Positions 1-64,000 of a stretch of 64,000 nucleotides of DNA are shown in pieces. The stretch spans positions 186,001 through 250,000 of the forward strand of contig CBFDEM010000001.1 of assembly GCA_965603825.1 (NCBI GenBank), written 5' to 3'. Numbering within the stretch: the first letter of the stretch is position 1; the number at the start of each line of letters is the position of its first letter. Source of the stretch: Blepharisma stoltei ATCC 30299 (taxonomy: Eukaryota > Protista > Ciliophora). The notes beneath the pieces are model-generated. The model was not told the origin of the DNA. It ran no database searches and worked only from the letters and a program-made list of their open reading frames with translations. The translations under genes were made by a program, and so were the position numbers.

Positions 1-200
1 ATTTTTGAATATTAGTTAAGTCTTTAAAACATGTCTAACTAAACACATTTCAAACAAATCATTTGGATTCTCATTCTTTTTAATTTTCAAATCTTTAAAA
101 AAGCTATTCCGTAGCGTCATTGGGCTTTAATCCTAGTTTCTTCGACTAAAAGCATATTAAGTTTCCAAAATAAAGCTTTTTGATTATACCTTTTTATTTA
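1..200 (-). mobile_element. Degenerate 3' remnant of a non-LTR retrotransposon, copy 1 (cut by window edge; boundaries approximate)
   Basis: Similar to 9300-9680 and 14648-15170. The minus strand reads ENPNDLFEMCLVR, a decayed form of the CCHC motif in the 15 kb copy. Confidence 0.5.
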
Positions 201-245
201 AAAGTCATTAATTATAATAAAGTCTTATTAAAGAGGCTATTAAAA

Positions 246-3200
246 CTAGAGATTTAACCTTGATGAAGAATTTGGAGCATAGCTATTAAAAGCATTATTT
301 CTTGCAACTTCTTTTCTTATTTTATTGATGTCGGCTGCTGAAACATGGCTTCCCATTAAAAATTTGAAAAATATTGTAATGTCTGCTCCTTTGTCAGTAA
401 TTAGTAAACTTGGAAGCCATTTGCATTGAACTATTATCCCAGCTATTATTAAGATAAGCCAGAGTGAATATTGCATCATACGCCATAATAGTAGTGAATC
501 AAATTTTATGAGTCAATAAAGAGATGATAAAATAAAATTCCACGAAATTGCTAAATATGACATGATCTGCCAAAGATTCATCCTGCTATAATTGTAAGAG
601 TTTTGCTTTAAGCTAATTACAATTAAGATAAGTAGAAGGATAATGCAGCAAAGCCCATGCAGAGATTCATTATAAATTTTTATTGTCTTATTAATAGAAA
701 CTATGATTACTTGAAAAATAGACTTTTCTACAATAAAAAGAGGATTTGTTTTTATATTGATATGATCATTAACATTCTCGTAATATTCCCGAAAATAAAT
801 TGTCAAAGGGATATAAGTGGCTAAAAAAATTATTGAAAGAGCTCCTCATATAGAGTATTTTTGGGTTCAGCAATATGTTGTACAATCATTTTTTATAAAA
901 GAATCAGTAATGCTCGAGCCTATTCCTTTATCACATTGAAAAATGCTTAAAAGGACGGAAATCATTGGCACAAATAACAAATCTCCAATTATAGGTAGCA
1001 AAAGTAAAGATATTTTTCTAGCATGTCTCAACATCCAGTTATCACATATTTTCAGTTTAAATATTAAAATAAAAGCTGAAAATATTCAAAAGCAAGCAAT
1101 AATCATTGCAGAATATAAATAAATTCAGTAATTATCTCCTGAAACTGAAGAATCAAAATGAATAAGTGAATAGCCACAAGCTTTTGATAATCACATATAT
1201 AAATCACTTATGTCTGGCCCTTGAGATATAAATTGGAAAAAATCAGCAGCCATAATTCCCATAAGAATATAGTCCTCAAAATGTATATGGGCAGCTGTGG
1301 TCAATTGTTTTATCTTGATATTTTTTCAAAACTTTTTTCATATAGCAAATGCTGTAATGATTGTAAAAGCTACCACTGCAGCTGATATTCCATATAGTAT
1401 TTTAGCGCCGCTATTTGAATTAAAAATTTTGCTTTTAGGAAATGGGCAATCATTCTCATACACTATTGTGTCTGTAGGAATTACAGTTGTGTTATCATAT
1501 CACAAAATGCTCTTATATAAAGTAATCAATTGCGCACTATTAATGTCATATTGACCTACAAGTTCCTCATATAGAGATTGAATTCTCTCGTCCCATCTCA
1601 AGCTATATATGCCTAGAGTTGGAAAACTTCTCTGATTACCTCCAGACTCAATAGAAACAATCCCAGAACAGCCTAAAAACTTTTGTTTCCTCAGGTTGCT
1701 ATTTAGCACTTTATAATTCTTAACATTCTCACCTTGCTTTATTGTAAACTCAATTCCATTTAAAAGTAGCATTGCAGCATCAAAAGCCCAGCAGCCAAAA
1801 TCTCTATGATTTCCATACTTCTTTACAAAACCATTTTTAACCGTTTCCCCATATTCTCCAATCCATTCAGTTTGTGCTACAACAATTCCTCCATACGAGA
1901 GCTCCAAAAGCTTTCTTCTTTGCTCAATGTCAGTTTCTAATGATAATCCATATGCAAGCTTATTGCTAGATAAAAAAATTGTATCCCCTTGTCTTAATCC
2001 TGCATCATAAAAGCTTTCGGCTATATATAATGAATAAGGAGGAGTCAAAAATATTACAAAAAGCCTTACTTTTAGGCTAATTATTTCAGCAAACCAGTCC
2101 TTTCATATTGGATATTTATCTCTAGTATAATCATTGTCTATTTTTTGTAATTCAGGTCTATTAGCAATTTTAATATTGAATTTTTCTGCCAACGCAATAA
2201 AGTATAAATAAGTGTTTTTATTATTATCATCATAAAGCACGATAAATTTTTTTCAGCCAAAAATAACAGCCAAATCCAATATTACTTGTGAGTTAAATCT
2301 TTCGTCTCTTATAACAGTCATAAATTCAGGAAAAGCAGTTTTATTTTGAGTAAGACTTGAAGTTGCATATGGAGAAACGTTAGGGATTGAACAATTTAGA
2401 GATCTTAAAGCATATATATATAAAATGTTAGTTCATGGAGCAAATGAGCTTAGAAAGCCAACAGCAGGAATGGTCACTAATTTAGCAAAACAAGAAAAAC
2501 CGCTTGCTTGGTCATTTAATATCATGCCACAGTTGCAGGGTGTGGTTGTTATTTCAAAGCCATCTAAAGAGTGAAGGGTTTTATAGTAATCTAAAGCATA
2601 AAATTTTCCAATTGTTAGTGTATCCGGTGCAGATAGACTTCAACTTGAATTATCGTATCATATATTGATAGAAGTAGTGGGAGAGTTTGGAATTGCTAGT
2701 GAATTTCCTGGATATTTTAAAGGGTTCACTATATATAGTGTATCATTAGCAATGTTCCCCGATATGACTTTTAGGTTATTTTGAATATTCAGAAGTGAAA
2801 ATTTTGGAATTGGATGACGGTCGATTGTATTTTTCATTAAAAATTCAAGCAAGTCTGAATTTTCAGAAGTTTGAGAAAAACTAAGCACAAGCTTTAAAAA
2901 ATTGATTATTGCTAAACTTTCATAGCTGATATTGCTATCAGCTGTTTCTAATCCTGATTCTGTATAAGAAACAACTCCATTTCCATATAAGCCTCAAGAG
3001 CCTTCACTTCCTACAATAACTCCAGTACTAAAGCTAAGCAAATCTAATTTTTCTAAGCTTTTCAAGAACAATTTTGTGCTTTCACCTTTATTTAATATGA
3101 CAATATTTTTAACTCCCATAGGTTGAATTGCTCTTCCTATAAATAAATCTGCTGATTTTTCATCATTGCTATTTGAGAAATAGAATCAATGATAATCTTT

Positions 3201-3664
3201 ATCAAAAAAATAATCATAAAACTCATCACTCTTGCTATAAGTTTCATCAGATATCACTATAAATGTTTGTCAATTTAGGTAAGAAATAATAGAATGTAAA
3301 ATTTTTATCTGATTTTCCCATGAATTATGCATAAAAAACTCTCAATTGCTATATAAAAAAGTTGGCTTGGCAATAGAGCCGATAATAAAATGCTGTATTT
3401 CAGCAAGTTTTTTGATTGATTCTCGCAATGAAGCGCTGAAGGTAAGGTCAAAAACTATATCAGGGTTATTTATAGCTAGGCCAATATCTCAAAAGTCCAC
3501 TAAGGAAACCATATTAAATTGAAATTCATCTTGGAAATTTTTCTCCAGCATTACTTTCAGGCTCGAAGCAAAGTCTTGTTCTGTGTAAGGACTGTAAATT
3601 ATATCAACAATTAGCTGCCCTTCAACAAAAATAATTGATAATAAAGCCTTTAAAAAAAAACCAT
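246..3664 (-). CDS. Tandem Venus-flytrap-like (periplasmic-binding type 1) + ~9-TM receptor, copy A; start out of frame at an A9 run
   Basis: ORF pieces 246-479, 513-806, 1500-2048 and 2658-2888 share one frame and join with TGA=Trp. Close paralog of 9713-13150 and 15213-18623. The ATG at 3664 is 1 nt out of frame across the A9 run at 3652-3660. Confidence 0.8.
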
Positions 3665-3799
3665 TCAATAATTAATTTATCGCTTGATTATTATGAAGTA
3701 ATTAACAATTTATTAATTTAATTGTCTAAAATTACTTACTCAACTCTTTTTTTTACGTTTTATACAAAAAAGTTTATTATTATAGGCTATAAAATTAAA

Positions 3800-4347
3800 C
3801 ACCTATTTTTTGCCGAAAAACCTAGGAATTTCTTTCTTTTGACTTTTTTTCAAAGTTTATTATATTAAAATAATTCTTATTGTTTAACACCCCTAGCGAT
3901 TGGACTATGCTCTTTTGTTATATGGATTATTAACTGTCTTCATAGGAAAAATTAAGGGATTTAAAAAATGATTATATATCAACATGTGTGATTTTACTTT
4001 TTTTAGCCCATCCAAACATTGTAAAAATAATGTTTAGTGCATTTAGATGTAAGCAAATAAACTCGCTAGAATTTGACTTAAAGAAGACTACGACATTAGA
4101 TGATGGAATAAAAAGAGGTTTTCTATTTCTGCTCCTTATATTAAAATCTGAGGTGAGGGGTAAGGGTTTTAATTAATGGGATCGGAAATCCAACCCCACT
4201 TACTCGTTATAATCTGAGGTATTGAAATATTAGCTTTATGCTTGCTTAACTTGTTTAAAGATAGAAACTTAAAGAAATTGGCTCAATATTTATATTTGGG
4301 TTTTTAAACAGCTAAAAAAATCATGCTATTACTGGGAATTTATTATA
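3800..4347 (+). pseudogene. Decayed TM-region fragment of the LNR/beta-helix gene
   Basis: ILLFLAHPNIVKIMFSAFRCKQINS and SCYYWEFII match about 26690-27185; frameshifted. Start approximate. Confidence 0.8.
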
Positions 4348-4990
4348 CTTTTAAGTATTTTTGAATGCGATAAAGGAATAGGCTCAAATATTTCTGATTT
4401 TTTTATAAAGTATGACTGCACAGCTTATTGCTGGAAGCATAATTACTCTGTATGGGCAGTTTTTTCAATAATATCTATAACACTATTTATTCCTTTAGCA
4501 CTTTTTTTCAGAAATTATTATGAAAATATTAATAGCCATATTAATATAAAGACCAGGCCTATTTTTATTATAGAAAAAACAGTTTTTCAAGTTATTATAA
4601 TTGTCATGAATAAAACTGTAAAACATTATGATGAAGCCTTGACCATTTCGTATTTTGCAATTTTGTTGAATTTTATATTGCCATCGCTTTATTGACTTAT
4701 AAGATTTGATAATTGAATAGTGTGATTTATAATAGAATGGTTAGTTTGACTTCTTCTAATAATAGTTGGGATAATATACCAATGGAAATCGCTTCCAAGC
4801 TTATTGCTGACTGATAAGGGAATAGATATAGCAATATTTTTGAAATTTGGACTGGGAAGTCAGATTTCTGCTAAAGAGATAAATTAAATGAAAAAAGAAA
4901 CTTTGGATAATAATTATTTAGGTATCTCGAAGACTCCGAATTTGATGAGCTGTCCAATGTTTCTAGCTGTAGATTGAATCAGCACTCAGA
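4348..4990 (+). pseudogene. C-terminal fragment of a VFT-9TM receptor, fused in frame to the preceding fragment
   Basis: Reads LLSIFECDKGIGSNISDFFIKYDCTAYCWKH...LPSLLLTDKGIDIAIFLKF, with an internal deletion and a premature TAA near 4885. Confidence 0.8.
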
Positions 4991-5229
4991 CTTTGACAAC
5001 TAAAATTTTATTCATTATGGAGGTTAAACAATTTAATATAATATTATCAATATTACATTAACTAAGGGCTGTAATAAATCAGCACTAAAAACCTTCTCCA
5101 GCTATTACACTGCCTTCATTTTTGAATTTAAATTTTATAATAAAATCATTTAGTGTTAATTTCAATTTAAAATTAATTTTATTAACTGTTTGATATTTTA
5201 CTTTATGGATTTATTATCTATAATTCAAT

Positions 5230-5665
5230 TTGCTAGTACAAATTTTAAGAATAAACATATTTTCTGATTAATTTATTGCCAATAAGCAGATGATAAAATA
5301 AAATTGAAAAAAGGAGATATTAGATTGCCAGCATAAAATTTATCCTGCTATAATTATAAGAGCTTGTTTAACACAAATGACCATCATGAATGAGAAAAAG
5401 GATAATATAGCAAAGAATATGATAAATCCATCGTAAATCTTTATGGTTTTATTCATAGAGATTATAATGACTTGGAAATAGTTTTTCTATTATTAAAAAG
5501 GGGCTTGCTTTTATGTTGATATGATATTATATCCTCTTAATATTGTCTAAAATAAATGGAAAAGTGGAAAGAAACCATTGATAAGGCTCCTTATAGCGCA
5601 TATTTATGATGCAATCCAGTCGTGCTTAATAAAAGAATCATCAATATTTGAACCTATTCTATTTA
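5230..5665 (-). pseudogene. Inverted degraded fragment of the VFT-9TM receptor TM region
   Basis: Nucleotide similarity to about 520-930 (e.g. tcctgctataatt.taagag, aaaagaatca...gaacctattc) with indels. Boundaries approximate. Confidence 0.65.
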
Positions 5666-5803
5666 AAAGAAAAATCTATATTTATCGTTAAACATGAAAA
5701 TACCTCACAAAATCATAAAATGAGTTTTATCCAATTCTTTTATGCAAAATTTAAATATGTTAAAAATCAAATTCTGATATCAATATTTAATACTAAATAA
5801 TCA

Positions 5804-8800
5804 ATGTGGGGTTTATGAATTATATCTCTCTCAATTCTTCTTACAAAATCTCAATTAATTGTTGATATAATTGTAAGCTCTTTTAAAGATTCACAACTAG
5901 CTTCAAATTTTACGGCTTTGGTGCAACAAAATTTTCAAGATCGATTTTCATTTAATTTAGTTCCCATTGGAAACATTTGGGATATTGAAAATCTTGTGGA
6001 TATTCCAGATATAATTTTTGATATGACTTTTAGCACTTCTTTTTCAAAATCAATAATGCAGCTTGCCGAAGAAAAACATATAATTTTAGTTAAAACTAGT
6101 AAGCCAGCTAGTATATATTCCAATTGGGAATTTTTTACTCACAATTCATGGGAAAACAAAATTGAAGCTTTATCAAGTGTCCTTTTGTATTTAAATTGGA
6201 CAACTTTTATAGTGATTTCTGATGAAATTTATATTCAAGATAATTATTTTTCAAAAAAAGATTGCCAATGATTTTATTTCTCAAATAGCAACAATAAAAA
6301 TTCCGCAGATCTATTTATAGGAAAACAAATTCAGCCTACTGGGGTTAGAAATATCGTGATATTGAATAAAGGAGAAAGCACAAGAATGCTTTTGCAAAGT
6401 TTAGGAGAGCATAATTTTCTTACTAATGGGACTGGGGTATTGGTAGGAAATGAAGGTTCATGAAATTTATATGGAAATGGAGTCATTTCTTATACAGAAT
6501 CAGGATTAGAAAATGCTGATAGTTATTATAGTTATGAAGGCTTAGCACTTATAAAATTTTTAAATTTGGTTCTTGAATGCCCTTCAGGGTCGGGTCCTTT
6601 AGATTTGGTTGAATTTTTAGATAAAAATACAGTTGATCATCATCCTATATCTAACTTTACTTTATTGAATTTCAAGAATAATGAAAAGATTATAGCAGGG
6701 AATATTTTTAACGGAAATTTGACCATTTCAAAGTCTTTAAATTTTCCAGGAGATTCTTCAATAATTCCAAACTCTCCTACTACGGATGTAAATATATGAA
6801 TTGCAGATGGAACAACAAATCCAGGAGCTGATCCTGAACTATTGGCAACAACTGTGACATATGCCGAGTTTTATGCATTAAGCTATTGAAACAGTATACA
6901 TGCCTTAGATGGCTTTGAAATCACAGTTACGGACACAGACTGTGGGGTAACAATATACAATGCAGATTATGCGTATTCTTGCTTTTCTAAATTACTTGAA
7001 ACCCCTGGAGTTGGATATTTAACCTCTCTTTATCCATGGATGACTATTGGCTATATTTATACATTGAGATATCTCAATTGTTCAATGCCTCATATTTCTC
7101 CATATGCCCCTTCCACTGTTACAGAAAATTATACAGCATTTCCTGAATTTATGACAGTCATAAAAGATGTAACATTCAATACCCAAGTCATTTTAAACCT
7201 CGCAGTGATTTTTGGTTGAAAAAATTTTGTAGTAATTTATGACGATGCAGGTATAGTGATGTATAATTATTTTGTTGCGCAACTAAAAAAATTCAATATG
7301 AGGATTGTAAATCCTCCAGAATTGCAAAAAATTGATACGTACTATACTAGAAATGATTATCCGAAATGAAAATATTGGTTCGAGGGGATAATAAAGCTAA
7401 GAGCCAGACTTATGGTAGGGTTTTTGACACCTCCTTATTGAATGTATGTGACTGAAAGCTTTTATGATGCTGGGATGAGGAGAAGCGATTGAATCTTTTT
7501 AGCTAACGCGAGACTTGCTTATTCACTTTCATGGGAAACTGATGAAGTTCAGCGTAGAAAGCTTATTAATTTATTGTATGGAGGAATTGTTATTGCCCAG
7601 GCTGAATGGATTGGAGATTATGGACAAATGCTGAGGGATGGCTTTATAAAAGCTTATATCAACGACACAGATTTTCGCTGTTTAGCATTTGATTCTGCAA
7701 TGCTGCTTCTGCATGGGATAGAATTTACTATACAAAAAGGTCAAAATGTTAAGGATTATGGAGTAATAAACGCAAATTTAAGAAAACAGAAATTTGCAGG
7801 GTGCTCTGGGACAATATCAATTGAGCCAGGAGGTAATCAGAGGAGTCTGCCCACAATTGGAATTCATAACCTAAAATGGGATGAGAGCTCTGGTAAAATA
7901 TATGAGGATCTTGTCGGAGAGTACGATCTCAGCAGTGCTCAGTTAATCACTTTTTATAAGGCTATTGTATGATATGATAACACCACAAATGTGCCGACTG
8001 ATATTATAGAGTATGAAAATGGCTGCCCATTTCCAGCTAAAATTATTTCTCGGTCTGGTAAAGGCTCTGGAGTTTTATATGGAGTTTCTTCTGCATTGAT
8101 AATTATTTCGATAATCGAGGCATTTATTATGTGGGAAAAGTTATGAAGCTACCTATGCATTAATAAATTAACGATACAATCTTTGGTGCAGTTTGAAGAT
8201 TATATTTTGATGGCAATAGTAGCAATAGATTTTTTTCAATTTCTATCTCAAGGGCCAGATATAAGTGGGCGGAATAAATGGCTGTCCTTATTGTGCACTT
8301 ATTCACTGATTAATTTTGATTATACAGTTACGGGAGATGCTTATTGGGTTTACTTGTATACAGCTATGGGGATTTCCTGCTACTTGATTTTTACATTCAT
8401 TTTATTATTTTATAGGATTAAAAATTGTCTAAGAATTATGCTGCAGCATATTAAAAGCCTTTCTTTGCTATTTTTACCTTTGATTGGAAATATAGCATTT
8501 TTACCTATGGTTTCAGTTCTTTTAAGCATCTTTCAATGTGACCAAGGAATTAGTTCAGATCTTACTGATTCATTTATAAGACAAGACTGCAATACTTATT
8601 GTTGAGATAATAAATATATATTATGAGGAATCTTCTCCATAGCTTCACTAGTGACTTATATCCCTCTTTCTTTATATTTCAGACATTATTTTGAAAACAT
8701 TAATGAAAATACTAATATCAAAACTAAGCCACTTTTTATTATAGAGAAAACAATTTTTCAGATTATTATTGTAGTCCTGAATAAAACATTAAAAATTTAC

Positions 8801-9259
8801 GATGAATCTTTACATGGGCTGTGCTGTATAATTCTATTTATCATTTTAATTGCCCTATGCCATATACAAAGACCTTATAACTATCATAGAATGAACTTGT
8901 GGCTGATTATATCATATCTGGCTATTTTATGAAGCTTTATATTGTCAACTGTTTATTGAATCATAAAATTTGACTCAATAATACTCTGGTTAACTCTTCA
9001 ATACTCAGGATTCTTCATATTTATAGCTGCAGGCATTGCGATTCAATGCAAATGATGCCCAAGCTTGCTCTATACAGAAAAACCAGTAGACATTGCAGTC
9101 TTTTTCAAATTTTCATTGGGAAACAAGATAGCTGCTACAGAGATTAATAAAATGAAAAAAACGCTGATGGAGATTCAAAACTCATCAAAAATGAGAACTT
9201 CAATTATTGATTCCCAATCAATTGTTTATACGTCCAAAGCAGTTATGATATCTGAATAA
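5804..9259 (+). CDS. Tandem Venus-flytrap-like + ~9-TM receptor, copy B (~1151 aa)
   Basis: ATG 5804 gives the signal-like MWGLWIISLSILLTKSQLIVD. All six ORF pieces share one frame and end at TAA 9259. Motifs include AFDSAMLLLHG, FAGCSGTISI, CPF and the TM block. Confidence 0.88.
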
Positions 9260-9299
9260 TTTAAAGATTAAGCTGTACTTATGAATTATTAATGATCAA

Positions 9300-9680
9300 A
9301 TTAATAGTAATAAAATCAATTCATTCGAATTTGTATGTTTCTCGTTCTGCCATTCTTGCAGCTTAGTTTTATCTACTAGCAATAAGTAATAATGTTTTAC
9401 ATTAAAATAATCTACTCCAACCGCATCTTTTCGTCCATTAATAAAATTCCTTCTTTCTATTTTGAATCTTGGTCAAGTATTAAAAGCATGGTATTCAGTT
9501 TCTCTAATAAGCACATTTCACAGAAATCATTTGGATTCTCATTTTTTTAATATTACATTTTTAAATCTTTAAAGGTTTTATTCCGTAGTGTCATTGGGCT
9601 TTAATCCTGGCTTCCTTTATTAAATGCATATTAAGTTTCCAAAATATATTTTTTGATTTTCCATTTTTGATTTAAAGTTA
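9300..9680 (-). mobile_element. Degenerate 3' remnant of a non-LTR retrotransposon, copy 2
   Basis: The minus strand gives ARIKAQWHYGIKPLKI..ENPNDFCEMCL/RETEYHAFNTWPRFKIERRNF (frameshifted). Confidence 0.6.
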
Positions 9681-9712
9681 TTGATTATAATAAAGTCTTA
9701 TTAAAGAAGCTA

Positions 9713-12700
9713 TTAAAACTGGATATTTAATCTTGATGAAGAATTTGGAGTCTGGCTATTAGAAAAATTATTTCTTGCAACTTCTTTTCTGATTTTATTG
9801 ATATCAGCTGCTGAAACTTGGCTCCCCATTAAAAATTTGAAAAATATTGTAATATCTGCTCCTTTGTCAGTAATTAGTAAACTTGGAAGCCATTTGCATT
9901 GAATTATTATACCAGCTATTAACAAGATAAGCCAGAGTGAATATTGCATCATACGCCATAATAGTAGTGAATCAAATTTTGTGAGTCAATAAAGAGATGA
10001 TAAAATAAAATTCCACAAAATTGCTAAATAGGAAATGATCAGCCAAAGATTCATCCTGCTATAATTGTAAGAATTTTGCTTTAAGCTAATCACAATTAAG
10101 ATAAGTATAAGCATAATGCAGCAAAGACCATGTAAAGATTCACTATAAATTTTTATCGTCTTGCTCATAGAAACTATGATTACTTGAAAAATAGACTTTT
10201 CTATAATTAAAAGGGGATTTGTTTTGATATTGATATGATCATTAACATTCTCGTAATATTCCCGAAAATAAATTGTCAATGGGATATAAGTGGCTAAAAA
10301 AATAATTGAAAGAGCTCCTCATATAGAGTATTTTTGGGTTCAGCAATATGTTGTACAATCATTTTTTATAAAAGAATCAGTAATGCTCGAGCCTATTCCT
10401 TTATCGCATTGAAAAATGCTTAAAAGGACGGAAATCATTGGCACAAATAACAAGTTTCCAATTATAGGTAGCAAAAGTAAAGATATTTTTCTAGCATATC
10501 TCAGCATCCAGCTATCACATATTTTCAGTTTAAATATTAAAATAAAAGCTGAAAATATTCAAAAGCAAGCAATAATCATTGCAGAATACAAATATATTCA
10601 GTAAATATCTCCTGTAACTGAAGAATCAAAATGGATAAGTGAATAGCTACAAGCTTTTGATAATCACATATATAAATCACTTATGTCTGGCCCTTGAGAT
10701 ATAAATTGGAAAAAATCAGCAGCGATAATTCCCATAAGAATATAGTCTTCAAAATGTATATGAGCAGCTATGCTCAATTGTTTTATCGTGATATTTTTTC
10801 AAAACTTTTTTCATACAGCAAATGCTGTAATGATTGTAAAAATTACCACTGCAGCTGATATTCCATAAAGTATTTTAGCGCCGCTATTTGAATTAATAAT
10901 TTTGCTTTTAGGAAATGGGCAGCCATTTTCATAGACTATTGTGTCTGTAGGTATTACAGTTGTGTTGTCATATCATAAAATGCTCTTATATAAAGTAATC
11001 AATTGAGCACTATTAATGTCATATTGCCCTACAAGCTCCTCATATATAGATTGAATTCTCTCGTCCCATCTTAAGCTATATATTCCTAGAGTTGGAAAAC
11101 TTCTCTGATTACCCCCAGACTCAATAGACACAGTCCCAGAACAGCCTATAAACTTTTGCTTTCTCAGGTTGTTATTCAGCACTTCATAATTCTTAACATT
11201 TTCGCCTTGCTTTATTGTAAACTCAATTCCATTTAAAAGTAGCATTGCAGCATCAAAAGCCCAGCAGCCAAAGTCTGTTTGATTTCCATACTTCTTTACA
11301 AAACCATTTTTAACCGTTTCCCCATATTCTCCAATCCATTCAGTTTGCGCTATCGCAATTCCTCCATACGAGAGCTCCAAAAGCTTTCGTCTTTGTTCAT
11401 TATCAGTCTCTAATGATAATCCATATGCAATCCTATTGTTAGACAAAAAAATGATATCACCTTGTCTTAATCCTGCATCATAAAAACTTTCAAATATGTA
11501 TAATGCATAAGGGGGACTCAAAAATATTACAAAAAGCCTTAATTTTAGGCTTATTATTTCAGCAAACCAGTCCTTTCATACTGGATATTTATCTCTTGTA
11601 TAATTATTGTCTATTTTTTGTAGTTCAGGTCTGTTAGCAATTTTAATATTTAATTTTTCTGCCAACGCAATAAAGTATAAATAAGTGTTTTTATTATTAT
11701 CATCATAAAGCACGATAACATTTTTTCAGCCAAAAATAACAGCCAAATCCAATATGACTTGTGAGTTAAATCTTTCGTCTTTTATAACAGTCATGAATTC
11801 AGGAAAAGTAGCTTTATTTTGAGTAAGACTTGAAGTCGCATATGGAGAAACGTTAGGGATTGAACACTTTAGAGATCTTAAAGCATATATATATAAAATG
11901 CTAGTTCATGGAGCAAATGAAGTTAGAAAACCAACAGCAGGGATCGTCACTAATTTAGCAAAACAAGAAAAACCGCTTGCTTGGTCATATATAATCATGC
12001 CACAGTTGCAAGGTGTGGTTGTTATTTTAAAGCCATCTAATGAGTGAAGGGTTTTATAGTAATCTAAAGCATAAAATTCTCCAATTGTTAGTGTATCTAG
12101 TGCAGATAGACTTCAACTTGAATTATCGTATCATATATTGATAGGAGTAGTAGGAGAGTTTGGAATTGCTAGTGAATTTCCTGGATATTTTAAAGGGCTC
12201 ATAATGTATAGCGTATTATTTGCAATACTCCCCGATATGACTTTTAGGTTATTTTGAATATTCAGAAGTGAAAATTTTGAAATTGGATGCCGGTCAATTG
12301 TATTTTTCATTAAAAAATCAAGCAAATCTGAATTGTCAGAAGTTTGAGAAAAACTAAGCACAAGCTTTAAAAAATTTATTATTGCTAAACTTTCATAGCT
12401 GATATTGCTATCAGCTGTTTCCAATCCTGATTCTGTATAAGAAACAACTCCATTTCCATATAAGCCTCAAGAGCCCTCACTTCCCACAATAACCCCAGTA
12501 CCAAAACCAAATAAATCTAATTTTTCTAAGCTTTTTAAAAGCAATTTTGTGCTTTCACCTTTATTTAATATGACAATATTTTTAACTCCGATAGGCTGAA
12601 TTGCTCTTCCTGTAAATAAATCTGCTGATCTTTCGTCGTTGGTGTTTGAGAAATAGAATCAACGATAATCTTTATCAAAAAAATAATCATAAAACTCATT

Positions 12701-13150
12701 ATTCTCGCTATAAGTTTCATCAGAGATCACTATAAATGTTTGCCAATTTAGGTAAGAAATAATAGAATATAAAGTTTTTATCTGATTTTCCCATGAATTA
12801 TGCATAAAAAACTCTCAGTTGCTATATAAAACAGCTGGCTTTGCAATAGAGCCAATAATAAAATGCTGTACTTCAGCAAGTTTTTTGATCGATTCTAGCA
12901 ATGAAGCGCTGAATGTAAGGTCAAAAACTATATCAGGGCTATTTATAGCTAGATCAATATCTCAAAAGTCCACTAAATAGACCAAATTAAATTCAAATTC
13001 GTTTTGGAAACTTTTCTCCAGCATTACTTTCAGGCTTGAAGCAAAGCCTTGTTCTGTGTAGGGACTGTAAATTATATCAACAATTAGCTGTCCTTCAACA
13101 AAAATAATTGATAATACTAAAGCCTTTAAAAGACCTATTCAATAACTCAT
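9713..13150 (-). CDS. Tandem Venus-flytrap-like + ~9-TM receptor, copy C (~1145 aa)
   Basis: ORF pieces share one frame with TGA=Trp. Start is ATG AGT TAT TGA ATA GGT CTT (MSYWIGLLKAL) at 13150; stop is TAA 9713. Confidence 0.87.
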
Positions 13151-13299
13151 TTATCACTTGATTATTATGCAGCAATTAGCAATTCATTCAACAAGTTTAA
13201 TTGTCTAAAATTAATCATCAAGCTATTTTTTTATGTTTTATATAAAGTTTATTATTATAGGTTACAAAATATTAAATAAAGCAAAAATATTCTTTGAAA

Positions 13300-14510
13300 A
13301 AGAAATTAAATATTTTTAGGATTTTTTTTTTTGACTTTTATTTTCAAAATTAATTTTATCAAATTGATTCTTATGAGTTTATCACCCTAGCAATTTGATT
13401 ATTATTGGAAAAGTTCGATTTCAGGAATGACAATTTTGCTCTTTTTAGTCCCCACAAATATTTAAAAAATAATTTTTAGTGTATTTAGCTGTAAGCAAAT
13501 AAACTTGGTAGAATTTGACTTAAAGAGGGCTACGATATTAAATGCTGGAATAAAAAAATGCTACTATTTCTGTTCATTTATTAATGTGAGGTATTGGGAT
13601 TCCAGCTTTATGCTTACTTAACTTTGCTAAAAATAAAAGGAAACTTAACGAAATTGGCCCAAGTCTCATGTTTGGATTTTTTTCAACAGCTAAACAAATC
13701 ATGCTATTACTGGGAATTCATTATTTTATACCGATAAATTCACTTTATTTGCTGCTCTGACATTTTAGCTAATGTTTCAGTAAGTGTCCAAGCTCTTACC
13801 GTAGCAATGTATTAATAGTCTGCCATTATCTTCAATACAGCAATAAGCCATATAATGCTTTATTCTTAAACAAAATGGAATTAAGTTAGTTTTTGTTTCA
13901 TCTGCAACAATTTATTGTGGGCTTTATTTTTAACAGATATTTAGATGAGGTCAGTAGATTTATATTTTTTTAATTATTGCGCTTTAAAATTTGTAATTTT
14001 ATACTATAGGTATTAAAACTAATGCAAACTGGATTGAGCATCTGTCAAAAAAATTGCCTTGCCTTAAAGAGCTTCGTTTCTCATATATAGCAGAGTTGAA
14101 TTCATAATTAAAAGCTGGCTATGACGAAAAATTATTATAAAACTCTAAAAAGGTCATAAAATAAAAAAGGAAGGTCAAGAGTTTAGTTTTATATTAAACT
14201 GCAAAAAAGCCCCTCTTCTATTTAATCTGAGTTGCAATGACAGATGTCTTTATAATCACGGTTCCAAAAGCTCTTGAAATTGAAGAAAGTCTAATTATCA
14301 TAAAGTTAAGGCTCAAATTTTCTGATACTATACATTGTAAAAACTCTGATAATGAGTTCGAATTGCAAACTTCAGCTAAAAGGATAAAAGAAAGTGAAAA
14401 AATGAACAAAAGACTGATTAAGAGTAGGAAGCAATAAAAGAAAGCGAGCATCAAGTGCCAGAAGATAATAGTGACTGAAGGGTGATTAATTACCTGATAT
14501 TTCAATTAAA
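13300..14510 (+). pseudogene. Decayed 3' part (TM region and tail) of the LNR/beta-helix gene
   Basis: Colinear with about 26690-27978 (gaaattggcccaag.ctcatgtttgg, agtgtccaagctcttaccgta), with many indels and stops. Confidence 0.8.
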
Positions 14511-14647
14511 TTACAATATAAGTGCTTAAAATAATTATAATATTTGAGGAAATGTTTTTAGAAAGAGATAATGATTCAGAAATATTTTATCTTTTAAATC
14601 CTCTTTAGTTAGTTAATAAAAGGAAGCATAAAGTAACCTTTTTAATT

Positions 14648-15170
14648 TAAGATTTAAAAAAATTACTATGCCTTTTAAAGATTTTTCAATTGATGGTATC
14701 TTTATATTTATTATTCATTATATAAAATCCTACCTGTATCAATTCTTCTTCGTAATCTCCGGTTGAATGCTGTCTATTTCTTTTAATTTCGTATCGAAGA
14801 TCATCAAGTTTATTTTAGTAATAAAATCAATTCATTCGATTTTTTGTGTTCTAGTTCTCCCATTTCTTGTAGCTTATTTGTATCTACTAGCATCCAGCAA
14901 TGATATTTTAAATTTAAATAATCTACTCCAACCACATCTTTTAGTCTATTAATAAAATTCCTTCTTTCTATTTTTGAATTTTGGGCAAGCATTTGAAACA
15001 TGTTGTTCAGTTTCTCTAACTAAACACATTTCACACAAATCATTTGGATTCTCATTCTTTTTAATATTACATTTTCAAATCTTTAAAGGAGCGATTCCGT
15101 AGCGTCATTGGGCCTTAATCCTAAATGCATATTAAGTTCCAAAATAAAGCTTTTTGATTTTCTTTTTTTT
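14648..15170 (-). mobile_element. 3' remnant of a non-LTR retrotransposon ORF (best-preserved copy)
   Basis: 14985-15035 encodes CEMCLVRETEQHVSNAC, i.e. C-x2-C-x7-H-x4-C with ETxxH, the cysteine knuckle found downstream of LINE reverse transcriptases. Flanks are frameshifted. Confidence 0.68.
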
Positions 15171-15212
15171 CTAAATGTTATTGATTATAATAAAGTCTTA
15201 TTAAAGAAGCTA

Positions 15213-18200
15213 TTAAAACTGGAGATTTAATCTTGATAAAGAATTTGGAGCCTCTCTATTAGAAAAATTATTTCTTGCAACTTCCTTTCTTATTTTATTG
15301 ATATCGGCTGCTGAAACTTGGCTTCCTATTAAAAATTTGAAAAATATTGTAATATCTGCTCCTTTGTCAGTAATTAGTAAATTTGGAAGCCATTTGCATT
15401 GAATTATTATCCCAGCTATTATAAAGATAAGCCAGAATGAATATTGCATCATAGGCCATAGTAGTGAATCAAATTTTGTGAGTCAATAAAGAGATGATAA
15501 AATAAAATTCCACAAAATTGCTAAATAGGAAATGATCAGCCAAAGATTCATCCTACTATAATTGTAAGAGTTTTGCTTTAAGCTAATTACAATTAAGATA
15601 AGCATAAGGATGATACAGCAAAGGCCATGTAAAGATTCATTATAAATCTTTATCGTCTTATTCATAGAAACTATGATTACTTGAAAAATAGACTTTTCTA
15701 AAATAAAACGGGGATTTGTTTTGATATTGATATGGTCATTAACATTCTCATAATATTCCCGAAAATAAATTGTCAATGGGATATAAGTGGCTAAAAAAAT
15801 TATTGAAAGAGCTCCTCATATAGAATATTCTTGAGTTCAGCAATATGTTGTACAATCATTTTTTATAAAAGAATCAGTAATAATCGAGCCTATTCCTTTA
15901 TCACATTGAAAAATGCTTAAAAGGACGGAAATCATTGGCACAAATAACAAATTTCCAATGATAGGTAGCAAAAGTAAAGATATTTTTCTAGCATATCTCA
16001 GCATCCAACTATCAAGCATTTTCAGTTTAAATATTAAAATAAAAGCTGAAAATATTCAAAAGCAAGCAATAATCATTGCAGAATATAAATAAATTCAGTA
16101 AATATCTCCTGTAACTGAAGAATCAAAATGAATAAGGGAATAGCTACAAGCTTTTGATAACCATATATATAATTCACTTATATCTGGCCCTTGAGATATA
16201 AATTGGAAAAAATCAGCAGCCATAAATCACATAAGAATATAGTCCTCAAAATGTACACGGGTAGCTGTGCTCAATTTTTTTATCGTGATATTTTTTCAAA
16301 ACCTTTTTCATACAGCAAATGCTGTAATAATTGTAAAAGCTATCAGTGCAGCTGATATTCCATATAATATACTAGCGCCGCTATTTGAATTAGAAATTTT
16401 GCTTTTAGGAAATGGGCAGCCATTTTCATACACTATTGTGTCTGTAGGTACTACTGTTGTGTTATCATATCACAAAATGCTCTTATATAAAGTAATCAAT
16501 TGAGCACTATTAATGTCATATTGCCCTACAAAATCCTCATATAGAGATTGAATTCTCTCGTCCCATCTCAAACTGTATATACCTAGAGTTGGAAAACTTC
16601 TCTGATTACCCCCAGACTCAATAGACACAGTCCCAGAACAGCCTACAAACTTTTGCTTTCTCAGGTTTTTATTCATCACTTCATAACTCTTAACATTTTC
16701 GCCTTGCTTTATAGTAAACTCAATTCCATTTAAAAGTAGCATTGCAGCATCAAAAGCCCAGCAGCCCAGATCTGTATGATTTCCATACTTCTCTACAAAA
16801 CCATTTTTAAGCATTTTTCCATATTCCCCAATTCATTCAACTTGCGCTATCACAATTCCTCCATAAGAGAGTTCTAAAAGTTTTCTTCTTTGTTCAATAT
16901 CAGTTTCTAATGAAAATCCATATGCAAGCTTATTGTTTGACAATATAATTATATCCCCTTGTCTTAATCCTGCATCATAAAAACTTTCGGCTATATACAA
17001 TGCAAAAGGAGGACTCAAAAATATTACAAAAAGCCTTACTTTTAGACTAACTATTTCAGCAAACCAGTCCTTTCATATTGGATATTTATCTCTAGTATAC
17101 TCATTATCTATTTTTTGTAGTTCAGGTCTGTTAGCAATTTTAATATTTAATTTTTCTGCCAACGCAATAAAGTATAAATAAGTGTTTTTATTATAATCAT
17201 CATAAAGCACGATAATTTTTTTTCAGCCAAAAATAACAGCCAAGTCCAATATGACTTGTGAGTTAAATCTTTCGTCTCTTATAACAGTCATAAATTCAGG
17301 AAAAGCAGTTTTATTTTGAGTAAGACTTGAAGTCGCATATGGAGAAACGTTAGGGATTGAACACTTTAGAGATCTTAAAGCATATATATATAAAATGCTA
17401 GTTCATGGAGCAAATGAAGTTAGAAAACCAACAGCAGGGATCGTCACTAATTTAGCAAAACAAGAAAAACCGCTTGCTTGGTCATATATAATCATGCCAC
17501 AGTTGCAAGGTGTGGTTGTTATTTTAAAGCCATCCAAAGAGTGAAGTGTTTTATAGTATTCTAAAGCATAAGATAGTGCATCTAGTACAGATAGACCTAA
17601 ACTTGAATTGTCGTATCATATATTGATAGAAGTGGTAGGAGAGTTTGGAATTGCTAGTGAATCTCCTGGATATTTTAAAGGGTTCATTATGTATAATGTA
17701 TCGTTAGCAATACTCCCTGATATGACTTTTAGGTTATTTTGATTATTCAGAAGCGAAAATTTTGAAATTGGATGATGGTCACTTGTATTTTTCAATAAAA
17801 ATTCAAGCAAATCTGAATTGCCATAAGGTTGAGAAAAGCTAAGCACAAGCTTTAAAAAATTGATTATTGCCAAACCTTGATAGCTAATATTGCTATCAGC
17901 TGTTTCTAATCCTGATTCTGTATAAGAAACAACTCCATTTCCATATATGCCTCAAGAGCCCTCACTTCCTACAATAACCCCAGTACCAAAACCAAGTAAA
18001 TCTAATTTTTCTAAGCTTTTCAAGAGCAATTTTGTGCTTTCACCTTTATTTAATATGACAATATTTTTAATTCCGATAGGTTGAATTGCTCTTCCTATAA
18101 ATAAATCTGCTGATTTTTCGTCGTTGATGTTTGAGAAATAAAATCGATGATAATCTTTATCAAAAAAATAATCATAAAACTCATTATTCTCGCTATAAGT

Positions 18201-18623
18201 TTCATCAGATATCACTATAAATGTTTGCCAATTTAGGTAAGAAATAATAGAATATAATGTTTTCATCTGATTTTTCCACGAATTATGCATAAAAAACTCT
18301 CAGTTGCTATATAAAATAGTTGGCTTGGCAATAGAGCCGATAATGAAATTCTGTATTTCAGCAATTTTTTTGATTGATTCTAATAATGAAGCGCTGAAGG
18401 TAAGGTCAAAAACTATATCAGGACTATTGATAACTAGGCCAATATCCCAATAGTTTTCTAAATAGACTAAATTAAATTCAAATTCGTCTTGGAAACTTTG
18501 CTCCAGAATTACTTTCAGGCTTGAAGCAAAGTCTTGCTCTGTGCAAGGACTGTAAGTTATATCAACAATTATCTGACCTTCAACAAGTATAATTGATAAT
18601 AGTAAAGCCTTTAAAAGACCCAT
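15213..18623 (-). CDS. Tandem Venus-flytrap-like + ~9-TM receptor, copy D (~1136 aa)
   Basis: Eight ORF pieces share one frame. 3411 nt from ATG (signal-like MGLLKALLLSIILVEG) to TAA. Confidence 0.9.
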
Positions 18624-18789
18624 TTAATGCATTATTTATCACTTGATCATTATAAAGCAATTAGCAATTTATTCAACAACTTTAATTGTCCAAAATTAAT
18701 TATTCAAACAATTTTTTACGTTTTGTACAAAGTTTATTATTGCAGGTTACAAAATTAAATATGAAAATAAGGCAAAATTATTTTTAAAA

Positions 18790-19930
18790 AGGAAATTAAA
18801 TATTTTTAGAACTTTTTTTGACTTTTATTTTCAAAATTTATTTTATCAAATTGATTCTTATGAGTTTAGCACCCCTAGCAATTGGACTATGCTCTTTTAC
18901 TATAGGAAAAGTCAAGGGATTTGAGGAACGAATATATATCAATATGTGTGATTTAGCTTGGTTTAATCCACCAATATATTTAAAAAATAAATTTTAAGGT
19001 ATTTAGCTGTAATCAAATAAACTCGGTGGAATTTGAATTAAAGAGGACTACGATATTAAATGCTGGAATAAAAAAAATGTTACTATTTTTATTCATTTAT
19101 TATAATTAGAGTTATTGGGATTCCAGCTTTATGCTTACTTAGCTTGGCTAAAAATAGAAGGAAACTTAACGAAATTGGCCCAAGTCTCATCTTTGGGTTT
19201 TTTCGACAGCTAAACAAATCACTTTATTTGCTGCTCTGACATTTAGCTAATGTTTCATAAGTGTCCAAGCTCTTACCGTAATAATGCATTAATAGTCTGT
19301 CATTATCTTCAATACAGCAATAAACCATATCATGCTTTATTTTTTAAACAAAATGGAATTAAGTTAATTTTTGTCCCAGCTACAACAATTTATTGTTGGC
19401 TTTATTTTCGAACAGATCTTTAGATGAGGTCAGTAGATTTTTATTTTTTAATTATTTTGCTTTAAAATTTGTATTTTTATACTATAGGTATTAAAACTAA
19501 TGCAAACTGGATTGAACATTGTCAAAAAAATTGCATTGCCTTAAAGAGTTTCGTTTCTCATATATAGCAACGACGAAAATTATTATAAAGCTCTTAAAAT
19601 AAAAGGAATGTGAAGAGTTTTAATTTTATATTAAATTGCAAAAAAGCCCCTCGTCTATTTAATCCGAGTTTAGAATGGCAGATGTGTTTATAAGCACGAC
19701 TCCAAAAGCTCTAGAAATTGAAGAAAATCCAATTATCATCAAGTCCAGGCTCAATTTTCCGATTCTATGCATTGTAAAATTCTGATTATGATGTCAAATT
19801 GTAAACTCCAGCTGAAAGATAAAAGAAAATGAAAAAATGGACAAAAGACTGATGAAGAGAAGGAAGTAATAAAAGAAAGCGTGCATCAAGTGCCAGAAGA
19901 TAATAGTGAGCTGAAGGTTGATTAATTATC
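18790..19930 (+). pseudogene. Decayed 3' part of the LNR/beta-helix gene
   Basis: Close copy of 13300-14510 and homologous to about 26690-27978. Confidence 0.8.
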
Positions 19931-20406
19931 TGATCCTTCAATTTAATTAAAATATTAGTGCTTAAAATAATTATATTATTTCAGGAAATGTTTTTAGAAA
20001 AAGATAATGATTCAGAAATATTTTATCTTTTAAATCCTCTTTAGCTAGTTAATAAAAGGAAGTATAAAGCAACCTTTTTAATTTTATCGGATACATTAAT
20101 AAGAAGCATTAGAAAAATTTTAAAACTATTCCAATTATAAATACCCAAGAATTCTTTAGTATTCTTAACGAAAATGCGTAAAATAGAAAACCTCCAACGA
20201 AAGACACCAATTTTAAAAAATTCTGACAGTAGTTTTTGATTTATTTGAATCCAGCTTTTAAATAGTCCATGATTCAAATAAAAAATGTAAATATTAGCTT
20301 CATTACTGCTTATAGATTGACTAGTTTTGCCACATCCGCAGAAAGAATTTTGCTTTTTCTTTTCTTTTATCCTTGAAATTTTTTTCTCTTTTGCAAATTA
20401 TAATAA

Positions 20407-23400
20407 ATGATCAGAATTGAGGCTATCTGAATGCTTCAGTTTTTAATTATTGCAAGTTTAACTTTGGGTTTAGATATTACTTGCAATCTAAACGTATGCC
20501 CAAAAAGAAACGTAAGATCTATATAGAGAGGAGATGATTACTGTGACCCACTTTGTATGTTTCCTTATTGTGAATATGACTCAGCAGTCTCATCTTCCCC
20601 ACAAACTCAAATACTTGATTCAGATTGCCTATGAGATTGCTTATATTATATAGGCTGTGATTATTCACTATTAGGCAACGGAGTTTGCGATCAAAGCTGC
20701 AATTCTCCTTATTGTGGGTTCGATTTAGGAGACTGTGGATATTGCTGAAATGGATGTAAACTATATTTAGGCTATGAATATATGCTAGGAGGAACCTGCG
20801 ATGATGCTTGCAACGTCATAGCTTGCTACAACGATATGGGAGCTTGCAAGGATTGCGCCACTAACTGCACAGCTGATATGCTGGGAAATGGGATTTGTGA
20901 TTCTGAATGTAATGGGCCTTTCTGTAACTATGATTTCGGTGACTGTGAGAATTCCTCATGTGCTCCAGGCTGCTATACCTATATGATTGGAGATTCTACT
21001 TGTCAAGAAGAATGCCACATGGAGGAATGCAATTATGATGAGTATGATTGCGATTGCTATCCTGGATGTACTTCTTCGATAAGAGGTGACGGAAAATGCG
21101 ATTCTTTGTGCAATAATACTGCTTGCTCTTTTGATAATCATGATTGTGGGGACTGCTCTTCAGGATGCTATGATACGATGCTGGGAAATCTTGAATGTGA
21201 TGATGCTTGCAATAATAAAGATTGTAATTGGGACTATGGAGACTGTGGATGTGCTGACGGATGTGCTTTATCAGATTTTGGGAACTGCAAAGCTGAATGC
21301 CTTGTTGGAAAATGTGCCTATGATCAGATAAGTTCAGACTCTTCAAGAAGATGCAATAATAAAGGATTAGTTTTACTTGACTTATATCAAAATTTAGTTA
21401 AAGGCTCTTTTGATAGCGCTCCTAATTATTTTTGGTGCATCTATAACTCACGCACTTACAATTCCGATACAGATGAGTGGTCAACTTGTGATGTCACCAA
21501 AGCTTATGATTTCACAAACTGCAATCAAATCTGTGACATTGCTGATTGTGCATATAATTGAATAAACTGTGAGCCTGAAAAATCATATAAATGCAAAGAT
21601 GATGACTGTATAAGCTGCTATGGGACTGATGAAGGAAAATGTTTTAAATGCAGCGATTCGACAGTTCAGCTTTTTGGCTATTGTGCAGAAATCTGCCCTT
21701 ATGGGTATGAAGCTAAATCAATTATGGGCAGCAATCCAATTTGTTTGCCATTAGTCGACATTTCGACACCGAGAAACCCTTATGTTTATTATGCAAGCTC
21801 CAAAAAACATGGTGATGTGACAGGAGGGGAAGGGACTTTGGAGTCTCCTTTTGAAACTTTTGCAGTTGCTTTAGCATTGATTCAAAGGAAATATTCGATA
21901 CTTTATCTGATAAATGATGGGGATTATGAGTGGGCTCCTGTTGACGAATTTTACTTTGTAAATAATTTTATAAAAAATAGCCGATCTCCACTTGCCCATC
22001 ATAACTCAGGAGATACGGGGACAATGGTATATATAAAAATAGCAAGTTTAGATGGGAGCATTATAAAAATAAAGACAATCCCTGACAAATCAAACATATA
22101 TATTGGACTTTGGTCTGGGCTTACCTTAGAAATTGAAAATGTTATTTTTGATGGAACTCTAATTACCACATCATGCTCTAGCCTAATATACTGTAGTTAT
22201 TGTCCATATATCGAAAAACAAATAGATGGCTCATATAAAACTGATCGTGGACAAAAAATAAAGACATCAGAATACTTGTCGTCAACATTTTGCTCGACTT
22301 ATAATCAAAATTATTTATTTGGAGTATCAAATCAAGCTATTTTAAATTTAACAAACGTAACCTTTTCTAATTGGGGAACTCTATATTATGCCTTAATAGA
22401 AAGCTGAGGGGGAAATATTACACTTAATAATGTAAATTTTGATAATATCGTCATTTTTAGTGATGAAGCTGCTGCAGTCATTTCAATGCAAGATTGTGAT
22501 AACGCTTTTTATAATTGTGGCACTTTGAATTATACAAATGGGAAAGTATCTAGAATTAACAATGGCTTTGAATATGCCGATCCGATTGATTTTAGAGGGT
22601 TTTTATATGCTGAAAAAATTCAATATGCAACTTTTACAAATGTAATTTTTGAAAAAAATTTGGTGGCTCTTCAGCAGTCATCCACATTCGAAACAGGCTC
22701 TCTTATTACCCTTAAAATATTTCGAAATTTAGAAATTAATAATTGCCAATTTATTTCAAATATTGCTGATACAGGAATTATTAGCATAGCATCAAAGGGG
22801 CTAAATTTTGTAATAGCTGTAAACGAAAATAATGAGCTTATTGATTTATTGCAAGATCACATTTATATACACAATTCAACGTTTACAGGAAATTTCGGGA
22901 AATTTTATGGGATTTTGTATGCAAGCTTCAAAGGACAACTCCAAAACTTTCGATTTGAAAATCTAAGCATAACTTCTAATGGAGTTGAAAGTGGTTCATT
23001 GATATATGTTATAAATAATGAAATTAAAGCCGAATATGAATTAGACACGACAAAACCAGCAACTTTAACAACAGGGCAAAGAGTAACTGCATTTTATAAA
23101 GCGCGCTGGTTTATTACAAAGTGCATTAATTTTTTTGAAAATTATTCAGGTGGTTCTGGGATGATTGACATTAATAATTTAGTGAATATAGATGTTAATA
23201 GTTTGTCGCTAGATTCCAATGGCGCTAGTACAGATATTGACGTAAATGATATAATACTTAATGATTGAATAGAGGATTCAACTATGTATCTCAAACTGCA
23301 ATACGACGATGCTGCTCTTATTGACTGCGCTTCTATGATATCTGTAGACTCTTCAATTAATATTTCTATTTCAGATTTTAGCATGACAAATAATTATTGC

Positions 23401-26400
23401 AAGGAATCTTCGCCTGTGTTTATCTTATCAAAAATTGGAGAATTGTCAATTTCAAGGTTTAATTGCACAAAAAACGAAGGAAATGGAGACCATCCGATAT
23501 GCCTGTATGTAGCAGCAGCTATAGAAACCTCAATTATAAACTCCACTTTTATAAGCAATGCTAACAATCTTTCATCTGGGTCAGGAGCAATTGGAACTAT
23601 AACTTCAAATTTAAACTTGACCTTAGAAAATTGCTTATTTCAATCGAACTCTGCTGGATATGGAGGAGCATTATATTTCCAAGGGAGATATTTAAATATT
23701 TCAAAAAGTATTTTTATTATGAATAAATCCCCAAATGAGCTTGGAGGAGCAATTTATTATTCTCCTCAAATTATTTATAAAAATTCAGGATTTTTTATTG
23801 ACAGCTGTAATTTCAACAAAAATCAAGCTATCAGTTATGGAGGTGCTATCTATATTGAAGAGAAAATTATCGGTTCTACAAAAATAGATCTTCAATTTAA
23901 AAACGTTTCTTTTTTCTATAATTCTGCTGAAAATGGTGCTGCTATTTATATTGAAAAAACAGCTGCTTTAAGCCAATATTCTTCAATAGAAGATTCTCAT
24001 TTTTTAAACAATACAGCAGAGACATCAGGGACTTTATCAATTTCATTTTATAATGGAATTTTGTCAATAACTGATACTGATTTTTCAAAAAATTACGCGA
24101 AATGAGGGTCAGCCATTTATATCACCACAAAAGAAGATGGGTCTTCGTTAAGATCGCAAACTATATTAGACACATGCACAATTACAAATAACTCAGGAGA
24201 GTCAATTATTCATATGGATGATTTAAGCCAATATTCATATTTGGAAACGACAAATTGTCTTTTTGAGTGAAACTTAGGGACAGTTATATTGCTTAATTAT
24301 GATAATTGGGTAGAAACAGCATCAATATTTAGATATAATACTGCAATTAAAGGAGGAAGCTCAGTAAGTCTGCAAAACCAAGCAACAGGGGAGTCAACAG
24401 GCACTATTTTTTATGAAAATATAAGCAAAGCGACTGGAGGTGCTGCATCGATTAGCTCTCAATCAATTTTTAAATGCTCTTTTTGCAACTTTACAAATAA
24501 TTATGCAGAAAATTCTGGTGGAGTTATTTATGTCGAGCAAAACTCATTGATTTTAATTGAGGATTCTATAATTACAGGAAATTCTTGTCTTAGGAAGGGC
24601 TCTGTGATGTATCTTTTAGGCACTTCTTTAGTTTCTTCTCAGATAATAAGAACAAATATATACAATAACAAAGCATCTGAAGGAGCAATCGTCCTTCTAG
24701 ATGCGTCGATTTTGATTAACTCTTCCAAAATCCATGAAAATTCAGCAGATGAAGCAAGCCCCGGGCTGATTTTGACCCTCTCAAGTGCAAATATTTCGAG
24801 CTCTCAATTTTATTCTCAGCCGAGTAAGCAAGGATGCTTTATATATTCATCAACCCAGAGCTCTTTATATATTTCAAACTCAACCTTTAAAGATGCAGTT
24901 TCTTCAGGCTCAGGAGGTGCCATATTTGCTATTTCCACCTCAATTACAGCATTAAACTGTGTTTTTTCAAATCTTCAAGCAAACTCTGGAGGGGCAATTC
25001 TAGCTTATTCAGATAGCTCTCTTTTTATTCAGTCATCCAATTTTACACACCTTACTTCATACAGCACTGGTGCAGTTTTTGATTTATATCAAAGCAACGT
25101 AACAATATTGAACTCATTTTTTGAAAATTTCTCCAGTACTGGAATCTATGGTGACAAATTAGGAAATTTATATGTTACAGGCTCATCTTTTAATAGTGCC
25201 AATGGAGTTAATGGCGGAGCCATCTATTGCATAGCTTGCTCTGATATAGCCATCAAAACCAGTAGATTTGTGAACTGCAATGCTACCCTAGGCGGCGCTG
25301 TTCATTTGATAACTTCTTCAGATTCAATGATAAACTCTGTGTATATTGTAGATGAGACTTACTTTATAAATAACACAGCTTTAAATGGAGGTGCGGTCTA
25401 TGCAAATAACATCTTATTGAATCTAACAAACTCTTTCATATACCATAATCATGCGTATGTATCAGACTCAGATCAAGCAAATACCAAAATTCAATATGGA
25501 ATTGGAGGAGGCCTTTTCTTAAATTGTAAAGATCTTGATATATGCAAATTTTATCTTATTAATAATTATTTTAGAGGGAACGCAGCAAGCTATAATGGAG
25601 GTGCCTATGCATGGGATGACATTATGCCGATTTCTATCGATAATATTTTTTTGAATAATTCAGCCGCTTATGCGCCAAATGTTGCATCATATCCTATTTC
25701 AATGGTCGCAGAATCAAGTAATTCATCATTAAGAAGGCTCGAAAGCAGAAGCCTAGGAGCTCCTCCAATTATAGCTAATTTAGAAAATGTAGCCTCAGGC
25801 CAAACTTATACAACACCATTAATTATTGCTTTAATTGATCATGATGGAAATGTAGTAAAGACTGATAATACAAGTACTGCTGAGCTTCAGACTATTGATA
25901 ACAAAACAACAGTTTCTGGTTTAATCAGGGTAGTAGCAGTTGAAGGTATTTATACATTTTCTTCGTTTACACTAACTGGGTATCCAGGAGTAAATACAAA
26001 GATTTTAGTATATACATCAGCTATTGATACATCGAAAAGTACTAAGGCCAAAGATGACGCAGAGTATCATCAAATTATGCTTATTAACGTTACTTTTAGA
26101 CTTTGCCAGATTGGAGAAGCAACTGTAGGAAATTTATGCAAAATCTGTGGGTCGAACTATTATAGTTTAGACCCCTCCATCCCTGAATGTCTGACATGCC
26201 CTGATGATGCAATTTGTTATGGAAATTATACAATGGTTCCAAAGCGTGGGTATTGGCGAGATAATATGTATGCAAGCGTTTTTTGAAAATGCCCAAACTC
26301 TGATGCATGTCTTGGCTCGCCTGACGCTGAAAACATTTCATATACAGGAGAATGCGACAAAGGGTATAAAGGAAATATGTGTCAATCTTGTGAATATGGA

Positions 26401-27978
26401 TATTCAAAAACAGCTGATGAAACGTGCAGTCCTTGCCCAGACGAATCTTCGAATAGTTTGAGAATTGCTGGCGTTTCTATAAGTCTCATAATTATCTGTG
26501 CAATTATGGTAAATTCAACTCGAAGATCTGCATTTAAACCTACATCACTAGCATCGATTTACATAAAAATTTTTATGAATTATTTACAGTTAGTTATGCT
26601 TGTGACTACTTTTAACTTAAAATGACCAAGTCTTGTGTGGAAAGTATTTGCTATACAAAATACAGCTGGCTCAGCAAATGATCAAATTTTTTCTTTTGAC
26701 TGTTTTTTGCAGATTAAAGATGAACCTGATCAGTATTATTACAGCAAGCTAATTCTAATGAGTCTTGCACCTTTAGTTATTGCACTAGTTTCCTTAACCG
26801 TATGAATTTTAATTTATACTAAGAGGAAAAACTTAAGGCATTTTCGGAATGATTATATATCTACATGTGTTATTTTACTATTTTTAATCCACCCAAATAT
26901 CGTTAAAATGATGTTTGGTGCATTCAGTTGTAAACAAATAAATTCAGGGGAGCGGTGACTTACAGTAGATTACGATATAAGGTGCTGAGATAGCAAACAT
27001 ATCTTTTATTTGTGCTTAGTTGTTATTCCTTCTATTATACTCTGGGGGATTGGAATTCCTGCTTTGTGCTTACTTAATTTAGTGAAAAACCGAAGAAAAC
27101 TCAATGAAATCGGCCCAAGGCTCATGTTTGGTTTCTTCTTCAATGGCTATAAAAAGTCATGCTATTACTGAGAATTTATTATATTATATAGAAAAATATT
27201 AGTTATCTGCTGCTCTGTTTTTTTAGCTAATATATCTGTCAGTGTTCAAGCCCTTACCGTAACAATAATACTAGCAGCCTCCCTCCACTTACACTATACA
27301 AATAGTCCCTATAGCGGCCCAGCTTTAAATGAACTGGAATTAAGATCGATTTTTGTATCAGCCACTACAATTTATTGTGGCCTTTATTTTTTAACAGATT
27401 CTTTAGATGAAATTAGCCGATTTATATTTTTCTTGATTATAGTGTTCTCAAACATTTATTTTTTATATTATTGGCTTTTTAAATTAATAGATACAGGATT
27501 GAGGAATTTGCAAAAAAGAATACCTTTTCTCAAGCACAAGTGATATAAAAATGATGGCTATGATGATAAATTATTCGAAAATCCTAAAAAAGGTCATATA
27601 GTAACAAAGGAAGGTGAAGAATTTTATTCAATTGTGCACAGCATCCCAAAGAAAAAAGACTCGAAAGATGTATTTGATCCACGTTTAACTATGGCTGATG
27701 TGTTTATAAGCATGATACCAGAAGCACTTGAATATGACGAAAGTTTAGAAAGCATTTCACTAAATCGAGGTCTTGAATCAATCTCTAGCAAAAATTCAAT
27801 GTTTGATGTTGAATTACCAACATCAGCTGAAAGGTCTAAGGAAAAAGAGAGACATTTGCCTTTAACTGATGGAGAAGAAGAAAAAGAAGAAAAAGAAGAA
27901 AAGAAAGAAAAAGAAGAAAAATTGGAAAGCTTGGATGCCACATTGGAGCAGGAGATGATTGAGCTAAAAGTTGATTAA
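20407..27978 (+). CDS. ~2510-aa surface protein: signal peptide, LNR (Lin-12/Notch)-like repeats, Pmp-like GGA(I/V)/FxxN beta-helix, Cys-rich stalk, ~9-TM module, acidic tail; two 15-nt introns
   Basis: Large ORF pieces all share one frame with TGA=Trp. Contains CDDACNVIACYNDMGAC-type repeats, GEGTLESPF, many GGAI/FxxN motifs, DYDIRCWDSKH and YWEFIILYRK. Confidence 0.9.
20512..20526 (+). other. 15-nt spliceosomal intron
   Basis: gtaagatctatatag. Splicing removes an in-frame TAG and gives CPKRNRGDDYCDP. Confidence 0.88.
20756..20770 (+). other. 15-nt in-frame, stop-less intron
   Basis: gtaaactatatttag. Removal gives GCYEYMLG, matching sister repeats GCYTYMIG and GCYDTMLG. Confidence 0.82.
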
Positions 27979-28112
27979 TCTGAATAACTATATTTTAATT
28001 CTAGAGTCAAATGGAAGTAAATACACTCAAACAGAGAAAGAGCAAGATCCTAGAATTTAACCATAAAATTTTGATATATTTAATAATTCTTTTAGCCATA
28101 TAACTCATCGGA

Positions 28113-28546
28113 TTATATTTTTCTTGATTACCTTTTCTCCGGAATAAGTGATATAGGGATGATGGCTATGACAAAAATATGCTGGACAATCCTAAAAAGG
28201 GCCATATTGTAACAAAGGATGGTGAAGAATTTTATTCAATATTTTGTAAAGAGCCAGAGAAAGAAGAGTTAAAAAATGTATTTGATCCACGTTTGACTAT
28301 GGCAGATGTTTTATCAGTATGATACCAGAAACGCTTCAAGATGAAGAAAGCTGTATTAAACATTCTCATGTCAATAGTGTTGAAGCTTCATCTTGTATCA
28401 ATTCTGAATATGATATTGATTTGCCAACATCAGCTGACAAGGCCAGTGGAAGAAATGAAAATGCTCCAAATGGTGAAGGAGAAGAAAGTAAGGATAGCTC
28501 GGAATCAAGTTGGAATCAGGACAGAACGGAGTATAATGTTGATTAA
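28113..28546 (+). pseudogene. Tandem partial duplicate of the cytoplasmic tail of the LNR/beta-helix gene
   Basis: NPKKGHIVTKDGEEFYSI..VFDPRLTMADV followed by a frameshift; matches about 27425-27978. Confidence 0.8.
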
Positions 28547-28853
28547 TTCAAATAAAGATTTTACTAATTGAATTTTATTTTTTCGCATCTTTTCCAAAAT
28601 TATAAAACCACAATTAATTTCTATATTTTTATAAAACATGTATTTATTATTGAAGTTTATATAATAAATTTTATATTAATTATATCTAAAATTAATTTAA
28701 TTGTCATAAATTTAACATATTTGTTAAATGTCATCAAACGCAATCTATTTTATTTTCTCCATAAAAAAAATTTAAAAGCAGATATTCATAGATTAAATAT
28801 ACAATTTTTACCTGAAAAAGCTCCCTAATTTATAAATAAAATTTGTTTATCCA

Positions 28854-29525
28854 TTAAGATTCTTCGATATCCTCTACTTTCTGATTATTCTCATCAAGCT
28901 CTTTCACAAACAAATCTCTCCATCCCAAAATGGTTTTTTCACTGATTCCCAGCAACAGCGCAATCGGCTTTGCATATCCAGCTTTAATAACCAATTTCAC
29001 AATTTCCTCTCTGATTTCATTATCCAGCATTTTATTATACAATCTCTTCGCCCTGCTCATCATTTCTTTAATTTCTTCACATTTCTCCTGAATTTCTGGG
29101 CTAAGTAGCTCCTTTACATTACTCAAAGTAAGTGGTTCATTGTCTTCTTTTATTTTAAAGCTTGACTTGCTGAATCTTTCTATCGATTTTTCTGTAGTTT
29201 TTTTGAAGCCTTCTAGAACACTATTAGTAAAATGAAGACTTTGAGAAGATGGGTCATTATCCGCTTCTTTGAAACAATTAGGGTTATCTTTTCATTGCTT
29301 TCTTCAAGATTTGATATGGCTGTAAGAAATATTGAAAAGCTTCATAAGAATGCTTCTTCCACCATATTGGTCATAAATCTCGACGATTTCTTCTTTGAGG
29401 CGATTTGGAACTTGTTTCGCTCGAAGGATCTTACCGTTGTAGAGTGGCTTTAATTCTGCTTTTATTGCTTTAAGTCTAAGAGCAAGTTCTCGGGTTTTTT
29501 CTTGATCTGATAGATATTCATTCAT
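28854..29525 (-). CDS. 223-aa protein with two transposase-like helix-turn-helix repeats
   Basis: Two ORFs join through TGA=Trp. Repeats are KEEIVEIYDQYGGRSILMKLFNISYSHIKSWRKQ and REEIVKLVIKAGYAKPIALLLGISEKTILGWRDL. Confidence 0.78.
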
Positions 29526-29609
29526 TTTTAGTCCCCAATTTTTATAGTTTTAATTCATTAAATAGATGATATTTTATTTTGAGATGAATTTGTATTAAAC
29601 TAATCCTAA

Positions 29610-29955
29610 CTAAATTGCTGTTGCGTCAACAACAGAATCTTGAAGTGATGAAATTTGATCCACACTATCAAGTCTAAAGCCAAATTCATTTAGTAAAGCT
29701 TCTAATTGTTCCTTCATTCTTAATCTTCCATTTAAAAAGGCCATCGTATGAATATCAGTCATTCTTGAGAAAAGATAGTCCTCACTTGACCGATTAATAA
29801 TTTCAACTATTATTTTGAGCTGTTTGCCTGCCTCTAAAGCCCTTCTACAGTTTCTAAATACTATTTTTGAGTTTTCATCATCCAAGAAATCCAAAAGATT
29901 TTTCATAATTATGAAATCAAAGCCTGTAGGGACATATTTAAAAAAATTGCCTAAA
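29610..29955 (-). pseudogene. 5'-truncated O-methyltransferase copy
   Basis: C-terminal third only. MKHILHDWDDE has become MKNLLDFLDDE, losing the catalytic His. Confidence 0.8.
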
Positions 29956-30216
29956 ATATGGTAAGGTAGAATTCGCAGTCGTTCTCGCCACCTCTTTTTT
30001 GAGAGTATAATAGGAATGTAAACACCATTTTCATTATTTTCGTTTGGAAAAATTTAAGTTAAAAAAAAAGTGGAAAATAATTAGATAAGTTCTATTATGT
30101 GACAAATTAATAGTTAGAGGAGAAATATAAGAGCATTGCGTTAACTATAAATATAATTAGTAGAAATAGTTAATGGATAATATTTTTTTGTAAATAATTA
30201 ATTGAATTAAACCTAA

Positions 30217-31227
30217 TTAAATTGCTGTTGCGCTGACAACAAAGTCTTGAATTGGTTTAATTTGATCAACACTATCAAGTCTAAAGCCAGTTTCATTAAG
30301 TAAAGCTTCAAGTTGTTCCTTAGATCTTTCTTTTCCATTTAAAATAGCCATCATATGAATATCAGCCATTCTTGCATAAAGATAATGATCACTTGATCTA
30401 ATAATGACATTATCGATTATTTTAAGCTGTTTTCCTGCCTCTAAAGCTCTTCTACAGTTTTGAAGTATTTTTTTTGAGTTTTCATCATCCCAATCATGCA
30501 AAATGTGCTTCATAACTATGCAATCAAAACCCTCAGGAACACTATTTAAAAAACTGCCTGAAATTACGCTGAATTTTTCTTGTAAATTGTGATCTGTAAA
30601 ATTTTTTTCTGCTTTAGATTTGACTTCTTCGAGCTCATAAACAGCACCTGATATGTGAGGGTTCCACTTTAATAGCTCAATAAGAAGTGAGCCATCTCCT
30701 CCACCTACATCAAGAACTCTATTTGCTGACGAGAGATCAACTATTTTATAGCCATCTCCAAAAATTTTAGTAACTGCTCTCATGGTGTTTTGGAAAGTTT
30801 CTAAGAGATCTGGGTGTGCTGCTAGGTACTCAAAGGAATGGCATCCAAAACGCAATTCAGTAGCAGATACATGCTGTCTTACTGACTCAGGGAATTTTGT
30901 GAGCATTTCAATCTCAAATGGATTCCCAAGCCATCTTGCCATCGCATTAATTTTTTCGTCCAATAGAGTTTCAGACATAGGAGAATTTGTCCATAATCCA
31001 GTTTCTTGGCTAAATGAGAAGAATCCTAAAGGCTCCAAAGCAAATAGAATACGTTCTAACTTTTCTGGGATTGCTGGAGTTTGTTCTGCTAATTGAGAGA
31101 AAGTCTTTGGTTCGATAAGAAGACGTGGTATATCTAATTCAACAACTGTATAAAGCATCATAGTTACTTGAGGCCCTAAAAAGAGTTGATAAATTTTCCC
31201 AAAGTTAGCAAGCTTATCGCCTTCCAT
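30217..31227 (-). CDS. SAM-dependent O-methyltransferase (COMT/ASMT-like, Methyltransf_2 family)
   Basis: VLDVGGGDG motif I, KHILHDWDD catalytic motif, N-terminal dimerisation region, NGKERS. Confidence 0.92.
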   Translation of the reverse strand: MEGDKLANFGKIYQLFLGPQVTMMLYTVVELDIPRLLIEPKTFSQLAEQTPAIPEKLERILFALEPLGFFSFSQETGLWTNSPMSETLLDEKINAMARWLGNPFEIEMLTKFPESVRQHVSATELRFGCHSFEYLAAHPDLLETFQNTMRAVTKIFGDGYKIVDLSSANRVLDVGGGDGSLLIELLKWNPHISGAVYELEEVKSKAEKNFTDHNLQEKFSVISGSFLNSVPEGFDCIVMKHILHDWDDENSKKILQNCRRALEAGKQLKIIDNVIIRSSDHYLYARMADIHMMAILNGKERSKEQLEALLNETGFRLDSVDQIKPIQDFVVSATAI

Positions 31228-31563
31228 TTTAATTATAAATTATTTAATAGCAAGATTTTTAATGGACGAATAATTAATTCTTAAACAATTTTTTGAATGG
31301 TTTAAAAAATTATTTAACTAATAATTGAATTCAACATTTGACCAAGTCATCTTCCTCCATTGTGATATTTTTTTAATAATAAAATTTTTAATGGACAAAT
31401 AATTAATCATTTAAATAATTTTGTAATAGTTTAAAATTTCTTAAACTAATAATTAAACTCAACATTTATAATTGATAGCCTATTTTTGTAAGCTTTGAGC
31501 TTCATTTCTTTATTTATTAATGGATAATATTTTTTTGTAAATAATTAATTGAATTAAACCTAA

Positions 31564-32574
31564 TTAAATTGCTGTTGCGCTGACAACAAAGTCTTGAATT
31601 GGTTTAATTTGATCAACACTATCAAGTCTAAAGCCAGTTTCATTAAGTAAAGCTTCAAGTTGTTCCTTAGATCTTTCTTTTCCATTTAGCATAGCCATCA
31701 TATGAATATCAGCCATTCTTGAATAAAGATAATGATCACTTGACCTAATAATGACATTATCGATTATTTTAAGCTGTTTTCCTGCCTCTAAAGCTCTTCT
31801 ACAGTTTTGAAGTATTTTTTTTGAGTTTTCATCATCCCAATCATGCAAAATGTGCTTCATAACTATGCAATCAAAACCCTCAGGAACACTATTTAAAAAA
31901 CTGCCTGAAATTACGCTGAATTTTTCTTGTAAATTGTGATCTGTAAAATTTTTTTCTGCTTTAGATTTGACAGCTTCAAGCTCATAAACAGCACCTGATA
32001 TGTGAGGGTTCCACTTTAATAGCTCAATAAGAAGTGAGCCATCTCCTCCACCTACATCAAGAACTCTATTTGCTGACGAGAGATCAACTATTTTGAAGCC
32101 ATCTCCAAAAATTTTAGTGAATTCTCTCATGGTGCTTTGGAAAGTTTCTAAGAGATCTGGGTGTGCAGCTAGGTACTCAAAGGGATGGCATCCAAAACGC
32201 AATTCAGCAGCTGATATATGCTGTCTTACTGACTCAGGGAATTTTGTGAGCATATCAAGCTCAAATGGATTTCCAAGCCATCTTGCCATCGCATTAATTT
32301 TTTCGTCCAATAGAGTTTCAGACATAGGAGAATTTGACCATAATCCAGTTTCTTGGTTAAATGAGAAGAATCCTAAAGGCTCCAAAGCAAATAGAATACG
32401 TTCTAACTTTTCTGGGATTGCTGGAGTTTGTTCTGCTAATTGAGAGAAAGTCTTTGGTTCGATAAGAAGACGTGGTATATCTAATTCAACAACTGTATAA
32501 AGCATAATGGTTACTTGAGGCGCTACAAAGAGCTGATAAAATTTCCCAAAGTTAGCAAGCTTATCGCCTTCCAT
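31564..32574 (-). CDS. SAM-dependent O-methyltransferase, near-identical tandem copy
   Basis: Same 336-aa length and motifs, with a 1347-bp repeat period. Confidence 0.92.
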   Translation of the reverse strand: MEGDKLANFGKFYQLFVAPQVTIMLYTVVELDIPRLLIEPKTFSQLAEQTPAIPEKLERILFALEPLGFFSFNQETGLWSNSPMSETLLDEKINAMARWLGNPFELDMLTKFPESVRQHISAAELRFGCHPFEYLAAHPDLLETFQSTMREFTKIFGDGFKIVDLSSANRVLDVGGGDGSLLIELLKWNPHISGAVYELEAVKSKAEKNFTDHNLQEKFSVISGSFLNSVPEGFDCIVMKHILHDWDDENSKKILQNCRRALEAGKQLKIIDNVIIRSSDHYLYSRMADIHMMAMLNGKERSKEQLEALLNETGFRLDSVDQIKPIQDFVVSATAI

Positions 32575-33926
32575 TTTAATTATAAACTATTTAATAGCAA
32601 GATTTTTAATGGACGCATAATTATTGATTTAACAATTTTTTGGATGGTTTAAAAATTTATTTAACTAATAATTAAACTCAACACTTAGCAGCAAATTTTG
32701 CCACTTTTAAGTTTTATTATTTTATATTTCAACATCATTTTCTCTTAGTTTAGTAATTTCCTCTTATTTTTCTGTAACTTAAGTTTGCTTATAAGTATTT
32801 TAAACCTTGCTAGTGTTTCTTATAATTTCTCAATATCAAATGAATTAATTCTTGCAGGCTATGCAAGAAGCCTGATAACTCTAAAATTAAATTCATGCTT
32901 GTTTGTGGATAATTTCTCTTACATTTTATTATAAAAATGAACTCGAAGCAAAATTTTGTTTTCTTCGCCAATTAAATTAATTTTTGTACTCGAAATTCAA
33001 TTCATCAACACTAATTAAGCGACAGACTGCATAATAAAACAAACGCAAGAGGTATAATTTAGAAATTAAAAAATTTTAATTAACTATCTTTTCATAATTC
33101 CAATAGACTTAATTAATCCTCTCAAAATTATAAAGAGAATAATCTAAATTCTTTTAAACTGTTATTCTTTATGTTTCGCTTTATTTAACTGCCTGATATG
33201 GTCTGACATATATATATATGGCTAAAAATGAATTAAATTTTTTACCAATAAATAATTTTTTGATTTTTTGAGCTTAGAAAATAGGAGAAAATCTTAAAAA
33301 TTAAAATTTTAATTTAAATTTAAAAAATTATGATTTATTGCAGATTGTAAATTTATGTATTTACTGCTATTTTTATTAAGAGATTTGAATTTTTTTATTT
33401 TAAATATTACATTTTTGAGGTAAATATAACTGAAAGAATGCATCTTCGCTGTAATATATTTATAACTGATAGCCTTTAACATTTTTTTGAAATTAGATTA
33501 ATTAGTAGTCCAACAAATTTGTCTCTTCATAATCTGAGCACAGCCCATAAAATTGAATTGATTTCCTAATATCCTTTTTTGAGGGTGCCAAAATTCAGTT
33601 AACTTTTATCCTTTTTAATTAACCAAAAAACTTAAAGCTATTATTTTGCAGTTTAGCGACTCCAGCTGCCATTCATTTTTAGATTCAATCTCAGCTGGAA
33701 ATAAAACTTAAAAAGCCTCTTATGCCAATCTATAAGGTTCTTGCCATATGCATGTTTTATAATTTTAATACTTTTGGTATCAAAGTCAATCAAAAGTATT
33801 TTGATTCTATAAATTAAAAGATTATAAATTTAGCAATATTTTTCTCATCAGCTTATAATATATTTTCCCTTTATAATCAGCAAAAAATTAAGAAATACAT
33901 TAAGCAATAAGTAGAAATTCTATTAC

Positions 33927-34214
33927 TTAATTCTGATAAATATTCAAGCCTTCATTTTTGCCTCCTAACTGCCGATGCATAACTTTTATTACTGAATTAT
34001 TTACTAATCCCAAGTCCCTTAATGTTATATCTTTATGCTGATCAAATCTCAATACTCTTGTTTGGAACACAATAGATTGCTGAGCATTCGGTACCCCATA
34101 AATATCAGCTATTTTCTTTGCTAGATTTGAGTATTTTCAGTCTCTATAGATTTCTTGAGCATTGGTGATCCCGTTGATGTCTTCTAGTCTTATTGTTATT
34201 TTTTCAAGTGCCAT
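33927..34214 (-). CDS. Ubiquitin-like protein (95 aa) with a di-glycine motif and a 10-aa C-terminal extension
   Basis: With TGA=Trp: MALEKITIRLEDINGITNAQEIYRDWKYSNLAKKIADIYGVPNAQQSIVFQTRVLRFDQHKDITLRDLGLVNNSVIKVMHRQLGG-KNEGLNIYQN. Absent from the ORF track. Confidence 0.82.
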
Positions 34215-34947
34215 TCTATAAAATATTAATAATTTAGGATTATGAGTATTTGTAATTCAAAAAGATAAGCAGGAATAGTAATTTTAATTAAGGCTTTAAC
34301 AAAAAGCATAAAATAGATGAATGTTGAAAAAAATTCAAAAGAATCCTATCAAACCCAAAATTTCATTCAATTAAAGAATTAATTATAACCCTTAGTGGCA
34401 TAATAGGAAAGATTTCAAAATCAGACCGTAAAAGTATAGTTGGCTATATAAATACAATTAATGAAAAAATTAACTAATTGAAGCCACTATATGAAACCAG
34501 CCTATTATTGCTAATGCTACTGACGTCAAAAACTTAAAGAATCTACTCATGAAGCAATTAAAAATGAATGAACTGAGCATTAATTTAAAATTAAGAAAAC
34601 AGTATTGCAGAGAGATATTATTCTTTTTAAAAGATTTTAACATAAAAAATAAATAAGTTGAAGAGAGATTTGTTATTTCTGCCAAATGGTGAGCTTAAGT
34701 AGAATGCTATTGACCAAATATTTAAAGAAAATTAGTTGGTACTGATAACAAAATAGATAATATTTTTAGTACCATTGGGCATAATATAGCCACAACACTC
34801 TTAATAAATTTTATATAGACAGTTGAAGTACTTTGGAATTTGGTGCATAAGCAAGCCAAAAAGTCATAAACATTAAATATTGAAGTAATATTGCCATAAA
34901 TTCAGCTAAAACTAATTCAAAAGTGTTGGAACCTTTTAAACAGTTTC

Positions 34948-37130
34948 TTAGCTTTTTAATGATTTTTTATTTACAAGAAAGTTAATAGAAGTTTTAGCTT
35001 TTGGAGACACTAAAATTCCTGCAGAATTCTGCCGCCTTACACCTCCATTTCATATGAAGCTTGATTTTTCTTCAAAGTCAAGTGAATTATTTTTTCTATG
35101 TCTTTTAGCTTTACCTTCTAGCAATTTTATGTCTCTTAATTTTGACTCTATTGTCTTAACTTCACTTAAAGCTGAATTTGTTAGAAAGCTCGATGCTTCA
35201 AAACTCTTGCATTGACTTAGAGTTGCAGCTTTATTATTTGATGCAAAGCTATTTTGCAATGAATTTATCGTAGAAATTGAAGCAATAAATTCATCTTTTT
35301 TTTGCTGTTTTGTTGGTCTTCTTAAAAGCCTTTCCGTTACTCTGTATTTATTTATTAAGGTATAATCTGAGTTTCCTATATTCGAGTATGGCTTCGAGAT
35401 TTTATTTATTTTCGGTAGTTGTGATGATAAATTTGAATCAGTGACTTGAGGAGTAATTTGATTTGAGCTCGAAAATTCATTGTTTGATTTTATCACCATC
35501 TTAAACAGATTAGAAGAATTATTCAAGAAGTAAGCAGTTTCTGTTTTTATGATTTGATGGCATTGAGAAACTAATTTTGGAAATAGTTCAATAGGATTTT
35601 CTTCTTTTAAGTCTTTAAAAAATTCTTGCAGCATACTATGGCTGCAAAATAAATTTGTAGGCTTGCACGATTTAAAGACCTCGATAAATGCATTTGTATC
35701 AGAATTTAGATATTTTCCATACAATTCTTTTAATTTTTTTTTGGAAATAGGGCCATAAATTAGATAATCATCAATAAGCATTTCACTTGTTTGCGAAATA
35801 AAAATTGAGTCTCCCATTTTTTCAGGATTAAATTCATTTTCCAAATTTTTTGGAAATCCTTTAGCTAGTATTTTTGACTCATGAATAAGCACTGAAAGAT
35901 GAGTTTTTAAGTCATTTTCAACCAAATAAGAATTAATTGCAATATTGAATATTATTTGAAAAAATTTTGATAAAACATCAATAGTTTTGTAATAAGAAAA
36001 TAGTATTGATTGCTCATGCTCTACAATTTCTGATTCATTATGAAATAAAGGCGTTTCAGTGGCTGCAGGGGCATTTTTTGTTTTTATTTTATTGAGCTCT
36101 TCTTTAATTTCGTTGCATTCTATTTCCTTTAATCTTTGCTATATATTATATTACTTCTTCAGAAATTGCTTCAAATTCCATCCTCAAGGTTGATTCTTTA
36201 GAGATGACTTGGTATCAGCCATGAGAGACCATCTCATATAAATCTTCTTTTATTTCAATTCCAAATCGAGTAAGAACTCTGATTAATAATTTACTCTTTG
36301 ATTTTTTCCACATCCTCTTGAAATGAAAATAGTTTGCTATTTGATTTCATTGATAGACTTTTGTTTTCTTTTTGCCCACTTGCTTCTTCTTTCAAGGAAG
36401 AAATAAAGCTATCTCTTGTTGCTTTATATTCCTTATATTTTAAATTCAAATTTGCGAGTTTTTCAATTTCACATGTGTTTTCTTCACAAATTTCGGTAAA
36501 TTTATTTTTCATTTTTTCATAGCAATTTTCGAACATCGTTTTTTCGTCATGAAATTTGCTTATTGTTTGGCTTACTTTGTTTTTCACAGCAATAAAATCA
36601 TTGCGAGCTTTATATCTTTCCATCATCACGCTATCATAATTTTTTGTTGCTTCTTTGTACATTTCTTTCATGCTGCCTATTCTCTCTTTGTAAATTTGCA
36701 GACCTTCCTGACACTTTTCTAATAAATTTTGGTAAAACTCAGAATTTTCTTCTTCTTGCTCGGTTTTCTTGTTAATTTTTTGAATTTTTTTTTTGATTTT
36801 TTCAATTTTTGCTTCGTATTTCTCAAAATTATCGTTTTCTTTAAAGTAGTTTTTCAGCTCTGCTGATTTGTTTATTAAATCATCAAGATATTTTTGTTTG
36901 TTGTGTGTTTGATTGATGAGTTCGTTTAAAATTGATTTTAGCCTCATGGATTCTTTTGGGGATGCTACTAAATTCTGGTATCTTAATTGAGAAATTTCAA
37001 AGTCAGATTCAATAAACTTTTTTGTGTTCTCGAATTCTTCTTTTAGTTCACTACTTATTTGGTCTACTTCTCGGGATGAAAATTCTTTGGAACTTTTTCT
37101 TGAAAGGGAACCGGTTGGTAATTTTAACAT
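34948..37130 (-). CDS. ~716-aa coiled-coil protein with two 16-nt introns
   Basis: ORFs 36291-37130 and 35050-35925 join in frame after removing introns 36279-36294 and 36139-36154. Reads through TGA 35050 to TAA 34948. Confidence 0.8.
36139..36154 (-). other. 16-nt intron
   Basis: gtaatataatatatag; removal restores the frame. Confidence 0.8.
36279..36294 (-). other. 16-nt intron
   Basis: gtaaattattaatcag; contains the apparent stop of the upstream ORF. Confidence 0.8.
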
Positions 37131-37383
37131 ATTGGTTTTATTTTTATTATAATAAATATGAACTGTGAATTTAAGACATTGCGAAAGTAATTTATAAATT
37201 ATCCATATGAAATTTTAGAGCCTTAATAGCTATTATTTTTGAAAATCTATCAATTAAAGAACAGTTATATAATAAATTGATATATTTATTAATCAATTTG
37301 CTTAAAATCTAAATTTGATCCACATCATTGCAGATACCAAGTATAAAAAATTTTAAGAAATAAATAATAATACACAGAAAACA

Positions 37384-38298
37384 ATGATAAAATCCTGCGA
37401 GCTTTGTGGCATAGAAAAGCCTGCCATCAAACGTCCAAAAACAGGCCAAGGGATCTGCAAGCCTTGCTTCTTCTCAGCAATAGAAAACGAAGTCCACGAG
37501 ACAATAATAAGCTCCAATCTTTTTCATCCAGGTGAAAAGATTGCTATAGGAGCTTCAGGAGGGAAAGATTCCACCGTTCTAATCCATCTTCTTGACCTCT
37601 TAAATAAGCGCCACAACTATGGCATTGAGCTTCATTTACTTTCAATCGATGAAGGCATAGTCGGATATCGAGATGATAGTTTAGTGACTGTTAAAAGAAA
37701 CCAAGAAGTCTATCAACTCCCACTTACAATAGTTTCTTATAGTGAACTTTTTGGCTGGACAATGGACCAAATCGTCAAAAAAATTGGTCTGAATAATAAT
37801 TGCACCTACTGTGGAGTTTTTCGTAGACAAGCCTTAGATAGGGGTGCAAGGATGATTGGGGCTGAAAAAATTGCGACTGGACATAATGCTGATGATATTG
37901 CAGAAACTGTTCTGATGAACTTGCTGAGAGGTGATCATTTTAGATTGGGAAAATCCACAGATATTGTTACTGGGGAGGAAGGAGATATGCCAAGATGTAA
38001 GCCACTTAAGTATTTATATGAAAAAGAAATTGTTTTGTACGCTCATTACCAAAATTTAGATTATTTTTCAACAGAATGTGTATACTCCCCAAATGCTTAT
38101 AGAGGATATGCAAGAGAATTTTTAAAGGATTTAGAAAGAATCCGACCTCGTGCGATTTTAGATATAATTCATTCAGGAGAAATGCTAAGCGTTAGTGCTC
38201 CAGCCCCTGCAAAAATGACTTGTGAAAGGTGTGGAAACGTTTCAAGTAACAAAATATGTAAAGCTTGCACATTATTAGAGACATTATCGAAACCTTAA
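37384..38298 (+). CDS. CTU1: Cytoplasmic tRNA 2-thiolation protein 1
   Basis: SGGKDS PP-loop, [27 protein letters not shown], and terminal CxxC zinc fingers. Confidence 0.96.
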
Positions 38299-38377
38299 TT
38301 ATTCACACAAATATTTATTTTCTTATTAAATTAATAGTGTTTAAATAGAATAGTCTCTTAAATTAATATGCCCTATA

Positions 38378-38890
38378 TTAATTCAGACTTATTCGCTTTC
38401 CATCTACAGATATAGAAGACTTAACTTCTTTCGGCTTTGGTGTCTTATTATTTCTTGCGTAATCCATCAATGATGTGTGAATTTTAACCTTTTGTGTAGT
38501 TAATTTTACAGAAGGCTTGATCACTATAGCAGAATTTTTTTCAATTTTTGAATCAGGAGTTGAATATCTCAAGTATGTGTTTCTCTGTAAACGATTGGAT
38601 GGTTTTGTATTTTCAGATTCTAATTTTAAGGTTGGGATATTTAAAAATATTGTAGTTTTTTTTGCAAGAGAAATTGGAGATGGAGGATTTTCAAATTTCG
38701 AAGAAATATTGAGCTGTGATATGTTTAAATATGATCTTTGGCTGATTGGTGAGGTTGTAGAGTTTCTCAGAGGACTCTGGCCAAATGTTCTTCTTAGCTT
38801 TTGAGATGTTCATGGGCGCTTCGAAAACCCAGTTCATGGACTTAAAAGCAATCTGTTCGAGTTTAGTTGTGGATAGCTTACAAATGACAT
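38378..38890 (-). CDS. Hypothetical basic Ser/Thr/Lys-rich protein (~170 aa)
   Basis: With TGA=Trp, ATG 38890 (MSFVSYPQLNSNRLLLSPWTG...) is in frame with ORF 38378-38572. Confidence 0.6.
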
Positions 38891-39416
38891 CGGTAAGATG
38901 ATATTGTTTGTTCAATTAATTTTTCATCATGATATTGGAGAAGAAAATTACAGTATGAAATTTAGATAGTTTAAATATGATTTGTACTTAGATAAGAGGA
39001 TAATTGCAATCAAAATGATATTTATATAAAATCATTTAATTTAATATTTGAATACATTAATAATTTAAAATAGATATTAATCATGTTGGTTGTAAATAAA
39101 ATCGTTTTATTTTGAATAGCGGCGTGCAATAATTTATAATTCAGAAGAATATGTTTTGTATTGCATTATTAGCTATCCTTATTTATTCTTATCTTTTAAA
39201 GCGGAAGATCCATACTTCTTTCGTTTAAAATCAAAAAATCTAAATTTAAAACATCAAAACTTAAAAACAGAAAACTCCACCAAATCCACCAGCAACTTGT
39301 GATCGCGCCTTATGCTTTTTTTATTAGCTATCTTAAAATTGAAATAAATTAATTAAAAACTTTTATAAACAATGATATCTTTACTCTTATATAAGCAAAT
39401 TTATTTAATCTTTCCA

Positions 39417-40700
39417 TTAGATTATAATTGTTTTTACTACATCAAGTGATTTCGTTGAAAGGCTGAATTTAATAAGATCATAACTGCTATTAATAAGATA
39501 AAATGAATTTTGATACTGCACATCAAATGAAGTAATATATCTGCCTTTAACTTGATTATCCCCTACACGTTTCCAAATCATTAAATTATCTATTTCGCAT
39601 TCATAAATTCCAGCTGTTAGTTCAATTGCATAAACTCTTTTATTATCTGTCAATAATCATTTATTTAAACCCTTTGATAAAACTAAATTCTGGACCTGAA
39701 AATATTGATCTTCACGTTTATCATAGCTAATTATATTTTCCATGTCTCTAGCTGCTATTAAAATTTTATTGTTATAGACTATGCTGACACTTCTACTATA
39801 ATTTCCAAAAGGAAGGGTGGAGCATTCCTCTCAGCTATTTGTTTCTATATTATATTTTTCAGCTAAATTTTTTTCTCCGCCTATTGCATAAACAAAACTA
39901 TCCATAAATACAGTTTTCAGCAATGAATTTCCTTTTCCTAAAGCAACATCTCTTATAGTTTTATTTTTCTCTATAATAAAAGTAAAGCAATTTCCGCAGC
40001 AACGGCCATAACAAAATAGTCTTTGGCTTGGTATTTTACATAATGATACACTCCAGTCCATATTATTCGTTAAACTCAAGGCATCTAAAATTTTATTTTC
40101 GTTCATTTCGTCAACATTGTAGCTTATTAAATTTTTAGTTTGTGATTGAAAAAATATCAAATTAGGCGATTTTTCATAAGTAAACTCATATGTTTTATTC
40201 CTAAAAAATTGCTCAATGAATTTTATTATTTGGTCAAAATTTAAATCAGGCTTTATAATATCCCAAGATTCTAGTTTTTCTTCAATTTCATATGGGTTGA
40301 GTTTAAGGATACTTGTAATATTTGAGGGGTCTAAAATCGAGATTTTGCTTTGAGAAACATATTTTATAGTTTCATTGCAGTATTTTTCTAGATTTTTCAA
40401 AGAATTAAGAGACATATCAAAACTGTGAATAATTGTTTCAATAAGAAGATTTCGTTTGGCAGTTAAATATCGAATATTAGAGCTTATATCTGATTTTATG
40501 TCGCAAAGTCTTTTTATAATTATATTTCGGGATTCTGTTGGGACATTGAGATAGCAATCAATGAAACGGTGCTTCCTTTCATCACTTGACATGTGCTCTC
40601 GTATATGAGATGGGCAGAACATTGTATAATATTCATTGCAATCACAATAGCCGAAAGGCAGCTCATTACATCCTTGATAAAAGCATTTTTGATATTCCAT
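39417..40700 (-). CDS. B-box-like Cys/His domain + coiled coil + Kelch-like repeats (~427 aa)
   Basis: N-terminal CxxxxC..CxC..CxxH..H. FVYAIGGE..AEKYNIETNS-W(TGA)-EECSTLP is a Kelch motif. Confidence 0.8.
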
Positions 40701-40851
40701 TATGCTATCTAAAAAATATCAAGATTTTATTGCTAGCACAATCCCCAATTCTATAAATATTTAAATAAATAAAAAATATTATTTAAGACCATCTAGCAAT
40801 AGTAAAAGAAAATTTTAATAAAATAAATCTATAGATAATTTCCAATAATAA

Positions 40852-41664
40852 ATGTCATTAAGCATCAATTTAAATTCAATTATCCTTATCTTCAGAAGAT
40901 CAGCTGAATTTTTATCTATCAGTGATACCCTAAATTTGCTGTCCCTAAATAAAGCTTTTAAATCAGAACTTCCAAATGATGAATGATTCCGAAGATTATG
41001 CCTTTTAATCCTTTCTGATATATTTAACGACCAAATAATAGATGATAACAACTCGTTCTCTCTTTTATCAGAACTTCTCGGCTGCTCATTCACGAATTTT
41101 CGAGATATTTATTCCTCAATTAAGCATTCTTACAATTTAATCAAAAATCCATGCGGAGAATTTGGCTTTAATTATTGGAATTCTTATTCAGGACCGTGAA
41201 TTATTGAAAATTCAGGCTGTTGAAGTAATAAAAAATCAACATATGTGAGTGGTGCATTTTGGTGCCATCTTACCCAGATAGTTGAATTTCCAGAAAATTC
41301 TCGACCAAAATTATTAGTTATTGGAAGCCCTATAAGGAGAAAAGACGTTAATGGAGGTGAAGCAAGACTTGAAGTTGAACTTATTAAAGAAGGAAATAAC
41401 AAAGAAAAAAATGTTAAAAAATCAAGGTTATTCCCTGCTTGAAAAAGAGAACAAAATAAAAGATCGATTTCTATTAAACCACCATTGACAGAACCAGATA
41501 GCCAAGGGCTATGCAATTGAGGACAACTGATAATGAAAATAAAATTAAATAAAAACTATAAGAAAGCATCCATATCATTTTATGGGAAAGATGAGAAATA
41601 CTGGAAAGGAGCTTTTGGAACAAGATTTGGATATTGCTACGCAAGAATATTTTATGTGAACTAA
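40852..41664 (+). CDS. F-box-like + FBA (glycan-binding, FBXO2/6/44-type) protein (~270 aa)
   Basis: With TGA=Trp: NLIKNPCGEFGFNYW, GAFWCHLTQIVE and FYGKDEKYWKGAFGTRF, all resembling FBA-domain motifs. Confidence 0.8.
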
Positions 41665-42328
41665 ATTAATTAAGATTTTAAAATTGAACTTGCTAGGCTT
41701 AGCAAGCTATAAAGCATTTAATATAATACAATTAATGCTAATAAAAAGAATATTTAAATTAGAAATAAAAGTTCATTTATTGATTATACGTTACTTGTTT
41801 ATTTATAATATCTTTAAATCATTTAATTATGCAAAATCTCCATTAGTTTTTGAGAAAATAAACTCAAACTTTTTACGGGTAAATCATAAAAAGGCTGGTT
41901 TCTCTTATACAGAGTATTGACAAATTAAATTTTATGGATTTAAAAGAATAATTTAACTTAACAAACACGAATTAATGCTTTGCAAATTTTTCAATTAAAA
42001 GTATTACCTTAATAGCCGAATTATATTAATTTTTAGTTTTATAATTTCTCTTTAATATTTTTAATAATATTTCCATAGAATATATCTGAATATTCCTAAA
42101 ATATAAAAGTGCATTCTTTTCTAGATGCTTTAAATAGCATTTACTTATAATCCATTTATTTATTGTCTTTATTTCTAGAAATTTTAGAATTCTGGTGACA
42201 AATATGGATAATTATAGTAATCTATAGTAATTTAGATATAATGATAGTAGGCAATTTCATAGGATAACTAAAATAATTTATCTGAATATTTATATCTATT
42301 ATTATGATATCTTTAGTGCTTCACTCCA

Positions 42329-42628
42329 TTAATGCTCCATGAATTGAGCCCTTTTACTTTCTGCTTTTAAATTCGCTGTTTCTTTGATCGCCTTTAATGA
42401 GCTTGAACAAATTTCATTTTGCTTCTTAGCAAGCCCGTTCTCGAATTCAACAAAAGGCTTCAATGATTCAAGGCAAGTGTTTACACTTTGGATCTGCCTC
42501 ACAGCATTTTCATAGTCATCCTTGGTGAACTGATCAGAAACATTGATTTGATACAATATGTTGAACTCATAATCAAGCTGTGATATAGCACTATCTAAGC
42601 TTATTTGATTTAATCTTACCTGTTCCAT
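42329..42628 (-). CDS. Hypothetical helical protein (99 aa)
   Basis: ATG..TAA ORF with coding-like composition in AT-rich flanks. Confidence 0.55.
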   Translation of the reverse strand: MEQVRLNQISLDSAISQLDYEFNILYQINVSDQFTKDDYENAVRQIQSVNTCLESLKPFVEFENGLAKKQNEICSSSLKAIKETANLKAESKRAQFMEH

Positions 42629-43650
42629 TTTCTAAAATACTGGACCAAGCTCACTAAAGAAGTTATTTAAAATATGGAAAATCGATTTATTTCAATTTAA
42701 GTAAATCTCTAATGGATCTTTTCTAAGCAAAATATTAATTAGTAAGTTAAAGAATCTTGTTTCTTGAAATTTATTGAGAAAATTGATCAATTATCTTTAA
42801 TTTAGCATTGAGAGTAGTGCTGATTTAAGATTATTTGACTATAATCTGATGACTTGACCCCATACATTACGCTTTAATGCTTATTATAAGATAATCACAG
42901 AGCCTAGCGGTCTTTATTTAAATTAAATTGAAATGGCATCTTTTATTTCATTCATTTATAGATTCTGATATTTTTTTTCAAATATATATAAGGAATTATT
43001 ATTTTATAGACCTAATAAAGTTGCAAAATGGCAATGCCTATATTTAAAATTAATTGATAATAATACCGTATTCAAAAGCTTATTTTCAGTATAAATGATG
43101 ATAGACAGAATAAAAAATAAGATAGATATTTCCTTAATTTTCAAGAAATCCGCTTCAGAACTTTAGCGTATGAGCATTTATATCAAGATAACAATATTTT
43201 TTATAATTGGCAAAAACAGATTTAAGGAATTCTTTTAAATGATTCAAAGCTTGCTTATCATCTTAATATATATAAAATACTTTTAATTCTAAATTGAAAC
43301 CTATCTGATAAGAATAAATATGGATTATTAGCTTCTGACCAAAATTAAAGTTCCAAAAATAAGCTTCAAAAACTTATTTTTATTTCTAGTAGGCATTTCG
43401 ACTGAGTGAAATTTTATTTAAGCCTCAAAAGAGAAAATTAAATTAAATTCTTACAAAGTCATAGTGATAAATAATTTAGCACGGCCCATATACTAAAATT
43501 TCTCAATTGTAAGCTAAATTTAATACTCACTTGCCTAATTAAATTTAGTTTGTTTCTATCATATAAAATTTAACCAGGATTTTACTAATAAAATATTGTT
43601 AATTTTAGAGCATTTTATTCATATTTTTTTCTATCTGTTCTATTATTAAT

Positions 43651-43965
43651 ATGTCAAAGTTTACCGAATCTTTATTCGGATGCTGCTCAGATATCAAAGT
43701 TTGTTTGTGGGGAGGCTGCGTTCCTTGTGGGCCTTACTGCTTGCAAGGATACGCTATAAAAGCTGCAACTAAAGGTGCTGAAGGTTGTTGTATGCCTTGC
43801 CTGATTGGTAGCTTCTTAGGATGTATTGGAGGAGCAATAAATAGATCAAGAATTCGTCAATTGCTTACTATAGAAGGAAGTTTGTTAAATGATTGCTGTG
43901 TTCATTGATTCTGTAGCCCTTGTGCATCATGTCAAGAGTATAGAGAAGCCGAAAAAATTACTTAA
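43651..43965 (+). CDS. PLAC8-family Cys-rich protein (104 aa)
   Basis: SLFGCCSDIKVCLWG and DCCVH-W(TGA)-FCSPCASCQEYRE. Confidence 0.9.
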
Positions 43966-44194
43966 TTATTAAATAGCTGTATCTTTTAACTTTTTAAAAA
44001 TTAATGTTCAAAATTCCATTTTAATTATAAGGATAGAAAAATATAAGTTTTTATCACGTAAGCTTTATTATTAACTCTTTATCTCAAGCAAAATTATAAT
44101 TTTTTTAAATGCTATTAAAGAATCAAATCTACGCATAGTAATATTTCATATTTTAATCTATTTTATTTAATTCACTTAACCTTATCTCAATAGC

Positions 44195-44815
44195 TTAGCA
44201 ACATTTTTTCTGTTGAGTGTGCTGTTTGCCAGCTTTCAGTTTTTCTCCTCCCATCCCTTTAATTTGGCTTTCCATTGCATCTTCCTTTGCTTGACTTCTC
44301 TTCATAATTTCTTCCACAAGTCGTACCAATGCTTCATTTGCATTTGTCCCCAATTTCGAACTTGTCATGTAACTTGCTACAAACTGCCTTTGATTTGCAA
44401 ATCTCGCCAAATCGTCATTTGTCATGCCACTGCCAGGGACTAATAAATCAGATTTATTTGCGACAAGAACCATAGGGATGGGTGAGCCGTCTGGCAATCT
44501 TACATTATCATCAACACTTCCTTTCCACAAACTGGCTTGCTCAAGTGTTCCTTCACGTGTTGCATCAGTAACGACTAATGCTCCATTGGCATCTCTGCAA
44601 TAAAGTCTTGAAATACCTCCTAGCCTGTCCTGCCCAGCAAGATCCCACAATTGAACCCTAACTGGTTCTCCATTGATTTCAATTATCTTGAGGCCAAATT
44701 CGCAACCGATTGTGGCTTTGTATTTTTCAGTGAATGTATTATAGACAATTCTGTTAACGAGAGAAGTTTTACCAACACCTACGTCTCCAATAACCAAAAC
44801 TTTGAAAAAGCTCAT
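44195..44815 (-). CDS. Rab32/38/29-like small GTPase
   Basis: GDVGVGKTS, YKATIG, WDLAGQ, LPDGSPIPMVLVANKSD, and a C-terminal CC prenylation site. Confidence 0.88.
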   Translation of the reverse strand: MSFFKVLVIGDVGVGKTSLVNRIVYNTFTEKYKATIGCEFGLKIIEINGEPVRVQLWDLAGQDRLGGISRLYCRDANGALVVTDATREGTLEQASLWKGSVDDNVRLPDGSPIPMVLVANKSDLLVPGSGMTNDDLARFANQRQFVASYMTSSKLGTNANEALVRLVEEIMKRSQAKEDAMESQIKGMGGEKLKAGKQHTQQKKCC

Positions 44816-44833
44816 ATTTTTTGGAAACTTTAT

Positions 44834-46357
44834 ATGGAGAGCACGGTTTATAGTTCGTTTTTGGACACAAAATGCACTGCGCTGAGGGAAAAAATTCCAG
44901 TCAGGCTACAAAAGGATATTGAAAATGAATTGGCAACTTTAGAAAAAGAAAGGAAAGAAGGAATCCGATTGGACCAACAGATTCATGAGGCTGAAGAAGA
45001 GTTGGAACAAATTCAAGGTAAAATTAAAAAGTTCTCAGAAAATAGAGAATTTATAAGTTCAATTTCGATTTCAGAGAAAAAGCTTGAAATTTCTAATACT
45101 CAATACCAAGAAATCTTAAATGAAAACCAGCTGTTAAGATCACAAGTTGATGCATTACGGCAAAACATACTCTCATATGAGAGAGTTATTAAAACCGCTG
45201 AATCAGATATTGAAAAATACTCTAAATTGTCTTCAACAAAAAATAGCACCATTCAAAAATTAAAAGAGTCAGAAGAACAAAATCAGCAACAACTGACCAT
45301 CTTAAGGTCGAAAAGTGCAAGTGCTAGAGAAAAATTTGCAAGTAAAATAACTAACCTTGCCTCAATTATACAAAATGAGGAGCAACACAAGTCCCAAACA
45401 CTGAAAAACATAAAAGAAAGTTTAAATATTCAAATGTTTCGACCTCTTAACATGCTAGACAACACCAAAGTTGTAAGTTCTTTGATACCAAAGTATCAAA
45501 GCCAAATAATTGCTAAACAAGGAGAAATAGATGACTATATCGAACAAGTCCATGAGCTAGAAACTGCTTTAAGAGCCATAACTGAAGCCACTGGCATAAC
45601 TAGTAGCAGCGAGGTTGTGACACAGATTTTGAAATCAGAAGAGCAAATAGGATCTGTTACAAAATATTTAAATGAACTAAATGCAGAAGCTGACATACTT
45701 CTAAAAAATCTTGCCTTTATGTTTTTATTTTTAATGCAGAAAGGCATGACTGCGAGTTTTAATAAAAAATCGGCGAGTGGCAGATCTGAGACAGTAGAAA
45801 AACAATTGCAAAGGTCAATAGAAAGCAATAAAGACCTGAATTATAGATATGCTCAAGTGCAATTCCATATAAACCACTCATTTACTCTGATAAAAGTAAT
45901 TCTTAGTTAGCAAATGAGTAAAAAGTGCAAAGAAACTCCAATCCAGCTCCAAATTCATACAAATCCACCAATTGTGGCTCAAGAAACATGCGAAGAAAAC
46001 ATTTGTTTTCTCTTAAGCCAGATTGAGGAGTATATTTCATATTTTCAGATGATTATTTCTAATTTATCTTATCCTAGGCCGCTAACTCCGATGAAGTTTC
46101 ATAGTCCTCAAAAGACAGTTCCAAGGTTAAATGTGAAATTTATTTAGCTAATTTTGGAGTCTAAAGACCTTTATCAAGAATCTGATTCTGAGGATGCAAA
46201 AAGTCCTAAAAGTCTCGAATTTATGAAAAACAGAGCAAAAAGAATATATTTAGCTTATACAGAACGCAGAACTACAAGTAATAATCACTCTCCAACGAAA
46301 AGTGATTTTATTTCTTCCAGAACTTCTAATTTAGAATCGCTTAAAAGTGCAAGGTAA
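44834..46357 (+). CDS. Outer dynein arm docking complex DC2-like coiled-coil protein (ODAD1/CCDC63/CCDC114 family); two 15-nt introns
   Basis: YQEILNENQLLRSQVDALR and ITEATGITSSSEVVTQILKSEEQIGSVTKYLNELNAE resemble DC2-family motifs. Introns 45896-45910 and 46133-46147 join three ORFs. Confidence 0.75.
45896..45910 (+). other. 15-nt intron
   Basis: gtaattcttagttag; ends in an in-frame TAG. Confidence 0.85.
46133..46147 (+). other. 15-nt intron
   Basis: gtgaaatttatttag; ends in an in-frame TAG. Confidence 0.8.
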
Positions 46358-46765
46358 ATGTATTTTTTACTATTATTAACTATTTGAATTATAAATTAAT
46401 TTGCTTTTGAGTTTTTATAAAGTTAAACTTTAATTTTCATCTCTAAAAAGTTTATTTTTCTTACTCATTTAATTCAAATCATATTTCGCCTCTTCAATTT
46501 ATCAAAGATATAGATCTAATCGCTTAATCTTGATATTGCTTTTGTGTCTCTAAACTAACTTTTTCTTTGCATTGTTTCAGATAAATTATATGATTCTTCT
46601 TATTGTCTTCATAATTTTACTTTCATAAGCCTTCAATCTATCTGAACCGCTGTTTTACCAAAGTATTTGCCGTTTACCCCATAATATATATCTAAAATAT
46701 TCCATTCTCCATGCCAATTCTAATTACATAGAGAATGAGAGGCTTATAACCATTTTTTGTTGGCA

Positions 46766-47008
46766 ATGGTAAGACCTATATAGCCTAAAGAAGTTAAAGA
46801 CATCAGGATGTTCGTCCAAATGTGCAGACCAGGCACCAACCAAAAAGCACAAGCCAAATCTGTCACCATCAAGAAGGTCGGCAAAGTCACAAAATTCAAG
46901 CTTCGTTGCAATAAGTACCTTTATACTTTGGTAGTAGATGATGTGCAAAAAGCAGACAAACTTAAACAGTCATTACCACCAAGTCTCAATAAAAAGGAAA
47001 TAAACTAA
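46766..47008 (+). CDS. RPL38: 60S ribosomal protein L38 (eL38)
   Basis: ATG, 15-nt intron, then PKEVKDIR...KFKLRCNKYLYTLVVDDVQKADKLKQSLPP. Confidence 0.95.
46769..46783 (+). other. 15-nt intron immediately after the start codon
   Basis: gtaagacctatatag; removal gives the canonical MPKE N-terminus. Confidence 0.92.
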
Positions 47009-47633
47009 GTTTGAGCTTATTCTTTAGAGGAATTTAATTCGAGTTAATATCAATAAAATTAAATAAATTGAAGGGATATGGAGTCACTCGATGTGGCATT
47101 CCTGGAATGTATCTTAAAGAATAACTTGAGCTTTTCTTATTTCTAAAGTATGAATTAGAGATACTATTTTATTTCGATTGTTATTAAAATTATCTAGCTA
47201 TTTGATTTTTCATTAAAAAGTAATTCAAAAATATGATTTTTTTGACACTTAACATATCATTTTGTCAAGGATTTGTGCTAAAAATATTCGAGTCGTCCAG
47301 CATTGTATTTTTTAATTATTTAGAGTTTTAATAGTAAAATTAAAAGATAATTATTTTTGGGCCTTTCATCTCTATTGATGTTTTATCTATTAATAACCAA
47401 TTTAAAAACTTATCAATATTGCTGTTTATTTCATATTTTTATAAAATAACAAATTTAATTTAGTCAGAAAATGCTAAAAGCTATATAAAAATACAGCAGA
47501 ATATTAAATTTTTTTGGTACTTTATAGAATCACAAAGCATTCTTTTATCTATTTTTGTAATAATAAAAATTTTCTGTCCTTCAAGAAGTAAGCCTAAATA
47601 ATCTAAATGACATTGATTAATCTTAATAAAATA

Positions 47634-47816
47634 ATGGATCCGAAAACAAGAGACTATTTGATTATGATAGGTGGAGGCTTAGCTATTTTTTTCCTGAGCT
47701 ATGAAATATTCAGCCCGAACAGCTTTTTAAATTCAACTAGCGTTGCAGGAGAAGCAGCCAAAGAAGGAGCAAAAGCTGCTTCAAAAACCTATGTTAGCGA
47801 AAAACTATCCAGATAA
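47634..47816 (+). CDS. Small single-TM protein (60 aa)
   Basis: MDPKTRDYLIMIGGGLAIFFLSYEIF...; alternative upstream ATG at 47607. Confidence 0.6.
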   Translation: MDPKTRDYLIMIGGGLAIFFLSYEIFSPNSFLNSTSVAGEAAKEGAKAASKTYVSEKLSR

Positions 47817-47961
47817 GCTTTGACTAAGTTAAGCAAATTTAAACAATTGGTATAATAATTAAAAATCACTTGAAAATATTTAAGTAGATATTAACTGAAT
47901 TTATCAGAACAAAGAATTCAATGAACCAACACAATTAACAAATGGCCAATATGGAAATAAA

Positions 47962-48453
47962 ATGGAGCAACAACCGATCGGAACAACGATTCATCGTAAA
48001 TCATCTAGGTGGACTTTATCTATCCTATCAGCTATAGGTTTAATAATGACCGTAGCAATTTTTTCAATTCTTGGAGCTAAAGGAGGACATTGTGACATAC
48101 CTCTTCGAGAATGATTATTTATTTTTTCAGGAACACTAGGCTTGATATCAGTAACTTCAATGATTGTTGAGACCTGCCTTATTAAGTGTTTAAGCTACCG
48201 AACTGGCTTTTATTCTTATAACATTGCAATGGGATTTGGGATTACTTTTCTATTTATTTGGCTTAGCATTGGCTCATATTTTATTTTAAGCAGCTCTACT
48301 TGCAGAGATAATTTTAAAGTGGGGTATGATTTGACTTTGAGCATTTTTGGTGTTTTCTTTTTGATTAGTGCTTTAATGATCGGCCTATTGCTAGCTGGAA
48401 TATTCAGTGGATTTTTTGATAAAAGAAAATCTAATCAATTTTTGAATGGCTAA
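47962..48453 (+). CDS. 4-TM membrane protein
   Basis: With TGA=Trp it has four hydrophobic segments and CDIPLREWL. Start uncertain. Confidence 0.7.
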
Positions 48454-48639
48454 AGAATTATATTTTAACAATAATTGTATCTAAAACTTTCATAAAAATA
48501 ATTTATTTTCACTTAAAAGAACTCTTTTGTTGATCACACTCTTCAATCCATAATGTTAATTTTTATTTTAATTATTTTAATAAAATATATATTAACCAAT
48601 AATTAACTTATTAAATTTTACATGTCTTGATTTTCACCA

Positions 48640-49404
48640 TTATTCATTATCTGAAATTCCTGGCGCTAAATAAAATTTTATTTCTGCATCTCCAAAAGCA
48701 TACTTCAGCAGTACCGGCTCATCAGGATGAATTACAATTTCAGTATTTTTTGATAAAACATGCGCTTTTGTGATTTTTTTTAAATAAGCCAAATTCAGCT
48801 CTGTCCTACAGCTTCTAAAAGTCCTTATCAAAGTCCCATTTTGCCCTATCCTCTGCTTATAGCTAATACTCCCACCAGCAGCAGAACACTTAATGCTGAA
48901 TTTTACTCTAGCTTTGTTAACATCAATAATAAGAAACTCGCTTAAATGAATCAAGTCTCCACAAATACCATGAAATTCTCTTGCATTTATATAAAACGTC
49001 GTTTGATAAGGCAGCTCAGGCGGATCTACATCTTCCATGATATTTGCGTTCAAATTGAGTGTAAACTCACATACCTTTGGACGGCTATGTGCTTGAAAAC
49101 ACAGGTTAAGGACAGTAAGATCTGGAGCTGATGAGAAAATAAGAGAATCTTCTGATTCAGCAAGCTTGAGCAATTGGCTAAGTCCTGGGAGTGATAAGTT
49201 CATCTTAAAAGCTTCATGGCACTCATAATCTTCAAAAAAAATCGCTGGCAAATTTATTGTAACTTGCAAAATATTTAAAGGGTCAGTCGACATCAGACAA
49301 ATTCCAGCCTCACTTACTTCAAGATTAGCATCAGGAATCATATCTTTCACGATATCGATCAGTTTTCGGAAGTCTCCGAGCTGGGCAATCCTCGCTTGAA
49401 ACAT
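48640..49404 (-). CDS. PCNA: Divergent PCNA-family sliding clamp
   Basis: MFQARI, FEDYEC, ICGDL, VKFS and IKFYLAP; 254 aa. Confidence 0.88.
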   Translation of the reverse strand: MFQARIAQLGDFRKLIDIVKDMIPDANLEVSEAGICLMSTDPLNILQVTINLPAIFFEDYECHEAFKMNLSLPGLSQLLKLAESEDSLIFSSAPDLTVLNLCFQAHSRPKVCEFTLNLNANIMEDVDPPELPYQTTFYINAREFHGICGDLIHLSEFLIIDVNKARVKFSIKCSAAGGSISYKQRIGQNGTLIRTFRSCRTELNLAYLKKITKAHVLSKNTEIVIHPDEPVLLKYAFGDAEIKFYLAPGISDNE

Positions 49405-49539
49405 GCGCTGTTATAAATTTGCTAACAAAAAATTAGGGGGATCTTTAAATTATTTTTAATTATTATTTAATATAGATTAGCTTGGATAGAATCTTGTAGA
49501 GCATGCATCAGATATTCTGATAAAACGATACATGTATAA

Positions 49540-50757
49540 ATGGCTTTTATAGCTCTTCTATTATGCAGTGCTCTTGCATTTGGCTATATTAAGGTTCCTT
49601 TAGAACGCAAAACCCCTCTCAGTAATTTAGATCTCAAAGCTTTTAAAGCAGCAGCAAGCTCTATAGACCTTGTAACTTCTAATTCTACATCACAAATCCT
49701 CAATGTTGACAATATGCAATATTTTGGTAGCATCAGCATAGGAACCCCTGAAGAAAAATTTAGCGTGATCTTTGATACAGGCTCAGCTTGGCTTTGGGTT
49801 CCATCTATTCAATGTGAGTCTTCTTGCCATGAATCTTCAAATTATTTTGATAGCTCTGAAAGCTCCACATATGCATCATATAATGAAACAATCCAACTTT
49901 CATATGGCCAAGGAGTTGCACTTGGAGATATTGGATATGATAAAGTCTCTATTGGAGATACCTATACCCTTTCTGTATTAAACCAGTCCTTTGTGACAAT
50001 AAATCAAGACCAAGATTTTGAAGCTTTAATGGCAGATGGAATTTTAGGCTTAGGATTCAAGGAGCTTTCTAATAACCAGTCAACACTCCTAGATAACTTA
50101 AAACACCAAGGCCAAATCGAAGAGAAGATTTTTTCTGTTTATTTGACAGATAATTGATTTCAGGCTGGACCGACAGAAGGATCTGTAGTAATTTTTGGGG
50201 GTTATGATTTGAAAACTTATGCTAAAGTGGATGAAATTGATTATATAAATGTTTTAGAGCAAACTGGATATTGGGCAGTGCTCTTAGATGGAATTAAAAT
50301 AAATGATGATCATTTAGCGAGTACAACTTTTGTAGGGATTGTTGATACTGGGTCAAGCTTAATCAATGTCCCTTATAATGATGCGAATGTAATATTTACG
50401 GAAATTTCTAATAGTGGGGCGTGCCAAATTGCAAGTGGTTTTTTATTTTGCGACTGTGGATATCAAAACAAATTAGAAGATTACCCCAAAATTTCATTTT
50501 TGCTAGGGTTGTCGAAGAGATTTACATTGGGGCCTGAGGATTATTTCTTAAAACAGGGGTCTGATTGTTTGCTTCTGTTTGCAGCTTCTCCTTTTGATAG
50601 TGTATGGATATTGGGAGATGTGTTTTTAAGAAAGTATTACACCATTTTTGATGCTGAAAACTACAGAATTGGGTTTGCAATTTCAATTGATTCTGAGGAC
50701 AGTGCACATTTTTGGAGTTTCAATCTTTTCTTAGCATTAATTTATCTTTATTTATAA
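49540..50757 (+). CDS. Pepsin-family (A1) aspartic protease, possibly GPI-anchored
   Basis: Signal peptide, FDTGSAWLWV, VDTGSS, ILGDVFLRKYYTIFD and a hydrophobic C-terminus. The two lobes join through TGA 50155-50157. Confidence 0.93.
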
Positions 50758-50799
50758 GAATTAGAATTTGAGAGTTAGTCTTAATCCCTATTAAATCTG

Positions 50800-52240
50800 A
50801 TTTGATATCAGGCAAAGCTTAATAGGAGCAGGTTACTGAGTTGATCAGCACAATTTCAATTCGGTAGCAAGAGTTTTTCCTCATGAGGGGATGAAACCGA
50901 CGTCAATATGCATATACAGCAGCACTAGAATAATACCCTGATCATCTAGATTATCTCACGTGAAGTAGCGGGTGTTGCAACCTGGGCTTTTATCTTCAAT
51001 TTTTTGAGAAAGCAAACTGGATAATTCAATAGCAAATTAGGTGCTGATATAGATCTTAAATCACCTGATGGCCCCAAGCTAGGCTTGAACTATTTCCAAG
51101 TGGCTGCTGGATGCTTTGATGAAGCTAGAAAGCTCGCTGTTGAGAAGAGGCAGGTGACGACAGCAGACACAAGCCCTGAACATTTAAGTTTCCTTACAAA
51201 TATTCTTATAGCCCAAGCTTTATGCATGCATGATAAATTAGACAAGACAACAGCCAATAGAGTCAATTTATCAAAACTTTCTCAGACAGCCTCAAAAACT
51301 TTGGTCAAGCATATGAACTAGCTTTAAATGAAATTTTATCACGCAGCGTTCCTGATGAAACTAGATTATCCCTTCGATATCAGCAGCTTGTGTATTCTGC
51401 ACCAGCGAGATATTGGATTTCTTTCAATGAAAGGGAGCAAGGCTCAAAAACAGGCAAAGGCTTTGGAAAAGGTGTAGCGAGACTGAGATCAGCTTATGAT
51501 GCCATTCAAAAAGCAATCCAAATAAAAGGAATCCGAGGGCCTATGCTTGATGTTGGTAGAAATCTTTTAACCTTAATCGCCAACGAAAAAGAAAGCGCTG
51601 AGCAAGATAATATGAGAGTGTACATTGGCAATATCCCAGATCATTTTGCATTGTCAGACCCAGAAGACGTCAATATGATTCAGCCTAAATTTCCGCCAAA
51701 GGTCGATATAATGTCACCTATTGCAGGATGTCTTAGAAATTTTGGTTTCCCCAGAAGTTTTGCAGCGAATTGCTGAATATAAAGATACTTTGCAAGCGAT
51801 AAATATAGAAGAAAATGAAAAAGCTGGATTAATCACTAGAGAAATTTCGCAAAATTTAGAAGCGATGAATTTGCCTCATAAATTAGATGCAACATCAGGG
51901 GAAAATGGAATTCCTGAAGCTGTATGGAAAAAAATCCAAAACATTCAATCACAAGGTGGTGTTAATCAATTGAAGCAATCCTTTAACAATGTTATATACA
52001 TTAAATGCAAATAATGCCAAATACTGTGTCGAACTAGAAGGAAATTTAACTAGAGAAGCCCAAGAAGATGCAACTCTTAGAAACAATCACGGATCAAAAT
52101 GGACAACTCTTTTGAATTTTTGGTGGTGGCAGCCTATTTGGCGCAGTATGATGATACAATTTTCCGAATACTGAACAAGGAGTGCAGACCTCATTGTGCA
52201 GGACAGTCTTCGCTATGCCGTAATGCGCAAACTGGTGAGC
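50800..52240 (+). pseudogene. Frameshifted BRO1/ALIX-like pseudogene
   Basis: YFQVAAGCFD, DTSPEHLSFLTNILIAQA, GKGVARLR, AEQDNMRVY, MNLPHKLD and GGVNQL lie in several frames. Boundaries approximate. Confidence 0.75.
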
Positions 52241-52246
52241 AAACGA

Positions 52247-53995
52247 TTAAGTACTATGGTCAGGAATAAGGCCCCTATGGTACCTAACAGTGAACTTTTG
52301 TATAATATTAAGCAAGTAATAGTAAGTAATATATTTCTTTATATAAAATATCATCAAAGCAGACGAATATCGACTCCCCCTTTTCAAACTTAGACTTTCA
52401 TCACTTGCTTCTTTATCAAATATTTTTGCCATATATAAATTTTCCTTATTTTTGAAAATAAATGCAAACAAATTATACTCGTCTTCATTGACAAAGATCC
52501 TTCTTTCTAAGATGCATTGTCTATTCTTGATTTTACTATTTAGATTATTGGGATCATCTTCAAAAACTAAATATTTAGGTAAGGTCAAAAAAACGGTACT
52601 GCAGTTCATTCGCTGAATTTCCATACAACTTGCGCAATGCTCTGCCTTTTCACTTTTATATGATTCTAAAGAAGATTTGATAAAAGATTGGATACTAGTA
52701 AAAGGCAAATCCTTTAGTTGAAACCAAAGATAAAATTCGTTAGTGTCTCTTAATGAGGAATTGCAGAATTCACAACAAGTGATCTTAGATAATTGAAAAT
52801 CAAATAAGTTTGGTGGCGATTTTTCAAAGCCAAACTCATTAAGAAAATGATTGAATAGATCAGCAGGACTTTTGTAAAGTTGAGGGATATCTATTCTTCT
52901 TGAGAATCCCTTGAAAAATTCGAATAAAACGTTCTTCATGTACTCTTGATTGTGATTTTTATAAGGTTTCAAAAGATAAAGCAATTTGTTTCTTACATCG
53001 TTGACTCTGCTTTTAATTTCTTTGCTTAAGTCAATAAAATGCTCTAAAACTTGGCTAAGACTTTTAAATGATGATATGTAGAGGTTTCATTGTTCAGGTT
53101 CATATTGAGTATCTCATGTTTCTGTGGTATTAGCAACACTTCTAGCCTTTGTATGATGAGAATCTGTGTTAGAATAACTTGAATACTTACCAGATCTAGG
53201 AATACTTTTTATTGAATCTGTATTTGAATAGCTAAAAGTTCGGGCTGTTTCAGAACTTTTTCTTCTAAAATAATCAAGGCATTTGGCTGGATCATAATCT
53301 CTTGGCTTTATCATTCGAATACCTTCTTTTTCTTTTATCGTGTAGCTCCCACTTTCTTCATCTGAGTAATATGCATTTGCTATATATTTTCGACTCATAA
53401 AAGCCTCATCGTATATTTCTTGTAGCCTATTTCTATCTTTTTCTATTTCTTTATTGACATTATAATATGATGCATCACTTAAAACCTTGATTTTACGTTC
53501 CAATAATCGCTTTTCTAAATCAAGCAGATCCAATCTATGAGCAATTTGCTGTGATTTTATAGAATTTTCATATTTTTGCTGGAATTTAAATGCACCTTGA
53601 TGTTCTTGCAATTGATTTTTGTAATGCTCAATTTTATCATCATACTCACTCCTCAGCTTTAAATACATATCGTCATGTTTATCCAATGTATTTTTATATT
53701 CTTCGACTTGCTTAATATAAAATTCTGACAAAAATTTATATTCTTTATGCTTTTCAAGCTTTTCTAAAGCTGCATTTTTGTCTTCTTCAAGGACTTCTAT
53801 TTTTTGCTTACAGTCTTTGAGTTCTGACTCAAGAGTTTCGATCTTATTTTTTGCGAGTTTTAATTCTCACTCAATATCCGAGTGATTGCGAGAAGGCAAA
53901 GGTTGATATGTTATGGGTCTCTCCTCAGAAAAATCTGGCAGCTCTGGCTCTTTTTTTCTTTTCTTTCCTCTTTCCTTAGATGACTTCATTCCCAT
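52247..53995 (-). CDS. Coiled-coil + catalytically degenerate USP-like domain protein (~582 aa)
   Basis: One frame from ATG 53995 (MGMKSSK) with TGA=Trp. Contains CEFC and CASC pairs, FLTLPKYLVF, YNLFAFI and ALMIFYIK. Confidence 0.68.
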
Positions 53996-54152
53996 AAATA
54001 TTTATAGAGGAAATTAAGCCTAACCAGCTTTCATAGAAAAATATGAAAACTATAAGAAAGTGCCACTTTGCAAACATGATACCATTATTAATTTTAAGGA
54101 AAAGAATAATATCTGTAAGTTATTTAAAATTTATTCTTTAAGATTATATAAT

Positions 54153-54980
54153 ATGTCAACTTTTATCACTGCCCTGCCTAAATCAGCCCAACCTCCTCTG
54201 CTTCTTAAGCAGAAATCCACGACAAGTCTAAAAGAAATGAGAATCTCTCTAGATACTTTAATTACTAAATGCAAAACCCTTGAAAAATTGACCCATAGAG
54301 AGAGACTAGACGCAGCATCTTCAAATTATATAAATTCAAAAAGATCCAATGATTTATTACACATTTCTGATGAATTTGCTAACTTTTTAATTCATGATGA
54401 AGAATACATTAAAGGGAAAAACAGGCTAAACCAGCATTCATCTGAGCGAAAACTAAAAGAATTTTCTGATCAAATTAAAGCTTTATCTGCAAGATATGTA
54501 AATAAAAAAAATCAACAATCAGAAAAATCATTTTGATCTTTTGAAAAATTAGAGCCGCTTTCACAGATTTTAACTACTTATAGAAGAGATTTTGGAAGTC
54601 CTATTATAACCCCAATTAAAAAAAATAATGTTTTGCTTTCGATGAATGAAATGAGCACCAAAAGTGATAAATCACTGGATAAGAAATATAAAATTCATAT
54701 AAGGAACAAACTAAAGCTAAACATATCAAAAACAATAAAGCCTAAAATTAAAGAGAATAAAAACAGTATTAATAGTCAAGAACAAGCCGCGAAAACTAAA
54801 GTTCCTGTGCCAATAATTCAGAAAATCAAATCCATGGAGGTAAATGAATCTTTTGAGAAGGATTTTTTTGCAAATAGAGGAGATATTGAAAGCAAGATTA
54901 AGATTGAGAAATTAATCTCAACAAATGTGCGAAAAGAAAGAAAAACTGCTCAGATGATTAGATCTGGGAAACTTTTATAA
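54153..54980 (+). CDS. Hypothetical Lys/Ser-rich protein (~275 aa)
   Basis: Two same-frame ORFs joined through TGA 54534-54536. Confidence 0.65.
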
Positions 54981-55138
54981 GCGTTATAATGGCTCTTATA
55001 AAGGTGGCTATTTATTTTTATATAAAGCAAATTAATATATAAAATATACTATTTATGAATGAAAAATTTCTTAATTTATTTATTGGTAACAGAAATAGTC
55101 AGCAGCTTAACTCTATTTAATATTTTTATAATAGCGAT

Positions 55139-57826
55139 ATGTCCAGTTCATCTTCAGACTTTGATAGTGACGTAGATTTTTCTGACGACTCAGAATTAGA
55201 TGTAGATGAAGGAACAACCATTGCTAAAATTTCAGGCAGCATTTCAATTAGCGACTTACCAGAATCCAAAACATTAGATGATCCTGTTCAAACTAATCCT
55301 TCTGTTAAGACTGATTCTACTGTTACTGCGGATAAAAAAGAAATTAAGCTAGGACAATTTCCTAGTCCTCCTGCACCTGTAAAGCCTAATGTAAAAAGCC
55401 AACGACCTTCAAGTCTAAGCAGAATTCCATTATTAAATAAAGAAACCACAAACCAAAATACTTATGATATAGACCGACTAATGAATCCAAAGGTTCAAAA
55501 ATCAGCTTTAAGGACATTAGGCTTGGAAAAACGCATTTCTCTGCCTAAATATAAAAATATTAGCTTAGAAAGTCGCCCTAATGCAGCTCCAAAGACTACT
55601 GATGTAGCTGATAGGCTTTTAGCGGACTGAGAAAAAATAAAAAATAAAAAATCAGCACAAAAGGAGCAAGCTGAAAAAGAAGAACTTGAAAAATGCACGT
55701 TTAAGCCAGTCATTAATACTCAAGCAAGGAGTAGAACACATGAAGAATTTTATGATGACATGAAGAGGTTTTTAGATGACAAGCTAAATCGAATTAAAAA
55801 TAAACAAGAAGAAAATGAGCAGCTTATCAGAACACAAAGCCAAGAATTACCATTTCGACCATCGCTATGTCCTAACTCTATAAAGATTGAATCTATGAAA
55901 TCAGGGAATAATTATCCAAGATATGAGAAACTTTATCAACTTCACAAATCCAAAGACAACCAAGGCTTGCAGAGTGCTTTAAAAGAAAAATCGACTGACT
56001 CAATGCAGCTATCTCAATCCACTGAGGATTCTCAAATTCTATTTCATCCTTCAGTTAATGAAAGATCGAAAAAATTAATCAGAAACTCCTCAATTGAAAA
56101 CATTTTATATGAAGATGCTTTAAGAAGGCACAATAAAAGCTTGAACCCTTCTCCTATAAGGATTCAAAATAAAATCATAAGTGATAAATCAGAAAAAGTG
56201 CTAATGGAGAAGTTAAAAAATGATTTTGAAGATGGATGGATTTATATTGACATTGATAACACCAAGCTGGTTTCATATACCAGAATGCTTGAAGTGCTCA
56301 GATCTATGCATTTCTTAGCGAATCCTAAAAAGCAAGAGGAATCTAGACTGCTTACTTTGGAGCTCTGGAAATATTTAGAAACCAGCAGCAAGCCTCCTAC
56401 TAAAGAATCCCTTTTTGTTATAATTAATGCTATTATGGGGTTTTACCAGCCTTGAATGGAAAACCCAGAAAAATACCCTAACAGGATAAATCTATCTGAA
56501 GCCACTGCAAAAAAGCTCCACTTAAAATACAGTTTACTTTATGATAACCGATTATCAGTTGTAAATAAAAGCACAGCAAATAAAACGTATAAAGAAAGCT
56601 TAGACTGCACTTTTAGACCTCAGCTTTCAGTGATGTCGGAAAGACTTGCAACTTTATCAGTAGACAGCAGAAGAAGCTCAAGCTCATTAGCCACTGAACT
56701 TCATCGAGAAAAAATTTTACTTCAAGAAAAACAGGCAGCTTTGAAACTGAAATTTGAAGCATTGGATTCTAAAGAATGCACATTCGCTCCCAGGATAAAA
56801 GATCTGCCTAAAACTTACCAGCAGTCAAAAACAACAGAAAAAGAAACATTGTCAAAGGATTATAAGAATATTTTAAATAGTGCTCCAAATAAGGTTGATA
56901 GAGCGGCTGCACTTTTTTCGCTGGCATCGCTAGAAAAAAATAAAAAAGAAAATAAATATAAGCCATTTGAAGAGCAAGAATTAGAGAAAAATAAAAATGA
57001 GCTGACGTTTAAACCGAAGCTTTATACAAGAGAAGAGCCTGATGCGGTACCTGATGAGCAGCCTGGTGTGCAAGAAATGGTAGCTAGATTAAGATATGCA
57101 AGGAAAGATCAGGAAAATGATAAAAATTTAAGAGAAAAAGGATGGACAAGATCCCCTGAAAATGATGTGAAGCAAAATATAGTGACTCAGGAAACTAGAG
57201 GTAGAAAACTATCGTCAAGACCTCCACAAAAACAGCCAGATAAAAGTGCTAAAGATAAAGAAACTAAGAAAATCTTTCCAAAAGAATCGAAAAATCTTCT
57301 ACCCAAGTCTCAAATTCCAAAACCAAGCAATCATAAAATTCCTATCCCTCTCAGCAAAGAAAAGCCCGAGAGCAGCCCTCATGAAAATATTGAGTGTCAA
57401 GCAGATCCTATTCATGACCAAGCTCCTTGTTCATCAGCACCTCCATCAGAGCTATTTAACGGTTTTGACTATATGAATGATTCAGGCTCCAGTCTAGAAA
57501 ATGGAAAATTCATATCAAATGAAGTCATTTATGAAGACGAAGAAATGGAAAATATATCAGATGAGGATGAGTTTAATGGAGGTCTTGAACAATTTGAAGA
57601 AGAAAATGAAGTCACTGAAGGAAACGAAGAAACTTTGTATGGAAGTGAAGACGAAAACGATTTGCACATTGAAATAAATTTGGGAAATGGAAAAACAGAA
57701 CATTTAAACATAAAAGAAGGAATGGATTTAGAAGAAGTTGTAGAAGATTTTGCGAAGCAGCATGGGATCACGGTAGAGTCAAAGCTAAAAATACTGCAGC
57801 TTGTGAAGAATCTTCCTGCTACTTAA
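55139..57826 (+). CDS. ~895-aa protein with repeated (C/L)TF(K/R)P motifs and an acidic tail; likely cytoskeletal
   Basis: Three same-frame ORFs joined through TGA. Motifs KCTFKP, LPFRP, LFHP, DCTFRP, ECTFAP and ELTFKP. Confidence 0.8.
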
Positions 57827-58089
57827 AATTGTCATTTATTCTATAACATAAACCTGAAAATTTTGATTTATATAATAGATAAAAATTTTAAATTTGATAT
57901 GTTTGGAAGGATAGATCGGTGCTTGCCAAAATTATACTTTTTCTCTATATTAATCTTGATAATACATGAATATTTAGATTCATGCTCAACTCAGGGCAGT
58001 AACTTATTGATTCAAAGCTCAAGACATTTCATTTATACTGATTTCTTTTATTCGCCTTACGTATTATATTAATATCTACCTTAAGCATA

Positions 58090-58932
58090 ATGTTTGGCTT
58101 ATTTGGCAGAAAGAAACCAAAGGTATTACGCGAATTCACCCATGGAACGACAAAACTTCAAATTGTGAGAAATTCAATCAGTAAAGAGAATGTTGGAGCG
58201 ATTGTTAACATCACAAATGCCACTTTAGATCAACCAGATGGAGTTGCAAAAGAAATAATAAGCAATGGAAGCCACCAGATGCTGCTTGAGTGTAGAAAGT
58301 GGGTAATGGACAATGGTCAGCTTGCTCCTGGACATATAGCCGTAACATCAGGAGGAAAACTTGCAGCAATTCATATTATGCACCTTTCAAGCCCCACATA
58401 TCAAAGATCGCTACCTGGACAAGACTCAAATCTTAGAGAACTGATATGAAGCGTCCTCACAAGAGGTGAAGAATTGGGAATAAATTCTATAGCATTACCT
58501 CCATTTTGTATAGGCGCATTTGGTTATCCCCTTGATATAGTTGTTCCTGTTATGCTAGATACAGTTCAGCAATATCTTCTTTCCCATGAAGGTACCAAAT
58601 ACAACTTAGTCAAATTTGCAAGCCAAGAAAAATCTGTATATGAAGTCTTTGTAAGTGAGTTTGAAAAAAGATGGCCTGACTCAATCCCTCAAGGCAAAAA
58701 GAAAGCTAAGAAGACTCGACAGCTTGCCTCGTCTCTAACCCCAGGAATGGATAGACTTGTTGAACGTGAAATAGAAAGGCAAAGAGGTACCTCTCCTAAG
58801 ATGCAAAAAGCTAAAGCAAAGCCTGCAAAGAAATCTAAAAAGGGAGAAAAGAATGATCAAGATATCGAGCTCAAAGATGGAGTTAACATGGAGGCTTTAA
58901 GAAGTGTCCCTTATAAAGAAGATAGAATCTAA
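58090..58932 (+). CDS. Degenerate macrodomain protein with a basic tail
   Basis: GAIVNITN..DGVAKEI, AVTSGGKLAAIHIMH and SIALPPFCIGAFGYP; joined through TGA 58447-58449. Confidence 0.85.
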
Positions 58933-58962
58933 TTAACTTTTCTTATATATTTTGTTTTAAAA

Positions 58963-59700
58963 ATGGAGTCTAAATTTAAAAGAAATCCGTTGAAGATTCA
59001 ACTGTCATCAAGCAATGAAAGTTTAAAGTTTTTTGAAGAGTCAGGGTTGTTAAGTTGCTACGAATTCGATGACATTGTAAATCTAAACGAGAGTCCTCAC
59101 AGCAAGTTAATTAAAGAGCTTCAAGCTCAGCTTGATATTGTTAATGAAGATAGAGAAAGGCTAAAACAAGAAAATGAAAAATTAAAAACTGATAATTTTT
59201 CAAATGTCCAAAAGGCCGTTAGCAAAATGCATGACGTTCAATTTGAGCTTGTCAAGAAAATTGCTGCAGACACACGAGAAGTGAATATGACGTTAAATGA
59301 AGAAATTAAAAGGCTTAAAGAAGATTCTGAAAGCAAAGATAAACTGCTTAGCTTGATGAGGGCACTATTAGGGGAAACTAATCTGCAGAATCCATTTGTG
59401 CTATCCTCGAAGGAAAATAGACTTTCAAGTATCCCAAAAAGGAAAACTTACAGTATGTTTGGATTAACTGAGACAGATAAAAAGCGCAATGAAAGCGAAA
59501 AACCAAAGCAAGAGAAAAAACAAGATATGGATATTCATTGTATGCAAGAAAATTCTCCAATTAAAATATGTTTAGGACCAAACACGTCCAGAATTAAAGT
59601 ATCAAGAAATGTGCTAAAATATCCAAGATCAAGAATTCCAATTAGAACTGTCACTCCACCAAATTATTCTAGCAGATCTGTATCTCCTGTACCAAATTAG
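58963..59700 (+). CDS. Hypothetical coiled-coil protein (245 aa)
   Basis: Intact ATG..TAG ORF with a heptad-rich centre. Confidence 0.7.
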   Translation: MESKFKRNPLKIQLSSSNESLKFFEESGLLSCYEFDDIVNLNESPHSKLIKELQAQLDIVNEDRERLKQENEKLKTDNFSNVQKAVSKMHDVQFELVKKIAADTREVNMTLNEEIKRLKEDSESKDKLLSLMRALLGETNLQNPFVLSSKENRLSSIPKRKTYSMFGLTETDKKRNESEKPKQEKKQDMDIHCMQENSPIKICLGPNTSRIKVSRNVLKYPRSRIPIRTVTPPNYSSRSVSPVPN

Positions 59701-59791
59701 CAGTAATTAATTAATGCAATATTTATTAACTATTAATTGTGAATATTAGAAATTTAATAGTTTTGTTGATCAACAATGAATAATAAAATAG

Positions 59792-59863
59792 TCCAAGGTC
59801 GGGAGTTGAACCCGATGTATAACACGATGAGAGCGGCATGCTTCGGCCCCGGGCCACCCTGGA
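59792..59863 (-). ncRNA. tRNA-like RNA 1 (tRNA-Glu(CTC)-like, with non-canonical D and anticodon arms)
   Basis: Acceptor TCCAGGG/CCTTGGA, T arm TCGGG-TTCAACT-CCCGA, CTCTCAT at the anticodon-loop position, followed by CTATTTT. Confidence 0.72.
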
Positions 59864-60554
59864 TTGAAACAAAATAACTGCAAAATTATAAATATTTTTC
59901 AAATGTGGTTTTGACATAGGATTCTTTAATCCAAGCTAATCTAGCATACTATAGTTTATTGTTTAATCATAAATTCTGAAAATTAATTGAGCTAGCCTAA
60001 TGCAGAATTAAGGGTAAAGTAAATGCGTATTTTTCATAATTTTCAATTTACTAAAACTTAAGTTAAGTTTTGAAAGTGAATCAATCTATGTATTCTTCAT
60101 AAAAGATATTCTCAAATAATTTGTCATATATTTATAGAGGCGTCATCATCTAAGCTAATTCATAGTTAGCCAAGTATCGATAAGCAAAAGGTAATTAAGT
60201 TAATAATATATCTTTATTGCTCTTCAAACCTTAAAAGCCTACCTCAAACTTTTTAGATAATGTATTTTTAGCCATAATTGATTTATTTATTTGGAATTTT
60301 TGAAGATCAGATAACATCGGTATTATGTCTCAAGATATATATTTTTAATTTTTTGACAGAGGAATCTGAAAATCATACAGTATTTCAGATTTTAGCTCAA
60401 TCTAGTATATGCAAATCTATACATTTAATATAAAATAAATCTTTTTTCCTTATAACAAGCATTTGGATTTGGATATTAATAATTTTCGATTCAAAAGCAT
60501 TGGTTTTCCTGAAATGAAAGAACTATATATATCTCCGAATATAGTCAATATTAA

Positions 60555-60623
60555 TCCAAGGCTGGCGGGGCCAAACGAGGTTTCTCACTCCCTTCTTTCT
60601 CAGGTTCAACTCCTGACCTTGGA
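60555..60623 (+). ncRNA. tRNA-like RNA 2
   Basis: Acceptor TCCAAGG/CCTTGGA, T arm TCAGG-TTCAACT-CCTGA, followed by CTTTTTT. Confidence 0.72.
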
Positions 60624-60760
60624 CTTTTTTAAATAATAAATAATTATGCAGACTTATATAAATTGCTTAAAACTAATGATTGAAGGACTTTTAGAATTAT
60701 TTTGAAGCTCAAAGCATTAATAAACGATCTATATAATATCCCGCAAGCAGTTATTTTCAA

Positions 60761-60828
60761 TCCAGGGCTGGCGGGGCCAAAATATGTTTCTCACTCCTTA
60801 TTTCTCAGGTTCAACTCCTGACCCTGGA
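60761..60828 (+). ncRNA. tRNA-like RNA 3
   Basis: Acceptor TCCAGGG/CCCTGGA, T arm TCAGG-TTCAACT-CCTGA, followed by CCCTTTTT. Confidence 0.72.
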
Positions 60829-60873
60829 CCCTTTTTACAAATATCTATTAAATCTTTATTAACATTTATATAT

Positions 60874-63800
60874 TTAACTCATTCCGTTTCTCTGTTCGTC
60901 CAGGCTTTCGTTGCAATTCATACGCTCATTCACATTTTCTTCCACACGGGAATCGTCCAAGGGAGTTTGATTATGAGCTCTCAAACTAACTACAGAATTA
61001 TCCATCTCATTAGACTCATCTTTTTGGAATTTCAAAGCATCATAAATCTTATTTTTTGGTTTTCCAGCAGCTGGCACGAGCAAGCTTGGGAAATATTTTT
61101 TCTGAATAATTATAGTAACAATTGCTATAATGCCCCACCCGATAAATAAAGCAATAAACCATGCGATATTGTCTTGCTGCCCTGCATTGGAAAGGGTAGC
61201 TAAAAATGAAATATAGAAAACTCCTACAAGCGAAGCGAACTCCCATAAATTGCATCTTCCATAGTTGAAAGGCTTGATTTTATAAGTGATCACTGAGAAA
61301 CAGAAAATCAAAAATGAAAATAAAACTCCATGGGCTATTGGCTGTGATCCTTGAAGAGACTTTCCTACAGCAATAAGCAGAATTTGGACACATGTTTTAA
61401 AAAGAAGGAAAAATGGCTTGACCATTAAATTTACACCAGTTTTTGCTTGCTGCCAAAGAGGCCGAGAAAAAACTGCAATAGGCTGATAGCATGACAATGC
61501 AAGAGCTGACATGATGATATATGGATAATGGTCATCAGTTCAGCAATTCATATAGCAGTCTCTTCATACAAATGATTTGTCTTGTGCTTTGTGGTCACAT
61601 ACAAAGACATCAAGCAGCATTGTCATAAATGGCAAAAACATTGTGTTTCCGAAAAATGGTAAATACATCGTGTTTACTAAGCCCATAAATCTTTGACATA
61701 AAGGTACATGAATTAACCATTTTTCTGCATTTGCCATAATAAGTAATATTAAAAAGAACCAAGTGTAGCATAAAACTGACACAACAATAAGGAAGGTCCA
61801 ATAGGTCGATTTACTCCCTGACGTCATCTTCAGAAAATCGACCATAAAAATATTCGCGGCAACAGAAACAGCTGACTTCAGAGCAGGAAAAGTAGGGGAA
61901 ATTGCAATAAACTGGAAAAACTCAATTCCAATAGTAATAATTACCAAATTGTCTTTTCATGACCTTACAACAGGTTCAGTGATTTCTTGGTATTCCAGCT
62001 GTTTCCATTTTCTATAAGCGAAATAGCTAAGCACAAGGGTAAGTAAAAACAGCACAAAGCCAATAACAATTACAATGACGATGCCATCCCAATCAACAGA
62101 GACCATATTTTTCGCGAAGGGACAATCATATGAAGATGACCACTCATCAGATGGAGGAGATTTTCTATCTCCTCCAAATATCAAAGAAGTCCCTGTGACG
62201 CTAGAAAATACACTTGGGTTGCTTGGGTCATATATTTGTACAGTAATAATAGCATTTTTTTGCATATTTACAATAGAAAACCCAAACCCAGACCTATCAT
62301 TTGACCCATCTATAAACTTCACAACTCCACTTGCCCCAGTAAAATCAGCTGATCTGAGAGATTTGGTAAGGTCAGTACCTGAATTGAAGTCTTCACTGTT
62401 TGAAATCATCTCCGCTACTGTATATGCAATTAAATAGACAGTATCATAAGCATACATCCCATAAACTGAATAGTCACTTTTATACTTGGCAGCATAATTT
62501 GTTTCGAATTTACTGCCTGCATCACCAATAGCGCTTCTATATGTGATTCCAAAAGCCCCATTAAGCACTTCATAAATTTTTTTCGAGCTTGAGCTTTTCT
62601 CAATCAAAGCTTCCAGTTCATCAGTCAGCCATCTTGAGCCAACCCAAGAATAATCAGACCCATAAAGCTCCTTTTTATGTGCAGTAAGTGCAACTTGGTA
62701 GCCTACAGTGTGGTGGCCAATATAAATAATCACTTTAACTTGATGTCTGACTATGTTAGAAAGGGCTTCATCGACACTGTTTTTCGTTTTCGAAGTAAGG
62801 CCTAAATTTGGGTCATAAGTAATTCCTCGCTTACTCACATCATTTTTTACAGTAATTCCAAGAGTCTTTATGTTGCTCATAAAGGAGGAATATACATCAA
62901 TTCCGTATTCATCTAATGTATATATCACGCCAATTTTTTTCCAACCGATTTCTTGGATAAATAAAGCGAGTGCTACACCTTCTAAATCATCAGCTTCAAT
63001 GGTTCTTATGAGCTGAGGATAATTATCAGTGCTCGTTAAATTAGTTCATGTAGCCCCATAACTGATCAATGGTTTAGGATCTGAGGTGGCTGAAATCGCT
63101 TTTGAATATGCAACTGTTTCACTTGTGGTATACGGGCCTATATATGCTAAAATATTTAAGCTTGCAAGAGACTTTATATTTGATGCAGCTAAATCTGTAT
63201 TCATATAAGTGTCTTTATACTCAACAATAATTTGATAGTCACCCATAATTGTTAATGAGTTTACTTCAGAAACGCCAAGATCAAAGCCATTTTTTATAGC
63301 TGTAGCTCCAGCATATGTATTCCCATCCTGATCATGTGCAGGATATAATAAACAAATAGTAAGTAGCGGGATTTTGTCATTAGGAACTGTTGTAGTAAAG
63401 CCAGGCCAAATTATTGTGTTTTTAATAGTGACACTTCTTCCTGCTAAGTTCCAATAGCCTACATAATATTCTTGAAAATTTTGAATATTATAGATACTAT
63501 AGCTTGGGACTTTCATTCGGTTGGTATCAAATTTTATAGGATAATCCAAAGTAGGAGTTGAAGGGTTTGTTAAAATATAGTTCACAATTGCTTTCCCGGA
63601 AATCTTAGTTTGGGATAAATCTATTTGGGCTAGATATTGGCATATTAAAGTCAACGCTGAATAAATATTTCCCAAAAGGTGGCCTGATAAATATGCATCT
63701 TCAGGCGAAGAAAACCCAATTGCCCCTGATTTTAGTATCCCAAAAGTGCTTGAATCTAAGTCAGCATAGGAATTCATTGACACTTCTCCAAGATCAACCA

Positions 63801-64000
63801 TAGCATCGTCACAAAAAATTCATGCAAATCCTGATCCTCCCATAACACTTATATCAGCCGCATGCAGTAGCTGAGCCGCATGCATTGAATCCGTGCACAC
63901 TAAAATGACCCTTGCACCTGAGTTTTGTGTTGTCCCTTGCAATCTTGATGTAATAGTAACTCCAGAGTTTTTGTCATCTAAGTCTATAATAATTTCATCA
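60874..64000 (-). CDS. Distant paralog of the tandem Venus-flytrap + ~9-TM receptors (5' end outside the window)
   Basis: Four large same-frame ORFs joined through TGA. Motifs PLISYGAT, YPQLIRTI, YAYDTVYLIAY, FTGASGVVKF, CPF, IEFFQF, DCYMNCW and KPFNYGRCNLW. Confidence 0.88.

Follow-up and report, generated by a model that had tools for sequence, protein, structure and literature searches.

Three small tRNA-like genes, here designated A, B and C, are located on MAC Contig_1 of Blepharisma stoltei ATCC 30299, in a 1.1-kb spacer bounded by convergent protein genes. Together with two paralogs elsewhere in the genome they probably (at about 0.6) form a five-gene, Blepharisma-restricted family of independent Pol III genes encoding functional tRNA-shaped RNAs that are not ordinary elongator tRNAs, in which the acceptor/T minihelix and a large loop on the central arm have been kept by selection.

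A sequence-only reading of the window (the whole 64-kb stretch of DNA that was analysed, G000:C1:186001-250000) had described three GC-rich islands with a tRNA-like top half and remodelled D and anticodon arms. Every feature described for them was found in the sequence, and the gene ends, set with the discriminator counted, are as follows.

59791..59863, minus strand: tRNA-like gene A, 73 nt with the discriminator C at 59791 counted; covariance-model match of 78.4 bits; pattern match
60555..60624, plus strand: tRNA-like gene B, 70 nt; covariance-model match of 81.3 bits; called tRNA-Glu(ctc) by ARAGORN
60761..60829, plus strand: tRNA-like gene C, 69 nt; covariance-model match of 84 bits

Genes B and C form a tandem duplication in which C lies 206 bp further downstream; their upstream flanks are similar, and the two genes are identical at 30/32 top-half positions and 19/26 central positions. 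The trio are real genes that had been reported previously: the suggestion that the family was undescribed fails, since the same three loci are already contained in the supplement of a preprint (bioRxiv 10.1101/2023.10.09.561518), which places them between BSTOLATCC_MAC117 and MAC118 on Contig_1 and whose ARAGORN file holds gene B as entry 246555-246624 of that contig.

The upper half of the molecule corresponds to that of a standard tRNA, with a 7-bp acceptor stem, a discriminator base and a 5-bp T stem carrying a 7-nt T loop. The acceptor stem of A, B and C reads TCCARGG/CCYTGGA, and its fifth pair (5-68) does vary as described, namely G.U (A), A-U (B) and G-C (C). Between copies the sequence of the T stem likewise differs with its pairing kept: A has TCGGG/CCCGA, whereas B and C have TCAGG/CCTGA, and in each case the stem encloses the loop TTCAACT. 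All three genes have a discriminator C and an oligo-T run downstream. Across the five paralogs the T loop is TTCAACT, TTCGACT or TTCGAAT, the acceptor and T stems are paired in 60/60 cells, and compensatory changes are found at two T-stem pairs, 50-64 and 51-63. The D arm of A, B and C is the miniature hairpin that had been proposed, GGC(C)/(G)GCC with a 3-nt loop; in the family as a whole it has a stem of 3-4 bp and a loop of 3-4 nt in which GG is kept. The D arm of a standard tRNA, in which a stem of 3-4 bp carries a loop of 7-11 nt containing G18 and G19, is absent, the family arm being 7 nt shorter.

Fold and covariation tests placed the central helices and loops of the trio at the following positions.

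59819..59844, minus strand: central helix and 10-nt loop of A, loop CCGCTCTCAT, closing pair G-C
60573..60598, plus strand: central helix and 10-nt loop of B, loop TTTCTCACTC, closing pair G-C
60779..60804, plus strand: central helix and 10-nt loop of C, loop identical to that of B

The central arm is a helix of 6-8 bp, with 6-7 pairs counted in A, B and C, closing a 10-nt loop behind a G-C pair, in agreement with the earlier description. The motif TCTCA, said to lie in each loop, is present in A, B and C, but its position is not constant (5-9 in A versus 3-7 in B and C); among the five paralogs U-C is invariant at loop positions 5-6, and UCA occurs in 5/5 loops. Comparison of the C and B stems revealed several changed positions, the changes compensating one another, and over the five paralogs 6/8 central-helix pairs have changed on both sides. 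In a covariation test of five sequences, two of them recent duplicates, and with a structure taken from three of them, the central helix was paired in 85% of cells versus 61.5 +/- 6.2% in shuffles (0/500), while controls slid out of register gave 45-60%. The 10-nt-loop architecture had already been set on A-C when paralogs D and E were detected; both conform to it, as against only 0.1-0.2% of shuffles. These counts, together with the fully paired acceptor and T stems and the two compensatory T-stem pairs, bear out the proposals that the structure is under selection and that the compensatory changes speak against random pseudogene decay.

Taken singly, the central stems are only weakly better than shuffles (p 0.08-0.26). 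They are A-U rich and thermodynamically marginal, with MFE z-scores of -0.8 to -2.0 in whole-molecule folding, and the central helix of C is absent from the RNAfold prediction. A canonical 7-nt-loop fold is possible only in A (2 bp) and D (1-2 extra bp inside the loop), and was discarded as a structure for the whole family. A standard 5-bp anticodon stem with a 7-nt loop having U33 and a purine at 37 was not found, nor was any such alternative fold common to the copies.

Each gene is accompanied by its own promoter-like and terminator-like elements, the TATA-like ones located by flank comparison and the others directly in the sequence.

59802..59812, minus strand: B box / T-arm core of A, GGTTCAACTCC
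60603..60613, plus strand: B box / T-arm core of B
60808..60818, plus strand: B box / T-arm core of C
59785..59788, minus strand: T4 run downstream of A, Pol III terminator-like
60625..60630, plus strand: T6 run immediately 3' of B
60832..60836, plus strand: T5 run, 2 nt 3' of C
59886..59895, minus strand: TATA-like element ~25-34 nt upstream of A
60523..60533, plus strand: TATA-like element CTATATATATC, ~30 nt upstream of B
60729..60740, plus strand: TATA-like element CTATATAATATC, ~30 nt upstream of C

The T runs comprise 4-6 T and start 0-3 nt downstream of the gene, and a partial A box accompanies the B box in all three copies. A TATA-like element near -30 is also found in standard tRNA genes of the B. 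stoltei genome. The assignment of the islands to Pol III genes of the tRNA type agrees with this set of signals (B box, partial A box, TATA-like element near -30 and T-run terminator), and the trio is probably transcribed by Pol III.

A covariance model of the family, of the kind that the earlier reading had recommended, was searched against the 41.5-Mb genome. It returned five loci at 77-84 bits, with the next match at 31 bits, and for this reason the family stands far beyond chance. Paralog D (72 nt) is at G000:C33:543665-543736 and corresponds to the Contig_39 gene of the preprint if the G000 contigs run in lexicographic order, an order verified on four other contigs. Paralog E, at G000:C52:366640-366710 on Contig_56, is the fifth member and is new here. 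The model groups A-C with D at 78-84 bits, with top-half identities of 28-31/32. Between paralogs, identity is 25-31/32 (78-97%) in the top half, i.e. the acceptor stem and T arm, versus 10-13/26 (38-50%) in the central arm, rising to 73% in the tandem pair B/C; the difference in rate is significant by Fisher test in the nine non-tandem pairs (p 3e-6 to 6e-3) and in B/C (p 0.036). In a second strain, the allele of A has no substitutions and one deletion, against 10 listed substitutions in ~233 nt of upstream flank, which offers weak evidence (p ~0.02-0.04) that A may change less than this flank.

When a degenerate T-arm/acceptor pattern of 22 bases was used in one metagenome scan, no homologs outside this genome were revealed, the two matches being G+C-rich chance matches without tRNA-like context. 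In the ARAGORN files that the preprint provides for B. japonicum and B. undulans, fragments of the drawn cloverleaf had no match, probably owing to the text layout.

Expression of the trio was reported in the same preprint (bioRxiv 10.1101/2023.10.09.561518). According to its YAMAT-seq data the RNA is made, end-processed and CCA-tailed, as had been predicted: coverage is ~7700x for the trio and the Contig_39 paralog, the median tRNA having 5500x, and both the trio and the Contig_39 paralog show untemplated CCA and a modification signal. The evidence for expression, CCA addition and modification comes from this one supplement. The Contig_39 gene, termed tRNA-like(UCA), is 93.8% conserved across Blepharisma species versus ~61% in its flanks, and the authors suggested that the Contig_1 copies may be pseudogenes (bioRxiv 10.1101/2023.10.09.561518). 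In the available part of the preprint text, neither the 10-nt loop common to the copies nor the covariation of the central helix is mentioned, and the same holds for the Contig_56 paralog and the wider U1/C73 link described below; a literature search found no other paper on a Blepharisma tRNA-like family. Among poly(A)-type RNA contigs, which carry no small-RNA information, a weak one of undefined strand (59746-60196) covers A and ~330 nt on its upstream side; B and C are uncovered.

The expectation that standard tRNA finders and Rfam would return a pseudogene call or no match was correct except for ARAGORN, which calls B but not A and C. The tRNA model RF00005 had no match at gathering score in the 64-kb window, nor at E<=10 in 59600-61000; the trio is missing from the published tRNAscan-SE table; and other Rfam matches, at gathering score and at E<=10, were chance-level ones to unrelated families. 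Standard genes for Glu(CUC) (two), Glu(UUC) (eight) and Asp(GUC) (six) are present in the genome, and the trio is therefore unneeded for ordinary decoding.

The proposed descent from tRNA-Glu is only plausible. The loop carries U-C-U-C-A, where copy A has C-U-C-U-C-A and standard tRNA-Glu(CUC) has CTCTCAC; the nearest standard top halves are those of tRNA-Asp(GUC) and of a C73 variant of tRNA-Glu(UUC), identical at ~20-21/32 positions, with no significant sequence match. Standard Glu and Asp tRNAs share with the family U1-A72, C2-G71 and C3-G70 atop the acceptor stem, the T-loop consensus and the layout of flanking promoter and terminator; C73 is shared by the variant tRNA-Glu(UUC) on Contig_22. 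They differ in that their D stem has 4 bp and a loop of 8-11 nt and their anticodon stem 5 bp and a loop of 7 nt; their top-half identity with the family is only 18-21/32, and the family lacks the RF00005 and tRNAscan-SE matches.

A connection also appears to exist with a wider set of at least 11 U1-A72/C73 'TCAGARG' tRNA-like loci in B. stoltei, which tRNAscan-SE labels as low-scoring Ser, Arg, Ala, Val, Phe, Leu or Undet; a loose pattern for this wider class gave mostly chance matches, of which only those with a T arm were retained. These loci are the top non-family matches of the family covariance model. They share with the family the discriminator C, U1-A72 and closely similar T arms, and five of them have a stem closed by G-C around a 10-nt loop with C at position 6 and usually U at 5 and A at 9; the loop of the Contig_42 gene is one base off that of copy D. 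In contrast to the family, they have a normal D arm, G/C-rich anticodon stems of 4-5 bp, another acceptor sequence and tRNAscan-SE scores of 25-59 bits. The best explanation appears to be that the five-gene family is related to this larger U1-A72/C73 set sharing the 10-nt loop. The genome also contains other degenerate tRNA-like genes, one of them a 55-nt truncated gene.

In the favoured explanation, each island would be an independent Pol III gene of tRNA type whose ~70-nt transcript retains the tRNA top half, with the 7-bp acceptor stem stacked on a standard T arm and a discriminator C. Because this half is retained, RNase P, RNase Z and the CCA-adding enzyme would treat the transcript as a tRNA, and the product would be an abundant CCA-tailed RNA. 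The body is remodelled, the D arm to a 3-4 bp hairpin with GG still in the loop and the anticodon arm to a 6-8 bp helix whose sequence drifts freely with pairing, the closing G-C and the 10-nt loop size kept. The trio, the Contig_39 (G000:C33) copy and the Contig_56 (G000:C52) copy would make up a family restricted to Blepharisma. The properties selected would be tRNA-like processing or handling via the acceptor/T minihelix, together with a rigid helix that presents a large loop. This loop may serve for binding, as a target of modification or cleavage, or on an amino-acid carrier defined by its acceptor. In all these cases the product would be a functional tRNA-shaped RNA other than an ordinary elongator tRNA.

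The covariation of the central helix disfavours the published suggestion that the Contig_1 copies are pseudogenes, according to which decaying relics of Glu/Asp type would still be transcribed and CCA-tailed solely through their top-half determinants. The missing canonical 7-nt anticodon loop, the weakness of the central stems, the decoding already provided by standard Glu and Asp tRNAs, the existence of degenerate tRNA-like genes elsewhere, including the 55-nt one, and the 59-71% identity of the Contig_1 copies to the Contig_39 copy (bioRxiv 10.1101/2023.10.09.561518) are all in line with decay. Neutral decay cannot, however, hold 25-31/32 top-half positions among five old paralogs with the central arm at 38-50%, and the pairing, the closing G-C and the exact 10-nt loop survive this turnover of central sequence. 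The need for a promoter explains the B box but not a fully paired acceptor stem, and the coverage matches that of real tRNAs (bioRxiv 10.1101/2023.10.09.561518); decay is thus considered unlikely. A mobile or processed origin, as a tRNA-derived SINE or a mascRNA-type unit released from a long Pol II transcript by cleavage at its end, is highly improbable. The low-level poly(A)-type signal over A and its upstream side (59746-60196) would fit such an origin, but a long transcript over B or C is absent from the poly(A)-type contigs, and every copy has its own TATA-like box and T run. The outcome that the sequence-only reading named as contradicting it, many dispersed SINE copies, was not observed: there are five copies in 41.5 Mb, each ending at a T run after the discriminator, and all lack a 3' tail and target-site duplication. 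The 3' end plus CCA has no complementary site in the MAC genome, and the idea that it pairs with a primer-binding site was also rejected on this result.

Use of the RNAs as specialised decoding adaptors, aminoacylated and employing the expanded loop on the ribosome to read UGA as Trp, GAG/GAN or more than three bases, is rather unlikely. With UCA in 5/5 loops the RNA could be the missing UGA-cognate reader, U-N-U-C-A fits U33, an NUC anticodon and A37 of the Glu/Asp family, and the GG kept in the D loop means that the elbow contact may persist. The RNA is CCA-tailed and of tRNA-like abundance, and B. stoltei possesses a second, unusual cytosolic TrpRS paralog with no nuclear tRNA-Trp(UCA) (bioRxiv 10.1101/2023.10.09.561518). 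Natural decoders with 8-nt loops exist, e.g. yeast mitochondrial tRNA-Thr1 (PMC4267643). Against such use, the UCA or CUC triplet lies at different loop positions relative to the helix in A and E versus B, C and D, position 34 differs in D, the U1-A72 acceptor stem and C73 are unlike those of tRNA-Trp, and UGA reading is already explained by the tRNA-Trp(CCA) with a 4-bp stem. A 10-nt loop also exceeds those of natural decoders, none of which, to our knowledge, has a loop so large. The broader version, in which the five genes and the U1/C73 set with the G-C-closed 10-nt U-C loop would together be aminoacylated translation adaptors, e.g. UGA-cognate readers or readers of context or of more than three bases, is distinctly unlikely.

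Three known types of tRNA-related RNA were also compared with the trio and rejected. tRNA-Sec is ~87-90 nt long, with a long variable arm, 9/4 acceptor/T stems and a UCA anticodon in a 7-nt loop; the genes studied here measure 69-73 nt, lack a long variable arm and show 7/5 stems, and a typical 87-nt tRNA-Sec is present on Contig_36. A tRNA-like RNA of the trypanosomatid SRP type, substituting for the 7SL Alu domain, was rejected because the host SRP RNA is full length (Protozoa_SRP match over model positions 1-228, 116 bits, at G000:C18:120774-121015). An element of the mascRNA type would be embedded at a 3' end without promoter or terminator, and each copy has a TATA-like box and a T run.

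The mascRNA and MEN-beta RNAs of vertebrates are tRNA-shaped and non-decoding, and RNase P, RNase Z and the CCA-adding enzyme recognise them by their acceptor/T arm. The Blepharisma RNAs would resemble them in shape and in the proposed recognition through this arm. They differ from mascRNA, which is released from the 3' terminus of a long Pol II transcript and has a shrunken loop, in having their own Pol III-type signals, several copies and a large loop. A normal acceptor/T minihelix is combined with a reduced D arm in D-arm-reduced mitochondrial tRNAs, and with an enlarged loop in yeast mitochondrial tRNA-Thr1 (8-nt loop; PMC4267643) and +1 frameshift suppressors such as SufB2 (bioRxiv 2020 preprint). 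The enlarged-loop tRNAs have loops of 8, rarely 9, nt and proven decoding, whereas the Blepharisma family is nuclear with a predicted loop of 10 nt.

In Blepharisma UGA encodes tryptophan and a nuclear UGA-cognate tRNA has not been found; abundant CCA-tailed RNAs with UCA in the loop are an obvious unexplained player in UGA reading, as the preprint already noted (bioRxiv 10.1101/2023.10.09.561518). Judged by how the five copies have diverged, the Contig_1 copies are undergoing more than simple decay: their minihelix, helix geometry and 10-nt loop with fixed U-C are held by selection. A supplementary curiosity thereby becomes a defined class of RNAs with a 10-nt loop, encoded by at least ten genes, the five family members and at least five other tRNA-like genes. 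If these RNAs are used as adaptors, neither the label of pseudogene nor that of inert tRNA mimic would apply to them; if they are non-decoding, they would correspond, in a protist, to tRNA mimics such as mascRNA, but with Pol III genes of their own as the source.

Three tRNA-like small RNA genes (A, B and C) are located in a 1.1-kb spacer flanked by convergent protein genes, and pattern searches together with a family covariance model (R1) revealed two paralogs, D and E, on other contigs of the B. stoltei ATCC 30299 macronuclear assembly G000 (41.46 Mb, 64 contigs, about 30% G+C), in which the window corresponds to G000:C1:186001-250000.

59791-59863, minus strand: tRNA-like gene A, discriminator counted in
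60555-60624, plus strand: tRNA-like gene B, discriminator counted in
60761-60829, plus strand: tRNA-like gene C, discriminator counted in
G000:C33:543665-543736, minus strand: tRNA-like gene D, 72 nt, pattern and covariance-model match
G000:C52:366640-366710, minus strand: tRNA-like gene E, 71 nt, pattern and covariance-model match

The family comprises exactly five loci in this genome, scoring 77-84 bits, while the best non-family covariance-model match reached 31 bits; a metagenome scan for homologs yielded chance matches only. B and C represent a diverged tandem duplication taking in about 60 nt of upstream flank. Since tRNAscan-SE entries on Contig_22, Contig_2, Contig_59 and Contig_60 coincide with G000 contigs C15, C12, C55 and C57, the latter are ordered lexicographically, so that C33 is Contig_39 and C52 is Contig_56. 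The minus-strand neighbour (60874-63801) encodes an ANF_receptor ligand-binding domain (E 3e-22) and, after it, a probable membrane region, and its ORFs are broken by in-frame TGA under the bacterial code, as UGA=Trp predicts.

All features listed by the sequence-only reading were found in A, B and C. The acceptor stem, TCCARGG/CCYTGGA, varies among the copies at pair 5-68 (A, G.U; B, A-U; C, G-C). A has the T stem TCGGG/CCCGA, B and C have TCAGG/CCTGA, and the T loop is TTCAACT throughout. The discriminator is C, and a T4-6 run lies 0-3 nt downstream. A 3-4 bp hairpin with GG in its 3-nt loop forms the D arm, and the best ungapped hairpin of each central segment has 6-7 pairs, a G-C closing pair and a 10-nt loop. 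D and E share the acceptor stem, discriminator C and mini D hairpin, with a T5 run 1 nt downstream; their T arms (TCGGG/CCCGA, loop TTCGACT in D; TTGGG/CCCAA, loop TTCGAAT in E) vary in a compensatory manner. In the Rfam search neither the gathering score nor a cut-off of E<=10 gave a tRNA match to A-C; ARAGORN called B, alone among the three, as tRNA-Glu(ctc).

Each copy carries a B box (GGTTCRAMTCC) and a partial A box (TGGC...GG). A TATA-like block is present about 25-33 nt upstream of every copy but D, whose upstream element is weaker; the block reads CTATATA in B, C and E. Standard Glu, Gln, Lys and Asp tRNA genes of the genome have the same block near -30 (loci L006, L024, L050 and L068; about 22-33 nt upstream, e.g. 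GTATATATGG, GTATAAATAG, GTATTTATAG) and the same immediate T-run, which suggests that Pol III tRNA promoters of B. stoltei use an upstream TATA element.

The family had been taken for undescribed, but its loci are already in the supplement of a preprint (bioRxiv 10.1101/2023.10.09.561518), the only paper mentioning it in our literature search. According to its Supplemental Information, six MAC loci lack a tRNAscan-SE prediction yet have high YAMAT-seq coverage. Copy B is the first entry of its ARAGORN output for the MAC contigs (a 70-base tRNA-Glu(ctc) at 246555-246624), and copy D fits its Contig_39-tRNA-like(UCA), 72 bp with 7800x YAMAT-seq coverage. The Contig_1 trio (A-C), located there between BSTOLATCC_MAC117 and MAC118, has about 7700x coverage. 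All four genes, the trio and the Contig_39 gene, are reported there to carry untemplated CCA and to give a base-modification signal whose position is similar; also reported are homologs in further Blepharisma species, absent from Stentor coeruleus, and 93.8% conservation of the Contig_39 gene across species vs about 61% for its flanks. Thus the checks for expression and CCA addition proposed from the sequence have already been answered positively. A-C are a real feature whose existence and expression are on record, so they hold no novelty as a discovery. Low-depth poly(A)-type RNA contigs (four runs) cover 59746-60196, comprising copy A and, upstream of it, about 330 nt, which may represent either a transcript missing from the annotation or read-through precursor RNA of A; the remaining spacer, including B and C, has zero coverage in this data type, which is uninformative on a 70-nt RNA.

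In the top half (acceptor strands, T arm, discriminator), paralogs are identical at 25-31 of 32 positions; in the central arm, aligned ungapped and anchored on the closing pair, they are identical at 10-13 of 26 (19/26 for the tandem pair B/C). The contrast is significant for every pair (Fisher p 3e-6 to 0.036). The acceptor and T stems are paired in 60/60 cells, and T-stem pairs 50-64 and 51-63 show double changes. For the 8-bp helix proposed in the central arm, 85% of 40 cells are paired, compared with 61.5 +/- 6.2% in shuffles (0/500 reach the observed value) and 45-60% with slid partners; both sides change in 6/8 pairs, and the covariation score is 0.70 vs 0.24, all from five sequences from which the structure itself was read. 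D and E fit the architecture set beforehand on A-C, and at least 6 pairs with a 10-nt loop and G-C closure occur in 0.1-0.2% of shuffles. In three of the four poly(A)-type runs, the allele at 59864-60122 shares about 96% identity with the window and probably belongs to a second strain within the same study, with substitutions clustered in the spacer and copy A spared. In these contigs copy A has zero substitutions and one 1-nt deletion (variable region), against 10 listed substitutions across some 233 nt of the spacer next to it, weak support for selection (p ~0.02-0.04).

The standard top halves nearest to the family are Asp(GUC), 21.4/32, and a single C73 Glu(UUC) variant on Contig_22, 20.2/32; therefore a Glu/Asp-type origin, which would take in the tRNA-Glu descent proposed from the sequence, is plausible. 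In the variant the acceptor is TCTGAGG with an A5.C68 mismatch, and the discriminator is C, vs A73 in the seven main Glu(UUC) genes. About 170 bp away lies a degenerate gene with a similar 5' end.

L039:1693-1763 (G000:C15:410325-410395), minus strand: variant tRNA-Glu(UUC)
L039:1450-1522 (G000:C15:410082-410154), minus strand: degenerate 'Val-CAC'

Outside the family, the closest sequences belong to at least 11 tRNA-like genes that share the acceptor TCAGARG/CYTCTGA and have C as discriminator (the U1/C73 set), to which the variant is a possible link from Glu tRNAs.

G000:C3:113481-113552, plus strand: U1/C73 gene
G000:C10:276672-276744, plus strand: U1/C73 gene
G000:C33:56559-56630, minus strand: U1/C73 gene
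G000:C12:82837-82909, 83102-83173 and 83423-83495, minus strand: U1/C73 genes
G000:C37:127654-127725, plus strand: U1/C73 gene
G000:C38:104467-104538, minus strand: U1/C73 gene
G000:C42:21582-21656 and 21724-21795, minus strand: U1/C73 genes
L046:1501-1555 (G000:C45:362305-362359), plus strand: truncated 55-nt tRNA-like gene, acceptor TCAGAGG/CCTCTGA, C73

The truncated gene retains a normal D arm and a following T-run, is missing the greater part of its anticodon and T arms, and received no ARAGORN call. tRNAscan-SE gave the set low scores and conflicting identities (Ser-GCT 41, Arg-GCG 41, Arg-TCT 55, Ala/Val 55-59, Phe-AAA 32, Leu-CAG 57, Undet). In contrast to the mini D hairpin of A-E, the D arm is normal; the anticodon arms are unrelated and often enlarged. 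Five of these genes have a 4-5 bp, G-C closed stem with a 10-nt loop. The nine distinct 10-nt loops of the family and this set share C6 (9/9), U5, A9 and A1 (7/9 each); that of the Contig_42 gene is one base apart from copy D's.

Aligned on the closing pair, the family loops are CCGCTCTCAT in A, TTTCTCACTC in B and C, ACTATCAAAG in D and AACATCTCAG in E; U5 and C6 alone are shared by all. Every loop contains UCA within U-N-U-C-A, which could be read as U33, a NUC anticodon (Glu/Asp box) and A37, as a specialised decoder of UGA or GAG might have. The motif occupies positions 5-9 in A and E vs 3-7 in B, C and D, and no canonical 7-nt-loop fold common to the copies was found. Ordinary decoding tasks are all covered by standard genes (tRNA-Glu(CUC) x2, tRNA-Glu(UUC) x8, tRNA-Asp(GUC) x6, tRNA-Trp(CCA) and a typical tRNA-Sec), and we regard such a decoder as improbable.

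Transcribed pseudogenes, as the preprint authors suggest for the diverged Contig_1 copies, are unlikely, if somewhat less so. The compensatory change invoked against decay by the sequence-only reading is borne out by the central helix, with the caveat that the A-U rich helices have marginal free energy, and taken together the evidence speaks against plain decay of the trio. A mobile or mascRNA-type origin is very improbable, a SINE being rejected by the five copies without tails or target-site duplications. A trypanosomatid-style SRP tRNA-like role is disfavoured by the full-length SRP RNA (G000:C18:120774-121015, locus L118; Protozoa_SRP, 116 bits, model positions 1-228), and a search of the genome for complements of the 3' end plus CCA found none.

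We favour A-E as a functional, non-standard tRNA-shaped RNA (probability about 0.6). The present analysis supplies the anatomy, the number of copies and the selection acting on top half and central helix; the preprint (bioRxiv 10.1101/2023.10.09.561518) supplies the abundance, CCA tailing and a modification. The genes would be transcribed by Pol III from tRNA-type signals, the acceptor/T minihelix would be recognised by RNase P, RNase Z and the CCA-adding enzyme, and the RNA may act through its tRNA-like top half and a rigid helix presenting the 10-nt loop with its fixed U-C. What is new here is the evidence on structure, along with the tie to a broader class built on this loop (five family genes and five U1/C73 genes); both make A-C a reasonable target for charging and ribosome-association work.
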